Translations under genes and position numbers: made by a program
DNA from: a virus
DNA: 32,013 nt
Direction: 5' to 3' (one strand)
UHGV virus genome: UHGV-0351843
Shown here: positions 1 through 32,013 of the stretch, one piece after another
Layout of the letters: each line of letters begins with the position of its first letter
Position numbering within the stretch: the stretch's first letter is position 1
The notes under the pieces: model-generated
Databases searched by the model: none
What the model was told of the DNA's origin: nothing
Seen by the model: the letters and a program-made list of their open reading frames with translations, nothing else

Positions 1-486
1 TATCGCGTCCTCAACAATGAATTTTGTGATGCAGTGCCTGGTGCCTCCAGGTGACGTTAACCAGTTAACAATTAACGCCGGATACAGAGAATCCACCCAT
101 AACACTGTTTTTGGTTTTAACTGTTCCGCGTGCGCTTAGCCGCATTCACCGCATCACAAAATTCACTTTAAAAACGGCGGCAGAGCAGTCACGGAGTAAA
201 ACTGATACCGCCAAACGTCACCAGAAAATTGATAACAGAGGGCGTTGCAGCGGGGTTGTCACTTAAGCGTATGGTCAACCTGACAACTCGGTGTCCTCAA
301 CGGGGAAGGAATAACCCCGCCATACTTACCGCCGCGCCATTTCGCGGGTTGCCACAACCGGAAGCGCACGGTCGAATTAAATTTAACGACACCGTACAGT
401 GAGACGAACTTCGCCGTGCGCTTTCGTGTTGTGTGCCTGCTTTTAACCACGTCAGGCGAGGTGGTATCCTTAAAATCACCACAGTT

Positions 487-1104
487 TTAAGGATTCATTA
501 AGCAATGTCGCAACCACCAATAAATCCGCTTAAGAACATGAAAATTGATTACTGGTATAAAGCGCTTACAGTTGTTGGCGCTGCGTTGTTTGTCTTTAAT
601 GGAACGTCTTTTTTTGACAGATATCCCGTTGTTCCATTGGGTTTTTTGTCCTCCGGCATCTTTTTTATTGGTTTGGGGGAGTGGATTAATCACCCTCTCA
701 AAGTGAGATTTATTGGTCCTGGAGTTTGGACTCGTGGATATAATCGTTCTTCGTGCGCACTCGGTATCATCTTCGACATACTTGGTTGTTTCCTGATTGT
801 TACAGGAGTCGTCAAGTTCTTCTGATGTAAAACCGCAAATGGGGCACGTAACGGGAATTTTGAAAAGCGTTTCTCCGGGTTCCAGAACAAAATTTTCTGC
901 GGTCTGATTTTGCTTCTCATATTTGTGCTCCGCGTCATTGTGAGAGCACATTCTTATTCTGAGTGCCTGTTTAAACTCACTGAAGCTGAGAGCTTCTTCG
1001 CCTTCGGCAAGACCTTCGAAGTATTCTTCGTAAGCCTTTTCCATGATTGTGTCGAAATCCATATCACTCACCTGAGTTTCTTTCCAGCCAGCGACGGGCA
1101 CCAT
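487..1104 (-). CDS. hypothetical early-leftward protein, acidic N-terminus with a CPICG Cys motif; probable start at Met15 (~1062); true 3' extent uncertain
   Basis: Long minus-strand ORF in the supplied track. An internal ATG at about 1060-1062 is preceded by GGTGAG and sits 1 nt after the stop of the upstream minus-strand ORF (1064..1300), suggesting translational coupling. It conflicts with the antisense plus-strand ORF 505..825, so one of the two is probably an antisense artefact. Confidence 0.3.
   Translation of the reverse strand: MVPVAGWKETQVSDMDFDTIMEKAYEEYFEGLAEGEEALSFSEFKQALRIRMCSHNDAEHKYEKQNQTAENFVLEPGETLFKIPVTCPICGFTSEELDDSCNNQETTKYVEDDTECARRTIISTSPNSRTNKSHFERVINPLPQTNKKDAGGQKTQWNNGISVKKRRSIKDKQRSANNCKRFIPVINFHVLKRIYWWLRHCLMNP
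505..825 (+). CDS. alternative reading: small membrane protein with two predicted hydrophobic helices
   Basis: ATG at 505 with AGGA about 13 nt upstream. The translation has two long hydrophobic stretches (LTVVGAALFVF and GIIFDILGCFLIVTGVV). It lies fully antisense to the 487..1104 ORF, and the two cannot be resolved from sequence alone. Confidence 0.3.
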   Translation: MSQPPINPLKNMKIDYWYKALTVVGAALFVFNGTSFFDRYPVVPLGFLSSGIFFIGLGEWINHPLKVRFIGPGVWTRGYNRSSCALGIIFDILGCFLIVTGVVKFF

Positions 1105-1300
1105 TTTCGGTTTTAAACGTTTTGCTTTTGGTATACGTCATCGCGGTGAACGTACCGTCCTGGTTGGGGAACACGCCACATACCGGAGATTCGCTGTTGC
1201 CAAGATCGATAGTATCCATGCTGACCTCATTTCCCCTTAACGCCGGGGTAGCGGAACAAAAACCTGCTGCATAGTTATTAAAGTTGAACCCTGCCGTCAT
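1064..1300 (-). CDS. small hypothetical protein of the leftward early operon; start may be the internal Met at ~1219
   Basis: Six-frame ORF whose stop abuts the next leftward start. Its position between the repressor and leftward genes resembles the small ORFs left of the repressor in Rac-type prophages (recalled, not verified). Confidence 0.3.
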   Translation of the reverse strand: MTAGFNFNNYAAGFCSATPALRGNEVSMDTIDLGNSESPVCGVFPNQDGTFTAMTYTKSKTFKTENGARRWLERNSGE

Positions 1301-1516
1301 GTTCTTACGCCTCGGGCTGGCTACTTAACCCCTGACCACTGCCTGGTAACTCGAAGTATTGCCCTGCATTCTGTGGGGCGGGGTGGGTGGCAGGCATATA
1401 ATGTACTTTTCGTTCATTGTTGTAAAGTACTTTTAGTACATTTTGTGTGTAAAAAAATGAGATGGGATAAAGTGAAGCACAAACCCGGAGGAAGGCGCTA
1501 CCGGATTTATGCTGGT
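1301..1516 (-). promoter_or_regulatory. putative leftward early promoter/operator region (pL-like) with repeated GTAC-containing motifs
   Basis: Intergenic region between the repressor 3' end and the leftward genes. It contains repeated GTACTTTT / AGTAC motifs (about 1403-1445) and, on the minus strand, a TTTACA followed about 17-18 nt later by an AT-rich -10-like hexamer. Confidence 0.3.
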
Positions 1517-1936
1517 TTAAGAGGCTTTTTGTTTTTTCTTTCGTGCTAACTCTTCGTAAATTGCATTGTACTTCTGTTTTTTCTCTTCAAGAGTTTTTAA
1601 AAGTTCATCTGTCTCACTGTCAGGGAGCTCGTCCAGAAGGTCAATGATGATTTTTTGTCTTGGATTTAACTCCTGATAGAAACGTACCTGTCCACTTTCT
1701 TCTGTATCCTCTCCCAAAAGATAGGTTGGTGTTGTTCCTATTAGTGTTGCTAATTCCCTTAATTTCTCCCGGCGAGGAATTGTTTCGCCATTAAACCATT
1801 TGCTAACCGCTTTTGGTGTTAATTTCATTCGACGGGCAATTTCTGCCTGCCTTCCATGTTGTTCATAACCAGCGTTTTCACAGGCTAGCGCAAGCCTACT
1901 GGCGAACTCTTTACGCGCTTTATCTTCATGAACCAT
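1517..1936 (-). CDS. phage repressor, HTH XRE family (CI/DicA/RacR-like)
   Basis: 139-aa ORF with an N-terminal HTH-like segment (QAEIARRMKLTPKAVSKWFNGETIP) and a charged C-terminal tail. It is divergently arranged with a Cro-like gene across an ~80-bp intergenic region, the classic immunity-region layout. Confidence 0.8.
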   Translation of the reverse strand: MVHEDKARKEFASRLALACENAGYEQHGRQAEIARRMKLTPKAVSKWFNGETIPRREKLRELATLIGTTPTYLLGEDTEESGQVRFYQELNPRQKIIIDLLDELPDSETDELLKTLEEKKQKYNAIYEELARKKKQKAS

Positions 1937-2015
1937 AAGTTCAATGATATTCGCTCTTGAATGTACTGTCAGTTCTGTTATAGCATGTACTCAAAGTTCA
2001 CATTGTGAGGGTGAT
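1937..2015. promoter_or_regulatory. divergent promoter/operator region between repressor and cro-like gene
   Basis: An 80-bp AT-rich spacer between divergent starts, with repeated TGTACT motifs (about 1962 and 1989) that may be operator half-sites. Confidence 0.4.
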
Positions 2016-2270
2016 ATGAACCAGAAAACACTTGAAGATGTAATCAAAACTGTTCGCGTTGCTGTTGTGGCCGACGTTTGTGGTGTCAGCCAAAGAGCAA
2101 TCTATAAATGGATGGATAACGGAAAATTGCCTCGCACAGAATATACCGGCGAAACAAATTACGCTGAAAAAATCGCTCTTGCATCAAACGGATTATTTTC
2201 TGCCGATGCAATTTTAACTATTGGCAGGAATAAAACTACTACGAAAAAGCTGATGGGAGTTGATTCATGA
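2016..2270 (+). CDS. Cro/YdaS-like small HTH regulator
   Basis: ATG at 2016 preceded by GAGGG. The 84-aa product carries an HTH-like segment (VADVCGVSQRAIYKWMDNGKLP). It is the first gene of the rightward operon opposite the repressor. Confidence 0.65.
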   Translation: MNQKTLEDVIKTVRVAVVADVCGVSQRAIYKWMDNGKLPRTEYTGETNYAEKIALASNGLFSADAILTIGRNKTTTKKLMGVDS

Positions 2271-2692
2271 AAATCAAGCATGAACACATCCGCATGGCGA
2301 TGAATGCCTGGGCGCATCCGGACGGCGAAAAAGTACCGGCTGCGAAAATTACCAAAGCGTATTTCGAGCTGGGAATGACGTTCCCGGAACTGTATGACGA
2401 CAGCCATCCGGAAGCCCTGGCTCGCAATACTCAGAAAATTTTCCGCTGGGTGGAGAAAGACACCCCTGATGCGGTTAAAAAAATTCAGGCGTTGTTACCA
2501 GCTATCGAAAAAGCAATGCCACCTCTGCTGGTGGCCCGAATGCGCAGTCATAGCTCAGCCTATTTTCGGGAACTAGTGGAGACGCGGGAACGACTGGTGA
2601 GAGACGCTGATGATTTTGTCGCAGTGGCGATCGCTGGTTTCAACCAGATGAATCGTGGTGGCCCTGCAGGAAATATTGTGGCTGTGCATTGA
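2267..2692 (+). CDS. YdaT-like (CII-like) regulatory protein
   Basis: 141 aa, start overlapping the upstream stop (ATGA). The N-terminus MKIKHEHI and the overall size match my recollection of the Rac prophage YdaT family. Confidence 0.6.
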   Translation: MKIKHEHIRMAMNAWAHPDGEKVPAAKITKAYFELGMTFPELYDDSHPEALARNTQKIFRWVEKDTPDAVKKIQALLPAIEKAMPPLLVARMRSHSSAYFRELVETRERLVRDADDFVAVAIAGFNQMNRGGPAGNIVAVH

Positions 2693-2763
2693 CTCGCAAT
2701 ATTCATACCGGATCACTTCCGGCAATTTATGAGTAAAAAGATTCGGTATCAAAAGAGGTGAGT

Positions 2764-3834
2764 ATGGCTAACGCCTGGCTCAGATTATGGCATGACATGC
2801 CAAATGACCCTAAGTGGCGAACAATTGCCAGGGTGTCAGGGCAGCCAATTGCAACAGTGATGGCAGTGTATATCCACCTCTTGGTGAGCGCGTCACGAAA
2901 TGTCACGCGAGGTCACATTGATGTCACGACAGAAGATTTGGCAAGTGCGCTCGACGTGACAGAAGAGGTAATTGATTCAATTTTGCAGACGATGCAGGGG
3001 CGGGTACTTGATGGTGATTTAATCACTGGATGGGAAAAACGCCAGGTGCTTAAAGAGGACAACGGCAATATTTCGCAAACCGCAAAATCTCCTGCAGAGC
3101 GCAAGAGGGCGCAGCGAGAGAGGGAAAGAAAGCGGGAACAAAATGGCGATTGTCACGGCGCGTCACGAAATGTCACGCACATGTCACGACGAGTCACGAC
3201 AGATAAAGATACAGATAAAGATACAGATCAAGAAGATCAAAACACTATGGTCCATGGCGTAAAAAACGCCACGAACCAGGCAGGGGATGTTCAGACCGTC
3301 AATCTTGGTCAGCCAGCAGGCACGACACCGGAAGCCGATTCAGCGTATGCGCTGAAAGCCGATTCGGGCGCTGTGCAGCAGGTGATGACCGCAAGGCCGG
3401 AGCAATCACACCAACTGCAGCAGCCCGAAGCCGATTCCGCCATTCAGCGGGAAGCCGATCGGGTAGTCCCGGAAAACACCGGGCAGTCTGTGGGACGAGT
3501 GGATTATCCGGATGTGTTCGAACAGGTCTGGCGGGAGTACCCGTTGCGTGCCGGAGCAAACCCGAAGAAATCCGCTTTCAGTGCCTGGAAGGCCAGATTA
3601 CGCGAGGGGGTGCCACCAGAGGCCATGCTGGATGGCGTGAGGCGTTACGCAAGATACTTGGCGGCTACCGGGAAAACGGGAACGGAATTTGTTCAGCGAG
3701 CGACGACGTTTTTTGGACCGGACCGGAATTTTGAGAACCCCTGGTTGCTCCCGGTAAGCGGCACGAACAACCAGCGTTGTGTGAATCATATTTCTGAACC
3801 GGATAACGAAATTCCGCCGGGCTTCAGGGGGTAA
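2764..3834 (+). CDS. replication initiator (phage replisome-organiser N-terminal domain with YdaU/DUF1376-like C-terminus)
   Basis: ORF 2758..3834 (GTG at 2758; ATG at 2764 with AAGAGGTGAG upstream). It occupies the O-gene position after the cro/cII-like genes and has an iteron array embedded in the coding sequence. The C-terminal segment resembles the YdaU family (recalled). Confidence 0.75.
   Translation: MANAWLRLWHDMPNDPKWRTIARVSGQPIATVMAVYIHLLVSASRNVTRGHIDVTTEDLASALDVTEEVIDSILQTMQGRVLDGDLITGWEKRQVLKEDNGNISQTAKSPAERKRAQRERERKREQNGDCHGASRNVTHMSRRVTTDKDTDKDTDQEDQNTMVHGVKNATNQAGDVQTVNLGQPAGTTPEADSAYALKADSGAVQQVMTARPEQSHQLQQPEADSAIQREADRVVPENTGQSVGRVDYPDVFEQVWREYPLRAGANPKKSAFSAWKARLREGVPPEAMLDGVRRYARYLAATGKTGTEFVQRATTFFGPDRNFENPWLLPVSGTNNQRCVNHISEPDNEIPPGFRG
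2889..2930. repeat. iteron cluster A (GTCACG-type repeats) inside the initiator gene
   Basis: gcgcgtcacgaaatgtcacgc followed by ggtcaca and tgtcacg; about four GTCAC(G/A) copies at roughly 10-bp spacing. Confidence 0.6.
3151..3240. repeat. iteron cluster B plus AT-rich tandem repeat; candidate origin of replication
   Basis: Five GTCACG copies at about 10-bp spacing (near 3152, 3162, 3172, 3183, 3193), including a perfect 21-bp direct repeat of cluster A (gcgcgtcacgaaatgtcacgc). They are followed immediately by the AT-rich tandem agataaagatacagataaagatacagatcaagaagatcaa. Confidence 0.6.
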
Positions 3835-3874
3835 GTGTTAATTTCTGGTCATGAGGTAATTTTCAGGAGGGCTT

Positions 3875-4297
3875 GTGGCAAAAGTTTTTACACAAGAAGA
3901 GCGGGAAAAAATTAAAGGGCAGGTTGTTGAACTCGTACGCCAGAGTGGGCGCGAGACGTTAAGACAACTGGAAACTAAAACTGGGGCAACAAAATATCTG
4001 ATGAACGTTCTGGCCAGAGAGCTGGTTGCCAGTGGCGATGTATACAACTCTGGTTACGGGTTATTCCCGTCTGAACAGGCGCGTAAGGACTGGCAAAATG
4101 CCCGTAAAAAGCTCTCAAGGGCAAAGCTGAAGAAACCATCTGCGGTTGATCCGGACCTTATCTGGTCATTACCTGATGGAGAAATACGTCGTTACGACAG
4201 GCGTCATAATATGATTTGTACTGAGTGTCGTAAAAGCGAAGTTATGCAGCGCATATTGTCGTTTTATCAGGGGGATGTTCGGTATTTATTGAAGTGA
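3875..4297 (+). CDS. hypothetical protein (GTG start) in the position of the second replication gene
   Basis: 140-aa ORF with AGGAGG 5 nt upstream of GTG. No recognisable DnaC/P/DnaB signature was seen by eye. Confidence 0.5.
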   Translation: MAKVFTQEEREKIKGQVVELVRQSGRETLRQLETKTGATKYLMNVLARELVASGDVYNSGYGLFPSEQARKDWQNARKKLSRAKLKKPSAVDPDLIWSLPDGEIRRYDRRHNMICTECRKSEVMQRILSFYQGDVRYLLK

Positions 4298-4559
4298 CGA
4301 GATTAAAGTGCATTAGTTCAGATGCAAATTGACATTTTGTGGCACAGGGTAGAGCTAGCGTGGTTGTCCGCTTTGTGCCAACAGCGGACATTATGGAAGG
4401 TCAGAGTTAAAGATTAAAATGGGATGCTGTGTGTTTTCTCCAGGTTTTGCTCTATACCTTTCGGGATACTCCACCGACAGAATACGAAAATCAACATTAT
4501 CAACGGCTCGAAGTGTCTAGATTATCCATGGCAATTCATGGGAAATCCCATCCAACGGC

Positions 4560-5951
4560 TTATGCTTCATGTTGCTTTTTGAGATCGCTTCTAGCATAGC
4601 TCCACTCAATAATGTTGTCGGGTCGTTGCTGATCGAAAAGGATACGGGATTCAATACCATTACCTAAAAAGCTGGTATTCCCATCTACGTAAGAAGCTAT
4701 CCCTTGTGAACCAACACGAAGAATATTTTCTAATGGCTGCTTTGTTCTTGCTGCATCGCTAAGGAGATATAAACCCGGGTACGTTTTGTTAGCACGGTGA
4801 AAAAAAAGTTCATTGTCAAAACACATGACGATGATTATTTGTCCCGACATGAGATCGGAGAGCATTTCAGTTGGCAGATGCAAACTCATAAATGGTCGAG
4901 ACAAAGGGTCAAAGAATGAATCATTTATATTCACAACAGGGCTTTTTATACCGAGACTATCCATCCATCCATTGAAGGCAACAAAGCCCATTTCAGAATC
5001 ACGGTACATACCTAAGAACAAACATTCATCAATAGTATCAATTGCCCAATTTTTTCCTCCGCGAATAATCTCCCACATTTTAACTAAGCGGTGGGTATAA
5101 AATTCAGACGGATGATCTATCTCATTGATTTTAACTTTAGACTGATGAAAGTTGTCAAAGCCCTCGCCAGTATTAATCGCCTCCAGAACATTCATGCCAC
5201 GAATGATTTGCCTTTTTATGCGATTAAATTGCTTAACATCATTATCAGGCATATTGTTAATGAAGTTTTCTTCAAAGTGCGGACATTCTGAGATAACAGA
5301 AAATTCAGCAGCTTCATAAAGCTCATTATTCTTTTCACCTGTTTTAACTTCCACGAGCTGGAAGCCATCCAGTAGATTAAAGGTGACTAAATCTCCCACA
5401 TGAACAAATGTGCTCATGTCAGAGACAATCGCTACGGAGTGTTTGTCCTGGTTGATAAGATCGGCTGCGACCATAGAATCAATTATGTTATCTTCTGATA
5501 GATTGTCATTGCTTGCATTAATAGGTAAACGCCGCAAACTAGAGTGTTCTTCATCAAGAATGCTCCAAATTATTGAGTCAATACAACGGCGAAGAATAAG
5601 AATTTCAAATTTTTTTAAACTTATTTCATCAATACACTTTTCTTTATTTTCTTTATCCTTGTTTCGATGGTGCTCTTTTTTTTCAGTTTCCAATCTTTTT
5701 ATATCTCTCAGCCGAATAATAATCTCAAAAGATATGATTTTTTGTGAGTCTTTCCAATTTTTGAGACAGGTTTCATACTCTGCAAGAAAATCCTCATCAT
5801 TGGAAGGTAGTTCTTGAATTGGATTCCCTCCCCTTATCATTTTGGCAAGTGCATGCATTAAAGATACATAATGAGGTGATAAAATTGTCCAAAACTTCCT
5901 AAACGGTTTGTACTTTTCAAGAAAAGTTGACTCATCAGTATAATTCATCAT
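4560..5951 (-). CDS. hypothetical protein, candidate defence effector with a possible PD-(D/E)xK-like motif
   Basis: 463-aa minus-strand ORF (track 4560..5957 begins at TTG; ATG at 5949-5951 with GAGG upstream) in an AT-rich island. The central segment HVGDLVTFNLLDGFQLVEVKTGEK fits a D...(E)xK nuclease-type motif. It lies directly downstream of the AbiH-like gene on the same strand. Confidence 0.7.
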   Translation of the reverse strand: MMNYTDESTFLEKYKPFRKFWTILSPHYVSLMHALAKMIRGGNPIQELPSNDEDFLAEYETCLKNWKDSQKIISFEIIIRLRDIKRLETEKKEHHRNKDKENKEKCIDEISLKKFEILILRRCIDSIIWSILDEEHSSLRRLPINASNDNLSEDNIIDSMVAADLINQDKHSVAIVSDMSTFVHVGDLVTFNLLDGFQLVEVKTGEKNNELYEAAEFSVISECPHFEENFINNMPDNDVKQFNRIKRQIIRGMNVLEAINTGEGFDNFHQSKVKINEIDHPSEFYTHRLVKMWEIIRGGKNWAIDTIDECLFLGMYRDSEMGFVAFNGWMDSLGIKSPVVNINDSFFDPLSRPFMSLHLPTEMLSDLMSGQIIIVMCFDNELFFHRANKTYPGLYLLSDAARTKQPLENILRVGSQGIASYVDGNTSFLGNGIESRILFDQQRPDNIIEWSYARSDLKKQHEA

Positions 5952-6040
5952 AACCAAACCTCATTCCTCTTATCTATTTTCCTCAAGGTATAAAATACCA
6001 GCCTTTTTTACATAATTATAGTTATAATATGAAGTCTCAT

Positions 6041-6910
6041 TCAGATATCTTCATACTGTACGTAAGAAATATTTGAGCCTCTGATACCATAATCTTCTAA
6101 ACTGCCTGATTTTTTCTCACCTCTATATAAAGCAACTATCCATCGAGCATTTTCTTGGATGCTTTTATTTATTTCAGTAAAGTATTCACCGTCAACTTCG
6201 GCGAGCGAGTGGCCTAAAACGATGACCTCGTCCACATTTTTAAGCGATGAGAAAAAAACGTTTTCTTCTTTAATTATGTCTTCGCTGGGCTTGAATGTAT
6301 TACCGAAGTATTCGTTTATTCTGTCGTATGCCTCTGCTATTCTTGTATCTTGATCCGGTCCTATATATGGATTTAGTGACTTTTCCACCCTAAAACTATG
6401 ACCAAGTATGAGATCGTCATCGTAACTACAATTGCCGTGAATATGTATGATTTGCTCGTCTGGAACGGCATAGATCTGCTGCAAGGTATTTGTATAATTA
6501 AATGAAAAATAGATGCTTTCTCTTGGTATGGGCGGGATGTATTGCTTAGGATTGTAAGCATCGGCTATGTTAATCCCTTTAACCCAATCAGCGAATTGCT
6601 CCTTCAAACGAGCTGACAGCATTTGTGTGATTTTATTTACTTCATATTGGTAATCGTGATGATAAGCATCGCTCCAATCATCGGTATTGTATGAAGCCAA
6701 AAATATCTCACTGTTTTGAAGGATAAGCTCATAATCAATTTCACCTAAAGCATTTTCTAACTCATTCCACTCGTCCCCAGCAGGAATGTATTCTTCTATC
6801 GCGTCATATAGATCTTGGTCATTTTTTTCTACATACGACTTAAAGTGCTTGTATCCTGTTGGTAAGCCATGACGCATGTCAAATCCATTTCCTATTATGT
6901 AAAGCCTCAT
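6041..6910 (-). CDS. AbiH-like abortive-infection family protein
   Basis: ORF 6041..6961; the likely start is Met18 at 6908-6910 with AAGGGA upstream. The N-terminus MRLYIIGNGFDMRHGLPTGYKHF matches my recollection of the conserved N-terminal motif of the AbiH family; this needs HMM confirmation. AT-rich codon usage unlike the flanking phage genes. Confidence 0.65.
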   Translation of the reverse strand: MRLYIIGNGFDMRHGLPTGYKHFKSYVEKNDQDLYDAIEEYIPAGDEWNELENALGEIDYELILQNSEIFLASYNTDDWSDAYHHDYQYEVNKITQMLSARLKEQFADWVKGINIADAYNPKQYIPPIPRESIYFSFNYTNTLQQIYAVPDEQIIHIHGNCSYDDDLILGHSFRVEKSLNPYIGPDQDTRIAEAYDRINEYFGNTFKPSEDIIKEENVFFSSLKNVDEVIVLGHSLAEVDGEYFTEINKSIQENARWIVALYRGEKKSGSLEDYGIRGSNISYVQYEDI

Positions 6911-7224
6911 TGTTTTTCCCTTAGTCGAATTGTATAAAAATACTAACATGGCCTGCTCCACGTTGACTACTATCCCCTCCTTTGAGTAATGCCTTCATCA
7001 GATGTAACAACATTTGCGAGCTTCCACAGTTCGCTCAAAGCGGACTAGAAGGTTAGCTTGCGTCGGACTTGGCGTATTTAAAGAAGTGCTGGTGGAGACT
7101 GGTTGTTGTGTTCCATTTCTACAGAACAAAATCACAGAAACTATACCCAATAGTTATATTGAATCAATGATGAGACAGCCTCATATTTATCAGGACTGGT
7201 GTACGTCCAATACAGGAGGTTGTC

Positions 7225-7314
7225 GTGCTGGTTCTCAAATGTGCGCTAGCTATTGCGGCTGTAATGGCAATTTATTGTCTTGCTGTTGTTCTTACGGATC
7301 GCCTTTCTGATTGA
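7225..7314 (+). CDS. candidate small hydrophobic peptide (29 aa)
   Basis: AGGAGG followed 5 nt later by GTG. The translation VLVLKCALAIAAVMAIYCLAVVLTDRLSD is a single predicted TM helix with a short charged tail. It overlaps the 98-aa track ORF 7014..7310 in another frame. Confidence 0.3.
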   Translation: MLVLKCALAIAAVMAIYCLAVVLTDRLSD

Positions 7315-7525
7315 TTTTATATTGGCGAGGTGACGTGAGTTAAGTAGAATTGCTGCGGGTGCTTGAGGCTATCTGCCTCAGGCATGAACACCAAAGGCAG
7401 ATAGAGAAAAGCCCCAGTTAACATTACGCGTCCTGCAAGACGCTTAACATTAATCTGAGGCCAATTTCATGCTAGACACATGTAGGTTAGCCTCTTACGT
7501 GCCGAAAGGCAAGGAGAAGCAGGCT

Positions 7526-7681
7526 ATGAAGCAGCAAAAGGCGATGTTAATCGCCCTGATCGTCATCTGTTTAACCGTCATAGTGACGGCACTGGTAACG
7601 AGGAAAGACCTCTGCGAGGTACGAATCCGAACCGGCCAGACGGAGGTCGCTGTCTTCACAGCTTACGAACCTGAGGAGTAA
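7526..7681 (+). CDS. hok: Hok/Gef-family type I toxin
   Basis: 51-aa product MKQQKAMLIALIVICLTVIVTALVTRKDLCEVRIRTGQTEVAVFTAYEPEE with AAGGAG upstream. It has the Hok family signature (N-terminal TM helix plus the CEVR motif) and matches my recollection of HokD/RelF-type chromosomal Hok proteins. An in-frame upstream ATG at 7469 could give a Mok-like extension. Confidence 0.85.
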   Translation: MKQQKAMLIALIVICLTVIVTALVTRKDLCEVRIRTGQTEVAVFTAYEPEE

Positions 7682-7750
7682 GAGACCAGGCGAGGGAGAA
7701 ATCCCTCGCCACCTCTGATGTGTCAGGCATCCTCAATGCACCCGCACTTA

Positions 7751-7775
7751 ACCCGCTTCGGCGGGTTTATTTTAT
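7751..7775 (+). terminator. rho-independent terminator downstream of hok
   Basis: Stem acccgc / ttcg / gcgggt followed by a T-rich run (tttatttta). Confidence 0.6.
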
Positions 7776-8028
7776 CTGTAAATATTTTTATAAAAATAAT
7801 GCCCACACACAGCATAAAACAAAAAGTATCACAGATAAAAAAGGAGCGTAATGTGCAGATTTGTTGTTTTCCATATTTACTCACTTTAACATAATCAATA
7901 TTGATATGGTTGTTGTTTTGGTGGTTTCAAACGAGATGTTATGGTGATCTGGTAAAATTGCATAACATTAAAATTTAATTTATCTAATCGCTTTTAATAA
8001 TAAGCGTTGTGTTTATCCCAACAATCTG

Positions 8029-8418
8029 TTGTTTGACTTTTATTCCATTAATGTAGGGGCTTTACACTGGAACCAGTTTATTTATACTTTATACGCCAGC
8101 CTGAACAACTGGCACCTGCTGCGCCAGCAGAGACAACCGATGGCGCACGATACCAAATTACACAATTCTGATGATTCTGCCGTCTTTGCCAGCAGGTGCG
8201 GACGGCGTTTTCATGCATTCAAATCGGACTGGTTCCAGCATCCACCATGCACTGAAGAGCAGGCTGAATGGATAATTCAGTGTTACCGCAGGCGCGGATA
8301 CGAGGTTAAAAAAGCCCTTAGCCTCGACTACCGTCACTGGATAATCTCAGTCAGATTGCCTTACTCCGAACGCCCACCGCGTCCGTCCCGTACATTCCAG
8401 CAACGCCTCTGGAGGTAA
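8029..8418 (+). CDS. hypothetical nin-region protein; start uncertain (alternative Met at ~8140)
   Basis: Six-frame ORF immediately upstream of, and abutting, the DUF968-like gene. No family recognised. Confidence 0.4.
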   Translation: MFDFYSINVGALHWNQFIYTLYASLNNWHLLRQQRQPMAHDTKLHNSDDSAVFASRCGRRFHAFKSDWFQHPPCTEEQAEWIIQCYRRRGYEVKKALSLDYRHWIISVRLPYSERPPRPSRTFQQRLWR

Positions 8419-8419
8419 C

Positions 8420-9469
8420 GTGCGGGTGTTACTTCGACCTGTTCTGGTACCGGAACTCGGGCTGGTGGTCGTTAAGCCGGGCCGTGAATCCATGCCGGTA
8501 TTCCACAATACCCGGGTACTGGTGGAGCCGGAACCGAAAAGCATGCGTAATCTGCCGTCCGGGGTCGTTCCTGCCGTTCGCCAGCCGCTGGTGGAAGACA
8601 AAACATTGCTGCCGTTTTTCAGTAACGCACGGGTAATTCGTGCTGCTGGTGGTGCTGGTGCATTGTCTGACTGGCTGTTGCGCCATATTAAATCCTGCCA
8701 GTGGCCACACGGCGATTATCATCACAGCGAAACCGTTATTCACCGATATGGTACCGGCGCAATGGTGTTGTGCTGGCACTGCGACAACCAGCTGCGTGAC
8801 CAGACATCCGAATCACTCGAGCAACTTGCTCATCAAAACCTGTCAGCATGGATGATTGACGTCATCGGTCACGCAATAAGCGGTACGCAGGAGCGTGAAT
8901 TATCTCTGGCTGAATTATCCTGGTGGGCGGTCCGCAATCAGCTGGCGGACGCGCTACCGGAAGCGGTATTACGTCGCTCGCTGGGATTACCAGCGGAAAA
9001 AATCTGCTCGGTGTACCGCGAAAGCGACATCGTACCGGGAGAGCAGACCGCCACCAGCATATTGAAACAGCGCACAAAAAATCTTGCACCGTTGCCTCAC
9101 GCCCACCAGCAACAAAACCCATCACAGGAAAAGACGGTGGTAAGCATCACCGTTGATCCAGAGTCTCCGGAATCTTTCATGAAGCTGCCTAAACGTCACC
9201 GGTGGGTTAAGGAGAAATACACACGCTGGGTTAAGACACAGCCGTGTGCTTGCTGCGGTATGCCAGCCGACGATCCGCATCATCTGATTGGTCACGGGCA
9301 GGGCGGAATGGGAACCAAAGCACATGATCTCTTTGTTTTGCCTTTGTGCAGAAAGCATCACGACGAGTTGCATACGGATACCGTGGCATTTGAAGAGAAG
9401 TATGGCTCCCAACTGGAGCTGATTTTTCGATTTATCGATCGCGCGCTGGCAATTGGTGTGCTGGCCTAA
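8420..9469 (+). CDS. DUF968-family protein (YdfU-like) with C-terminal Cys/His cluster
   Basis: 349 aa, GTG start with GGAGG 5 nt upstream. The C-terminal segment [43 protein letters not shown] is as I recall the DUF968/YdfU family found upstream of Q in Qin-type prophages. Confidence 0.75.
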
Positions 9470-9486
9470 TTTTGTGGAGTAAGTTG

Positions 9487-9864
9487 ATGCGTGATATTCA
9501 GATGGTTCTTGAGCGTTGGGGGGCATGGGCGGCTAATAATCATGAAGATGTGACCTGGTCGTCCATTGCCGCCGGTTTTAAGGGATTAATTCCTTCAAAA
9601 GTAAGATCTCGTCCGCAATGCTGTGACGATGACGCGATGATCATTTGTGAATGTATGGCTCGCCTGAAAAAAAACAACAGCGATTTACATGATTTATTGG
9701 TGGACTATTATGTCGGCGGCATGACTTTTATGGCGCTTGCACGTAAGCATGGGCGATCTGATTGTTGGGTTGGCAGGATGCTCCAGAAAGCTGAGGGCGT
9801 AGTGGAGGGCATGCTGATGGTGTTGGATCTCCGATTGGAGATGGATGCTGATTGTTCGAAATAA
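9487..9864 (+). CDS. late-gene antiterminator Q (short Q family, QuuD-like)
   Basis: 125 aa from the ATG at 9487 (track ORF begins at TTG 9472). It sits directly upstream of a terminator and the lysis region, the synteny expected for Q. Confidence 0.7.
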
Positions 9865-9874
9865 TTAAAGGAAA

Positions 9875-9915
9875 AGTTGCTGTCTGATTTTCATTAGTCT
9901 AACATTTTAAATGTT
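9875..9915 (+). promoter_or_regulatory. putative late promoter pR' and Q-utilisation region
   Basis: TTGCTG, then about 17 nt, then TAACAT immediately downstream of Q. This is a positional inference. Confidence 0.3.
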
Positions 9916-9962
9916 GGAATCGCAACGTAGTTATTATCATATAACAGCTTGTTTCCTGATTT

Positions 9963-9992
9963 AGCCAGCCTCCCCAAAGGCTGGTTTTTTTC
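9963..9992 (+). terminator. rho-independent terminator (tR'-like)
   Basis: Stem ccagcct / loop ccccaa / stem aggctgg followed by tttttttt. Confidence 0.65.
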
Positions 9993-10019
9993 TAATAAGT
10001 ATCATTTCGGGTGGGGATT

Positions 10020-10108
10020 TTATTGTTTAACCCATAATAGTTCATTGACATTGAATCCCAACTTTTGAGCGGTACGCACATAGTCTGCTTTTACATTATC
10101 TGGAATAG
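10020..10108 (-). pseudogene. 3' fragment of a Blc-like lipocalin gene displaced by the IS3 insertion
   Basis: Reading the minus strand across the IS3 target duplication continues the lipocalin frame as ...IPDNVKADYVRTAQKLGFNVNELLWVKQ-stop (stop at 10020-10022). This resembles the Blc C-terminus as I recall it. Confidence 0.7.
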
Positions 10109-10164
10109 TGATCTTACCCAGCAATAGTGGACACGCAGCTAAGTGAGTAAACTCTCAGTCAGAG

Positions 10165-10473
10165 GTGACTCACATGACAAAAACAGTATCAACCAGTAAA
10201 AAACCCCGTAAACAGCATTCGTCTGAATTTCGCAGTGAAGCCCTGAAGCTTGCTGAACGCATCGGTGTTACTGCCGCAGCCCGTGAACTCAGCCTGTATG
10301 AATCACAGCTCTACAACTGGCGCAGTAAACAGCAAAATCAGCAGACGTCTTCTGAACGTGAACTGGAGATGTCTACCGAGATTGCACGTCTCAAACGCCA
10401 GCTGGCAGAACGGGATGAAGAGCTGGCTATCCTCCAAAAGGCCGCGACATACTTCGCGAAGCGCCTGAAATGA
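10165..10473 (+). CDS. insE: IS3 OrfA (transposase N-terminal HTH protein)
   Basis: The 102-aa product begins [19 protein letters not shown]... and matches my recollection of IS3 InsE. Confidence 0.9.
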
Positions 10474-11336
10474 AGTATGTCTTTATTGAAAAACATCAGG
10501 CTGAGTTCAGCATCAAAGCAATGTGCCGCGTGCTCCGGGTGGCCCGCAGCGGCTGGTATACGTGGTGTCAGCGGCGGACAAGGATAAGCACGCGTCAGCA
10601 GTTCCGCCAACACTGCGACAGCGTTGTCCTCGCGGCTTTTACCCGGTCAAAACAGCGTTACGGTGCCCCACGCCTGACGGATGAACTGCGTGATCAGGGT
10701 TACCCCTTTAACGTAAAAACCGTGGCGGCAAGCCTGCGCCGTCAGGGACTGAGGGCAAAGGCCTCCCGGAAGTTCAGCCCGGTCAGCTACCGCGCACACG
10801 GCCTGCCTGTGTCAGAAAATCTGTTGGAGCAGGATTTTTACGCCAGTGGCCCGAACCAGAAGTGGGCAGGAGACATCACGTACTTACGTACAGATGAAGG
10901 CTGGCTGTATCTGGCAGTGGTCATTGACCTGTGGTCACGTGCCGTTATTGGCTGGTCAATGTCGCCACGCATGACGGCGCAACTGGCCTGCGATGCCCTG
11001 CAGATGGCGCTGTGGCGGCGTAAGAGGCCCCGGAACGTTATCGTTCACACGGATCGTGGAGGCCAGTACTGTTCAGCAGATTATCAGGCGCAACTGAAGC
11101 GGCATAATCTGCGTGGAAGTATGAGCGCAAAAGGTTGCTGCTACGATAATGCCTGCGTGGAAAGCTTCTTTCATTCGCTGAAAGTGGAATGTATCCATGG
11201 AGAACACTTTATCAGCCGGGAAATAATGCGGGCAACGGTGTTTAATTATATCGAATGTGATTACAATCGGTGGCGGCGGCACAGTTGGTGTGGCGGCCTC
11301 AGTCCGGAACAATTTGAAAACCAGAACCTCGCTTAG
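10470..11336 (+). CDS. insF: IS3 OrfB (transposase catalytic DDE domain; expressed as an OrfAB fusion by programmed -1 frameshift)
   Basis: 288 aa overlapping orfA by 4 nt, with a DDE integrase-type core (HTDRGGQY...). Frameshift expression is established for the IS3 family; the exact slippery site was not pinpointed. Confidence 0.9.
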
Positions 11337-11366
11337 GCCTGTGTCCATATTACGTGGGTAGGATCA

Positions 11367-11805
11367 TAGTTTGGGTCCTTGCCAGAATCCATAGGTATTC
11401 TCTGTTCGGACCACTGACAAGAGCATACTTATACTCATCATCCAGTTTGATTACATTATAGCCACCATAGAAGGGGCCAAAAAACGAAACTTTCAACGCT
11501 GCAGTTTTAGTATCTCCAGTAAAGTATGCTTTACCTTCGCTCTCGCTCCATTTGTTTTTCGTTGGATCGTATCCACGGTTAAGTACGCGAATCCCTCCGT
11601 CGTTCCGTTTTTCATAAGTAGCGCTGACCTGTTCCAGACCACGTTCGAACCAGTTCTCGAGGCGAGCTATTTCATACCATTTTCCGAGGTAGCGGTTGGC
11701 GTCAAAATTTGTAATCGGCTGCACACCTTTAGGTGGTGTCGGGGCCTTACATGCTATAAGAGTGAAAGAGAGTGCAATGCCAGTCAACACAGGCCATAAC
11801 TTCAT
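11367..11805 (-). pseudogene. Blc-like outer-membrane lipocalin lipoprotein, 5' portion, interrupted by IS3
   Basis: Track ORF 11350..11805 runs 17 nt into IS3 before a stop. N-terminal lipoprotein signal MKLWPVLTGIALSFTLIAC with lipobox LIAC. Motifs FDANRYLGKWYEIARLENWFERGLE and KVSFFGPFYGGYNVI match Blc as I recall it. Confidence 0.8.
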
Positions 11806-11997
11806 AATAAATCCTGTACTTTTGATAGTTGAGAGTAAGTATGAAAGATAGATGAGTACGACCGATCACTTAAAGAACTTTCCTACTATATTAGGAATAG
11901 TCAATAACAGAAAAATTGTCAGTGATGAAGCCAGAAAGGCAATTTAGTCCGTGCACTACAAAGTTTATGTGTTAATGAATTAGTCAAGGGGGAGGAA

Positions 11998-12957
11998 ATG
12001 ATAAAAAAACCTGTGATTGGGATCAGCGGTTGTTTGGGTGGTTCTGCTGTTCGTTTTGATGGTGGTCACAAAAGAGATGACTTTTTAATGGACAAATTAG
12101 TGGAATGGGTAACATTCAGACCAGTATGTCCGGAAATGGCTATAGGGCTGCCAGTTCCGCGTCCTGCTCTACGACTTGTGCGCTCGAAGCAAGGAAATAT
12201 ACGGATGTGTTTCAGCCACGACCAGAATGAGGATGTGACAGAGAGAATGACAGAGTTTAGTCGTTCTTATATGGACAAATTAAAGGATGTATCGGGGTTT
12301 GTGGTTTGTGCTAAATCTCCCAGCTGTGGCATGGAGCGCGTGCGTGTCTATGATGAAAATGGTAATCGAGGTCGTAAAGATGGAGTGGGACTATTTACGA
12401 GCACTTTGATGGAAAAGTTTTCCTGGCTACCGGTTGAAGAGGATGGGCGATTACATGATCCAGTGCTTCGTGAGAATTTTATTGAAAGAGTTTTTGCTTT
12501 GCATGAGCTCAATCACCTTTACAAGGAGAAATTATCAAGAAGAGAGTTATTAGCTTTTCATAGTCGTTATAAGCTTCAGTTGTTGGCGCATAGCCAGGCA
12601 GGCTATAAAGATATGGGACCATTTGTGGCTGCAATACACGAGTGGGCGGACCTTGAATCATACTTTGAGGTGTATCGTGATAATCTGATGGCGATTCTCA
12701 GAAAACCAGCATCACGTAAAAATCACACGAATGTGCTGATGCATATACAGGGGTATTTTAGTAATTACTTAAGTACACGCCAGCGTAAAGAGTTGAGCGA
12801 GGTTATACTTAACTATCGCTTTGGCACATTGCCTCTTCTTGCGCCGTTGACTCTGCTGAAGCATTATCTGGGTGAGTATCCTAATGATTACTTGCTTACA
12901 CAGAATTACTTCGATCCCTATCCGGAAGAACTGGCTCTAAGACTGATGGTGAATTAA
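11998..12957 (+). CDS. YbgA-like protein (DUF523/TudS-like N-terminal domain plus DUF1722 C-terminal domain)
   Basis: The 319-aa product starts MIKKPVIGISGCLGGSAVRFDGGHK, which matches my recollection of the YbgA/DUF523 N-terminus. GGAGG lies upstream. Confidence 0.65.
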   Translation: MIKKPVIGISGCLGGSAVRFDGGHKRDDFLMDKLVEWVTFRPVCPEMAIGLPVPRPALRLVRSKQGNIRMCFSHDQNEDVTERMTEFSRSYMDKLKDVSGFVVCAKSPSCGMERVRVYDENGNRGRKDGVGLFTSTLMEKFSWLPVEEDGRLHDPVLRENFIERVFALHELNHLYKEKLSRRELLAFHSRYKLQLLAHSQAGYKDMGPFVAAIHEWADLESYFEVYRDNLMAILRKPASRKNHTNVLMHIQGYFSNYLSTRQRKELSEVILNYRFGTLPLLAPLTLLKHYLGEYPNDYLLTQNYFDPYPEELALRLMVN

Positions 12958-13363
12958 CTGTATGCGATATCATCTGAAAGTGATGAGTTCCTGTATGCAG
13001 GATATTTACAATCGTAAAAACTACGCTATGATGCTCATAGTGTCAGTTTTTATAAAAATCCTGTTCACGCTAAAGAAAACATTGAGATGCAATTTAATGT
13101 TGGTAAACATACCAGCCCCAAAAGATTTTATTCAATCTGTTTTTATATGAAGATATTTCAAGTGAATATTAAGAGCATATAATATTATTATTGCACGCAG
13201 CTATTATAATATAACAGATTAGTTTAATGATTTGTTTTTTGTGAGTTAAACACATGGTTTTATAGTTGTGATGCAATGAGATTTTCCTTATTGTTGAACT
13301 GGCGAATATTGATTTTCCACCTATACTTACCTGGTGTAACCCCAATGATATCAGGTGGATAAT

Positions 13364-14077
13364 ATGCCATACATATGTTCTATCATTTTGGTGTTGAACT
13401 CGTTTGGTGTCCGAATTGGTAAAGAAGATATTTTGTTTAAAAAAGGAAATGCTGTCCTCATTGAATACAATTTAAAAGATCTTTTTTCGTCAAATACAGA
13501 TCATCTAATGATCGTAGATGTTGAGGAGAAAACAGTTAATGATTTCTTTAAAAACTACACACTCTCACCTTTTTCTGTAAGAAGGTTTTATCCGTCATAC
13601 TTGATAGTAGAATGTGAAGATTTTTCATTGTTAAAGAACTTGGTTGCATGCTTGAATTGTGATAGCAAAACCGTGGATGTAGTTAGAAATCAAATATCAC
13701 TTGCATGTCTTGCTGTCTTATCTTCAGAGAAAATGGTGCAAAGTTTTTTGTTCGGAAGTCTTAATAGCTTAGGTTGTAAAGTTAAGGCTATTATTCACTC
13801 GGATATCTCAGCGTCATGGAGACTTTGTGATATATCTTCAAGATTATATATGAGCGAGAGTTTGTTAAAAAGAAAATTAAAAGACGAAGGATTATCGTTT
13901 AGTAAATTAATTCTTGAAGAACGAATGATGATGGCGCAAAGATTATTGATCTACAGTAACCATACTGTCGGCAAGGTGGCGGGAATATGCGGGTATGACA
14001 ATGCATCATATTTTGTAAGTGTTTTTAGAGGATATTTTGGTGTGCCTCCGCACCAATATTTATCAAGATTTTCTTAG
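13364..14077 (+). CDS. AraC-family transcriptional regulator (prophage moron)
   Basis: Track ORF starts at GTG 13355; the ATG at 13364 has AGGTGG upstream. The C-terminal AraC-type HTH is VGKVAGICGYDNASYFVSVFRGYFGVPPHQY. The gene sits in an AT-rich island. Confidence 0.75.
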   Translation: MPYICSIILVLNSFGVRIGKEDILFKKGNAVLIEYNLKDLFSSNTDHLMIVDVEEKTVNDFFKNYTLSPFSVRRFYPSYLIVECEDFSLLKNLVACLNCDSKTVDVVRNQISLACLAVLSSEKMVQSFLFGSLNSLGCKVKAIIHSDISASWRLCDISSRLYMSESLLKRKLKDEGLSFSKLILEERMMMAQRLLIYSNHTVGKVAGICGYDNASYFVSVFRGYFGVPPHQYLSRFS

Positions 14078-14267
14078 AAGATATGATGTGATGGCATTTT
14101 ATAAAGTTATTTTTTGAAGTGTAAGATTATACGATATTTTTAGCTACGCCAGAATAATTGCTGGCGTTTTTCTTTTTGAATAGATGTTCGGGCCTTACGC
14201 TAATGTAACTTCTTTCCTTCTTCGAACCAAACCGTGTACACCATCCGTTATCTGCGGAGGTGAGGCT

Positions 14268-14483
14268 ATGAAATCCATGGATAAGTTAACAACGGGCATC
14301 GCCTACAGCACCTCTGCAGGCAGTGCTGGCTACTGGTTTTTACAGTTGCTCGATAAAGTCACGCCCTCACAGTGGGCGGCAATAGGTGTATTGGGTAGTC
14401 TGGTATTTGGCATGCTGACGTATCTGACAAATCTTTATTTCAAGATTAAAGAAGACAGGCGTAAGGCTGCGAGAGGAGAGTAA
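14268..14483 (+). CDS. class II holin / pinholin (S21-like) with dual-start motif
   Basis: The product [71 protein letters not shown] has two TM segments and a Met1-Lys-Ser-Met4 dual start. It matches my recollection of the phage 21 S protein. Confidence 0.85.
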
Positions 14484-14487
14484 TCCA

Positions 14488-14795
14488 ATGACTCAAGACT
14501 ATGAACTGGTTGTGAAAGGAGTCCGTAATTTTGAGAATAAAGTTACGGTAACTGTAGCCTTACAGGACAAAGAACGCTTTGACGGTGAAATTTTTGGCCT
14601 GGATGTCGCCATGGACCGTGTTGAAGGAGCTGCGCTGGAGTTTTATGAGGCAGCAGCCAGAATGAGCGTCCGGCAAGTCTTCCTGGAAGTAGCAGAAAAA
14701 TTGTCAGAAAAAGTTGAGTCTTATCTGCAGCATCAGTACTCCTTTAAGATTGAAAATCCTGCCAATAAGCACGAGCGTCCTCATCATAAATATCT

Positions 14796-14799
<4 letters not shown>
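14488..14799 (+). CDS. hypothetical protein between holin and endolysin (YdfR-like position and size)
   Basis: 103-aa ORF tightly packed between S and R, as in Qin/DLP12-type lysis cassettes. Confidence 0.55.
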
Positions 14800-15823
<1,024 letters not shown>

Positions 15824-16186
15824 ATTAATATTAAATCGGATTATTTTTAGCGCTGAATGTGAAATTTAAATAAAAAGGACTCTTCCATGAGTCAAAATCC
15901 TTGAAATCTTAAGGGTAAGATAAAAGGTCATTAGACAGAATGACACGTTTTATTAATAAATAAAGCTATTGTTTCATTCGTGTGTTTTTCTTTACAAAAG
16001 TAATCCTTGCTATGGTTGGTTAATCATGCGTTAATGGTGTTCTGGTTTGTTACAAAATTATCTGAAGCAGTCATTGTTATAATTTTATTATTTGTACCTC
16101 TTGAGATTTCCTTGTTGGTTTTTCTCTCTGATATTTTTTTTCGGACCATTCTGCCCAAGGGCTAACTTCTTCAAAAGGTAATAATG

Positions 16187-16399
16187 ATGTCTAACAAAAT
16201 GACTGGTTTAGTGAAATGGTTTAACCCTGAAAAAGGTTTTGGTTTCATCACGCCGAAAGATGGTAGCAAAGATGTGTTTGTGCATTTCTCAGCTATTCAG
16301 AGCAACGATTTCAAAACGTTAACTGAGAATCAGGAAGTCGAATTTGGTATTGAGAACGGACCTAAAGGCCCTGCAGCTGTTCATGTAGTGGCACTTTGA
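16187..16399 (+). CDS. cspI: cold-shock protein, CspA family
   Basis: The 70-aa product [70 protein letters not shown] has RNP1/RNP2-like motifs (KGFGFI, VFVHF). It is preceded by a long AT-rich leader. Confidence 0.9.
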
Positions 16400-16603
16400 G
16401 GTAGAAAATATTACAAACCATATTCACTTTAGATGCCCGTGTTGCCATGGTTCTCAGTATAGAACATCATCTTTTGATGTTTCTGACAGAAATCCTTTCG
16501 GGGCAAAATGTATCTTTTGTAAATCAATGATGATTACATTTGATAATATTTCACAATACTTAAATGTTAGCCATCTGTCGTTAGATTTAAGAAAGTGAAA
16601 ATG

Positions 16604-16628
16604 AAGGCTCCTTCGGGAGCTTTTTTGC
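16604..16628 (+). terminator. rho-independent terminator
   Basis: ggctcc / ttcg / ggagc followed by tttttt. Confidence 0.5.
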
Positions 16629-16670
16629 TTAGTGTCTAGTCGATGGATACTCACATATTACGGTAACATT

Positions 16671-16901
16671 ATGAAAAAAATAATAGTTTTTTTTAACTCT
16701 GAACCAGCAATGGTAGTGCCAGTGATGACCGGAGTTAACACCATCATGCGTGAATATCCAAATGGCGAAACAACACACCTCACTGTAATGGCTGCAGGGT
16801 TTCCATCTCTGACCGGAGATCATAAAGTCATTTATGTAGCAGCGGATCGACATGTAACTTCAGAAGAAATTCTGGAAGCAGCAATGAGACTCTTGAATTG
16901 A
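16671..16901 (+). CDS. small hypothetical protein (YnfN-like position)
   Basis: Start MKKIIVFFNSEPAMVVP at ATG 16671 inside track ORF 16632..16901. It sits between csp and gns genes, as in Qin. Confidence 0.5.
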   Translation: MKKIIVFFNSEPAMVVPVMTGVNTIMREYPNGETTHLTVMAAGFPSLTGDHKVIYVAADRHVTSEEILEAAMRLLN

Positions 16902-17070
16902 TTTGATTCTAATGCATTGATAATAAATGATAATCATCTTTATCTGTTTGTGTGAAATTTAGACCGTCGTATGTTGATTATTGCGATGTTTCATCTTATC
17001 TTTTATACGTTTGCTCCATATAATTGACACTACTGTGTACCAGGACAGTCATAACAGACTAAAAGAGGAA

Positions 17071-17247
17071 ATGATGAACATTGAAGAGTTAAAAACAAAA
17101 ACAGAAGCAGATATTTCTGAATATATAACAAAAAAAATCATTGAGCTTAAGAAAAAGACCGGGAAAGAAGTTACCAGTATCCAGTTTACTGCACGGGAAA
17201 AAATGACTGGTCTTGAAAGCTATGATATCAAGATTGATTTAATCTAG
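17071..17247 (+). CDS. GnsA/GnsB-family protein
   Basis: Product MMNIEELKTKTEADISEYITKKIIELKKKTGKEVTSIQFTAREKMTGLESYDIKIDLI with AGAGGA upstream; it matches the Gns family as I recall it. Track ORF 16981..17247 has a spurious N-terminal extension. Confidence 0.7.
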   Translation: MMNIEELKTKTEADISEYITKKIIELKKKTGKEVTSIQFTAREKMTGLESYDIKIDLI

Positions 17248-17542
17248 CATGTTTATAGTATTAGCATCAATTTCTCATCAGATGCTATTCAACAATACAA
17301 ATTACCCATAAACCTCGTTTTTACGGGGTTTTGTTATATTTAAACATTACCGAATAGATATAAATCTCGATTGTCGATGGTATTGGTTGTGTGACAATAC
17401 CTAGTCTTTCCGGTATGCCTGAAGAGAATACAAACGACAGATTATGTAAGGGAAACGCGCTGAAACTTTCACTCTTTCATGCTGAGTGATTTGACGTTAT
17501 ATTTTTAGCCGCAAGTGAAGAGCAAACGAATGGAGCGACAAA

Positions 17543-17749
17543 ATGCATAAAGATCAATACATTGATGCCCCCTCCCAGGAGCAGGTTCGTGTAAAAACTA
17601 TGCTTAATAGCACCATTTCGATGGGTTACCCGGATGTTGTAATTGCATGTATAGAACATCAAGTATCTCTGGAAGCATTCAGGGCAATTGAGGCCGCGTT
17701 AGTAAAGCACGATAAGAATACGAAGGATTATTCCCTGGTGGTTGACTGA
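17543..17749 (+). CDS. hypothetical small protein
   Basis: 68-aa ORF with a plausible ATG; no family recognised. Confidence 0.4.
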
Positions 17750-17999
17750 TCACCATAACTGCTAACCATTCTGACCATTTCACAAGTGACAGAGTCAATA
17801 TCGTATTCTGTCACTGTCAGGCTAATACAGTACTGCAATTCAACTACAGCAATGCCTCGTATTTAGGTGAATTTACAATATCGTTCTATTCGGATACCAA
17901 CTACATTTCTGAAGATAAGGCATTTATGGCTCACATATTGGTCCCTCACGCTCGCCAGTTCTGTGCGGGGAGGGAGGGAAGGTCAAGAAACCGGGATGT

Positions 18000-18194
18000 T
18001 CATCCATCATCACTCTGGATTGATGTATATGCTCTCTTTTCTGACGTTAGTCTCCGGCGGCAGGCTTCAATGACCCAGGCTGAGAAATTCCCGGACCCTT
18101 TTTGATCAAGAGCGATGTTAATTTGTTCAATCATTTGGTTAGGAAAGCGGATGTTGCGGGTTGTTGTTCTGCGGGTTCTGTTCTTCGTTGACAT
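18000..18194 (-). CDS. small DNA-binding protein upstream of cos (YlcI/YnfO-like, possibly ribbon-helix-helix)
   Basis: 64-aa minus-strand ORF with a basic N-terminus (MSTKNRTRRTTTRNIRFPNQMIEQINIALDQKG). The position just before cos is typical of this family; assignment is from memory. Confidence 0.5.
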   Translation of the reverse strand: MSTKNRTRRTTTRNIRFPNQMIEQINIALDQKGSGNFSAWVIEACRRRLTSEKRAYTSIQSDDG

Positions 18195-18392
18195 GAGGTT
18201 GCCCTGTATTCAGTGTCGCTGATTTGTATTGTCTGAAGTTGTTTTTACGTTAAGTTGATGCAGATCAATTAATACGATACCTGCGTCATAATTGATTATT
18301 TGACGTGGTTTGATGGCGTAGATGCACGTTGTGACATGTAGATGATAATTATTATCATTTTGCGGGTCCTTTCCGGCGATCCGACAGGTTAC

Positions 18393-18404
18393 GGGGCGGC
18401 GACC
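18393..18404. other. cos site: cosN 12-nt cohesive-end sequence GGGCGGCGACCT; cosQ upstream and cosB downstream
   Basis: ...gatccgacaggttacg|gggcggcgacct|ctcgggttttcgctatttatgaaaattttccgg... matches the lambda right-end/left-end junction as I recall it, about 190 bp upstream of nu1. Confidence 0.8.
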
Positions 18405-18582
18405 TCTCGGGTTTTCGCTATTTATGAAAATTTTCCGGTTTAAGGCGTTTCCGTTCTTCTTCGTCGTAACTTAATGTTTTTATTTAAAACACCCCCTGAA
18501 AAGAAAGGAAACGACAGGTGCTGAAAACGGGCTTTTTGGCCTCTGTCGTTTCCTTTCTCTGTTTTTGTCCGTGGAATGAACA

Positions 18583-19102
18583 ATGGAAGTCAACAAAAAG
18601 CAGCTGGCTGACATTTTCGGCGCGAGTATCCGTACCATTCAGAACTGGCAGGAGCAGGGAATGCCCGTTCTGCGGGGTGGTGGGAAGGGTAATGAGGTGC
18701 TTTATGATTCTGCCGCCGTCATAAAATGGTATGCCGAAAGGGATGCTGAAATTGAGAACGAAAAGCTGCGCCGGGAAGTTGAAGAACTGCGGCAGGCCAG
18801 CGAGACAGATCTCCAGCCAGGGACTATTGAGTACGAACGCCATCGACTTACGCGTGCGCAGGCCGACGCACAGGAGCTGAAAAATGCCAGAGACTCCGCT
18901 GAAGTGGTGGAAACCGCATTCTGTACTTTCGTGCTGTCGCGGATCGCAGGTGAAATTGCCAGTATTCTCGACGGGATCCCCCTGTCGGTGCAGCGGCGTT
19001 TTCCGGAACTGGAAAACCGACATGTTGATTTCCTGAAACGGGATATCATCAAAGCCATGAACAAAGCAGCCGCGCTGGATGAACTGATACCGGGGTTGCT
19101 GA

Positions 19103-19128
<26 letters not shown>
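18583..19128 (+). CDS. nu1: terminase small subunit
   Basis: The 181-aa product MEVNKKQLADIFGASIRTIQNWQEQGMPVLRGGGKGNEVLYDSAAVIKWYAERDAEIENEKLRREV... is recognised as lambda Nu1. Confidence 0.95.
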
Positions 19129-22809
<3,681 letters not shown>

Positions 22810-22829
<20 letters not shown>

Positions 22830-24129
22830 TCTCCCGCATATTGCCAGCATGGCTTTTAATGAGCCGCTGATGCTTGAACCCGCCTATGCGCGGGTTTTCT
22901 TTTGTGCGCTTGCAGGCCAGCTTGGGATCAGTCGCCTGACGGATGCAGTATCCGGCGACAGCCTGACTGCCGGAGAGGCACCCGCGGCGCTGGCGTTATC
23001 CGGTGATGATGACGGACCACGACAGGCCCGCAGTTATCAGGTCATGAACGGCATCGCCGTGCTGCCGGTGTCCGGTACGCTGGTCAGCCGGACGCGGGCG
23101 CTGCAGCCGTATTCGGGAATGACCGGTTACAACGGCATTATCGCTCGTCTGCAACAGGCTGCCAGCGATCCGATGGTGGACGGCATTCTGCTCGATATGG
23201 ACACACCGGGCGGGATGGTGGCGGGAGCATTTGACTGTGCTGACATCATCGCCCGTGTGCGTGACATAAAGCCGGTATGGGCGCTGGCCAACGACATGAA
23301 CTGCAGTGCAGGTCAGCTGCTTGCCAGCGCCGCCTCCCGGCGTCTGGTCACGCAGACCGCCCGGACAGGCTCCATCGGCGTCATGATGGCTCACAGTAAT
23401 TACGGCGCTGCGCTGGAGAAACAGGGCGTGGAAATCACGCTGATTTACAGCGGCAGCCATAAGGTGGATGGCAACCCCTACAGCCATCTACCGGGTGATG
23501 TCCGGGAGACACTGCAGTCCCGGATGGATGCAACCCGCCGGATGTTTGCGCAGAAGGTGTCGGCATATACCGGCCTGTCCGTGCAGGCTGTGCTGGATAC
23601 CGAGGCTGCAGTGTACAGCGGTCAGGAGGCCATTGATGCCGGACTGGCTGATGAACTTGTCAACAGCACCGATGCGATCACCGTTATGCGTGATGCACTG
23701 GATGCACGTAAATCCCGTCTCTCAGGAGGGCGAATGACCAAAGAGACTCAATCAACAACTGTTTCAGCCACTGCTTCGCAGGCTGACGTTACTGACGTGG
23801 TGCAAGCGACGGAGGGCGAAAACGCCAGCGCGGCGCAGCCGGACGTGAACGCGCAGATCACCGCTGCGGTTGCGGCAGAAAACAGCCGCATTATGGGGAT
23901 CCTCAACTGTGAGGAAGCTCACGGACGCGAAGAACAGGCACGTGTGCTGGCCGAAACCCCCGGTATGACCGTGGAAACGGCCCGCCGCATTCTGGCAGCT
24001 GCACCACAGAGTGCACAGGCGCGCAGTGACACTGCGCTGGATCGTCTGATGCAGGGGGCACCGGCACCACTGGCTGCAGGTAACCCGGCATCTGATGCCG
24101 TTAACGATTTGCTGAACACACCAGTGTAA
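22810..24129 (+). CDS. C: head maturation protease / minor capsid protein C
   Basis: GTG start at 22810 with AGGAG upstream inside track ORF 22675..24129. The 439-aa product begins (M)TAELRNLPHIASMAFNEPLMLEPAYARV, as lambda gpC. Confidence 0.9.
23524..24129 (+). CDS. nu3: scaffolding protein Nu3 (nested in-frame within C)
   Basis: In-frame internal ATG at 23524 giving a 201-aa product that shares the C stop, as in lambda. Confidence 0.8.
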   Translation: MDATRRMFAQKVSAYTGLSVQAVLDTEAAVYSGQEAIDAGLADELVNSTDAITVMRDALDARKSRLSGGRMTKETQSTTVSATASQADVTDVVQATEGENASAAQPDVNAQITAAVAAENSRIMGILNCEEAHGREEQARVLAETPGMTVETARRILAAAPQSAQARSDTALDRLMQGAPAPLAAGNPASDAVNDLLNTPV

Positions 24130-24138
24130 GGGATGTTT

Positions 24139-24471
24139 ATGACGAGCAAAGAAACCTTTACCCATTACCAGCCGCTGGGCAACAGTGACCCGGCACATAC
24201 GGCAACCGCGCCCGGCGGATTGAGTGCGAAAGCGCCTGCAATGACCCCGCTGATGCTGGACACCTCCACCCGTAAGCTGGTTGCGTGGGATGGCACCACC
24301 GACGGTACTGCCGTTGGCATTCTGGCGGTTGATGCTGACCAGACCAGCACCACGCTGACGTTCTACAAGTCCGGCACGTTCCGTTATGAGGATGTGCTCT
24401 GGCCGGAGGCTGCCAGCGACGAGACGAAAAAACGGACCGCGTTTGCCGGAACGGCAATCAGCATCGTTTAA
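24139..24471 (+). CDS. D: head decoration protein D
   Basis: [52 protein letters not shown]...; lambda gpD. Confidence 0.95.
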
Positions 24472-24490
24472 CCTTACCCTTCATCACTAA

Positions 24491-24514
24491 AGGCCGCCTG
24501 TGCGGCTTTTTTTA
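24491..24514 (+). terminator. stem-loop with T-run between D and E (possible attenuator/terminator)
   Basis: ggccgcc / tgt / gcggc followed by ttttttt. Confidence 0.4.
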
Positions 24515-24526
24515 CGGGATTTTTTT

Positions 24527-25552
24527 ATGTCGATGTACACAACCGCCCAGCTGCTGGCGGCAAATGAGCAGAAATTTAAGTTTGATCCGCTGTTTCTGCG
24601 TCTCTTTTTCCGTGAGAGCTATCCCTTCACCACGGAGAAAGTCTATCTCTCACAAATTCCGGGACTGGTAAACATGGCGCTGTACGTTTCGCCGATTGTT
24701 TCCGGTGAGGTTATCCGTTCCCGTGGCGGCTCCACCTCTGAATTTACGCCGGGATATGTCAAACCCAAGCATGAGGTGAATCCGCAGATGACCCTGCGTC
24801 GCCTGCCGGATGAAGATCCGCAGAATCTGGCGGACCCGGCTTACCGCCGCCGTCGCATCATCATGCAGAACATGCGAGACGAAGAGCTGGCCATTGCTCA
24901 GGTCGAAGAGATGCAGGCAGTTTCTGCTGTGCTTAAGGGCAAATACACCATGACCGGTGAAGCCTTCGATCCGGTTGAGGTGGATATGGGCCGCAGTGCG
25001 GCGAACAACATCACACAGTCCGGTGGTACGGAGTGGAGCAAGCGTGACAAGTCCACGTATGACCCGACCGACGATATCGAAGCCTATGCGCTGAACGCCA
25101 GCGGCGTGGTGAATATCATCGTGTTTGATCCGAAAGGCTGGGCGCTGTTCCGTTCCTTCAAAGCCGTCAAGGAGAAGCTGGATACCCGTCGCGGCTCTAA
25201 TTCCGAGCTGGAGACAGCGGTAAAAGACCTGGGCGAAGCGGTGTCCTATAAGGGGATGTATGGCGATACGGCGATCGTCGTGTATTCCGGACAGTACGTG
25301 GAAAACGACGTCAAAAAGAACTTCCTGCCGGACAACACGATGGTGCTGGGGAACACTCAGGCACGCGGTCTGCGCACCTATGGCTGCATTCAGGATGCGG
25401 ACGCACAGCGCGAAGGTATTAACGCCTCTGCCCGCTACCCGAAAAACTGGGTGACCACCGGCGATCCGGCGCGTGAGTTCACCATGATTCAGTCAGCACC
25501 GCTGATGCTGCTGGCTGATCCTGATGCGTTCGTGTCCGTACAACTGGCGTAA
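24527..25552 (+). CDS. E: major capsid protein E
   Basis: MSMYTTAQLLAANEQKFKFDPLFLRLFFRESYPFTTEKVYLSQIPG..., 341 aa; lambda gpE. Confidence 0.95.
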   Translation: MSMYTTAQLLAANEQKFKFDPLFLRLFFRESYPFTTEKVYLSQIPGLVNMALYVSPIVSGEVIRSRGGSTSEFTPGYVKPKHEVNPQMTLRRLPDEDPQNLADPAYRRRRIIMQNMRDEELAIAQVEEMQAVSAVLKGKYTMTGEAFDPVEVDMGRSAANNITQSGGTEWSKRDKSTYDPTDDIEAYALNASGVVNIIVFDPKGWALFRSFKAVKEKLDTRRGSNSELETAVKDLGEAVSYKGMYGDTAIVVYSGQYVENDVKKNFLPDNTMVLGNTQARGLRTYGCIQDADAQREGINASARYPKNWVTTGDPAREFTMIQSAPLMLLADPDAFVSVQLA

Positions 25553-25593
25553 TCATGGCCCTTCGGGGCCATTTTCTCTCTGTGGAGGAGTCC

Positions 25594-25989
25594 ATGACGA
25601 AAGATGAACTGATTGCCCGTCTTCAGGTGCTGGGTGAGCAACTGAACCGTGATGTCAGCCTGACGGGGACGAAAGAAGAACTGGTGCTCCGTGTGGCAGA
25701 GCTGGAAGAGGAGCTTGATGACACGGATGACGCTGCCGGTCAGGACACATCTGTCAGCCCGGAAAATGCGCTGACCGGACATGAAAATGAGGTGGTATCA
25801 GCGCAGCCGGATACCGTGATTGATACGGCTGCTCTGGTCACGGTCGTGGCACTGGTGACGCTGCATACTGATGCACTTCACGCCACGCGGGATGAGCCTG
25901 TGGCATTTGTGCTGCCGGGAACGGCGTTTCGTGTCTCTGCCGGTGTGGCAGCCGAAATGACAGAACATGGCCTGGCCAGAATGCAATAA
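25594..25989 (+). CDS. FI: DNA packaging protein FI
   Basis: MTKDELIARLQVLGEQLNRDVSLTGTKEEL...; lambda gpFI-like. Confidence 0.9.
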   Translation: MTKDELIARLQVLGEQLNRDVSLTGTKEELVLRVAELEEELDDTDDAAGQDTSVSPENALTGHENEVVSAQPDTVIDTAALVTVVALVTLHTDALHATRDEPVAFVLPGTAFRVSAGVAAEMTEHGLARMQ

Positions 25990-26000
25990 CGGGAGGCGCT

Positions 26001-26354
26001 GTGGCTGATTCCGATAACCTGTTCGATGCTGCCATTGCCCGCGCCGATGAAACGATACGCGGGTACATGGGAACGTCAGCCACCATGACATCCGGTGAGC
26101 TGTCCGGTGCTGTGATACGTGGTGTTTTTGATGACCCTGAAAATATCAGCTATGCCGGACAGGGGGTGCGCGTTGAAGGCTCCAGCCCGTCCCTGTTTGT
26201 CCGGACTGATGATGTGCGGCAGCTGCGGCGTGGAGACACACTGACCATCGGCGAGGAAAACTTCTGGGTGGACCGGATTTCGCCGGATGATGGCGGAAGC
26301 TGTCATCTCTGGCTTGGGCGTGGCGTGCCGCCTGCCGTTAACCGTCGCCGCTGA
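26001..26354 (+). CDS. FII: head-tail connector protein FII
   Basis: 117 aa; lambda gpFII-like. Confidence 0.9.
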   Translation: MADSDNLFDAAIARADETIRGYMGTSATMTSGELSGAVIRGVFDDPENISYAGQGVRVEGSSPSLFVRTDDVRQLRRGDTLTIGEENFWVDRISPDDGGSCHLWLGRGVPPAVNRRR

Positions 26355-26365
26355 AAGGGGGATGT

Positions 26366-26944
26366 ATGGCCATAAAAGGTCTTGAGCAGGCCGTTGAAAA
26401 CCTCAGCCGTATCAGCAAAACGGCGGTGCCTGGTGCCGCCGCAATGGCCATTAACCGCGTTGCGTCATCCGCGATATCGCAGTCTGCGTCACAGGTTGCC
26501 CGTGAGACAAAGGTACGCCGGAAACTGGTAAAGGAAAGGGCCAGGCTGAAAAGGGCCACGGTCAAAAATCCGCAGGCCAGAATCAGGGTTAACCGGGGGG
26601 ATTTGCCCGTAATCAAGCTGGGTAACGCGCGGGTTGTCCTTTCCCGCCGCAGACGTCGTAAAAAGGGGCAGCGTTCATCCCTGAAAGGTGGCGGCAGCGT
26701 GCTTGTGGTGGGAAACCGTCGTATTCCCGGCGCGTTTATTCAGCAACTGAAAAATGGCCGGTGGCATGTCATGCAGCGTGTGGCCGGGAAAAACCGTTAC
26801 CCCATTGATGTGGTGAAAATCCCGATGGCGGTGCCGCTTACCACGGCGTTTAAACAGAATATTGAACGGATACGGCGTGAACGTCTTCCGAAAGAGCTGG
26901 GCTATGCGCTGCAGCATCAACTGAGGATGGTAATAAAGCGATGA
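26366..26944 (+). CDS. Z: tail completion protein Z
   Basis: 192 aa; lambda gpZ-like. Confidence 0.9.
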   Translation: MAIKGLEQAVENLSRISKTAVPGAAAMAINRVASSAISQSASQVARETKVRRKLVKERARLKRATVKNPQARIRVNRGDLPVIKLGNARVVLSRRRRRKKGQRSSLKGGGSVLVVGNRRIPGAFIQQLKNGRWHVMQRVAGKNRYPIDVVKIPMAVPLTTAFKQNIERIRRERLPKELGYALQHQLRMVIKR

Positions 26945-27336
26945 AACATACTGAACTCCGTGCAGCCGTACTGGATGCACTGGAGAAGCATGACACCGGG
27001 GCGACGTTTTTTGATGGTCGCCCCGCTGTTTTTGATGAGGCGGATTTTCCGGCAGTTGCCGTTTATCTCACCGGCGCTGAATACACGGGCGAAGAGCTGG
27101 ACAGCGATACATGGCAGGCGGAGCTGCATATTGAAGTTTTCCTGCCTGCTCAGGTGCCGGATTCAGAGCTGGATGCGTGGATGGAGTCCCGGATTTATCC
27201 GGTGATGAGTGATATCCCGGCACTGTCAGATTTGATCACCAGTATGGTGGCCAGCGGCTATGACTACCGGCGCGACGATGATGCGGGCCTGTGGAGTTCA
27301 GCCGATCTGACTTATGTCATTACCTATGAAATGTGA
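26941..27336 (+). CDS. U: tail terminator protein U
   Basis: 131 aa; lambda gpU-like, start overlaps the Z stop. Confidence 0.9.
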
Positions 27337-27343
27337 GGACGCT

Positions 27344-28084
27344 ATGCCTGTACCAAATCCTGTAATGCCGGTGAAAGGTGCCGGGACCACCCTGTGGGTT
27401 TATAAGGGAAGCGGTGACCCTTATGCGAATCCGCTTTCAGACGTTGACTGGTCGCGTCTGGCAAAAGTTAAAGACCTGACGCCCGGCGAACTGACCGCTG
27501 AGTCCTATGACGACAGCTATCTCGATGATGAAGATGCAGACTGGACTGCGACCGGGCAGGGGCAGAAATCTGCCGGAGATACCAGCTTCACGCTGGCGTG
27601 GATGCCCGGAGAGCAGGGGCAGCAGGCGCTGCTGGCGTGGTTTAATGAAGGGGATACCCGAGCCTATAAAATCCGCTTCCCGAACGGCACGGTCGATGTG
27701 TTCCGCGGCTGGGTCAGCAGTATCGGTAAGGCGGTGACGGCGAAGGAAGTGATCACCCGCACGGTGAAAGTCACCAACGTGGGCCGTCCGTCGATGGCAG
27801 AAGATCGCAGCACGGTGACGGCGACAACCGGCATGACTGTGACGCCTGCCAGCACCTCGGTGGTGAAAGGGCAGAGCACCACGCTGACCGTGGCATTCCA
27901 GCCGGAAGGCGCAACCGACAAGAGCTTCCGTGCGGTGTCTGCGGATAAAACAAAAGCCACCGTGTCGGTCAGTGGTATGACCATCACCGTGAAAGGTGTT
28001 GCTGCAGGCAAGGTCAACATTCCGGTCGTATCCGGTAATGGTGAACTTGCTGCGGTTGCAGAAATCACCGTCACCGCCAGTTAA
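27344..28084 (+). CDS. V: major tail tube protein V (with C-terminal Ig-like domain)
   Basis: [43 protein letters not shown]..., 246 aa; lambda gpV. Confidence 0.95.
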
Positions 28085-28099
28085 TCCGGGGAGTCAGAG

Positions 28100-28522
28100 A
28101 TGTTCCTGAAAACCGAATCATTTGAACATAACGGTGTGACCGTCACGCTTTCTGAACTGTCAGCCCTGCAGCGTATTGAGCATCTCGCCCTGATGAAACG
28201 GCAGGCAGAACAGGCGGAGTCAGACAGCAACCGGAAGTTTACTGTGGAAGACGCCATCAGAACCGGCGCGTTTCTGGTGGCGATGTCCCTGTGGCATAAC
28301 CATCCGAAGAAGACAAAGCTGCCTTCCATGAATGAAGCCGTTAAACAGATTGAGCAGGAAGTGCTTACCACCTGGCCCACGGAGGCAATTTCTCATGCTG
28401 AAAACGTGGTGTACCGGCTGTCCGGTATGTATGAGTTTGTGGTGAATGATGCTCCTGAACAGACAGAGGACGCCGGGCCTGCAGAGCCTGTTTCTGCGGG
28501 AAAGTGTTCGATGGTGAGCTGA
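28100..28522 (+). CDS. G: tail assembly chaperone G
   Basis: 140 aa; lambda gpG-like. Confidence 0.9.
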   Translation: MFLKTESFEHNGVTVTLSELSALQRIEHLALMKRQAEQAESDSNRKFTVEDAIRTGAFLVAMSLWHNHPKKTKLPSMNEAVKQIEQEVLTTWPTEAISHAENVVYRLSGMYEFVVNDAPEQTEDAGPAEPVSAGKCSMVS

Positions 28523-28938
28523 GTTTTGCCCTGAAACTGGCGCGAGAGATGGGGCGACCCGACTGGCGTGCCATGCTTGCCGGGATGTCATCCACGGAGT
28601 ATGCCGACTGGCACCGCTTTTACAGTACCCATTATTTTCATGATGTTCTGCTGGATATGCACTTTTCCGGGCTGACGTACACCGTGCTCAGCCTGTTTTT
28701 CAGCGATCCGGATATGCATCCGCTGGATTTCAGTCTGCTGAACCGGCGTGAGGCTGACGAAGAGCCTGAAGATGATGTGCTGATGCAGAAAGCGGCAGGG
28801 CTTGCCGGAGGCGTCCGCTTTGGCCCGGACGGGAATGAAGTTATCCCCGCTTCCCCGGATGTGGCGGACATGACGGAGGATGACGTAATGCTGATGACAG
28901 TATCAGAAGGGATCGCAGGAGGAGTCCGGTATGGCTGA
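28100..28938 (+). CDS. T: tail assembly chaperone G-T fusion produced by programmed -1 ribosomal frameshift
   Basis: Slippery heptamer G GGA AAG at 28498-28504 in the G frame. The -1 frame continues as ...GKVFDGELSFALKLAREMG... to the stop at 28938, which overlaps the H start. Confidence 0.85.
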
Positions 28939-31510
28939 ACCGGTAGGCGATCTGGTCGTTGATTTAAGTCTGGATGCGGCCAGATTTGACGAGCAGATGG
29001 CCAGAGTCAGGCGTCATTTTTCCGGTACGGAAACTGATGCGAAAAAAACAGCGGCAGTCGTTGAACAGTCGCTGAGCCGACAGGCGCTGGCTGCACAGAA
29101 AGCGGGGATTTCCGTCGGGCAGTATAAAGCCGCCATGCGTATGCTGCCTGCACAGTTCACCGACGTGGCCACGCAGCTTGCAGGCGGGCAAAGCCCGTGG
29201 CTGATCCTGCTGCAACAGGGGGGGCAGGTTAAGGACTCCTTCGGCGGGATGATCCCCATGTTCAGGGGGCTTGCCGGTGCGATCACCCTGCCGATGGTGG
29301 GGGCCACCTCGCTGGCGGTGGCGACCGGTGCGCTGGCGTATGCCTGGTATCAGGGCAACTCAACCCTGTCCGATTTCAACAAAACGCTGGTCCTTTCCGG
29401 CAATCAGGCGGGACTGACGGCAGATCGTATGCTGGTCCTGTCCAGAGCCGGGCAGGCGGCAGGGCTGACGTTTAACCAGACCAGCGAGTCACTGACGGCG
29501 CTGGTGAATGCCGGTGTGCGTGGTGGTGAGCAGTTTGAGGCGATCAGCCAGAGTGTGGCGCGTTTCTCCTCTGCATCCGGCGTGGAGGTGGACAAGGTCG
29601 CTGAAGCCTTCGGGAAGCTGACCACAGACCCGACGTCGGGGCTGACGGCGATGGCGCGTCAGTTCCATAACGTGACGGCGGAGCAGATTGCGTATGTTGC
29701 TCAGTTGCAGCGTTCCGGAGATGAAGCCGGGGCATTGCAGGCGGCGAACGAGGCCGCAACGAAAGGGTTTGATGACCAGACCCGCCGCCTGAAAGAGAAC
29801 ATGGGCACGCTGGAGACCTGGGCAGACAGGACAGCACGGGCATTCAAATCCATGTGGGATTCGGTGCTGGATATTGGTCGCCCGGACACTGCCCAGGGAA
29901 TGCTGGAGAAAGCAGAAAAGGCTTTTGATGAGGCGGACAAAAAATGGCAGTGGTATCAGAGCCGGAGCCACCGGCGCGGTAAAACCTCAGCATTTCTTGC
30001 CAATCTCCGGGGAGCATGGGAGGACAGAGCGAATGCGCAACTTGGGCTTTCAGCCGCCACGTTGCAGGCCGATCTTGAAAAGGCCAGAGAGATGGCAGCA
30101 AAGGACTGGGCCGAGTCTGAGGCATCACGGCTGAAATATACCGAAGAGGCGCAGAAGGCTTACGAACGGCTGCAGACGCCGCTGGAGAAATATACCGCCC
30201 GTCAGGAAGAACTGAACAAGGCACTGAAAGACGGGAAAATCCTGCAGGCGGATTACAACACGCTGATGGCGGCGGCGAAAAAGGATTATGAAGCGACGCT
30301 GAAAAAGCCGAAACAGTCCGGCGTGAAGGTGTCTGCGGGCGATCGTCAGGAAGACAGTGCTCATGCTGCCCTGCTGACGCTTCAGGCTGAACTCCGGACG
30401 CTGGAGAAGCATGCCGGAGCAAATGAGAAAATCAGCCAGCAGCGCCGGGATTTGTGGAAGGCGGAGAGCCAGTTCGCGGTACTGGAGGAGGCGGCGCAAC
30501 GTCGCCAGCTGTCTGCACAGGAGAAATCCCTGCTGGCGCATAAAGATGAGACGCTGGAGTACAAACGCCAGCTGGCTGCACTTGGCGACAAGGTTACGTA
30601 TCAGGAGCGCCTGAACGCGCTGGCGCAGCAGGCGGATAAATTCGCACAGCAGCAACGGGCAAAACGGGCCGCCATTGATGCGAAAAGCCGGGGGCTGACT
30701 GACCGGCAGGCAGAACGGGAAGCCACGGAACAGCGCCTGAAGGAACAGTATGGCGATAATCCGCTGGCGCTGAATAACGTCATGTCAGAGCAGAAAAAGA
30801 CCTGGGCGGCTGAAGACCAGCTTCGCGGGAGCTGGATGGCAGGCCTGAAGTCCGGCTGGAGTGAGTGGGAAGAGAGCGCCACGGACAGTATGTCGCAGGT
30901 AAAAAGTGCAGCCACGCAGACCTTTGATGGTATTGCACAGAATATGGCGGCGATGCTGATCGGCAGTGAGCAGAACTGGCGCAGCTTCACCCGTTCCGTG
31001 CTGTCCATGATGACAGAAATTCTGCTTAAGCAGGCAATGGTGGGGATTGTCGGGAGTATCGGCAGCGCCATTGGCGGGGCTGTTGGTGGCGGCGCATCCG
31101 CGTCAGGCGGTACAGCCATTCAGGCCGCTGCGGCGAAATTCCATTTTGCAACCGGAGGATTTACGGGAACCGGCGGCAAATATGAGCCAGCGGGGATTGT
31201 TCACCGTGGTGAATTTGTCTTCACGAAGGAGGCAACCAGCCGGATTGGCGTGGGGAATCTTTACCGGCTGATGCGCGGCTATGCCACCGGCGGTTATGTC
31301 GGTACACCGGGCAGCATGGCAGACAGCCGGTCGCAGGCGTCCGGGACGTTTGAGCAGAATAACCATGTGGTGATTAACAACGACGGCACGAACGGGCAGA
31401 TAGGTCCGGCTGCTCTGAAGGCGGTGTATGACATGGCCCGCAAGGGTGCCCGTGATGAAATTCAGACACAGATGCGTGATGGTGGCCTGTTCTCCGGAGG
31501 TGGACGATGA
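28931..31510 (+). CDS. H: tail tape measure protein H
   Basis: 859-aa Ala/Gln-rich coiled-coil protein in the lambda gpH position (lambda H is about 853 aa as I recall). Confidence 0.95.
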   Translation: MAEPVGDLVVDLSLDAARFDEQMARVRRHFSGTETDAKKTAAVVEQSLSRQALAAQKAGISVGQYKAAMRMLPAQFTDVATQLAGGQSPWLILLQQGGQVKDSFGGMIPMFRGLAGAITLPMVGATSLAVATGALAYAWYQGNSTLSDFNKTLVLSGNQAGLTADRMLVLSRAGQAAGLTFNQTSESLTALVNAGVRGGEQFEAISQSVARFSSASGVEVDKVAEAFGKLTTDPTSGLTAMARQFHNVTAEQIAYVAQLQRSGDEAGALQAANEAATKGFDDQTRRLKENMGTLETWADRTARAFKSMWDSVLDIGRPDTAQGMLEKAEKAFDEADKKWQWYQSRSHRRGKTSAFLANLRGAWEDRANAQLGLSAATLQADLEKAREMAAKDWAESEASRLKYTEEAQKAYERLQTPLEKYTARQEELNKALKDGKILQADYNTLMAAAKKDYEATLKKPKQSGVKVSAGDRQEDSAHAALLTLQAELRTLEKHAGANEKISQQRRDLWKAESQFAVLEEAAQRRQLSAQEKSLLAHKDETLEYKRQLAALGDKVTYQERLNALAQQADKFAQQQRAKRAAIDAKSRGLTDRQAEREATEQRLKEQYGDNPLALNNVMSEQKKTWAAEDQLRGSWMAGLKSGWSEWEESATDSMSQVKSAATQTFDGIAQNMAAMLIGSEQNWRSFTRSVLSMMTEILLKQAMVGIVGSIGSAIGGAVGGGASASGGTAIQAAAAKFHFATGGFTGTGGKYEPAGIVHRGEFVFTKEATSRIGVGNLYRLMRGYATGGYVGTPGSMADSRSQASGTFEQNNHVVINNDGTNGQIGPAALKAVYDMARKGARDEIQTQMRDGGLFSGGGR

Positions 31511-31836
31511 AGACCTTCCGCTGGAAAGTGAAACCCGGTATGGATGTGGCTTCGGTCCCTTCTGTAAGAAAGGTGCGCTTTGGTGATGGCTATTCTCAGC
31601 GAGCGCCTGCCGGGCTGAATGCCAACCTGAAAACGTACAGCGTGACGCTTTCTGTCCCCCGTGAGGAGGCCACGGTACTGGAGTCGTTTCTGGAAGAGCA
31701 CGGGGGCTGGAAAGCCTTTCTGTGGACGCCGCCTTATGAGTGGCGGCAGATAAAGGTGACCTGCGCAAAATGGTCGTCGCGGGTCAGTATGTTGCGTGTT
31801 GAGTTCAGCGCAGAGTTTGAACAGGTGGTGAACTGA
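31507..31836 (+). CDS. M: minor tail protein M
   Basis: 109 aa; lambda gpM-like. Confidence 0.9.
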   Translation: MKTFRWKVKPGMDVASVPSVRKVRFGDGYSQRAPAGLNANLKTYSVTLSVPREEATVLESFLEEHGGWKAFLWTPPYEWRQIKVTCAKWSSRVSMLRVEFSAEFEQVVN

Positions 31837-32013
31837 TGCAGGATATCCGGCAGGAAACACTGAATGAATGCACCCGTGCGGAGCAGTCGGCCAGCGTGGT
31901 GCTCTGGGAAATCGACCTGACAGAGGTCGGTGGAGAACGTTATTTTTTCTGTAATGAGCAGAACGAAAAAGGTGAGCCGGTCACCTGGCAGGGGCGACAG
32001 TATCAGCCGTATC
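31836..32013 (+). CDS. L: minor tail protein L (5' partial, runs off window end)
   Basis: The ATG at 31836 overlaps the M stop; MQDIRQETLNECTRAEQSASVVLWEIDLTEVGGERYFF... is as lambda gpL. Confidence 0.85.
   Translation, partial: MQDIRQETLNECTRAEQSASVVLWEIDLTEVGGERYFFCNEQNEKGEPVTWQGRQYQPY

Follow-up and report, generated by a model that had tools for sequence, protein, structure and literature searches.

A candidate iteron-type replication origin inside the initiator gene of a Qin/Tritos-like lambdoid prophage

The virus genome UHGV-0351843, analysed here as one stretch of 32,013 nucleotides (the window), carries two clusters of GTCACG repeats inside a gene annotated for replication initiation. 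The question raised by this locus is whether the repeats mark the site at which the phage starts its replication, or whether they have another cause. We regard the region 2888–3280 with good confidence as the origin of vegetative theta replication in a Qin/Tritos-like lambdoid prophage, located inside its own initiator gene. On the best reading of the comparisons presented below, the design is a classical one, namely an iteron-type theta origin that would function like ori-lambda with O and SPP1 oriL with G38P. Both the initiator family and its repeat sequence appear to be undescribed so far. Searches of the accessible literature returned nothing on this initiator family, whether on binding and footprinting or on origin mapping and plasmid replication, and the paper on the replication module of the Stx-phage 'Eru' contains no origin or iteron analysis (PMC8044961).

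The initiator gene and its predicted product

The gene starts with the ATG at 2764, with a GTG in frame at 2758, and is the fourth of the rightward early operon, behind cro-like and YdaT/CII-like genes. Its product affiliates with PHROG 3729 'replication initiation protein' (E 5.4e-258, residues 1–356 on profile positions 1–356), a functional label that stems from annotation and not from experiment; the name given by NCBI is 'phage replisome organizer'. Of 5426 complete E. coli genomes, 1647 contain at least 80% of the gene, and the phages Tritos, Evi and vB_EcoS-689R5 carry it at 98–99.5% identity. Among the E. coli carriers there are also alleles from which the ori is deleted, such as P0019. 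In the isolated phage Tritos, the origin region (2882–3425) is identical to that of the window and the gene order is also the same.

An earlier note on this DNA, made from the sequence alone, had called the gene 'O/YdaU-like'. This affiliation was not borne out by Pfam scans of the initiator, from which the lambda O family (Phage_rep_O, PF04492) was absent even at E values up to 10 and from which YdaU/DUF1376 was absent as well. Where the name 'DNA replication protein O' is used, as in some phage records, it was assigned by the depositors. Two matches remained below threshold: PF09681 (Phage_rep_org_N) aligned with aa 1–129 at 16.6 bits (E 0.008, cut-off 23.3), and TIGR01714 scored 15.4 bits against a cut-off of 49.8. 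Since the PF09681 match covers the full length of the profile, a distant kinship to Phage_rep_org_N is plausible, though not established.

In the AlphaFold2 model, the N-terminal domain consists of a helix (29–45), a loop (46–55), a second helix (56–63), a recognition helix (67–77) and a wing (78–86). A Foldseek search of the model against the PDB returned weak winged-helix matches to MarR, MepR and GabR (E ~1), from which no family was assignable. The presumed function of the C-terminal domain is to bring in the helicase or its loader. PHROG 1701 'DnaD-like helicase loader' is among the replication PHROGs that match residues 122–356, and a PDB sequence search aligned the final 24 residues with the C-terminal tail of E. 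coli DnaT, the primosomal protein I (6aep, E 0.0028; also 2ru8 and 9zbt). The same tail falls on positions 156–179 of the 179 positions of NCBIfam NF002770, with 19.2 bits against a cut-off of 201. In contrast to DnaT, the initiator has no match to the DnaT DNA-binding domain (PF17948) in the Pfam scans and holds nothing resembling the DnaT N-domain. This phage carries no helicase-loader gene. The role of the DnaT C-tail is left without resolution in a paper on the preprimosome (PMC13377028).

Repeats, AT-rich tract and palindrome

The window contains 23 exact GTCACG hexamers, nine of which lie inside 2892–3198, a span of 307 bp for which ~0.12 copies are expected (Poisson P ~1e-14). The two clusters described in the earlier note, four copies at 2891–2930 and five with a phasing of ~10 bp at 3151–3200, were confirmed by position (Table 1), with the variant GTCACA as one of the four copies of array A. 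Iteron origins are recognized by at least three direct repeats at helical phasing, of which array A has four and array B five. A perfect 21-bp direct repeat, GCGCGTCACGAAATGTCACGC, had also been claimed and was found at 2888–2908 and 3158–3178, 270 bp apart. The repeat-finder analysis proposed at that time, carried out with Tandem Repeats Finder, recovered a 10-bp period (5.0 copies, 3151–3201) and, abutting array B, a 12-bp unit ACAGATAAAGAT (2.9 copies, 3199–3233), the latter being the AT-rich tandem repeat reported directly after the second cluster.

Table 1 Coordinates of the initiator gene and of the elements of the candidate origin in the window
Feature	Position	Strand	Details and basis
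Replication initiator/replisome-organizer gene	2764..3834	+	356 aa; ORF list, PHROG 3729
N-terminal winged-helix domain coding region, predicted	2764..3033	+	aa 1–90; AlphaFold2 pLDDT ~85
Iteron array A	2890..2931	+	four direct (T/C/G)GTCAC(G/A); starts 2892, 2902, 2912 (GTCACA), 2923; spacing 10, 10, 11
Inverted iteron copy	2954..2961	-	GTCACG at 2955–2960, 64 bp past first array-A copy
Iteron array B	3150..3200	+	five direct GTCACG; starts 3152, 3162, 3172, 3183, 3193; spacing 10, 10, 11, 10
A/T- and purine-rich tract, candidate DNA unwinding element	3199..3245	.	12-bp tandem, duplex stability; GATC sites 3226 and 3235
Imperfect palindrome	3248..3278	.	TGGTCCATGGCGT AAAAA ACGCCACGAACCA, directly 3' of AT-rich tract
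Four-helix C-terminal domain coding region	3499..3723	+	aa 246–320; AlphaFold2 pLDDT ~80
C-terminal tail, DnaT-like	3760..3831	+	aa 333–356, ...VNHISEPDNEIPPGFRG; PDB sequence search and NCBIfam

Array A comprises the codons of aa 43–56, which make up the last part of helix 1 and the loop preceding the HTH, and the inverted copy encodes D64-V65-T66, where the predicted recognition helix starts. Array B comprises the codons of aa 130–145, part of a linker predicted as disordered (AlphaFold2 pLDDT <30). Because the repeat period is 10–11 nt, successive copies of the motif occur in all three reading frames and are translated as C-H, S-R and V-T. These frame shifts, together with the location of array B in the disordered linker, characterize the repeat as a feature of the DNA and not of the peptide. 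Two peptides had been pointed out previously, ASRNVT, which is encoded twice (aa 43 and aa 133), and DKDTDKDTD (aa 147). Both are encoded as described, but the peptide duplication follows from the DNA repeat and is not a feature in its own right. The same peptides could suggest that selection at the protein level, acting on a peptide repeat or a low-complexity linker, gave rise to the DNA repeats as a by-product, or that these stem from a recent chance duplication. Against this stand the different frames of the copies, the invariance of the synonymous core positions (see below) and the poor conservation of the linker that holds array B; the probability of such an explanation is negligible, and the peptide repeat is effectively refuted by reading frames and synonymous sites.

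The tract that follows array B is ~45 bp long, has an AT content of 71% (GC 0.30 at 3200–3239) and codes for the acidic linker DKDTDKDTDQEDQ of the initiator. Its predicted stability is that of an AT-rich, easily melted region beside iterons, as a DNA unwinding element (DUE) would have. Computation of the duplex stability, which the earlier note had proposed in the form of an unwinding prediction, identified 3202–3242 as the least stable 30–40-bp duplex of the gene and of the immunity-replication region. The segment ranks in the top 0.03–0.1% of positions 1500–4500, but in the top 1.5% window-wide, where other segments are equally unstable.

The palindrome directly downstream may be a third origin element. 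It has a predicted DNA fold of -8.7 kcal/mol (z -2.3), which was equalled in 5 of 200 shuffles, and its outer stem is retained in the O157 relative L165. When the folding energy behind the purine tract was tested across the family against control windows, no significant hairpin signal emerged (median percentile 0.40). At the position of the palindrome, a short GC hairpin is visible by eye in many family members. The palindrome, the inverted copy and the occurrence of the motif in all three frames had been missed by the earlier note.

Other searches of the region added little. No host DnaA boxes were found within one mismatch near the arrays, a result that is neutral for the origin reading, and no RNA family of Rfam overlaps the repeat region. 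A promoter and terminator scan gave counts at chance level, with the palindrome as the sole item of interest.

Conservation, co-variation and module exchange

About 80 homologues from Proteobacteria were compared, and 79 loci were scored for the arrays. The same architecture at the same gene offsets was found in 80 bacterial species as well as in Aeromonas, Pseudomonas and Ralstonia phages. Array B (at least three copies at the matching offset, with a mean spacing of 10.1 bp) is present in 69 of the 79 loci and array A in 55, the latter at an offset from the ATG (nt 129–165) that matches that of the window; the mean iteron spacing over all 79 loci is 10.1–10.25 bp. The 40 nt past array B have a mean AT content of 66%, against 43% gene-wide, and are 75% purine on the coding strand. 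Of 69 loci, 67 have a higher AT content after array B than gene-wide. In 48 of 65 loci, the tract begins 5–8 nt past the first position of the last core. The inverted copy recurs at the matching offset in the homologues of Aeromonas and Pseudomonas phages and in most loci of the GTCACG class, and in other core classes array A is closed on its 3' side by a copy that is inverted or palindromic. The homologues are poorly annotated, being named 'hypothetical' or wrongly 'protein O', or left uncalled in some Pseudomonas phage records. An anecdotal case is a 50.9-kb circular Pseudomonas 'plasmid' record, the sole replication module of which consists of a homologue and a DnaB-like helicase.

In iteron plasmids, direct repeats serve initiation and control, and inverted repeats serve as operators. 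The two separated arrays, together with the inverted copy that closes array A, recall these plasmids, and the repeats might thus be bound by the initiator for regulation (autorepression, a roadblock or 'handcuffing' as at P1 incA), with the true origin located elsewhere. Array A is without a clear counterpart in 24 of the 79 homologues and is therefore not essential to origin function in general; for array A alone, a regulatory role is plausible. As an account of the whole locus, regulation is improbable: array B always adjoins an AT/purine-rich, easily melted tract, which regulation alone would not require, no second combination of iterons and AT-rich DNA was seen in the replication module, and the experimentally proven oriL of SPP1 has a matching location inside its gene.

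The repeat core differs by clade (GTCACG, CGAACGC, GCAACGC, GTGACGC, GTAACGC and CTACGTAG). A gene's own A region held 3.03 copies of its own core, as compared with 1.19 (maximum 1.88) in 2000 shuffled pairings, a difference that shared ancestry partly confounds. Clade-specific cores common to both arrays, along with the mosaics described below, are the pattern expected of iterons that co-evolve with their initiator. In 19 diverged homologues with a median nucleotide identity of 70%, the third-codon entropy was 0.00 bits in the array-A cores (8 codons) and 1.41 bits outside (32 codons; P = 7e-6). In array B the encoded peptides vary between homologues while the DNA cores persist. The earlier note had stated that a protein conserved without its DNA repeats would speak against an origin; this was looked for and is not what the homologues show. 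The lambda-like arrangement it had proposed, in which the initiator gene contains both iterons and an AT-rich unwinding element, is strongly supported by the architecture of the ~80 homologues, by the co-variation of the cores and by the frozen synonymous sites.

Among the E. coli relatives, mosaics were found in which the iterons move with the N-domain and not with the downstream module, and the junctions at which N- and C-modules are exchanged fall at the AT/purine tract. One relative (L166) has kept the N-domain and the GTCAC iterons and has a different C-domain, a variant that matches PF17948; sister initiator variants carry the full DnaT DNA-binding domain. In L165, a different N-domain with two AAGGGGCTT arrays of its own is combined with the same C-module as in the window, and the gene is followed by one for a DnaC/IstB-like ATPase. 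The iteron number varies in steps of 21 bp, equal to two iterons or 7 aa, so that the reading frame is preserved.

These patterns bear on two further explanations. The neighbouring genes encode DNA-binding proteins, and the repeats might be bound by another protein, either a host factor or a phage regulator (YdaT/CII-like, DUF977). Yet the core co-varies with the N-domain of the very gene that contains it from Enterobacteria to Burkholderia and Sphingomonads, hosts across which the neighbours vary (DnaC-like, primase-helicase, DnaB, P-like or none). With iterons that travel with the N-domain in the E. coli mosaics and no DnaA boxes nearby, another binder is highly improbable. Slightly less credence still is due to the proposal that the repeats are short homology patches for the swapping of N- and C-modules, without a role in replication, to which the position of the junctions and the slippage-like copy-number steps of 21 bp would lend themselves. 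Junctions at an origin are expected anyway because the origin separates two functional modules, as it does in lambda O. Moreover, this proposal leaves unexplained the helical phasing, the clade-specific cores common to both arrays and the freezing of synonymous sites in species without a module in common.

Within the origin reading, array A and the inverted copy might encode those parts of the winged helix that read the iteron, namely the loop that follows the invariant R49-G50 and the first part of the recognition helix. A single stretch of DNA would then serve as site and encode its reader, and one mutation could alter both; if true, such self-encoding would account for the concerted emergence of new origin specificities. 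The residue after R-G follows the iteron class, being H or Y with GTCACG, mostly R with CGAACGC, N with GCAACGC and D with GTGACGC. One locus without array A (L121) still has H after R-G and GTCAC iterons in array B, and two loci 77–78% identical to it (L135 and L137) have an almost identical HTH, R after R-G and CGAACGC iterons. Self-encoding is nevertheless doubtful, as members of the CGAACGC class without array A have T, S, V or E after R-G, and L096 and L097 have GTCACG iterons despite lacking the D-V-T residues. Alignment alone does not separate the specificity determinants from phylogeny.

Known origins and a proposed mechanism

In lambda, direct repeats bound by O are followed by an AT-rich tract and then by a palindrome, between the N-terminal DNA-binding and the C-terminal recruiting parts. 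The N-part and the iterons constitute one specificity module and the C-part another, and hybrids arise at the origin. The candidate origin is likewise situated in the initiator gene of a rightward early operon, with direct repeats, AT-rich tract and palindrome in this order between the N- and C-terminal parts. It differs in that the initiator has no sequence relationship to Phage_rep_O, in its cores of 6–7 bp at 10-bp phasing, as opposed to lambda iterons of roughly 19 bp, and in its two arrays ~260 bp apart, one of them within the coding sequence of the DNA-binding domain. Furthermore, the phage has neither a P gene nor any loader gene, and the C-terminus of its initiator is DnaT-like. Ori-lambda, a validated precedent for this layout, lies in gene O (PMC6022878).

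The second comparison is with SPP1 oriL, an experimentally proven origin within gene 38 that is composed of repeat boxes bound by G38P, next to which lies an AT-rich DUE (PMC5737612). Repeats and AT-rich stretch occupy ~nt 360–450 of gene 38, in the inter-domain part just before the C-terminal Phg_2220_C domain. Array B and its tract occupy the same relative position in the initiator gene of the window, and the name 'phage replisome organizer' is shared. Between the N-domains of the two proteins no homology was detectable (hhalign probability 0.2), and the profile comparison of the C-domains gave a suggestive alignment (E 0.3). SPP1 differs in encoding the loader G39P and the helicase G40P, in its Gram-positive host and in its type of repeat.

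For RepA of P1 (incC/incA), RepE of F and RepA of pPS10, a winged-helix initiator acts on phased direct repeats beside an AT-rich region. In iteron plasmids, a second iteron cluster and inverted copies are located near or in the rep gene, and the iterons co-evolve with Rep. The locus in the window shares with these plasmids the predicted winged-helix initiator, the phased repeats, the AT-rich region, the two clusters and the inverted copy. Plasmid iterons measure 17–22 bp and lie outside the rep coding sequence, whereas those of the window are shorter and lie inside it, and the candidate is a lytic phage origin and not a copy-controlled plasmid origin.

From these likenesses and the domain predictions, the following course of events can be proposed. 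Upon derepression, the rightward early operon would express the 356-aa initiator, and its predicted N-terminal winged-helix domain would bind the short GTCACG iterons. As these are one helical turn apart, the bound proteins would be aligned on one face of the DNA. A nucleoprotein complex would form on array B, possibly bridged to array A ~260 bp upstream, and may destabilize the adjoining A/purine-rich tract (3199–3245), which would melt, with replication starting in the region of array B and the tract. The C-terminal domain and the DnaT-like tail would then bring in the host helicase DnaB, whose delivery probably proceeds through the host DnaC or primosome, because the phage is without a loader gene.

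The locus offers a precise candidate origin of ~400 bp for an initiator family that is widespread in E. coli and other Proteobacteria. The DnaT-like tail and the apparent absence of a phage helicase loader suggest a route by which the host primosome could be hijacked. The co-varying cores form a natural series that provides a data set on the evolution of initiator-origin specificity, and they could be used to predict replication incompatibility or cross-activation between co-resident prophages.

Initiator gene, repeat arrays and neighboring features

The arrays, the 21-bp perfect direct repeat (2888-2908 = 3158-3178) and the AT-rich tandem repeat described in the earlier note were borne out by direct inspection of the window. 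Tandem Repeats Finder recovered the 10-bp array and a 12-bp unit (ACAGATAAAGAT, 2.9 copies, 3199-3233). Nine of the 23 exact GTCACG hexamers of the 32-kb window fall within the array span, where approximately 0.12 are expected (Poisson P ~1e-14). The AT tract was predicted as the least stable 30-40-bp duplex of the gene and of positions 1500-4500.

Features of the initiator gene and of other parts of the window
Feature	Position	Strand	Details
DicF sRNA	175-226	-	Rfam match
Initiator gene	2764-3834	+	ORF of 356 aa containing the repeats
Array A	2890-2931	+	4 copies: GTCACG at 2892, 2902, 2923; variant GTCACA at 2912; spacing 10/10/11 bp
Inverted GTCACG copy	2955-2960	-	
Array B	3150-3200	+	5 copies: GTCACG at 3152, 3162, 3172, 3183, 3193; spacing 10/10/11/10 bp
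AT tract	3199-3245		GC 0.30; 74% purine (top strand); two GATC sites
Imperfect palindrome	3248-3278		directly after the AT tract
Low-GC insert	4560-6961	-	GC 0.34-0.40; 465-aa ORF and AbiH gene
AbiH abortive-infection gene	6041-6961	-	PF14253, E 8e-69
hok/sok toxin-antitoxin	7357-7681		Rfam sok and HOK_GEF ORF
cspA-type 5'UTR thermoregulator	16029-16445		Rfam match

The gene order is DicA/cI-like repressor (other strand), cro-like, YdaT/CII-like, initiator and DUF977/Ren-like. The gene had been described as O/YdaU-like; Pfam gives a match to neither lambda O nor YdaU, and membership in either family was rejected. The initiator matches Phage_rep_org_N of Pfam over its full length, at a sub-threshold score, and affiliates end to end with PHROG 3729 ('replication initiation protein'); its NCBI name is 'phage replisome organizer'. 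In its AlphaFold2 model, built from 25 sequences, aa 1-90 fold confidently as a winged-helix N-domain, aa 110-126 form a basic helix, aa 128-245 are disordered and aa 246-320 make up a C-domain of four helices. In this predicted structure, array A codes for the last part of helix 1 and the loop that precedes the HTH (aa 43-56), and the inverted copy for D64-V65-T66, the start of the recognition helix, while array B and the AT tract code for the start of the disordered linker. The last 24 residues (aa 333-356; 3760-3831), with the tail ...VNHISEPDNEIPPGFRG, match the C-tail of the host DnaT.

The disordered spacer also contains a 36-nt direct repeat (3328-3363 and 3424-3459, 96 bp apart; PEADSAYALKAD and PEADSAIQREAD). 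E. coli alleles of 324 aa are shorter by exactly 32 aa here, and the repeat therefore represents a polymorphic tandem duplication. A homologous E. coli protein of 302 aa (P0019), in the alignment to about 3165-3330, is missing the greater part of array B and the entire AT tract; it may represent a prophage copy that has lost its origin and can no longer replicate.

Of 5426 complete E. coli genomes, 1647 carry at least 80% of the initiator gene, which also occurs, with identities of 98-99.5%, in isolated phages such as Tritos, Evi and vB_EcoS-689R5. Tritos has the same gene order and an identical ori region (2882-3425). Neither Pfam nor PADLOC gave a match for the 465-aa ORF of the low-GC insert, which is flanked by the replication module and hok/sok; in Tritos, a different cargo gene occupies this site. 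The hok/sok, DicF and cspA-type elements are Qin/Tritos-like prophage accessories.

Conservation of the architecture among homologs

Homologs were collected from phage genomes, by a tblastn search with the N-domain as query, and from bacteria, by scanning a single genome for each species. Identities range over 37-99%, and the homologs come from Aeromonas, Pseudomonas, Ralstonia and cyanobacterial phages as well as from about 80 proteobacterial species. In the phages of the first two genera (74% identity), the GTCAC copies stand at exactly the window's offsets; the inverted copy is present at +64, and array B is again followed by a GATAAAGATA-type tract. More distant homologs have the same architecture with another core, such as CGAACGC in a Caudoviricetes contig and GCAACGC in Ralstonia phage Hennie; the core classes are GTCACG, CGAACGC, GCAACGC, GTGACGC, GTAACGC and CTACGTAG. 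An array of at least three copies is located at the array-B offset in 69 of 79 loci and at the array-A offset in 55, array A being missing in 24, and the spacing is 10 or 11 bp in more than 90% of cases. Over the 40 nt that follow array B, AT averages 66%, compared to 43% for the gene, and purine 75%, with AT higher in 67 of 69 loci. Both arrays of one gene have a common core: the A region of a gene contains on average 3.03 copies of that gene's B core, versus 1.19 (maximum 1.88) in 2000 shuffled pairings. Loss of the DNA repeats from a conserved protein, which the earlier note had set against an origin, was looked for across these homologs; the architecture is retained and the core differs by class.

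Selection was assessed in 19 GTCACG-class homologs from different genera (median identity 73% for amino acids, 70% for nucleotides). The third base is invariant (0.00 bits) in all eight conserved-amino-acid codons inside array-A cores, against a mean of 1.41 bits in the 32 outside (P = 7e-6), and the Arg codon between two cores varies freely. Because the period is 10-11 nt, successive iterons are read in different frames (C-H, S-R, V-T), and the array-B cores persist across homologs while the coded peptides differ. The repeat is therefore a DNA signal. The duplicated ASRNVT peptide and the DKDTDKDTD linker are indeed encoded, but synonymous sites and frames identify them as by-products of it. 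Iteron number varies by 21-bp steps, equivalent to two iterons or 7 aa (e.g. 'TCHGVSL'), with retention of the reading frame.

Residue 51 (2914-2916), next after the invariant R49-G50, follows the iteron class across loci L085-L164: H or Y with GTCACG, mostly R with CGAACGC (exceptions T, S, V or E), N with GCAACGC and D with GTGACGC. This includes L121, devoid of array A, versus its 78%-identical relatives L135 and L137. A reading in which array A codes for the loop that sets the specificity of its own reader is improbable.

In many homologs, the purine-rich tract is immediately followed by a short GC-rich hairpin (e.g. TACCCCCCTGAGGGGGTA and CCACCTGACGGTGG; L002 at ~2955-2985, L102, L120, L135, L144 and L157), at the position of the window's imperfect palindrome. 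These elements recall the palindrome that adjoins ori-lambda. Family-wide, the folding energy at this position did not differ significantly from control windows. Intact initiator ORFs of ~300 aa with 4+4 GTCAC iterons are unannotated in the records of Pseudomonas phage phi1 (KT887557; L002, 2468/2501-3400) and CP137943 (L171, 4001-4890). The latter, a 50.9-kb circular 'plasmid' record, resembles a D3-like phage genome, and its sole replication module consists of the initiator and a DnaB-like helicase.

Modular exchange and a proposed mode of initiation

E. coli relatives have in common either the first 464 nt or the stretch that starts at nt 482 or nt 599. The NCTC86 relative (L166) shares the window's N-domain and AT tract and has 6+5 GTCAC iterons, but its C-domain is a different one (PF17948, DnaT DNA-binding domain) and a lambda-P-like gene comes next. 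At 981-1500, the O157:H7 prophage relative (L165) has an unrelated N-domain (MRDYAKVSPRFWL...) without Pfam match, two arrays of its own (AAGGGGCTT, 10-bp phasing) and a CAGGAACAGGA tract; the window's C-module and a DnaC/IstB-like ATPase gene come next. N-domain and iterons thus form one unit, C-domain and downstream partner another, with the AT-rich tract as junction; such an exchange follows the lambda O/P logic. Given its two-array layout with an unrelated N-domain, L165 also indicates that the bipartite in-gene origin design reaches beyond this initiator family.

The arrays and tract within 2764-3834 very likely constitute an iteron-type theta origin. The family-wide architecture, the co-variation of the cores and the frozen synonymous sites all argue for the in-gene origin that had been proposed, its activity being predicted. 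The winged-helix N-domain would bind the phased cores on one helix face, the array-B complex, possibly with a bridge to array A, would melt the abutting tract, and the C-domain would recruit the helicase. Array A is a candidate auxiliary site, looping partner, or element of copy control or autoregulation. No helicase-loader gene follows the initiator in the window or in the viable phage Tritos and the last 24 residues are DnaT-like; host DnaB may therefore reasonably be expected to be recruited through DnaC or the primosome. Together with the DnaC/IstB-like and lambda-P-like genes next to the initiator in relatives, this tail suggests a hijacking of the host primosome or DnaC by mimicry. The preprimosome paper states no role for the DnaT C-tail (PMC13377028).

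By analogy, the candidate origin may work like ori-lambda, located in gene O (PMC6022878), and SPP1 oriL, located in gene 38 and reconstituted in vitro (PMC5737612). In SPP1 gene 38, repeats and an AT-rich stretch occupy the same inter-domain position. No homology to SPP1 G38P was detected for the N-domain, and the similarity of the C-domain is only suggestive. A literature search that covered few subscription journals found no description of these iterons, and an earlier one may exist. The origin design itself would hold no surprise for the specialist; as an origin prediction it is solid and useful, given the co-variation across the family, the invariant synonymous sites and how common the gene is.

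Follow-up and report, generated by a model that had tools for sequence, protein, structure and literature searches.

DS-37 is an experimentally validated single-gene system from the DefensePredictor study (DeWeirdt et al., Science 2026; PMC13092281). Table S6 of that work links the protein WP_000982358.1 to clone SC24 and to DS-37, with defence given as TRUE, and an HHpred search by its authors assigned a PDDEXK/NERD label at a probability of 0.47. The clone was carried on pCV1, a pSC101 vector without an upstream promoter, and pCV1-SC24 in E. coli MG1655 gave -log10 EOP values of 4.32 on Bas69 and 1.94 on SECphi27, corresponding to a cut in plating of about 10^4.3-fold and 10^1.9-fold, respectively (PMC13092281). 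Bas69 is an N4-like phage (Enquatrovirus) and SECphi27 a siphovirus. AbiH is a classic abortive infection family whose prototype comes from Lactococcus lactis (Prevots et al. 1996) and which is listed as 'AbiH' in DefenseFinder and PADLOC. The family is reported to be Sir2-like, on the strength of a fold prediction, and abortive infection by AbiH as a single gene, cited in the same source, is known only for the L. lactis prototype (PMC13064643). The two families have also been seen together. Redundancy-aware synteny placed 240 of 341 DS-37 instances (71%) beside AbiH, with DS-37 present at only 12% of AbiH instances, and the authors suggested synergy, or an accessory role for DS-37 (Microlife 2026 synton paper; PMC13639185). 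Finally, P2 and P4 prophages possess hotspots in which a fixed slot receives interchangeable defence cargo (Rousset et al. 2022, PMC9122126; Vassallo et al. 2022).

Here we analyse an island in the virus genome UHGV-0351843, a Qin/Rac-like lambdoid prophage of E. coli. The window is the whole stretch of 32,013 nucleotides that was analysed, and all positions refer to it. The reading that we favour, at a probability of roughly 0.8, is that of a compact cassette of two independently functional single-gene anti-phage systems, AbiH and DS-37, lodged in a cargo slot of the prophage. The anti-phage cassette is real and both of its genes are already known; it looks like two defences travelling together and not like a new two-gene system.

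Gene content and placement of the island

The island consists of two tandem minus-strand ORFs, 6910-6041 followed by 5951-4560, parted by a gap of 89 bp (6040-5952). GC content falls to 0.31-0.40 over about 4600-7000, against 0.48-0.58 in the flanks. The surrounding genes, which include a replisome organizer gene (2758-3834), a DUF977 gene (3875-4297), hokD, a DUF968 gene, RusA and the antiterminator Q, all lie on the plus strand, and the island is therefore antisense to them, between the replication and nin-like modules. On strand, AT-rich composition and placement the preliminary description was accurate, and its view of the pair as a horizontally acquired moron is upheld for a defence moron. 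The extent that it gave, 4298-7010, has to be replaced by a mobile unit of about 4364-7046, as defined by the end points of shared homology. The genes and their expression signals are the following:

6041-6910, minus strand: abiH, 289 aa, matched by Pfam, PADLOC and phrog_19951; alternative RefSeq ATG at 6949
6878-6892, minus strand: codons of the AbiH N-terminal motif G7-N8-G9-F10-D11, invariant in alignment A6
5952-6040, minus strand: 89-bp spacer with the predicted DS-37 promoter and ribosome-binding site
4560-5951, minus strand: DS-37 gene, 463 aa, WP_000982358.1
4458-6040, minus strand: validated DS-37 clone SC24, placed by the Table S11 primers (0 mismatches at 6002-6040, minus, and 4458-4478, plus)

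The 289-aa protein, which begins with MRLYIIGNGFDMRHGLPTGY, had been recognised as AbiH-like from its N-terminal motif, and profile searches confirm the assignment. The Pfam model PF14253 is matched by residues 3-259 from its position 1 to 258 out of 260, with E=6.6e-69 and 233.3 bits (cut-off 30.9), and the PADLOC AbiH profile (1.3e-27) and phrog_19951 (5.5e-181) match as well. PF14253 was present in all 1572 AbiH homologues. Among the 26 AbiH sequences of alignment A6, which reach down to 42% identity, G7, N8, G9, F10, D11, H14, N138, H158, G159, H171, D188 and H234 are invariant. RefSeq annotates a 302-aa protein starting at the ATG at 6949 (WP_001297700.1); the start at 6910 has at least as strong a case, since a length of 289 aa is common among homologues and the Pfam model starts at residue 3. 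The island gene shares with L. lactis AbiH the full-length Pfam match, the GNGFD motif, a similar size, a single-domain architecture and carriage on mobile elements. It differs in being Gram-negative and prophage-borne, and is a predicted abortive-infection protein of the AbiH family. Searching PDB sequences with the AbiH profile returned chance matches only, and no Sir2 structure was found by sequence. Because the family is reported to be Sir2-like, NAD+ depletion or ADP-ribosylation following phage sensing would be a plausible activity.

The 463-aa protein, which contains HVGDLVTFNLLDGFQLVEVKTGEK, had been considered undescribed, but it is DS-37. The RefSeq accession WP_000982358.1 stands on this ORF in a record of 100% identity, all 399 residues printed in Table S8 of the DefensePredictor study match, and the lengths are equal. 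The published protein, annotated there as PDDEXK/NERD-like, and the cloned fragment (window 4458-6040) are thus identical to those of the island. Scans of the protein against Pfam, PADLOC 2023, PHROGs and NCBIfam gave no match; PADLOC-DB 2.0 is older than DS-37. The family comprises 679 clusters at 50% identity and is therefore much bigger than its defence annotation suggests. The AbiH neighbour, the prophage slot, the family size and the catalytic residues are not discussed in the DS-37 publication (PMC13092281), and its primer table holds no catalytic DS-37 mutants.

Since the SC24 primers bound the insert at 4458-6040, DS-37 was cloned without AbiH. The insert starts at 6040 on a promoter-less vector and yet protects, so the spacer appears to carry autonomous expression signals. 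A ribosome-binding site (GAGG, 5963-5960) can be read 8 nt ahead of the DS-37 ATG, and we infer that the promoter also lies within the spacer. The gap had earlier been proposed as a sign of autonomous expression; that proposal agrees with these signals, while its size of 90 bp is corrected to 89 bp.

The putative active site of DS-37

Two stretches of the DS-37 gene encode most of the residues that are conserved throughout the family:

5343-5420, minus strand: codons D178-K203, putative PD-(D/E)xK-like catalytic core (D178, G186-D187, E201-x-K203), from invariance in alignment A3 and the structure model
5208-5222, minus strand: codons R244-Q248, in the long helix after the core, with R244 and Q248 invariant in 74/74

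Alignment A3 comprises 74 DS-37 homologues with a mean column identity of 28%, down to about 20% identity. Eight positions are invariant in all 74 (D178, D187, E201, K203, G205, R244, Q248 and P444) and offer ready targets for mutagenesis. An acidic-acidic-lysine motif (D ... D/E-x-K) is formed by four of them, D178, D187, E201 and K203; Table S8 gives 'EXK position 210-212 / D position 199', which differs from the numbering used here (E201-K203, D187). In the structure model a helix (153-166) is followed by three strands (172-176, 188-192 and 196-200) and a second helix (206-221), with D187 ahead of strand 2 and E201/K203 after strand 3, at a pLDDT of 56-87 and with no fourth strand identified. 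The invariance of D178, D187, E201, K203, R244 and Q248 supports a predicted PD-(D/E)xK-like site, and DS-37 is probably a nuclease with a PD-(D/E)xK/NERD-like metal site. The earlier proposal of a D...ExK nuclease thus stands as regards its residues, whereas the fold found no confirmation from profiles or Foldseek.

The core resembles NERD and PD-(D/E)xK nucleases (PF08378 and its clan) in the order D...D...ExK on a helix-strand-strand-strand-helix core and in the 14-residue D-to-E spacing. Unlike them, DS-37 has no significant profile or structural match, and its core lies between a helical hairpin of about 130 residues and an alpha/beta domain of about 200 residues. Foldseek with the full DS-37 model against the PDB gave no match at E<=0.001, shallow and deep DS-37 profiles found chance matches only among PDB sequences, and the searches run thus revealed no significant similarity to a recognised PD-(D/E)xK/NERD member. 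A search for partner domains fused to the N-terminally extended relatives (669-690 aa) turned up no Pfam domain. In the proposed mechanism the nuclease core would pack on the N-terminal hairpin, ahead of the family-specific C-terminal alpha/beta domain, and the hairpin or the C-terminal domain probably senses infection or keeps the enzyme inactive.

It is unlikely, although by no means negligible, that DS-37 is not a nuclease and that the invariant residues serve nucleotide or metal binding in signalling, or a new activity on a new fold. Room for such a function is left by the HHpred probability of only 0.47 in the DefensePredictor study and by the moderate confidence of the core model (pLDDT 56-87 in the full-length model, 30-56 in a domain-only model). 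However, the arrangement D...G-D-(13 residues)-E-x-K-x-G on a helix-strand-strand-strand-helix core, kept in 74/74 homologues, is the canonical PD-(D/E)xK/NERD layout, and the extra Lys/Arg-rich tail of a clade of 485-aa DS-37 proteins would suit nucleic acid binding.

Association and separability of AbiH and DS-37

The preliminary description treated the genes as one undescribed two-gene system. Their co-localisation is already published (PMC13639185), and comparison across genomes resolves the locus into two modules:

4364-7046, minus strand: whole AbiH and DS-37 cassette, from blastn end points common to L019 and L027
6014-7046, minus strand: AbiH-only module, comprising the gene with its 136-bp upstream region and 27 bp downstream, at about 90% identity in L023-L026

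Of 5426 complete E. coli genomes, about 65 carry the full pair. By blastn, Klebsiella has the span 4364-7046 at 88-95% identity both in a lambdoid prophage (L019) and in an element linked to umuDC (L027). A 91%-identical AbiH stands alone, with no DS-37, at four loci in defence islands of Morganellaceae (L023-L026), and the DNA homology of this solo gene stops 27 bp past the stop codon. On the DS-37 side, AbiH lies upstream only in the clade of at least 85% identity, and homologues of 38-55% identity have other neighbours or none. Some follow PD-T4-5-like Abi_2 genes by 16-18 bp (Pantoea, Erwinia) and one follows a PDC-S19-like DUF3644 gene by 17 bp (Dickeya); others have no partner and lie next to an integrase, to P2 tail genes or to Gabija. 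Co-occurrence of AbiH and DS-37 was not seen across diverged lineages, and a scan of genome contigs contributed one usable locus only. Natural knock-outs comprise an IS1 within DS-37 beside an intact AbiH, an IS1 within AbiH beside an intact DS-37, and an IS3-bounded deletion.

The phenotype does not require both genes: the SC24 clone works without AbiH and the IS1 knock-outs persist. The genes can be separated, as natural loci and the laboratory clone both show, and the claim of a discovery fails, as AbiH is a classic Abi family, its partner is the published DS-37 and the association is in print. The gene pair is the same as that of the published synton; what differs here is its resolution into two separable modules, whose junction lies 27 bp beyond the stop codon of AbiH, with an AbiH partner only in the closest DS-37 clade. 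This module map shows that the link between AbiH and DS-37 is a recent physical junction and not an ancient functional coupling. It tempers the published suggestion of synergy and shows which constructs such a test would take.

In the favoured reading of two independent defences, AbiH would respond to phage by depleting NAD+ or by ADP-ribosylation. DS-37, which in the published assays protects E. coli by itself against the N4-like Bas69 and the siphovirus SECphi27, would have a promoter of its own within the 89-bp spacer. The 2.7-kb unit moves as a whole in E. coli and Klebsiella although neither gene needs the other, and the two would act additively rather than cooperatively.

We consider it improbable that the genes form one cooperative system, with DS-37 as a portable partner for any Abi-type effector found upstream, serving for instance as sensor for both, as amplifier or as back-up. 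The effectors would be the Sir2-like AbiH, the HEPN PD-T4-5-like and the DUF3644/REase PDC-S19-like proteins, and the pair would be expected to act more broadly or strongly than the single genes, a prediction that we regard as equally doubtful. The 71% of the 341 DS-37 instances that lie beside AbiH (PMC13639185) would fit such an arrangement, as would the entry of the pair into three different backbones as one unit with identical ends. In other genera, the DS-37 homologues share the strand of other single-gene Abi proteins and follow them at 16-18 bp, and such closeness to unrelated Abi-type genes is suggestive of co-transcription and perhaps of a functional link; the typical effector domains in all of the upstream genes give the pattern of a conserved sensor swapping effectors. 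However, DS-37 alone provides about 10^4-fold protection, AbiH has been described as a single-gene system, as has PD-T4-5, and many DS-37 homologues have no partner at all. The 91%-identical AbiH does without DS-37, as do most AbiH instances given the 12% share, the genes are here parted by a spacer with its own predicted promoter, and IS knock-outs of either gene survive. A similarly low probability attaches to the extended form of this idea, in which DS-37 is a portable second-layer module and AbiH with DS-37 a composite of emergent breadth, its cassettes swapped into a hotspot of lambdoid prophages by recombination at a conserved hairpin marking the two edges of the cassette.

A toxin-antitoxin-like pair in which one protein restrains the other, as in two-gene Abi systems such as AbiE, might be suggested by two same-strand genes in a slot where related prophages have relBE and hok/sok, and by the toxin-antitoxin-like nature of many Abi systems. 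It is highly improbable, and the natural IS1 insertions into one gene or the other led to its rejection. Neither gene is needed to tolerate the other, each being found intact beside a disrupted or absent partner (AbiH solo in Morganellaceae), MG1655 tolerates a plasmid with DS-37 alone, and there is no small antitoxin-like ORF, gene overlap or DNA-binding domain.

Cassette edges and a variable prophage slot

The following features lie at the two edges of the cassette:

4365-4390, no strand: hairpin TGTCCGCT-N10-AGCGGACA at the left edge of the cassette, from alignment A4 and folding
7023-7058, no strand: right-edge arm, an inverted copy of the left hairpin region (repeat pair I1), containing GTCCGCTTTG at 7036-7045 (minus)

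The inverted repeat noted previously at about 4365-4390 exists and is exact, with TGTCCGCT at 4365-4372 and AGCGGACA at 4383-4390. In alignment A4, two cassette-less prophages (L016 and L017) match the window up to the 3' arm of the hairpin, and the two Klebsiella cassettes match from its 5' arm onward. The repeat is the exact crossover between the cassette and the backbone of the prophage slot, an observation that is new here. It had been proposed as an expression signal of the island's own, but it is also present in the conserved backbone of island-less prophages, lies outside the DS-37 clone and has no U-tract. The plus-strand RNA of the hairpin folds at -21.5 kcal/mol (z=-2.9), and a terminator scan did not flag it. 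A role as intrinsic terminator of DS-37 was rejected on these same grounds (no U-tract, unflagged, beyond the functional clone and kept in cassette-less prophages).

The pair I1, with arms at 4353-4388 and 7023-7058 (36 nt, 75% complementary), is the longest inverted repeat of the region, and homology starts at the right-edge arm in all four foreign contexts. The 10-mer GTCCGCTTTG has 3 copies in the window against 0.05 expected; the third copy, at 28813, was judged coincidental, lying within a GC-rich tail-gene ORF.

The slot is bounded on one side by the conserved hairpin after the DUF977 gene and on the other by sok/hokD. Its cargo varies among prophages: AbiH and DS-37 in the window, a PD-T7-1 homologue (7e-157) in NZ_CP119120, relBE in Qin of K-12, and DS-3 and DS-33, whose published primers map onto the slot flanks. 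The arrangement resembles the P2/P4 hotspots in pairing a fixed slot with interchangeable defence cargo (Rousset et al. 2022, PMC9122126; Vassallo et al. 2022), and differs from them in its host prophages, which are lambdoid and Qin/Rac-like, and in its bounds, the hairpin and sok/hokD. Diverged DS-37 homologues are themselves found within P2-like prophages. No description of the slot was found in the literature searched, which stopped short of Brenes & Laub 2025 on E. coli prophage defences. For further defence genes, the stretch from the hairpin to sok/hokD in Qin-like prophages is a practical site to mine.

Identity of the two genes

Two ORFs lie in tandem, separated by 89 bp, in a block where the GC content falls to 0.31-0.40 (about 4600-7000), compared with 0.48-0.58 in the flanks. 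The features of the locus are the following:

6910-6041, minus strand: gene 1 (abiH), 289 aa, begins MRLYIIGNGFDMRHGLPTGY
5951-4560, minus strand: gene 2 (DS-37), 463 aa, contains HVGDLVTFNLLDGFQLVEVKTGEK
7357-7531, plus strand: sok antitoxin RNA (Rfam RF01794, 119.9 bits, E=7e-28)
7469-7681, plus strand: hokD
4365-4372 and 4383-4390: exact arms, TGTCCGCT and AGCGGACA, of a hairpin
4353-4388 and 7023-7058: arms of a longer inverted repeat bracketing the cassette

The preliminary description had noticed this gene pair, its AT-rich composition and the short inverted repeat, and its call of a defense moron was correct. It had also named the upstream protein correctly: on sequence grounds gene 1 is an AbiH, matching Pfam PF14253 end to end (E=6.6e-69, 233 bits for a cut-off of 30.9) as well as the PADLOC AbiH model, and PF14253 is present in 1572/1572 of its homologues. 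The motif G7-N8-G9-F10-D11 is invariant in 26 homologues with identities down to 42%, as are H14, N138, H158, H171, D188 and H234. AbiH is reported to have a predicted Sir2-like fold (PMC13064643); no sirtuin was among the matches of an AbiH profile search against PDB sequences, and the Sir2 link therefore comes from that publication. In the leader, between 35 and 54 nt ahead of the abiH ATG at 6910, the minus strand has a hairpin that resembles a terminator and is followed by a T-run (AACGTGGAGCAGGCCATGTT AGTATTTTTA; 6945-6964, -9.1 kcal/mol, z=-2.1). This element could insulate or attenuate abiH transcription. It falls within the longer AbiH reading frame of RefSeq and argues for 6910 as the start.

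The 463-aa protein has no match in Pfam, PADLOC 2023, PHROGs or NCBIfam. Its RefSeq accession, WP_000982358.1, appears in the DefensePredictor supplementary tables as transcription unit SC24, or DS-37, a validated single "hypothetical protein" (DeWeirdt et al., Science 2026, PMC13092281), and the window protein is identical to the sequence printed there. Gene 2 is DS-37, previously discovered and validated. In that study, units were cloned with 200 bp of upstream sequence, or less if the next gene was nearer, in a pSC101 vector without an upstream promoter. The SC24 primers align with 0 mismatches to window positions 6040-6002 and 4458-4478; the functional clone is therefore 4458-6040, which comprises the 89-bp spacer, the DS-37 gene and 102 bp beyond it, and includes neither abiH nor the hairpin. 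Its protection, as -log10 EOP, was 4.32 on Bas69 (AlfredRasser, an N4-like Enquatrovirus) and 1.94 on SECphi27 (PMC13092281). A second study found AbiH co-localized with 240 of 341 DS-37 instances and DS-37 accompanying only 12% of AbiH instances, and suggested synergy between the two (Microlife 2026, PMC13639185). Since DS-37 and its link to AbiH are both in print, the earlier claim of an undescribed system is out of date: the pair is already known. The residual value lies in predicted catalytic residues, in a map of the modules from which a clean epistasis experiment can be designed, and in a hairpin-bounded hotspot.

Separability of AbiH and DS-37

The two-gene system initially proposed gives way to separable modules. 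We favor two autonomous systems sharing a ride, because DS-37 works alone, the modules can be separated, DS-37 has other neighbors and natural knock-outs exist. The pair unit (7046-4364) recurs at 88-95% nucleotide identity, with identical ends, in a Klebsiella lambdoid prophage and a Klebsiella umuDC-linked element, and an AbiH-only module (7046-6014) is found again at about 90% in Morganellaceae, whose defense islands carry a 91%-identical AbiH by itself. The junction between modules is 27 bp past the AbiH stop codon, so DS-37 brings its own 62-bp leader. At 38-55% identity, DS-37 homologues have neighbors other than AbiH: PD-T4-5-like Abi_2 genes 16-18 bp upstream in Pantoea and Erwinia, and a PDC-S19-like DUF3644/REase gene 17 bp upstream in Dickeya. 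Others are partnerless; they lie next to an integrase, in P2-like prophages (following gpD, or flanked by baseplate genes) and, in Aeromonas, between Gabija and an Argonaute-associated nuclease.

AbiH and DS-37 may nevertheless cooperate, although this is the less probable reading. Among the sampled loci, AbiH precedes DS-37 only where the latter is at least 85% identical, and the distance is 83-89 bp in every case. Complete E. coli genomes carry a single cassette lineage (>=97% identity), with DS-37 in 67, full-length AbiH in 65 and AbiH remnants in about 50 more, and are thus not independent evidence for coupling. A toxin-antitoxin-type dependency is ruled out by natural knock-outs in both directions, in which IS1 splits DS-37 and leaves AbiH intact, or the reverse; IS3-bounded deletions also occur.

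Two further DS-37 loci deserve mention. In Morganella morganii (L015, 2856-4903), two overlapping genes of 367 and 315 aa, without Pfam or PADLOC matches, lie 19-97 bp upstream of the homologue, depending on the start codon chosen, and may be an uncharacterized defense pair. The Aeromonas media locus (L012, 1200-7798; GajA 2e-242, GajB 7e-191, Aga_Nuclease 1e-55) is a typical chromosomal defense island; the annotated 439-aa start of its DS-37 homologue is probably too short, because an in-frame upstream start at 4863 gives 485 aa.

Cassette edges and the variable slot

E. coli MDR_56 and many other genomes carry an annotated stretch with 100% identity, within a Qin/Rac-like lambdoid prophage. 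There, the island follows integrase, exonuclease, dicB, repressors, YdaT, replisome organizer and DUF977 genes, and precedes hokD, DUF968, RusA, antiterminator Q and lysis genes. The sok RNA overlaps the start of the hokD frame, and the cassette therefore has an intact type I toxin-antitoxin locus, hok/sok, as its direct neighbor.

In prophages without the island, homology runs from the DUF977 gene to 4388-4392, and in the Klebsiella cassettes it begins at 4364-4365; the hairpin TGTCCGCT-N10-AGCGGACA is the exact crossover in the alignment. It was rejected as a canonical terminator, as it lacks a U-tract and was not flagged by a terminator scan; it folds at -21.5 kcal/mol (z=-2.9) on the plus strand and more weakly, at -13.2 kcal/mol (z=-1.5), on the DS-37 strand. 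The AbiH-side edge (about 7046) opens with the same 10-mer, GTCCGCTTTG, inverted, so that both homology breakpoints share it exactly, within the region's longest inverted repeat (36 nt, imperfect, 75% complementary). These bracketing repeats may be where cassettes are exchanged by recombination. The Klebsiella prophage L019 has a second similar hairpin, GTCCGC-N12-GCGGAC, about 25 bp beyond its AbiH-side edge. A third exact GTCCGCTTTG copy (28813-28822), inside a GC-rich ORF (28504-28938) of the tail-gene region, was judged coincidental.

The slot (window flanks 4298-4392 and 7357-7681; loci L016, L017 and L018) lies between the post-DUF977 hairpin and sok/hokD, and its cargo varies among Qin-like prophages.

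Cargo of the variable slot
Window: AbiH and DS-37
K-12 Qin: flxA, ydfV, relBE
NZ_CP119120: 314-aa unknown protein and PD-T7-1 homologue (E=7e-157)
NZ_CP126348: IS elements

The DS-33 forward primer corresponds to window 4298-4324, and the DS-3 primers to the hairpin (4368-4389, 2 mismatches) and to 7504-7525 in the sok/hokD region. With DS-37, this makes at least three DefensePredictor systems from one slot, a point that PMC13092281 does not mention.

Architecture and likely activity of DS-37

An exhaustive HMMER search returned 679 cluster representatives at E<=0.001 (500 at E<=1e-10), mostly about 450 aa long and sharing one architecture. Across 74 of them, with identities down to about 20%, invariance is confined to eight positions: D178, D187, E201, K203, G205, R244, Q248 and P444. 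The AlphaFold model (pLDDT 82, pTM 0.83) has three parts. The N-terminal one is a long helical hairpin (about residues 52-132). It is followed by a helix-strand-strand-strand-helix unit, where D187 comes ahead of strand 2 and E201/K203 come after strand 3, and the C-terminal part is an alpha/beta domain. Both this arrangement and a D-to-E spacing of 14 residues are typical for PD-(D/E)xK/NERD nucleases. The preliminary description had picked the right catalytic-looking residues, and its PD-(D/E)xK proposal agrees with the residue pattern, but no search confirms the fold: Foldseek gave nothing at E<=0.001 and HMM searches against PDB sequences were empty. The authors of DS-37 call it "PDDEXK" on the strength of its HHpred match to NERD (PF08378; probability 0.47), and their primer table holds no DS-37 mutants (PMC13092281). 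DS-37 is probably a metal-dependent nuclease, and we assign it to no named nuclease family.

A 485-aa clade adds a Lys/Arg-rich tail. Four distant relatives (P0281, P0284, P0285 and P0302; 669-690 aa) carry an N-terminal extra region of about 250 aa, without a Pfam match, which may represent a sensor or partner domain fused to the protein. Finally, tiny contigs of unrelated assemblies, Streptomyces plumbiresistens (L003, 583 bp) and Vogesella urethralis (L004, 245 bp, coverage 0.85), encode pieces of DS-37 with 86-90% identity to the E. coli protein, and most likely reflect enterobacterial contamination.

Follow-up and report, generated by a model that had tools for sequence, protein, structure and literature searches.

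A 29-codon reading frame beside hok/sok in lambdoid prophages of Escherichia very probably encodes a tiny, mostly unannotated membrane peptide

Introduction

The inner membrane of Escherichia coli contains small single-pass proteins that act as subunits or modulators, among them KdpF (29 aa), PmrR (29 aa), MgtS (31 aa), CydX (37 aa) and AcrZ (49 aa). Lambdoid phages and prophages encode small proteins of their own: DicB, the lysis protein YdfD, the YnfT/YnaM family, lambda Kil and CIII are all shorter than 70 aa and are encoded in early or nin regions, and several of them target proteins of the host envelope or of host division. Small hydrophobic peptides are also the active component of the type I toxin-antitoxin systems, which are characterized by a small hydrophobic transmembrane (TM) peptide, an antisense RNA that serves as antitoxin, cis elements by which the toxin mRNA's Shine-Dalgarno (SD) sequence is sequestered, and cationic residues at the C-terminus of the toxin (PMC8309996).

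Our study reports on ORF29, a 29-codon open reading frame directly upstream of the hok/sok locus of a lambdoid prophage, found in the virus genome UHGV-0351843; the whole stretch of 32,013 nucleotides that was analysed is referred to here as the window, and all positions are given in its coordinates. An earlier note, made from the letters of the window, had proposed that this frame encodes either an unannotated small membrane peptide or a second type I toxin.

ORF29 resembles KdpF, PmrR, MgtS, CydX and AcrZ in its length, in its predicted construction from one helix with few flanking polar residues and in its strong SD; like them it has been missed by annotation pipelines and displays the signature of selection on its amino-acid sequence. 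It differs from them in that it has no sequence similarity to any of these proteins, is borne on prophages, is confined to Escherichia and Shigella and is absent from K-12. With DicB, YdfD, YnfT/YnaM, Kil and CIII it has in common that it is an accessory gene of fewer than 70 aa in a lambdoid early/nin region, but no homology links it to these genes, and it is located at the edge of the nin cargo/defence slot, outside the dicB and kil operons. The comparison with the type I toxins (Hok/Gef PF01848, TisB, ZorO, DinQ, ShoB, Ibs and Ldr) is similarly divided: the ORF29 product is shorter than 60 aa, hydrophobic and predicted to form a TM helix, and its gene adjoins hok/sok; unlike these toxins, however, it comes with no RNA antitoxin candidate and no structured or SD-sequestering leader, its C-terminus is anionic, and it has no Pfam match.

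Results

ORF29 lies on the plus strand at 7225..7314 and comprises 29 codons between a GTG start and a TGA stop (7312-7314); it was taken from the open reading frame list and is supported by the comparative coding evidence given below. An SD sequence, AGGAGG, is read on the plus strand at 7214..7219 and is separated from the GTG at 7225-7227 by the 5-nt spacer TTGTC (7220-7224), exactly as the earlier note had described the start of this 29-codon frame. The product is VLVLKCALAIAAVMAIYCLAVVLTDRLSD, in which residue 1 (GTG) is read as fMet. This peptide is strongly hydrophobic (GRAVY 1.72), with a Kyte-Doolittle mean of 2.56 over its best 19-residue window (residues 6-24) and of 2.57 over residues 1-23, and on this scale the hydrophobic stretch is long enough to span a bilayer. 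The window copy ends in the tail TDRLSD; the tail, (M/T)DRLSD, carries a net charge of -1 with the terminal carboxylate excluded. The architecture of one helix and a short charged tail that had been ascribed to the peptide is thus upheld, as judged by hydropathy only, in the form of a hydrophobic helix followed by a polar, net-negative tail. Taken alone, an SD-preceded frame of 29 codons is weak evidence for a gene: the window contains six combinations of AGGAGG, a start codon and a frame of at least 29 aa, against 0.94 in mononucleotide shuffles. It is the comparative evidence that takes ORF29 beyond chance.

For this comparison the ORF29 region was collected from 98 loci, drawn from E. coli chromosomes, phages, IMG/VR prophage contigs, E. 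albertii, E. ruysiae, a Shigella chromosome and pINV plasmids, which together with the window make 99 copies and 42 distinct haplotypes of positions 7160-7360. The 29-codon frame is kept, with its start and stop, in all 42 haplotypes; most copies begin with GTG, and pINV and loci L006 and L104 begin with ATG. An SD precedes ORF29 in every variant, as AGGAGG, AGGAGA, GGGAGG, TGGAGA or GGAGGG, while the surrounding leader diverges, and even in L104, where both the leader and the N-terminus (MSDDISLAMEGALAVVAVVGVYCLVVFLMDRLGN) are different, an SD is still present. The only two indels within ORF29 are multiples of three (-3 nt in L006 and +3 nt in L106); indels of 1-2 nt flank the frame just upstream and downstream, and are found only outside it.

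Base changes in the alignment were counted by Fitch parsimony on a neighbour-joining tree. Within ORF29 they are distributed over codon positions 1, 2 and 3 as 27, 17 and 46, and when read in the ORF29 frame they comprise 45 synonymous, 41 non-synonymous and no stop-involving changes; the corresponding counts for the two other frames over the same nucleotides are 21/47/17 and 18/66/1. Random re-placement of the same base changes gives an expectation of 27.0 +/- 4.2 synonymous changes, against the 45 observed (P ~5e-5, a value that is approximate because parsimony counts recombinant or homoplasious changes as independent). The absence of stop codons is by itself not significant under random placement (P = 0.42). 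Conservation of the frame, and not just of the DNA, had been named in the earlier note as a check on its proposal; the intact frame in 42 of 42 haplotypes and the synonymous excess of 45 against 27 bear it out.

Pairwise estimates of dN/dS by the Nei-Gojobori method point in the same direction. The window gives 0.20 against pINV, 0.19 against L007, 0.21 against L106 and 0.24 against L104, and the pairs pINV-L007 and L007-L104 give 0.10-0.11, such that most of the well-diverged pairs among these five variants lie at 0.10-0.24 with dS between 0.5 and 2.2; the pair pINV-L104 yields no estimate, its dS being saturated. For closer pairs, and for those that include L006, the values rest on few changes and span 0.33 to 1.07, and some close pairs, such as the window and L002, come to about 1 on very few. 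With synonymous divergence near saturation, the window peptide is still recognisably conserved, at 19 of 29 positions with that of L106 and at 13 of 26 with that of L104. The C-terminal half, IYCL-x-VVLM-D/E-R/H-L-S-D, is the best-conserved part of the peptide, including in the divergent members P0051, P0053, P0054 and P0057, and in the N-terminal half residues are replaced conservatively, one hydrophobic residue by another. Cargo swaps have truncated ORF29 in L102 and L103, which indicates that it is dispensable. From the pattern of these changes we conclude that ORF29 is under purifying selection as a protein, with the caveat that, owing to recombination, the parsimony events are not independent.

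Many E. coli chromosomes match the window at 100% identity over the stretch tested. In NZ_CP025892 the window falls within a Qin-type lambdoid prophage with the order dicB, ydfA, repressor/cro-like genes, YdaT, a replication gene, DUF977, then a hypothetical gene and AbiH (minus strand), the intergenic region with ORF29, hokD, ydfU and Q. ORF29 is placed in the nin region, at the right-hand, fixed border of a cargo slot where defence genes (AbiH, SIR2, restriction systems and others) are exchanged. The RefSeq annotation of NZ_CP025892 has nothing between AbiH and hokD; with this gap, the conserved frame and SD, the coding signature and the hydrophobic helix, the proposal of an unannotated small membrane peptide has stood up well, and it is very probable that ORF29 is a real gene, for the most part unannotated, whose product is a tiny membrane peptide. 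A conserved, non-coding block, delimited by homology at 7031..7158, separates the variable cargo slot from the putative ORF29 promoter and has a sharp left homology edge at 7030/7031; when it was checked for a coding frame and for structure, no frame survived its indels and its structure conservation index (SCI) was 0.35-0.40.

Immediately to the right of this block, a putative sigma-70 promoter, TTGAAT-17-CATATT, is read from the sequence of the plus strand at 7159..7187 (-35 at 7159-7164, second hexamer at 7182-7187), from which transcription would start at about 7194. CATATT is invariant in all upstream haplotypes but one (TATATT in L006), and the -35 is TTGAAT, TTGAAG or TTGAGT in most haplotypes, with a few lineages breaking homology at this point; the 17-nt spacer is almost wholly replaced in several lineages. 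The retention of the hexamers while the spacer diverges suggests that this is a functional promoter of ORF29. A stricter consensus scan of the window does not have TTGAAT-17-CATATT among its matches. In L106 and L104, ORF29 follows close behind genes on the same strand. A scan for terminator-like sites between ORF29 and the hok promoter found none, and transcripts of ORF29 therefore probably run on into hok.

The neighbouring hok/sok locus, outside the ORF29 gene, occupies 7357..7681 on the plus strand and consists of the leader and sok (7357-7531), mok (7469-7681) and the hokD coding sequence (7526-7681). The Rfam sok match (7357-7531, 119.9 bits) puts the 5' end of the hok mRNA at about 7357, and a promoter consensus scan places a hok promoter-like site, TTGGCG-17-TAGAAT, at 7322..7350 on the plus strand, again outside ORF29. 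Measured from the ORF29 stop, the promoter-like site is 8 nt away, the sok/hok leader about 43 nt and the hok start codon 211 nt. The distance of about 200 bp to the hok locus that had been given for ORF29 is therefore right for the hok start codon but not for the locus, which ORF29 abuts, as the promoter-like site and the sok match follow so closely on its stop.

This arrangement is almost constant. A hok locus is found downstream of ORF29 in 89 of 93 assessable loci, two of them with a mutated hok, and in 87 of the 93 the Hok ORF starts 210-212 nt past the ORF29 stop (246 nt in L104 and L105); the most divergent members, P0053 and P0057, likewise have a HOK_GEF gene shortly downstream, within a lambdoid nin region. 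ORF29 is nevertheless intact in the absence of a downstream hok gene in L007, where it stands between QueH and DUF1971, in the Shigella chromosome L099 and in pINV. The pINV copy has an ATG start, keeps AGGAGG, has 76% amino-acid identity and is located 290 nt upstream of icsP/sopA; what remains of hok downstream of it is the promoter and no more than about the first 50 nt of the mRNA. Most hok-carrying phages, conversely, have no ORF29; 933W, for example, matches the window only from 7337 onward. ORF29 is separable from hok, and its near-constant synteny with hok (89/93) could mean that there is a functional link between the two.

Upstream of hokW, 933W has an unannotated, putative ORF of 27 aa ('M-x-WPEAF...'), which is also present in L104. 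It is like ORF29 in its position immediately upstream of hok, its size class and its single hydrophobic helix, and in L104 the two occur in tandem; it is unlike ORF29 in that its start overlaps the preceding stop (ATGA), it has no promoter of its own and there is no detectable similarity between the two sequences.

Scored as coverage of at least 80% of the segment containing the SD and the ORF (7205-7320), ORF29 is carried by about one third of complete E. coli genomes (1895 of 5426), at up to three copies per genome, and it also occurs in E. albertii, E. ruysiae, a Shigella chromosome and the Shigella virulence plasmid pINV. Its carriers include E. coli B/BL21, ATCC 25922, E. coli W and S. 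flexneri M90T, and among deposited phage genomes only four, Tritos, Evi, mEp460_ev081 and HannyBb. In a degenerate-codon DNA scan of one genome per species, ORF29 was restricted to Escherichia and Shigella and to three MAG contigs; these match the window at 93-97% identity over ~490-550 nt and are taken to be mis-binned E. coli. K-12 has no ORF29: homology of its Qin prophage to the window does not begin until 15 nt before the hokD ATG, with relBE filling the rest, which means that small-protein screens carried out in K-12 could not find it.

RefSeq annotates ORF29 in none of 60 evenly sampled rows and in one of 60 rows of an earlier sample. The single annotated copy, WP_000960667.1 of strain ET826, is a 'hypothetical protein' that represents 650 contigs in the protein collection; variants elsewhere, including those in the REL606 and BL21(DE3) GenBank entries, are named 'membrane protein' or 'conserved hypothetical protein'. 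Profile searches of Pfam, NCBIfam and PHROGs with the peptide and its divergent relatives gave no meaningful match, and an HMM search run exhaustively over 1.84 billion representatives yielded 17 matches, all within the ORF29 family, and no link to a known toxin family. A search of the literature found no paper on the peptide or its accessions; a preprint on the Pas sRNA and the Pro-SMP paper proved to be unrelated to ORF29.

Discussion

The comparative data suggest a model for the product of ORF29. We think it reasonably probable that Qin-type and other lambdoid prophages carry ORF29 as a protein-coding gene whose product is a sequence-specific accessory peptide of the inner membrane, and not a pore-forming toxin under RNA control. 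Translation would begin at the GTG at 7225, or at ATG in some relatives, behind the conserved SD. Residues 1-23 or 1-24 are predicted to form one TM helix, and the last five to six residues, (M/T)-D/E-R/H-L-S-D, a net-negative polar tail; under the positive-inside rule (fMet, K5) the N-terminus would be cytoplasmic and the DRLSD tail periplasmic. In arrangements of the window type transcription may proceed from the gene's own putative sigma-70 promoter at 7159-7187, and where same-strand genes precede ORF29, as in L106 and L104, it may be read through from the early-right operon of the phage. By analogy with KdpF, AcrZ, MgtS and PmrR, we propose that the peptide may bind or modulate another membrane component through IYCLxVVLMDRLSD. 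The conservation of the C-terminal half, together with the conservative swaps of the N-terminal half, fits a sequence-specific membrane interaction, and fits generic membrane damage less well. As the peptide belongs to no Pfam, NCBIfam or PHROGs family and no paper on it was found, this mode of action is put forward by analogy only.

The suggestion that ORF29 is instead the membrane-depolarising toxin of a second type I system beside hok/sok, held in check by an antisense or divergent sRNA, draws on its resemblance to TisB, ZorO, DinQ, ShoB or Fst-type toxins (29 aa, a single hydrophobic helix, a polar tail), on its position directly adjoining a bona fide type I locus and on its occurrence in L104 within a run of three small hydrophobic ORFs. 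Two promoter-like sites on the minus strand would suit such a system: one at 7343-7314 would yield an antisense RNA covering the 3' end of ORF29, and one at 7167-7140 is back-to-back with the ORF29 promoter, in the geometry of istR/tisB and orz/zor. The -35 of the site at 7343-7314 falls, however, on the hok promoter region, many variants have TGAAAT as the -10, and the site is lost in L007, L099 and pINV, where ORF29 is still intact. Nor does the RNA of this region bear the expected marks. Single-sequence minimum free energy folds of the two strands are no better than those of shuffles (z -1.1, the value for the ORF29 mRNA, and -0.09); alignment folding gives an SCI of 0.43 on the plus strand, equalled by 9 of 30 column shuffles, and of 0.10 on the minus strand. 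No direct or inverted repeat would allow an sRNA from upstream or downstream to pair with the ORF29 mRNA over more than 13 nt, and there is no repeat-based complementarity between this mRNA and either the upstream block or the Sok target. Synonymous sites vary freely along the whole of ORF29, which gives no sign of a constrained RNA overlapping it, and the only match in Rfam, searched at a permissive threshold, is sok. The mRNAs of type I toxins sequester the SD, and the membrane toxins are generally cationic at the C-terminus (PMC8309996), whereas the ORF29 leader is short and has no conserved SD-sequestering structure, and its tail is net-negative. There is no tie to Hok itself: Pfam at E<=10 gave no match of ORF29 to Hok/Gef PF01848 or to other families, BLASTP against HokD gave no alignment at E<=100, and the Hok/Gef architecture of ~50 aa, a periplasmic C-terminal domain with Cys, a mok frame and a fold-back mRNA is not that of ORF29, at which we looked for an overlapping conserved, mok-like frame and for conserved mRNA structure and found neither. 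Of the type I features tested, then, ORF29 displays only the small hydrophobic TM peptide (<60 aa). An unstructured, weakly promoted antisense RNA to ORF29 is possible, and on the sequence evidence the identification as a type I toxin appears disfavoured rather than refuted; we hold it to be unlikely, and the earlier note's second toxin is not what the antitoxin search, the leader, the lack of Hok homology and the anionic tail point to. Unlikely, too, is the idea that ORF29 is an unrecognised component tied to the hok/sok of the prophage, acting as an antitoxin-less toxin on induction or as a partner that tunes Hok or lysis timing, and co-opted on pINV upstream of icsP.

The proximity of hok also raises the question of whether the DNA matters and the peptide does not. 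ORF29 could be a cis-acting leader or upstream ORF of hok, which drives or occludes the hok promoter or extends the hok mRNA at its 5' end, with a functionless product; the fixed spacing of 210-212 nt (246 in L104 and L105) within a synteny found in 89 of 93 assessable loci and kept even in the most divergent members, and the lack of a terminator-like site in the scan between the ORF29 stop and the hok promoter, would agree with this. A pure leader would not be expected to show selection at the amino-acid level (dN/dS 0.1-0.25, conservative replacements), nor to be intact where hok has been deleted or truncated, as in pINV, L007 and L099, and the hok/sok loci of 933W and Sp5 work without ORF29 (PMC8621323); we regard a leader with a functionless peptide as distinctly improbable. 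It is very improbable that the region is not a gene, its DNA being kept as upstream control of hok or as the boundary at which the cargo hotspot recombines, with its frame open by chance, and the data already disfavour such an account. ORF29 does lie in AT-rich intergenic DNA beside a promoter, RefSeq hardly calls it, mosaic breakpoints fall at or within it, and the lack of stop codons carries no significance of its own; against this stand the excess of third-position and synonymous changes, the restriction of its indels to in-frame ones, the conserved SD and start, and a peptide that is still recognisable in L106 and L104 at near-saturated synonymous divergence. Finally, the true gene might be an overlapping frame of 98 aa at 7014..7310, which is the longest ORF across the region. 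This frame has no SD and is disrupted by deletions of 1 nt, ~15 nt and 6 nt in L009, L003 and L005 respectively, its 5' two-thirds are replaced in L002, L006, L007 and L008, and its frame is the one in which the changes over ORF29 amount to 18 synonymous, 66 non-synonymous and one stop-involving. As a gene it is refuted by the frameshifts in its homologues and merits virtually no credence; the earlier note had rightly thought it the less plausible frame for want of an SD, and its disruption in L009 and L003 and the pattern of changes add to that judgement.

We therefore return to ORF29 as a gene for an accessory peptide of the inner membrane. As it stands, ORF29 is one more uncharacterised small membrane protein and not a new kind of system. 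With 29 codons, and with several carriers among the common laboratory strains, it is a cheap and clean experimental target. If it is translated, ORF29 would be a widespread protein, found in 1895 of 5426 E. coli genomes and on pINV, that current RefSeq annotation has almost wholly missed. Its position at the fixed border of the cargo slot, directly before hok/sok, means that it could matter for the maintenance of the prophage, for lysis timing or for exclusion.

Genomic surroundings of ORF29

The interval from the DUF977 gene to ORF29, the 29-codon hydrophobic ORF at 7225-7314 on the plus strand, and the adjoining hok locus is a cargo hotspot with contents that vary by lineage. This slot occupies 4560-7030 of the window and has equivalents in loci L002-L009, L012 and L101-L106 of our comparison; its right border is sharp in most loci and falls at 7030/7031 in the window. 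The cargo of the window consists of AbiH and a 463-aa hypothetical protein, while other lineages carry DUF4145, a restriction endonuclease, DUF2326, QueH, SIR2, a SEC-C-domain protein, Dcm with an NgoMIV-type restriction-modification system, ORF6N or DUF551.

The cargo slot is separated from the ORF29 promoter by some 130 nt of non-coding sequence (7031-7158). This block is conserved in approximately 1700 E. coli genomes and includes a small hairpin (7029-7045, GTTCGCTCAAAGCGGAC) and a leftward promoter-like site (7167-7140). A check of this block for coding potential found that indels leave no frame intact. Its structure conservation index from alifold is just 0.35-0.40; weak local structure on the plus strand is possible, since the alifold energy of that strand was not matched in any of 30 column shuffles. 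An AT-rich, imperfect inverted repeat of 13 nt (85%; 7156-7168, ATATTGAATCAAT, and 7310-7322, ATTGATTTTATAT) flanks the promoter-ORF29 unit on both sides, and may be due to chance.

Loss of ORF29 and decay of hok

Some genomes have lost the 5' portion of ORF29 through the exchange of cargo, as seen in O157:H7 Z570 (L102, 1501-1545) and in a further locus (L103, 1501-1564). Only the last codons of the truncated ORF persist, ahead of the next gene or of the hok promoter; mosaic breakpoints are thus located within ORF29, and the deletion of its 5' part by this route indicates that ORF29 is dispensable. Two other loci (L076 and L090) have a mutated hok downstream of ORF29; this hok lacks its stop codon and is extended in one case, and is frameshifted or truncated past the transmembrane and Cys region in the other. 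In both, hok is decaying next to an ORF29 that stays intact. The hokD region of the Qin prophage in K-12 MG1655 (2620-3373 of L107) shares only 15 nt with the window upstream of the ATG, and has relBE in place of the hok promoter, leader, sok and the start of mok; this replacement is consistent with K-12 hokD being an orphan.

A second family of tiny hydrophobic ORFs, unrelated to ORF29, is found directly upstream of hok in three loci. The member in phage 933W (L100, about 1396-1479, MTWPEAFANVGTVMAVVLVVYSICRWR) is unannotated, and its start codon shares an ATGA with the stop of L0139; those in L104 (2434-2517) and L105 (about 857-940) are both MNWPEAFAITGVAMAIAFLVYVICRWG, with AGGAGG in front. 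Pfam and PHROG searches with this family matched nothing convincing. The gene order in L104, with the MNWPEAFAITGVAMAIAFLVYVICRWG-type ORF followed by a divergent ORF29 and then hok, would give three consecutive small membrane peptides.

ORF29 on Shigella virulence plasmids

ORF29 is intact on Shigella virulence plasmids, where it starts with ATG and lies approximately 290 nt upstream of icsP/sopA (3902-4187 of the pWR100 locus; about 2400-2690 of the pCP301 locus). Plasmid copies with 60-80% amino acid identity occur in 136 plasmid records, for the most part from Shigella. The plasmid ORF is accompanied by the hok promoter and by about 50 nt from the 5' end of the hok mRNA, and the presence of this unit ahead of icsP identifies the icsP upstream region as a piece of a lambdoid nin region.

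Follow-up and report, generated by a model that had tools for sequence, protein, structure and literature searches.

Does the segment between the replication genes and Q of this lambdoid prophage encode a complete type I toxin-antitoxin system, or is it what remains of one? We addressed this question in a window of 32,013 nucleotides, which is the whole stretch of DNA that was analysed (UHGV virus genome UHGV-0351843). A preliminary description had proposed a Hok/Gef type I toxin locus there, with a Mok-like reading frame, mRNA fold-back elements and a terminator, and family matches (PF01848 and RF01794), folds and scans support this proposal. The features that it listed were all present, within a base or two of where it had placed them (the hok ATG is at 7526, not 7527). 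We conclude that positions 7322-7775 almost certainly constitute a hok/mok/sok type I toxin-antitoxin cassette that is intact and belongs to the hokD/hokW/hokC (Gef) subgroup, carried by a Qin-like lambdoid prophage of E. coli (Table 1). Such a cassette is already known: it is textbook material and very common in E. coli, and the understanding of hok/sok biology is unchanged by it.

Table 1. Coordinates of the cassette features in the window, with the detail or evidence that defines each
Feature	Position	Strand	Detail or evidence
hok mRNA promoter	7322..7350	+	-35 TTGGCG (7322-7327), 17-bp spacer, -10 TAGAAT (7345-7350)
Predicted full-length hok mRNA, ~419 nt	7357..7775	+	MFE fold
tac element GGGUGCUUGAGG at mRNA 5′ end	7357..7368	+	partner is fbi (full-length fold) or ucb (truncated fold)
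Leader hairpin	7369..7404	+	stem CTATCTGCCT 7369-7378 / AGGCAGATAG 7395-7404, perfect 10 bp, 16-nt loop
tac partner in metastable nascent hairpin, GCCUCAGGCAU	7375..7385	+	folds of short 5′ fragments
ucb / anti-SD box AAGCCCCAG	7409..7417	+	alternative pairings in the two folds
Sok antisense RNA (predicted), ~71 nt	7407..7477	-	coordinates transferred from 933W sokW misc_RNA via alignment
Sok-target hairpin of truncated mRNA	7457..7494	+	mok SD GAGG 7457-7460 with dcb GCCUC 7490-7494
mok reading frame, 70 codons	7469..7681	+	ORF list; in frame with hok
Sok promoter	7484..7512	-	-35 TTGCCT (7512->7507), 17-bp spacer, -10 TAACCT (7489->7484)
hok toxin gene, 51 aa	7526..7681	+	PF01848; SD AAGGAG 7511-7516 upstream
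UACG at Tyr47 codon, candidate TadA A-to-I editing-type site (Tyr->Cys)	7664..7667	+	sequence identity
3′ UTR hairpin GGCGAGGGA/UCCCUCGCC	7689..7710	+	perfect 9-bp inverted repeat; present in both folds
3′ fold-back region	7718..7743	+	7718-7730 pairs with mok start region 7469-7481; fbi 7731-7743 pairs with tac
Intrinsic terminator of hok mRNA	7750..7775	+	stem 7750-7767 (7 pairs, 5 G-C), then T-run TATTTTATCT; terminator scan

The 51-aa product matched the Pfam family HOK_GEF (PF01848) over the complete profile (positions 1-42 of 42), with E=1.2e-23 and 82.9 bits against a cut-off of 22. The protein is exactly identical to HOKD_ECOLI, the HokD/RelF protein of E. coli K-12, and this sequence occurs on at least 1000 public contigs. 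The preliminary description had made its reading depend on a Hok-family ORF free of inactivating substitutions, and none separate the window from K-12 HokD, which is reported to be toxic; a survey preprint reports toxicity for HokD and for 42 of 45 tested Hok homologues. All 16 columns that are invariant among eight aligned Hok proteins, including the two cysteines and the TRK motif, are retained in the window, by construction because the window protein belongs to this alignment. NCBIfam Hok models scored below their curated cut-offs (48.5 versus 73 bits), and PADLOC had no model matching Hok; we regard both outcomes as uninformative.

The in-frame upstream ATG at 7469, suggested earlier as the start of a Mok-like frame, lies 57 nt 5′ of the hok ATG and opens a 70-aa ORF. 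This mok frame has its own Shine-Dalgarno sequence (GAGG, 7457-7460) and ends at the hok stop codon; its exact 70-aa sequence is found on at least 1000 public contigs. Mok is 68-70 codons long in all eight homologues, either in frame with hok or at +1. The window, hokW, hokC and two further copies have mok in frame (offset 57); the R1-type loci and one plasmid copy that is 88% identical have it at +1 (offset 58). Because the frame varies while the length is kept, translation through the region is what is conserved, not the Mok protein sequence.

Near the end of hok, the sequence TACGAA is invariant in all eight aligned genes, and a local fold places UACG in a 9-nt loop. TadA editing of this kind has been stated by a preprint to occur in hokD mRNA; solely from the identity with K-12 hokD, we infer that the Tyr47 codon may be edited here as well. 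Other short ORFs overlap the cassette on either strand (for example 7495-7659, minus strand); they had no family match or lay inside hok, and were dismissed as chance. A cysteine-rich 98-aa ORF further upstream (7014-7310) had no family match and was treated in the same way.

A sigma-70 consensus scan matched the hok mRNA promoter at 9 of 12 positions, and its -10 element is kept in 933W, mEp460 and HannyBb. On the plus strand, 7357-7531 matched the Rfam family RF01794 ('sok') with E=4.7e-27, scoring 119.9 bits where the gathering score is 59. Judging from the start of this model and from the conserved 5′ end, the mRNA probably begins at about 7357. At the other end, the GC stem and T-run that had been noticed earlier were found again by a terminator scan (stem 7750-7767, then TATTTTATCT), and it is at about 7768 that K-12 hokD and phages mEp460 and Tritos stop being homologous to the window.

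We then considered the structure of the transcript, by thermodynamic prediction throughout. The full-length RNA (7357-7775) folded at -178.2 kcal/mol, with z=-11.2 relative to 100 shuffles. Structure prediction had been proposed in the preliminary description as a check on the locus, and the full-length and 3′-truncated folds reproduced the R1 hok mRNA switch. When the RNA was folded at full length, GGGTGCTTGAGG at the 5′ end (7357-7368) paired with fbi CCTCAATGCACCC (7731-7743) in both the MFE and centroid structures, with a duplex energy of -21.5 kcal/mol, and 7411-7417 paired with 7455-7461, which holds the mok SD. In the truncated fold (7357-7718), the 5′ end of tac (7357-7364) moved onto 7409-7415; the SD segment 7457-7461 paired with 7490-7494, and the mok AUG was placed within this SD/dcb stem. 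The first 30-52 nt were predicted to fold as a hairpin (7359-7369 / 7375-7385) of -19.6 kcal/mol. The published R1 hok model comprises tac/fbi, ucb/SDmok, tac/ucb, the SDmok/dcb stem and a metastable hairpin (PMC9841398), and the pairings predicted in the window correspond one-for-one to the R1 structures in that paper.

Several elements were common to the full-length and truncated folds. In both, the distal part of the hok coding region (7649-7672) was paired to the segment with the SD and AUG of hok (7512-7535), a masking that would be consistent with hok translation needing ribosomes on mok. The hairpin at 7689-7710 likely protects the 3′ end of the processed mRNA, by analogy with R1. The leader hairpin was also present in both. 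It corresponds to the long inverted repeat pointed out earlier, which does exist as a perfect 10-bp stem but is not a separate element: it is the upper part of the tac-stem. A second proposal, that an 'aggcat' motif shared by the leader and the 3′ end provides the 5′/3′ pairing, was rejected. The shared motif is real, but the two copies of TCAGGCAT (7378-7385 and 7723-7730) form a direct repeat and so cannot pair with each other; the true pair is tac/fbi. The first copy lies within the metastable tac partner and the second within the 3′ segment that masks the mok start.

We compared eight aligned transcripts: the window, 933W hokW, a plasmid copy, two divergent chromosomal copies, hokC and two R1-type plasmid loci. 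When the full-length structure was projected on these homologues, 82% of the cells were paired versus 35-42% in slid controls, a flattering percentage given that the sequences are few (eight) and that one of them, the window, supplied the projected structure. In 31 pairs both sides had changed, compared to 20.7 +/- 3.1 in shuffles, and this count was equalled in 1 of 500 shuffles. Among the individual helices, tac/fbi was 88% paired in the homologues, the truncated-form helices 83.5% and the tac/ucb helix 92.6%. The leader hairpin was 94% paired, with three pairs changed on both sides, and the 7689-7710 hairpin also had three such pairs. The consensus structure of RF01794 contains the same tac/ucb and SD/dcb helices. 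In an independent duplex search, the first 14 nt were compared with the 140 nt past the stop codon at nine loci. The 5′/3′ duplex was found in nine of nine, with GGGUGC:GCACCC becoming GGCGC:GCGCC in the R1-type loci; the two sides thus covary. Stronger evidence than the pairing percentage comes from the pairs with both sides changed and from this independent duplex search.

Where is the antitoxin? A Sok-like antisense RNA had been expected on the minus strand of the leader, and alignment with sokW together with the identity of the sokW promoter now places it at 7477->7407. A consensus sigma-70 scan of 7200-7900 gave no minus-strand promoter in the mok/hok overlap; the Sok promoter was missed because its weak -10, TAACCT, matches the consensus at 3 of 6 positions only. 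It was located by homology and from published mutagenesis primers, and the minus-strand promoter search thus ended on TTGCCT/TAACCT at 7512->7484, which is the sokW promoter verified by mutation. Positions 7478-7520 are identical in the window and in 933W/Sp5, and the -35 core overlaps CAAGGAGAAG, which is invariant among the aligned homologues. In the 'pro-less' sokW allele of Sp5, primers YO-421/422 turn TAGGTTA into CCGGCTC and antitoxin activity is lost (Takada et al., PMC8621323). Supplying sokW in trans restores the antitoxin function of this allele, and a Northern blot revealed sokW RNA in Sp5 (PMC8621323). The altered TAGGTTA is exactly the complement of the window Sok -10. Identity with this mutation-verified promoter identifies the sok gene and its promoter in the window, and transcription from it is predicted.

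The predicted Sok consists of a single-stranded 5′ tail of about 15 nt (7463-7477), one long hairpin and a 3′ UUUU. It folds at -28.7 to -30.3 kcal/mol (z=-5.3), and at its 5′ end it shares 9 nt with the start of mok, as sokC does with mokC in the curated K-12 annotation. The RF01794 score, the z-score of the mRNA fold and that of the Sok fold are all far beyond chance. A permissive Rfam search also returned a misplaced minus-strand 'sok' match (7279-7415, 18 bits, E=0.12), which we rejected as chance, and weak matches to ceN48, rsmX, CRISPR-DR46, Phe_leader and Fungi_SRP, which were rejected because they lay far under their gathering scores.

Comparison with known systems shows how the locus is related to them. 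The hokW-mokW-sokW locus of the Stx2 phages 933W and Sp5 (VT2-Sakai) shares 94% nucleotide identity over 7337-7753, with the same in-frame 70-codon mok, tac, ucb and fbi and an identical sok promoter. HokW is 92% identical to the window Hok, and four C-terminal residues differ (TAYEPEE vs VDYESEK). Of seven substitutions within the Sok span, six fall at 7462-7475, inside or beside the predicted 5′ tail; from these tail differences, cross-neutralisation between SokW and the window Sok may be reduced. The -35 region of the hok promoter and the 3′ end/terminator also differ, and the 933W cassette lies near the right end of its genome whereas that of the window lies between the replication genes and Q. 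The window cassette is an allelic variant of hokW-sokW that differs in Sok tail, Hok C-terminus and genome position. [quoted passage not shown]

The relation to K-12 hokD (relF), in the cryptic prophage Qin, is of another kind. Its DNA is identical to the window from the hok SD (7513) to the stop codon, the encoded protein is identical, and the 3′ UTR up to the terminator (7768) has four differences (~98% identical); the position relative to rem/ydfU/Q is also the same. However, relBE replaces the promoter, tac, ucb, the mok start and the whole of sok in K-12, where the 3′ end of relE lies upstream of 7513, whereas the window has a complete regulatory leader and no relBE. The K-12 architecture, a leaderless hok directly 3′ of relBE, was thus not found in the window, whose architecture is of the hokW/hokC type. 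By sequence, the locus in the window appears to be undisrupted, and K-12 hokD to be a copy deprived of its leader.

More distant relatives share the same design. The chromosomal hokC (gef)-mokC-sokC locus of E. coli is about 75% identical in nucleotides over most of the transcript and has an in-frame mok (69 codons), the 9-nt overlap of sok with the mok start and the same tac/fbi duplex. It differs in lying in the core chromosome beside dnaJ/nhaA, not in a prophage, and in having a shorter leader hairpin; in K-12, IS186 sits just downstream (the IS186A end is ~20 bp away). The hok/mok/sok (parB) locus of R1 and related IncF plasmids also has the tac/fbi and tac/ucb pairings, the metastable hairpin, a mok-coupled hok of the same Pfam family and an antisense Sok with its promoter in the mok/hok overlap. 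On the other hand, R1 Hok is 43% identical to the window Hok, R1 mok is at +1 (offset 58) and the R1 leader hairpin is longer. Plasmid addiction is proven for R1, while the window holds a prophage copy known from sequence.

The cassette is widespread. At least 183 E. coli records contain it at 100% identity, and a megablast search with 7300-7800 returned 100% identical copies in many E. coli chromosomes, plus 102 phage records. A more sensitive search gave a match in all 5426 of 5426 complete E. coli genomes, 5359 of them with at least 80% of the query covered, at a median of 4 copies per genome. PGAP annotation of the 100% identical chromosomes gives 'hokD' only.

The window itself is collinear with a Qin-like prophage of E. 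coli ECCWS199, at 99.8% over the first 15 kb and 96% in the last aligned block. DicF RNA, immunity and replication genes, a 464-aa unknown gene and AbiH (PF14253, E=8e-69; also called as AbiH by PADLOC) precede the hok cassette; it is followed by a small unknown gene, ydfU (DUF968), Q, lysis genes, cspI, terminase, head and tail genes. The earlier placement of the locus between a defence gene (AbiH) and the DUF968/Q genes is thus borne out by family matches. The prophage also contains an IS3-family element, at 10110-11365. Homology with phages begins at or just before the hok promoter and ends at the terminator, the flanking genes being different, and the G+C content of the cassette is 52% versus 43% and 33% in the flanks. 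These limits and differing flanks, with the other position of the cassette in 933W and its G+C content, leave us nearly certain that it is a self-contained promoter-to-terminator module, located here between the replication genes and Q.

Directly 5′ of the hok promoter lies a 29-aa hydrophobic ORF (7225-7314) with an AGGAGG SD, which is conserved and never annotated. It accompanies hok in about one third of E. coli genomes, behind varying defence-like cargo.

We weighed three other readings of the locus. That the plus strand carries the RF01794 match (7357-7531, 119.9 bits), and that the sole minus-strand match is the displaced one of 18 bits (7279-7415), would suit a small RNA derived from the 5′ leader on the same strand as hok, not an antisense RNA. 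Yet the final positions of RF01794 fall on the SD and AUG of hok, and its helices are the tac-stem and the target hairpin of hok mRNA, so the model describes the sense leader and does not tell on which strand the antitoxin lies. Moreover, the annotated sokW (933W) and sokC (K-12) are opposite in strand to hok and the mutation-verified sokW promoter reads the minus strand, and we consider a same-strand RNA extremely improbable. The locus could also be a decayed, non-functional relic like those of K-12, its toxin never made and its conserved elements mere leftovers. K-12 offers precedents, with IS186A about 20 bp past hokC and a hokD that lost mok, sok and tac to relBE, and the prophage of the window has its own IS3-family element (10110-11365). 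But this element is 2.3 kb off and outside the cassette, within which promoter, tac, ucb, mok, sok promoter, hok, 3′ hairpin, fbi and terminator are all present and uninterrupted. Many genomes carry this sequence at 100% identity, its close homologue hokW-sokW functions, and the prophage retains lysis, terminase, head and tail ORFs. We found no argument in the sequence itself against an intact cassette, and decay is very improbable. One point speaks for decay and bears on function: in the text quoted in the survey preprint, chromosomal hokA, hokB and hokC are reported without post-segregational killing. A locus that is intact in sequence therefore need not be an addiction module.

A third reading accepts a working type I toxin-antitoxin system and differs on what it was selected for, namely anti-phage defence by abortive infection, as part of the defence cargo beside AbiH, and not prophage stabilisation or help with lysis. 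The cassette is directly beside the AbiH gene and the 464-aa unknown gene; in other prophages it follows defence-like cargo (DUF262 plus an AAA ATPase), and a phage-defence role has been reported for R1 hok/sok, as mentioned in the survey preprint. This preprint, however, notes in its Discussion no enrichment of hok near defence systems. Nor does PADLOC offer a model matching Hok, and the 933W cassette sits elsewhere, near the right end of the phage genome. For the closest homologue, experiments have shown one role only: on induction it speeds lysis and doubles the phage yield. We judge defence to be an unlikely selected role, although clearly less so than decay.

Read as an intact hok/mok/sok cassette, the locus would work as follows. 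The promoter at 7322-7350 would be constitutive and yield a stable mRNA of about 420 nt; promoter and terminator can be read from the DNA, and stability is expected. The nascent 5′ end would fold into the metastable hairpin and, on completion of the transcript, tac would pair with fbi while ucb masks the mok ribosome-binding site and the 3′ segment masks the mok start codon. These pairings are found in silico and are conserved, and the full-length RNA would consequently be neither translated nor bound by Sok. Slow 3′ trimming would then remove fbi, so that tac switches to ucb, as in the alternative fold, and the mok SD enters the hairpin that presents the Sok target. An unstable 71-nt Sok from the 7512->7484 promoter would pair with the mok initiation region and lead to RNase III cleavage; both the decay of Sok and this cleavage are expected from R1 and Sp5 hokW-sokW. 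Once Sok is gone, through prophage loss, a transcription block or induction, mok would be translated, opening the hok start that is otherwise paired with the distal hok coding region, and the 51-aa Hok would insert in the inner membrane and kill or lyse the cell. The 3′ processing, RNase III cleavage, unstable Sok with stable mRNA, and killing have been shown for hokW-sokW (PMC8621323) and R1 (PMC9841398). Given the identity with HokD and the near-identity with hokW-sokW, we predict this molecular mechanism with high confidence.

The biological role is less certain than the mechanism. By analogy with hokW-sokW, it is likely to be prophage stabilisation and/or help with lysis on induction. After mitomycin C, the hokW-sokW antitoxin RNA vanishes and HokW appears about 1 h before endolysin, and deletion of hokW-sokW delays growth arrest and halves the phage yield (PMC8621323). 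The survey preprint finds hok enriched in prophages, not near defence systems. Phage exclusion is possible, as is prophage stabilisation.

The cassette might also be larger than the classical unit, the 29-aa ORF being a second small membrane toxin or a modulator of Hok (acting, for example, in abortive infection or lysis timing), but we think this improbable. If it were true, the 29-aa ORF, the in-frame Mok-Hok fusion and TadA editing at Tyr47 would make up a module more elaborate than the R1 paradigm.

The main significance of the locus is for annotation: automatic pipelines label the 51-aa CDS alone, as "hokD", and omit mok and sok. The Rfam "sok" family matches the sense strand of the hok leader, and a naive reading of such a match puts the antitoxin on the wrong strand. 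Our comparison shows K-12 hokD to be the leaderless remnant of the intact prophage cassette described here, and the cassette to move between lambdoid phages as a promoter-to-terminator module.

Immediately upstream of the hok promoter, we found a short unannotated reading frame that would encode a hydrophobic product of 29 residues and is preceded by a Shine-Dalgarno (SD) sequence. This frame stops 8 nt ahead of the hok -35 element. Three other copies, those of phage mEp460, phage HannyBb and another E. coli prophage, keep the ORF intact, with synonymous or conservative changes; a fourth copy is broken by an 11-nt deletion. The stretch that carries it is present in 1928 of 5426 E. coli genomes, and a hok gene lies just downstream at all loci inspected. 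None of the 25 records listed had an annotated feature under the match, and a 34-aa version is named "membrane protein" in a few old GenBank records. The ORF could be a genuine small membrane protein tied to hok, or the stretch could simply be conserved upstream DNA.

The minus strand carries a promoter-like site that is divergent from the hok promoter. It is directed toward AbiH, the defence-type gene (PF14253) that adjoins the cassette, and is antisense to the 29-aa ORF at its 3' end.

Features of the hok neighbourhood and of the surrounding prophage
Feature	Position	Strand	Details
DicF antisense sRNA	175-226	-	Rfam RF00039, 72.5 bits
464-aa ORF	4560-5957	-	directly downstream of AbiH, same strand
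AbiH	6041-6949	-	
SD of 29-aa ORF	7214-7219	+	AGGAGG
29-aa hydrophobic ORF, unannotated	7225-7314	+	GTG start; product MLVLKCALAIAAVMAIYCLAVVLTDRLSD
Promoter-like site	7343->7314	-	TTAACT, 18-bp spacer, TAAAAT
hok Tyr47 codon	7664-7667	+	UAC then G, within TACGAA
Insertion of ~1.26 kb	10110-11365	+	versus ECCWS199 prophage (otherwise 99.8% identical); downstream of Q
cspA thermoregulator match	16029-16445	+	RF01766, 110 bits

The 464-aa ORF next to AbiH had no match in Pfam, PADLOC or NCBIfam, and its homologue is a "hypothetical protein" in the PGAP annotation. The two genes may form a defence operon in which the 464-aa ORF is the partner of AbiH.

Elsewhere in the prophage, DicF lies in the immunity and division-inhibition region, as it does in the Qin prophage. 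In the collinear prophage of E. coli strain ECCWS199, dicB sits just past the point that corresponds to the left end of the window. The RF01766 match falls on a cold-shock gene of the prophage, annotated cspI in the collinear genome, and covers both its 5' UTR and its coding region. Two ORFs in the insertion downstream of the lambdoid gene Q, one matching HTH_Tnp_1 and the other the rve integrase core, indicate that it is an IS3-family element.

Within the hok cassette itself, the Rfam "sok antitoxin" model (RF01794) aligns at 7357-7531 (+) and ends at the hok AUG. The match is to the hok leader in the sense direction, not to the Sok-encoding strand, and an Rfam-based annotation would therefore put the antitoxin on the wrong strand. 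In the coding region, the TACGAA that contains the Tyr47 codon shows no variation among the eight aligned hok genes, and local fold prediction places the codon in a 9-nt loop. According to a preprint, TadA edits the equivalent site of the hokC, hokD and hokE mRNAs (A-to-I, Tyr to Cys).

We compared the mok frame, which starts upstream of hok, across alignment A3 (eight hok transcripts: the window, L001 and L005-L010). The frame is in register with hok in hokD-, hokW- and hokC-type loci. A single-base insertion puts it at +1 to hok in the R1-type loci and in one plasmid copy of 88% identity, but mok is 68-70 codons long throughout. Frame shifts with a conserved mok length indicate that what is selected is translation across this region and not a Mok protein.

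Follow-up and report, generated by a model that had tools for sequence, protein, structure and literature searches.

In the DLP12 prophage of Escherichia coli K-12, nmpC, an outer-membrane cargo gene lying between Q and the lysis genes, is interrupted by IS5. The event described here is of the same kind and hit the same kind of slot, while the insertion sequence, the cargo gene and the prophage are all different. The gene hit at our locus encodes a lipocalin, for which the described systems to be compared are the chromosomal Blc protein of E. coli and the blc genes of lambda-like coliphages. As a moron, blc was recorded in more than 50%, not all, of 19 lambda-like phages (Mathieu et al. 2020, PMC6969025). 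Our searches found 12 coliphage genomes with a lipocalin 96–97% identical to the one studied here, and 11 of these 12 annotate it as 'Lipocalin Blc'. The functional phage 1H12 (NC_049947.1) is an example: its lipocalin is identical to ours at that same level, and the same cassette occupies its slot between Q and holin, with the shared order Q, lipocalin on the opposite strand, YbgA, an ORF of ~730 nt and holin. Phages of the 1H12 type differ from our locus in two respects, since here the lipocalin gene is interrupted by IS3 and the backbone is of the Qin type, with DUF968 and a different early region. Because the cassette occurs in functional phages and blc is a published moron, the lipocalin cargo gene is already known from phages. 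What we describe is thus a new instance of phage-borne blc cargo, and IS hits in prophage cargo are routine.

The window, by which we mean the whole stretch of 32,013 nt that was analysed (virus genome UHGV-0351843), is by its sequence a Qin-type lambdoid prophage of E. coli, whose closest relatives are integrated at the ydfJ/rspB site. The Qin-type prophage of strain 11PC is almost a twin of it. Gene identities were taken from the annotation of 11PC and from Pfam scans, and the genes around the lipocalin gene are as follows.

8420–9469, + strand: ydfU (DUF968).
9472–9864, + strand: gene of the antiterminator Q, left border of the cargo slot (Pfam Phage_antitermQ, 8e-51; RefSeq annotation of the identical 11PC gene).
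9963–9996, + strand: terminator-like hairpin with a T-run just 3' of Q, in place of lambda tR' (consensus scan; putative function).
10020–11805, − strand: split lipocalin gene (Pfam; restored ORF).
11998–12957, + strand: YbgA-type gene (2-thiouracil desulfurase domain plus DUF1722), divergent from the lipocalin gene (Pfam; annotation in 11PC and phage 1H12).
13355–14077, + strand: gene of an AraC-family HTH protein, third member of the cassette (Pfam HTH_18, HTH_AraC).
14184–14483, + strand: holin gene of the essD type, right border of the cargo slot (Pfam Phage_holin_2_1, 6e-34).
14488–14799, + strand: DUF1327.
14796–15329, + strand: lysozyme.

The lipocalin gene lies in the slot between Q and the lysis genes, because Q and the holin gene flank it, and the order Q, lipocalin, holin is the same in 11PC, BLR(DE3) and phage 1H12. 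The initial annotation had placed the gene in a Q-to-lysis moron slot that carries virulence cargo in other lambdoid phages. The assignment to the slot stands, with the two borders and the arrangement of 1H12 as its evidence, but the virulence part does not, as it comes from analogy and we found no link. The gene is a moron in the sense that it is dispensable and present or absent among related phages. Across 5,426 E. coli genomes its site is present in 1,130, as compared with 2,146 for the nearby cspI region. The gene runs opposite to late transcription and is separated from the divergent ybgA-type gene by an intergenic region of 192 bp, which is AT-rich (34% GC) and in which a consensus scan found no strong promoter.

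According to the initial annotation, a Blc-like lipocalin lipoprotein gene was split here by a complete 1258-bp IS3 with a TAG target duplication, and the coordinates given for the element turned out to be exact. The interrupted gene and the insertion consist of the following parts.

10020–10105, − strand: 3' part of the lipocalin gene, the last 28 codons and the stop (IPDNVKADYVRTAQKLGFNVNELLWVKQ, then stop; in silico restoration).
10106–10108, no strand: left copy of the TAG duplication (sequence; empty sites in other genomes hold one TAG).
10109–11366, + strand: complete IS3 (sequence boundaries; 100% identity to IS3 copies elsewhere).
10109–10147, + strand: left terminal inverted repeat of IS3, imperfect, ~39 bp, starting with TGATCTTACCCA (alignment of the ends, terminal matches only).
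10174–10473, + strand: orfA of IS3, an HTH protein (ORF list; Pfam HTH_Tnp_1).
10470–11336, + strand: orfB of IS3, with a DDE integrase-like catalytic domain (Pfam rve, 2e-28, rve_2 and HTH_21, full length).
11328–11366, + strand: right terminal inverted repeat of IS3, ending with TGGGTAGGATCA (alignment of the ends).
11367–11369, no strand: right copy of the TAG duplication (sequence).
11370–11805, − strand: 5' part of the lipocalin gene, codons 1 to ~146, with the signal peptide, the lipobox LIAC with Cys19 and most of the predicted beta-barrel (ORF list, Pfam, Blc alignment).

The boundaries of the element were read from the sequence and checked by a script. The window has no second copy of IS3, and the transposase genes of the element, on the + strand, point in the same direction as late transcription. 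The 5' end starts with TGATCTTACCCAGC and the 3' end is GGGTAGGATCA; when aligned, these ends (TGATC...GATCA) form imperfect terminal inverted repeats, for which the terminal matches alone were checked and whose extent we take to be 39 bp. The genes orfA and orfB overlap, with orfB in the −1 frame, and the motif AAAAG read at 10434–10438 is presumably the −1 frameshift site for the OrfAB fusion. The ATG at 10174 is the start of orfA that RefSeq chose for identical IS3 copies. Such copies, 100% identical over 1258 bp, are found in E24377A, 11PC and other strains and are labelled in RefSeq as intact IS3 transposase with a programmed frameshift; from the commoner WP_085947771-type variant the element of the window differs by 5 substitutions. 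Its length, its TGATC... ends, the −1 overlap of orfA and orfB, the AAAAG motif and the 3-bp duplication are all common to the IS3 of E. coli (IS3 family, IS3 group). We found no difference between the two, and the element is IS3 itself. The TAG repeat on its two sides is exactly 3 bp long and does not extend to 4–11 bp.

As it stands, the lipocalin ORF on the minus strand starts at 11805 (ATG), reaches its stop codon at 11350–11352 and encodes 151 aa ending in ARTQT-MILPT. The point of insertion is codon 146/147, and the ORF ends five codons into IS3, just as had been noted before. Two checks had been proposed, namely deletion of 10109–11369 in silico followed by alignment, and a search for an uninterrupted allele in related prophages, and both bore out the claim of a split lipocalin gene whose frame returns once IS3 and one TAG are removed. 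The deletion gives an ORF of 174 aa that ends in ARTQTIPDNVKADYVRTAQKLGFNVNELLWVKQ and a stop and is identical at 174/174 positions to WP_000780584.1, which is annotated as 'lipocalin family protein' and comes from the Qin prophage of BLR(DE3). Its N-terminus, MKLWPVLTGIALSFTLIAC, contains the lipobox L-I-A-C with Cys19 and then Lys, as read by eye. The restored protein matches Pfam Lipocalin_2 with E 7.5e-43 and 146.4 bits (cut-off 24), covering positions 2–146 of the 146 of the profile, and it aligns up to its last residue to structures of E. coli Blc (3mbt, E 8e-67; 1qwd, E 2e-65).

In these alignments with Blc structures (PDB 1qwd, 2aco, 3mbt), which span residues 16–174 of the restored ORF with E from 1e-65 to 1e-67, the lost 3' part corresponds to the region of the C-terminal helix and the last strand. 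Blc and the restored protein have the same length, the lipobox Cys and the motifs GxWYEIA and YLWIL(S/A)RT in common, and the alignment suggests that the restored protein belongs to the lipocalin fold family, with an eight-stranded beta-barrel and a C-terminal helix. Many residues differ in the alignment, however, and the protein of the window is a diverged, prophage-borne paralogue, encoded in the Q-to-lysis cargo slot, whereas the gene of Blc lies at the chromosomal blc locus. As for the uninterrupted allele, the gene is intact in 11PC, and many E. coli genomes, those of E. coli B and C among them, have the empty site (228 nt, 114 nt per side) at 100% identity. Most of the length of this site is held by 1,092 of 5,426 E. 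coli genomes, with a single TAG. The insertion is proven because the exact empty site exists; the 3-bp repeat taken alone would be weak evidence.

The truncated product retains residues 1–146, and with them the signal peptide and most of the predicted barrel. Missing are the final 28 residues, which form the C-terminal segment in the Blc alignment, and five residues encoded by the IS take their place. Judging from what is lost, the 151-aa lipocalin is most probably non-functional, though a barrel of 146 residues might retain some activity without the C-terminal helix. In other strains IS3 insertions are found at the extreme 3' or 5' end of the gene, and their ORFs are still called blc in the RefSeq annotation.

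The age of the insertion can be judged from several comparisons. Compared with the intact allele, both halves of the lipocalin gene are free of substitutions. The prophage of 11PC, in which the gene is intact, is isogenic with the window, as the two show 3 base differences in 19 kb: the first 10.1 kb contribute at most 1 (one comparison gave 100% identity over the first 10,108 bases), a stretch of 5.6 kb contributes 2 and one of 3.6 kb none. One further difference is a separate IS in 11PC. No single-piece match to either junction between IS3 and the lipocalin gene was found in 5,426 complete E. coli genomes, nor was the 32-mer of the left junction found in species-representative genomes or metagenome contigs. 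The sole junction match elsewhere is an IMG/VR contig (L019), which has a different allele and a different IS3 variant. Since the halves are unmutated, the 11PC twin is intact and the junction is absent from the collections, the sequence data tell us that the insertion is strain-specific and very recent. The earlier description of it as recent rather than an ancient scar is thereby upheld.

One has to consider here that the element might have been placed between the halves of an intact gene by a repeat-induced mis-join during assembly. Mis-assembly is well known to happen at IS elements, and the absence of the exact junction from all complete genomes searched would be in line with such an error. 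We nevertheless regard an artefact as extremely improbable: a perfect 3-bp duplication, together with IS ends that abut the two halves of one site, is the signature of a real transposition, and two further independent sequences show this architecture at the very same site, while 13 other sites have it too.

Taking all evidence together, we are highly confident that the window records a recent transposition of IS3 into the cassette lipocalin gene of a Qin-type prophage, one of many independent IS3 insertions there. The course of events can be reconstructed in the following way. The Qin-type prophage carries, between Q and the lysis genes, a cargo cassette of three genes, for a Blc-like lipocalin (on the opposite strand and predicted to be an outer-membrane lipoprotein), a YbgA-type protein and an AraC-like protein. 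An active copy of IS3 transposed into codon 146/147 of the lipocalin gene. By analogy with the IS3 family it would have moved by copy-out/paste-in through a circular intermediate, with the frameshift-made OrfAB transposase as the catalyst; the identical IS3 copies in related genomes are consistent with this mode. On insertion the trinucleotide TAG was duplicated. What directed the element to this gene was most likely a weak site preference of IS3 acting on dispensable prophage DNA, presumably neutral, and not selection against the lipocalin.

That other insertions exist in this region became apparent from the junction queries. These gave two-piece matches, which means that IS3 copies lie nearby at other positions. 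Such copies were mapped with 'ruler' queries, each of which joined a constant marker to one end of IS3 and to a pad of inert random sequence, so that the span of the match gives the position of the insertion. A version with both IS ends was dropped, as unrelated inverted pairs of IS3 matched as many letters as marker plus IS. For the control ruler at cspI a longer marker was used, the spans in all ruler lists were read by hand, and the survey covered IS3 only.

Of ~1,130 genomes that bear the locus, more than 120 have IS3 within ~2.7 kb of the lipocalin/ybgA intergenic marker, at least 60 for each orientation. Among the matches listed, at least 45 distinct positions could be told apart, from ydfU to DUF1327. 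If all 18,812 places of IS3 were independent and uniform, ~4 would be expected in this zone. The lipocalin gene itself, 525 bp long, has at least 16 distinct IS3 sites among the matches listed, in both orientations and with that of the window included; other sites lie in Q, in ybgA, in intergenic DNA, in the AraC-like gene, in the holin gene and around cspI. Exact junctions were located in 16 loci that were fetched. IS3 lies inside the lipocalin gene with a perfect 3-bp duplication in 14 of them, which together with the window amounts to 13 different positions in both orientations. The remaining two have foreign DNA on one side of IS3 and no duplication, and they are therefore explained by IS-mediated deletions.

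Some trinucleotides were hit more than once. Strain ECCTRSRTH03 has IS3 at exactly the TAG of the window, in inverted orientation; its element is the variant with 5 substitutions and its allele is just 94–97% identical. The IMG/VR contig L019, again of another background, has IS3 at the same TAG and in the same orientation as the window, with 3 of 365 IS bases different and a mosaic flank. As the flanks in the window do not differ from intact alleles, one and the same TAG must have been hit on three separate occasions. CCA at 11636 was hit twice, once per orientation. If 15 insertions fell uniformly over 525 bp, two or more such coincidences would arise with P = 0.015.

Numbers of this kind raise the question of a regional integration hot spot, i.e. 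that the IS3 transpososome is drawn to this part of Qin-type prophages by some physical feature, with no need for selection. Such a feature might be AT-rich cargo DNA, binding of nucleoid proteins, divergent or convergent transcription or the terminus-proximal position on the chromosome. The excess over the ~4 places expected and the repeated hits on TAG and CCA both speak for it, and so does the fact that IS3 appears to have a sequence preference, GNN[NNN]NNC, which is discussed below. On the other hand, a motif as common as this cannot mark out a region, dispensable prophage DNA gathers IS elements simply by tolerance, the control comes from the same prophage family, and the counts derive from the matches listed, with spans read by hand. 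A hot spot in this sense seems to us a possible but somewhat doubtful explanation.

The control ruler was placed on cspI-ymcF-ynfN, 4–6 kb to the right, a marker present in 2,130 genomes, and here too at least 60 genomes have IS3, with ~35 spans among the matches listed. The high density of IS3 thus characterises the accessory and late half of Qin-type prophages in its entirety. Since IS3 is dense around cspI as well, it is not specific to the lipocalin gene, and loss of the lipocalin need not be selected. For the same reason we rejected a lipocalin-specific hot spot or selection as the main explanation. Local hopping from the ancestral IS3 in ybgA of E. coli B and C seems not to be a general explanation either, since an intact ybgA, with no other IS3 close by, is the rule among strains whose lipocalin gene carries an insertion.

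It should be noted, however, that within the zone from Q to the AraC-like gene the sites are most densely packed in the lipocalin gene, which makes up 15% of the DNA but has 16 of the 40 distinct sites (P ~1e-4, among the matches listed). This leaves room for a local target effect or selection. If selection was at work, the lysogen would gain from loss of the lipocalin or from altered expression of neighbours caused by IS3, and the recurrent hits would be parallel adaptive knock-outs. The number of distinct sites in so short a gene, their occurrence in both orientations and this local density are what one would expect then, and 12 of the 15 mapped lipocalin insertions fall in the 5' half of the gene, where inactivation is most complete. 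Yet Q, ybgA, intergenic DNA and the AraC-like and holin genes are hit with similar frequency, the region around cspI likewise, and the intact site is kept in ~1,090 genomes and the gene by functional phages. We therefore consider positive selection improbable and retain a recent, presumably neutral transposition into dispensable DNA as the best explanation overall.

With so many exact junctions at hand, the target sites could be compared after orienting them relative to the IS, first for the 15 lipocalin insertions and then for two independent samples. In the lipocalin gene, 13 of 15 insertions have G at the third position before the duplication and 10 of 15 have C at the third position after it, and the positions between these and the duplication are often A or T, giving the pattern 5'-G-W-N-[NNN]-N-W-C-3'. 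Counted over unique lipocalin sites, the G/C pattern is matched by 20 of 26 half-sites. The same tendency was found at six new IS3 sites in Q and the cspI region (8/12 half-sites) and at 15 unique IS3 sites from IMG/VR contigs (19/30 half-sites), with P 9e-8 for the pooled validation against the expectation of 25%. The site of the window, GAA[TAG]TTT, matches in one half.

A weak palindromic preference of IS3 for 5'-GNN[NNN]NNC-3', reproduced in two independent samples, thus appears plausible, if modest. It is common for DDE transposases to prefer weakly palindromic targets. As the motif is far too frequent in DNA, it does not explain the regional enrichment of IS3. When the target was inspected by eye for an IS911-style likeness to the ends of IS3, there was nothing beyond the 5-nt ACCCA near the TAG site. 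For the IS3 family, no insertion preference was known beyond IS911 and IS150, and a search for a pattern at IS3 sites failed (2023 paper, PMC10379815). Our own search of the literature for an IS3 hot zone in Qin or an IS3 target consensus turned up nothing specific, and the preference may be unreported so far.

A single insertion event has little biological weight, and its immediate consequence is one for annotation: the two fragments are one IS3-interrupted lipocalin pseudogene and not two small ORFs. More can be learned from the lipocalin gene and its neighbours as a natural target array for IS3, in which dozens of independent and precisely mappable insertions expose the sequence preference of the element. 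The array could help to predict IS3 insertion sites in engineered strains, and its insertions could serve as markers for strain typing. In a broader reading, IS3 would pick a weak 9-bp palindrome and over-populate the accessory and late half of Qin-type prophages, with repeated hits on the same trinucleotides and frequent adjacent deletions, and would be a main agent of decay of these prophages; we are close to undecided on this, leaning slightly against it. The array does show one IS eroding a widespread prophage, both by gene disruption and by adjacent deletions.

The gene stretch from ydfU to DUF1327 in Qin-type prophages (window 9400-14800 and its counterpart in about 1,130 E. coli genomes) carries IS3 at 45 or more distinct positions. 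In more than 120 of these genomes IS3 lies less than about 2.7 kb from the lipocalin/ybgA marker, where a uniform spread predicts about 4. Within this region the segment with the highest IS3 density is the lipocalin gene itself, which belongs to a conserved three-gene cassette also carried by the functional phage 1H12. Its partners, and the region around the second marker from which insertions were mapped, are placed as follows.

Window 11998-14077: YbgA-type gene (2-thiouracil desulfurase + DUF1722) and AraC-like regulator
Window 15900-18400: cspI, ymcF, ynfN, gnsB region, with the control marker at 16150-16749

Individual target trinucleotides are used repeatedly. Beyond the window's own insertion, the TAG at 10106-10108 has been targeted by IS3 independently at least two further times: in strain ECCTRSRTH03, where a different IS3 variant sits at this TAG in inverted orientation, and in the IMG/VR contig IMGVR_UViG_3300013942_000118, where the element is oriented as in the window and the background has diverged. 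Likewise, CCA at 11634-11636 is an IS3 target in two other strains, in both orientations. A 2023 paper (PMC10379815) states that no insertion preference is known for IS3. Across 34 unique insertion sites, taken from the fetched E. coli and IMG/VR loci L003-L029 and L030-L108, we observed a weak palindromic preference of the form 5'-GNN[3-bp duplication]NNC-3', with 47 of the 68 half-sites (G or C three nucleotides outside the duplication) matching versus 25% expected. The GNN[NNN]NNC pattern was derived from 13 sites and then reproduced in 21 independent ones.

Two insertions lie at the very ends of the lipocalin gene. In strain 300490 (locus L004) IS3 is found at CAT, position 10045, at the extreme 3' end, leaving an ORF of 172 codons, and in strain PK8276 (locus L010) at CAA, position 11777, at the extreme 5' end, leaving 170 codons. 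Both ORFs are still called intact 'blc' in RefSeq, therefore annotations conceal some of the IS3-interrupted alleles.

Approximately 40–50% of IS3 copies in the Qin-type and IMG/VR prophage loci have no target duplication and border unrelated DNA at one flank (loci L005, L015, L020-L022 and L029, together with 18 of 35 full-length copies in IMG/VR loci). Such copies indicate adjacent deletions mediated by IS3 or recombination between IS3 copies. One of them, in ybgA (about window 12148), is common to E. coli B and C, and the downstream phage genes are deleted there.

The early region of the window holds two large minus-strand ORFs (4560-6961), annotated in the identical prophage of strain 11PC as a 463-aa hypothetical protein and an AbiH-family abortive-infection protein; they look like phage-defence cargo, and only about 61 genomes have an early region containing them. 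The window's prophage is more complete than that of 11PC, which has lost the structural genes past window ~20570 and bears a different IS3-family element (~1.33 kb; 35177-36506 of the 11PC locus, L002) inserted at the equivalent of window ~16937 (window 16932-16937 compared).

The cspI cargo region, found in 2,130 genomes, consists of small genes with all ORFs below 90 aa. Among the matches listed, IS3 insertions occur here at about 35 different spans from the control marker. Since this region is also rich in IS3, the hot zone takes in the whole half of the prophage that holds the late and accessory genes.

Follow-up and report, generated by a model that had tools for sequence, protein, structure and literature searches.

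In Stx phages, stx is carried in the slot between the antiterminator gene Q and the lysis genes. The same slot between Q and the holin gene is filled with different cargo in the Escherichia coli K-12 prophage DLP12, where it is occupied by nmpC, an outer-membrane protein gene lying on the reverse strand and broken by an insertion sequence. The lipocalin gene blc has been described before as a moron that most infant-gut lambda-like phages (more than half) carry.

In the assays of Jamontas et al. (2024, PMC11417400), the level of 4-thiouridine in tRNA in E. coli was lowered by all the RudS variants examined, including RudS_vir from phage 1H12, and was unaffected by stand-alone TudS and by YbgA. 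On thiouracils, a uracil auxotroph was not restored by the RudS variants as it is by TudS, and there was no growth on 2-thiouracil; RudS_vir showed the weaker tRNA activity among the enzymes assayed despite its good expression, and the shortest lag on 4-thiouracil of the RudS proteins (PMC11417400). In that paper, the DUF1722 domain is described as binding tRNA, the overexpression of RudS as reducing the UVA growth delay, and the chromosomal RudS homologs as host stress genes, and a MerR/MlrA-type regulator is placed beside rudS in Salmonella and Enterobacter cloacae (PMC11417400). The E. coli strains discussed there have only the stand-alone YbgA and no RudS capacity (PMC11417400).

PatE and PsrA/PsrB of EHEC O157:H7 and AppY of DLP12 are prophage-encoded AraC-type activators of the GAD system. 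The genes gadE and hdeA are targets of PatE, PsrB, and AppY, which raise acid resistance (PMC10877973, PMC10057817). Rns and CsvR of ETEC and ToxT of Vibrio cholerae are fatty-acid-responsive virulence regulators of the AraC type.

Here we analyze a stretch of 32,013 nucleotides (the window) from the virus genome UHGV-0351843, which corresponds to a Qin/DLP12-like lambdoid prophage of E. coli. Our main reading, to which we assign a probability of about 0.75, is that it carries a conserved, widespread three-gene cassette composed of blc, the tRNA 4-thiouridine eraser gene rudS, and a gene encoding an AraC-family activator likely to raise acid resistance.

Organization of the Cargo Slot

The cargo slot extends from position 9865 to position 14267, between Q and the holin gene (Table 1), and contains in this order blc (minus strand, split by an IS3), rudS, and the AraC-family gene (both on the plus strand). 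It is followed by the genes encoding the P21-type holin, YdfR, the lysozyme, and Rz. Q, which is 125 aa long as annotated in an identical relative (L001), shows 84% nucleotide identity with K-12 quuD, and the homology stops at position 9846; the holin gene is 89% identical to K-12 essD, and the homology begins at position 14248. Homology with DLP12 was confined to these two genes, the interval between them being filled differently; in both prophages it includes a gene for an outer-membrane protein on the reverse strand that is broken by an insertion sequence (blc here, nmpC in DLP12). The base composition also deviates: the AT-rich block at 12958–14267 (1.3 kb) has 33.4% GC and rudS 43%, as compared with 47–49% in the flanks. 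This is a real moron cluster, the members of which are of known kinds and largely ordinary.

The initial annotation had proposed a moron cluster between Q and the lysis genes, and this description stands in view of the genes present on the two sides and the replacement of the DLP12 interval. The elements were also placed at or near their actual positions, apart from the start of the holin gene (14268, not the ATG at 14184) and the left limit of the cluster, since the cargo reaches back to 9865 and takes in the IS3 and both blc fragments. That the cargo is unusual does not hold, since rudS is common in complete E. coli genomes (see below) and blc was already known as a moron.

No RNA gene was found in 9865–14267 with Rfam, which detected only DicF, sok, and a cspA-type leader elsewhere in the window; the search for tRNA genes found none, and neither RudS nor the AraC-type regulator was matched in the PADLOC defense search. 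In PHROGs, all three cargo families are labeled "unknown function."

Table 1. Coordinates of the cargo genes, the bordering genes, and the putative signals in the window.
Feature	Position	Strand	Remarks
Q, 82/DLP12 QuuD type	9487–9864	+	Pfam Phage_antitermQ, 171 bits; left anchor of the slot
Hairpin and T-run, candidate tR'	9963–9995	+	About 100 nt after Q; putative, from its position only
blc, 3' remnant (last 29 codons and stop)	10020–10108	-	Cut off by IS3
IS3, 1258 bp	10109–11366	+	orfA 10165–10473, orfB 10470–11336
blc, 5' part (codons 1–145 of 174)	11367–11805	-	Outer-membrane lipocalin lipoprotein gene, inactivated here
blc/rudS divergent intergenic region, 34% GC	11806–11997		Presumed promoters of both genes
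rudS, TudS(DUF523)-DUF1722 fusion, 319 aa	11998–12957	+	Pfam domains; ortholog of RudS_vir
Spacer upstream of the regulator gene, 406 bp, 31% GC	12958–13363		AT-rich
AraC/XylS-family regulator, 237 aa	13364–14077	+	Pfam HTH_18, HTH_AraC
Intrinsic-terminator-like hairpin and T-run	14146–14177	+	Between the regulator and holin genes; ACGCCAGAATAATTGCTGGCGTTTTTCTTTTT
Holin gene, essD type	14268–14483	+	Annotated essD in identical relatives; right anchor of the slot

The product of blc is a Blc-like lipocalin (NCBIfam PRK10477, 273 bits; Pfam Lipocalin_2, 128 bits). Its gene is disrupted by an IS3, as was first annotated, and the borders of the element were obtained by comparison with L001, an uninterrupted, otherwise 100% identical relative. 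The 3' remnant matches the corresponding end of the intact blc in L001 (5916–6005) with 100% identity. The IS3 is 99.5% identical to the K-12 IS3C, has the ends TGATCTTACCC...GGGTAGGATCA, and is flanked by a 3-bp TAG target duplication (10106–10108 and 11367–11369). In other strains, IS3, IS1, or IS903B elements are present within the same cargo interval; strain PO06101 carries an IS3 in the spacer, at the equivalent of 13028–13030.

The blc/rudS intergenic region is kept in phage 1H12 and not in the chromosomal loci of Citrobacter or Enterobacter; this difference between the phage and chromosomal loci leaves no basis for postulating a conserved MerR-type operator. The candidate tR' hairpin located after Q consists of nine pairs, five of which are G-C, followed by TTTTTTCT, and might mark the end of a short late leader RNA. 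It was retained, together with the hairpin preceding the holin gene, as one of the two clearest hairpins in a terminator scan in which the counts were not above those in the shuffled controls. The 14 promoter-like sites found are likewise at chance level (11.6 +/- 3.2 expected in shuffled sequence).

The RudS Enzyme

The rudS product matches Pfam PF04463 (2-thiour_desulf/DUF523; residues 7–149, 137 bits) and PF08349 (DUF1722; residues 192–309, 136 bits); the GC content of the gene is 43.1% (window: 49.3%). The protein shows 92% amino acid identity with RudS_vir (gp66 of phage 1H12, H3V29_gp66) over 319 residues without any gaps, and none of the 26 substitutions occurs at a listed cluster or catalytic position. 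Cys12, Cys44, and Cys110 occupy the positions listed for RudS_vir and RudS_ST and align with Cys10, Cys43, and Cys104 of TudS (6Z92), the match to which covers residues 6–114 only (E 8e-4). The catalytic residues Glu46 (motif CPE), Ser107, and Ser109 (SPSCG) also align with those of 6Z92, and all are identical in RudS_vir, as is Arg55, located from its distance to Cys44; the RudS_KT numbering (Glu51, Ser111, Ser113, Arg60) was mapped through offsets only. [quoted passage not shown] These similarities indicate that the enzyme is an ortholog of RudS_vir and hence is probably a tRNA 4-thiouridine desulfidase with a [4Fe-4S] cluster. It is a near-copy of a characterized phage protein, and as such is already known rather than novel. 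The 1H12 locus has the same architecture, residues, and neighbors (Q, minus-strand blc, AraC-type gene, and holin gene); unlike it, the present copy belongs to a prophage in which the adjacent blc is broken by an IS3.

Two other identities were considered and rejected. The score obtained with the YbgA model (NCBIfam PRK10167) was 189.1 bits, below the cut-off of 237, with coverage of residues 161–315 only, and the protein has an additional TudS domain; K-12 YbgA (b0707) is a stand-alone DUF1722 protein without this domain, which only the C-terminal half resembles. Nor is it a stand-alone TudS, since it is a fusion of 319 aa, as compared with about 150–170 aa for the single domain. The initial annotation was therefore right about the DUF523 domain, which is accompanied by DUF1722, and not about the YbgA-like label. 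Thiouracil desulfidase, as it suggested, is not the best description either, given the tRNA substrate of the RudS_vir ortholog and the lack of rescue on thiouracils; the thiouracil assay it proposed has in effect already been performed on this ortholog (PMC11417400).

The AraC-Type Regulator and the AT-Rich Block

The open reading frame of the regulator spans positions 13355–14077. The ATG at 13364 is likely to be the true start: the annotation of an identical relative gives 237 aa, and this is where the alignment of the phage orthologs begins at their N-termini. Pfam HTH_18 matches residues 161–237 (59.8 bits; cut-off 33.6) and HTH_AraC also matches, which bears out the initial AraC-type assignment; the C-terminal domain contains two HTH motifs, as expected in this family.

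The comparison with the PatE and Psr regulators recommended in the initial annotation gave full-length identities of 48% with ECs_0287 (Sakai), 37% with a gene in the OI-57 region of EDL933, 30% with AppY, and 29% with YdeO. ECs_0287 is probably PatE and the EDL933 gene probably PsrB, in view of their locations (Sp1 at thrW and next to a PerC/Pch-family gene, respectively). The homology with this PatE/Psr/AppY/YdeO subgroup runs from end to end and includes the N-terminal domain, where the motif MxxxCS(V/I)I is common to the regulator and its PatE/Psr/AppY relatives. The DNA-binding domain is 65% identical to that of the probable PatE, 53% to that of the probable PsrB, and 39% to that of AppY, while the N-terminal domain shows only 35 and 24% identity with the probable PatE and PsrB, which suggests that the signal perceived by the regulator, and possibly its targets, may differ from theirs. 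The protein is not YdeO itself (NCBIfam PRK09940, 112.7 bits; cut-off 348). PsrA is placed by a review at Z1789 in OI-50; no AraC-type gene is annotated in Sakai Sp6 or in the corresponding EDL933 prophage, and tblastn searches of the Sakai stretches gave no match.

In the AlphaFold2 model (pLDDT 86), the regulator is predicted to have a two-domain fold of the ToxT/Rns type: Rns, CsvR, and ToxT were the best full-length Foldseek matches (E 3e-11 to 1e-7) at 17–20% sequence identity, and the C-terminal domain superimposes on the DNA-binding domain of GadX (3MKL) with a TM score of 0.87–0.90, an rmsd of 1.2–1.4 A, and 40% identity. Judging from the sequence comparisons, the regulator constitutes a third lineage beside the prophage regulators PatE and PsrB. 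Its PatE, Psr, and AppY relatives are likewise prophage-borne and AT-rich. The slot between Q and the holin gene is also that of the probable psrB of EDL933. The PatE-like gene of phage mEp332 comes after a tail-fiber assembly gene, and ECs_0287 and appY are also downstream of tail-fiber genes, all three being outside this slot. Unlike these relatives, the regulator described here has a divergent N-terminal domain and is always paired with rudS.

The initial description of an AraC gene (33.6% GC) in an AT-rich block, with about 400 bp of AT-rich DNA upstream, is accurate: the GC content is 31.0% over the spacer, as against 47.4% in the lysis genes. The spacer contains a weak hairpin with a T-run (13023–13043) and consensus-level promoter-like sites (13005–13032 and 13239–13266). 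An open reading frame of 62 aa (12962–13150) matching no family is probably spurious; within it, at about 13075, the similarity with the 1H12 group at the nucleotide level comes to an end.

Distribution and History of the Cassette

The gene order Q-blc-rudS-AraC-holin also occurs in two isolated phages, 1H12 and IdasGreatGrand, and in 80 IMG/VR contigs of viruses; strains KSC1031 and ATCC 8739 are examples of lysogens in which the cassette is intact. Among 5426 complete E. coli genomes, 891 (about 16%) carry at least 80% of the 2.9-kb region 11300–14200. The rudS gene is intact in 79 of the 80 IMG/VR loci and a 174-aa blc in 78; for the AraC gene the number is 64, the other loci having a disrupted copy (11), no match (four, two of which lie at contig ends), or a copy cut by the contig end (one). 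The homopolymer frameshifts in the T8 tract of the 85% allele are putative. Pseudogenization of the homologs, which according to the initial annotation would have spoken against it, is therefore not general. Disruption thus affects 11 of the 76 loci that match the AraC gene, as compared with one at most out of 80 in the case of rudS, which suggests that the AraC gene is the more dispensable of the two. The dN/dS ratios (0.14–0.27 for rudS, 0.10–0.28 for blc, and about 0.2 between allele groups for the AraC gene) point to purifying selection on all three cargo genes.

The chromosomal RudS proteins of Salmonella (ORF319/STM1389), Enterobacter cloacae, and Citrobacter have the same length and architecture and show 66–76% identity. 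A blc homolog is located divergently upstream of rudS in 42 of the 64 species-representative loci (41 of 62 when two E. coli-like MAG contigs are excluded); it directly adjoins rudS in Citrobacter sedlakii, and is separated from it by MerR/MlrA-like and transthyretin-like genes in Enterobacter cloacae. None of the 62 loci remaining after this exclusion has the AraC gene; the phage cassette carries this gene and no MerR gene. As shown by this comparison, blc and rudS were taken together from an enterobacterial chromosome where they were divergent neighbors, and the MerR-type regulator accompanying rudS in Enterobacter was left behind at capture. The different composition of the AraC block and its approximately six-fold higher synonymous divergence mark it as a separate addition, which has nevertheless, judging from the alleles, been kept linked to rudS across three allele pairs.

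Proposed Function and Alternative Interpretations

In the mechanism we favor, blc, which encodes an outer-membrane lipocalin lipoprotein and is transcribed against the late operon, is here inactivated by the IS3. In RudS, the TudS domain would bind the [4Fe-4S] cluster on Cys12, Cys44, and Cys110 and catalyze the conversion of tRNA 4-thiouridine into uridine via Glu46, Ser107, and Ser109, while the DUF1722 domain would hold the tRNA. Less tRNA would then be crosslinked by near-UV light, and the UVA growth delay would be weaker. By analogy with its relatives, the regulator, whose gene is followed by a terminator-like hairpin of its own, most likely binds AT-rich promoters such as those of gadE and hdeA, and would increase acid resistance. 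Q-modified late transcription would run through the plus-strand cargo genes, and expression in the lysogen would require the cassette's own putative promoters.

Whether rudS might serve mainly the lytic cycle was also considered. Expressed from the Q-dependent late promoter, its product would remove 4-thiouridine from host tRNA and spare late translation after UV induction, the threat being either UV-crosslinked tRNA or the stringent response. The strand of the gene is indeed that of the late genes, with Q and a tR'-like terminator directly upstream; plaque-forming phages and phages isolated as virions have kept it intact, and a reduced UVA growth delay upon RudS overexpression has been described (PMC11417400). 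In this window, however, rudS is separated from Q by a 1.26-kb IS3 and an antisense gene, the chromosomal homologs are presented as host stress genes (PMC11417400), and the idea is compatible with expression in the lysogen as well. We regard a mainly lytic role as possible, although somewhat doubtful.

The AraC-type protein might alternatively be a local regulator of rudS, blc, or both, replacing the light-responsive MerR type, rather than acting on host acid-resistance genes. Several observations fit this idea: all 12 phage records with a regulator homolog at 77–86% identity also have rudS, the three rudS/AraC allele pairs diverge in the same order (identities of 100/100, 97–98/85, and 92/77%), the two genes occur in nearly equal numbers of the complete E. 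coli genomes (1064, about 20%, and 996, about 18%), and the phage cassette lacks the MerR gene of the chromosomal loci. Yet the AraC gene is downstream of rudS with the AT-rich spacer between them, rudS is intact at the loci where the AraC gene is disrupted (11) or without a match (L010 and L077), and the promoters on which the characterized relatives (PatE, PsrB, and AppY) act are distant ones of the host. In addition, only short two-copy matches of the chance type were found among the repeats in 11780–14280, and the blc/rudS intergenic region and the region upstream of the regulator share no repeat or operator-like motif. We consider a local role unlikely.

Like stand-alone TudS, the RudS protein might act on free thiolated bases or nucleotides such as thiouracil or 4-thio-UMP, since the cluster and catalytic residues of its TudS domain are complete and RudS_vir had the shortest 4-thiouracil lag of the RudS proteins assayed. 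This is quite improbable, given that RudS variants failed to support the uracil auxotroph as TudS does or to allow growth on 2-thiouracil, that all of them, contrary to stand-alone TudS and YbgA, lowered tRNA 4-thiouridine, and that tRNA binding is attributed to DUF1722 (PMC11417400); the weaker tRNA activity of RudS_vir and its short lag nevertheless leave room for some role on free thiolated bases. Least probable of all, and already disfavored, is the idea that a defective prophage carries the cassette as decaying passenger DNA without any current function, since the loss of blc to the IS3 here, the insertion sequences in other strains, and the 11 disrupted AraC genes have to be set against dN/dS values of 0.1–0.3 for all three genes, full-length rudS and blc at nearly all the loci, the carriage of the cassette by isolated, viable phages, and the activity of the orthologous RudS_vir.

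Biological Significance

Since the enzyme itself has already been characterized, the value of this locus lies in its context. E. coli was described as lacking RudS (PMC11417400), and here about 20% of the complete genomes were found to carry rudS on a lambdoid prophage; with this prevalence, the UVA and tRNA-thiolation phenotypes established in K-12 may not hold for many natural isolates. The cassette is a clean example of the capture by a phage of a chromosomal stress locus, blc-rudS, minus its MerR-type regulator. The captured pair has since remained linked to an AT-rich AraC-type regulator belonging to a family whose EHEC members control acid resistance and type III secretion. As it is present in about 18% of the complete genomes, this regulator is a reasonable candidate for a regulatory link between prophage and host in both commensal and pathogenic E. 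coli.

It is conceivable, although we consider it rather unlikely, that rudS and the regulator may form a functional pair by which lambdoid phages reprogram host stress physiology. If this were so, about one in five E. coli strains would gain a tRNA 4-thiouridine eraser otherwise absent from the species. Its activation would come from the regulator linked to it or, after UV induction, from Q-dependent late transcription. It would then reset the tRNA prone to crosslinking and blunt both the UVA growth delay and the stringent response at the time when the phage or the stressed lysogen depends on translation.

Organization of the Q-holin interval

The prophage in the window is Qin/DLP12-like and lambdoid, and its host is E. 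coli. Its genes run from DicF, hok/sok and a DUF968 gene to Q, then through the lysis genes essD, ydfR, rrrQ and rzpQ to cspI and the lambda-like head and tail genes; DicF and the sok RNA adjoining hokD are arranged as in Qin of K-12. In this region, homology to the K-12 prophage DLP12 is present only at Q (9445-9846, 84%) and the holin gene (14248-14484, 89%), and the DLP12 interval is occupied instead by nmpC, which runs on the reverse strand and is interrupted by IS5. Judging from these comparisons, the Q-holin interval (9865-14267) is a cargo slot. The best-supported interpretation is that its cassette (blc, rudS and an AraC-type gene) constitutes cargo with two working genes in the window: rudS and a regulator of the PatE/Psr type, the function of which is putative.

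Features of the window, with positions on its given strand
Feature	Position	Strand	Remarks
DicF RNA	175-226	-	
465-aa ORF	4560-5957	-	No Pfam or PADLOC match
AbiH gene	6041-6961	-	Pfam 233 bits; PADLOC AbiH
sok antitoxin RNA	7357-7531	+	
Hairpin with T-run	9963-9995		About 100 nt 3' of Q, where the late leader terminator would be expected
IS3, 1258 bp	10109-11366		TAG target duplication; delimited against a 100% identical relative that is uninterrupted
Blc lipocalin ORF without its C-terminus	11350-11805	-	Family profile match
rudS, 319 aa	11998-12957	+	Complete 2-thiouracil-desulfurase/DUF523 and DUF1722 domains
Spacer, 406 bp	12958-13363		31% GC
AraC-type ORF	13355-14077	+	AraC double helix-turn-helix (profile match)
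Clean terminator-like hairpin	14146-14177		Between the regulator gene and the holin start (14268)
cspA-type thermoregulator leader of cspI	16029-16445		Rfam RF01766

Two observations made in the initial annotation were borne out here. The AraC gene (33.6% GC) does lie in an AT-rich block (12958-14267, 33.4% GC vs 49.3% in the whole window), and the lipocalin gene is indeed disrupted by IS3, which alignment with the uninterrupted relative places after codon 145 of the 174 codons of blc. In the window and its relatives, the interval is a recurrent IS target, the sites of which differ (locus L008, 19665-20923; hits H6, H13 and H14). In strain PO06101, IS3 is located in the spacer 3' of rudS, at the equivalent of 13028-13030, and IS1 (IS1A) and IS903B are present in the interval of other strains.

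Searches for tRNA genes and Rfam families in the interval gave no matches. Promoter-like matches in the cassette were no commoner than in shuffled sequence, so any promoters of its own are putative. The position of rudS fits a gene serving mainly the lytic cycle, which is a possible but rather doubtful alternative.

The AraC-type regulator

Profile searches supported the AraC assignment. The ATG at 13364 is the likeliest start codon, for a protein of 237 aa, in view of the RefSeq length of a 100% identical copy and of phage orthologues aligning from this point. No curated equivalog was reached, the best being YdeO (112.7 bits vs a cut-off of 348). The comparison with PatE/Psr-type regulators suggested in the initial annotation gave 48% identity with ECs_0287 of Sakai, the sole gene of AraC type in the annotation of prophage Sp1 at thrW (probable PatE, named by location), and 37% with the product of a 237-aa gene of EDL933 lying in an antiterminator-holin interval, next to a gene of the PerC/Pch family and to tRNA genes (probable PsrB, also by location); AppY and YdeO showed 30% and 29%. 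PsrA was not found at the position given by a review and is therefore absent from the comparison. Identity with the probable PatE and the probable PsrB is 65% and 53%, respectively, in the DNA-binding half and 35% and 24% in the N-terminal half, and the motif MxxxCS(V/I)I is common to the N-termini of all five proteins. In the AlphaFold model (14 homologues, pLDDT 86), a beta domain at the N-terminus is followed by a helical linker and a pair of helix-turn-helix units; over its full length the fold is matched best by Rns/CsvR and ToxT, and the C-terminal domain superimposes on the GadX DNA-binding domain with a TM of 0.87-0.90. The family is narrow and nearly confined to E. coli.

PatE, PsrB and AppY are activators of gadE and hdeA that increase acid resistance, and via this activation the Psr proteins repress type III secretion (PMC10877973, PMC10057817). 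This kinship makes it plausible that the regulator might act on host promoters. That it controls rudS or blc locally seems unlikely: tight co-inheritance of rudS and the regulator gene speaks for it, but rudS outlasts loss of the latter, and a search for a common motif found none.

The PatE/Psr/AppY family appears in two cargo slots. The probable psrB and the window gene both occupy the Q-holin slot, while ECs_0287 (Sp1, L004 19102-19845) and appY (DLP12, L090 17681-18430) both lie downstream of tail-fibre genes, and phage mEp332 (L156 2492-3244) carries a PatE-like gene after a tail-fibre assembly gene, followed by an annotated transposase gene.

The RudS enzyme

In an ungapped alignment over all 319 residues, the window RudS is 92% identical to gp66 of Escherichia phage 1H12, which is the RudS_vir of Jamontas et al. 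2024 (PMC11417400). RudS enzymes, in which TudS is fused to DUF1722, convert 4-thiouridine in tRNA into uridine with the aid of a [4Fe-4S] cluster on three cysteines, Cys12, Cys44 and Cys110 in RudS_vir (PMC11417400). The DUF1722 domain binds tRNA, and overexpression of a RudS reduces the UVA growth delay (PMC11417400). Every variant tested, including RudS_vir, reduced tRNA 4-thiouridine in E. coli, although RudS_vir was seemingly less active than its expression level would predict; stand-alone TudS and E. coli YbgA were without effect (PMC11417400). The window protein has all the cluster cysteines and both catalytic motifs, CPE and SPSCG, and these align with the TudS crystal-structure sequence, the RudS_KT numbering of catalytic residues being assigned by offsets only. 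The score for the YbgA equivalog is below its cut-off (189 bits vs 237).

The window rudS is thus best regarded as a probable tRNA 4-thiouridine eraser, the activity having been demonstrated for its orthologue. The DUF523/DUF1722 call of the initial annotation stands, as both domains are complete; the substrate, judging by the published assays of RudS_vir, is tRNA and not free thiouracil, and the desulfidase assay it proposed has in effect already been performed on this near-identical protein. Free thiolated bases are an improbable substrate: RudS_vir had the shortest lag among RudS proteins on 4-thiouracil, but no RudS protein gave a TudS-type rescue of a uracil auxotroph on thiouracils (PMC11417400).

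Distribution and conservation of the cassette

Among 5426 complete E. coli genomes, counted at a query coverage of at least 80%, the 2.9-kb stretch 11300-14200 occurs in 891 (16%), rudS alone in 1064 (20%) and the regulator gene alone in 996 (18%). Twelve isolated phages (IdasGreatGrand and 11 lambda-like phage records, 1H12 among them) carry the cassette in the same order as the window: Q, blc (-), rudS, AraC-type gene, holin. blc had already been listed as a moron in more than half of the lambdas of Mathieu et al. 2020.

Full-length rudS and blc were found in 79 and 78, respectively, of 80 IMG/VR loci. The regulator gene was full length in 64, disrupted in 11, cut by a contig end in one and without a match in four (two at contig ends). 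The dN/dS values versus the window allele were 0.14-0.27 for rudS and 0.10-0.28 for blc, and that of the regulator between allele groups was about 0.2. Given this intactness and these ratios, pseudogenization in homologues, raised as an objection in the initial annotation, does not apply to rudS and concerns a minority of regulator copies only. That the cassette is decaying passenger DNA is very unlikely, since its genes are under purifying selection and it occurs in viable phages.

The 85% regulator allele contains a T8 run around codons 38-40 (L045-L065, around 5425-5435, corresponding to window 13478-13487). The frame is broken at this site in 7/80 IMG/VR loci, with T7 or T6 in the four aligned, which reflects either repeated inactivation by strand slippage or sequencing error in the homopolymer. 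In the window allele the run is interrupted (GATCTTTTTTC) and the gene is intact.

Chromosomal relatives of the blc-rudS pair

In a scan of one genome per species, chromosomal RudS orthologues (66-76% identical) were found in Citrobacter, Enterobacter, Leclercia, Kluyvera, Klebsiella, Pectobacterium and others. In 42 of 64 loci, or 41 of 62 without two E. coli-like MAG contigs, rudS has a divergently oriented homologue of blc (68-80% identical) upstream. In Citrobacter sedlakii, blc directly adjoins rudS with phage-like spacing; the two are separated in Enterobacter cloacae by genes for a MerR/MlrA-like regulator and a transthyretin-like protein. The MerR partner of rudS has been tied to light-inducible expression (PMC11417400). 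By these comparisons, the phage holds a captured blc-rudS pair minus its MerR partner.

The window regulator was found in none of the 62 non-E. coli-like rudS loci, and the AraC block differs in composition from the blc-rudS part. Synonymous divergence of the window from the IdasGreatGrand type is 0.30 for the regulator vs 0.045 for rudS, and from the 1H12 type 0.58 vs 0.29; the linkage is kept in all three allele pairs despite this unequal divergence.

Citrobacter braakii ATCC 51113 carries two rudS copies on separate contigs (L092, L093), each 75% identical to the phage protein, with no blc within 4 kb of either. Two short contigs (L144, L149) of the Saccharibacteria MAG Candidatus Nanosynbacter sp. 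D148_maxbin.008 bear Q, blc, rudS, the regulator and the holin gene (92-98% protein identity); this E. coli cassette is almost certainly a binning contaminant.

Other variable regions of the prophage

The AbiH gene and the 465-aa ORF following it (4388-7015) appear to form an early-region defence slot of variable content; the otherwise collinear PO06101 prophage has a YobI P-loop NTPase gene at this site. A second AT-rich block (15824-17300, 34% GC) 3' of the Rz gene, with cspI and small ORFs including ymcF and ynfN, is a further cargo region of the late operon.

Significance

The RudS enzyme itself is already known, and the regulator belongs to a known family, of which it is an uncharacterised member. 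To our knowledge, from a limited literature search, neither the cassette as a whole nor its origin from a chromosome has been described before. E. coli is said to lack RudS (PMC11417400); this is true of K-12 but false for about a fifth of complete genomes, a correction to the literature that deserves mention.
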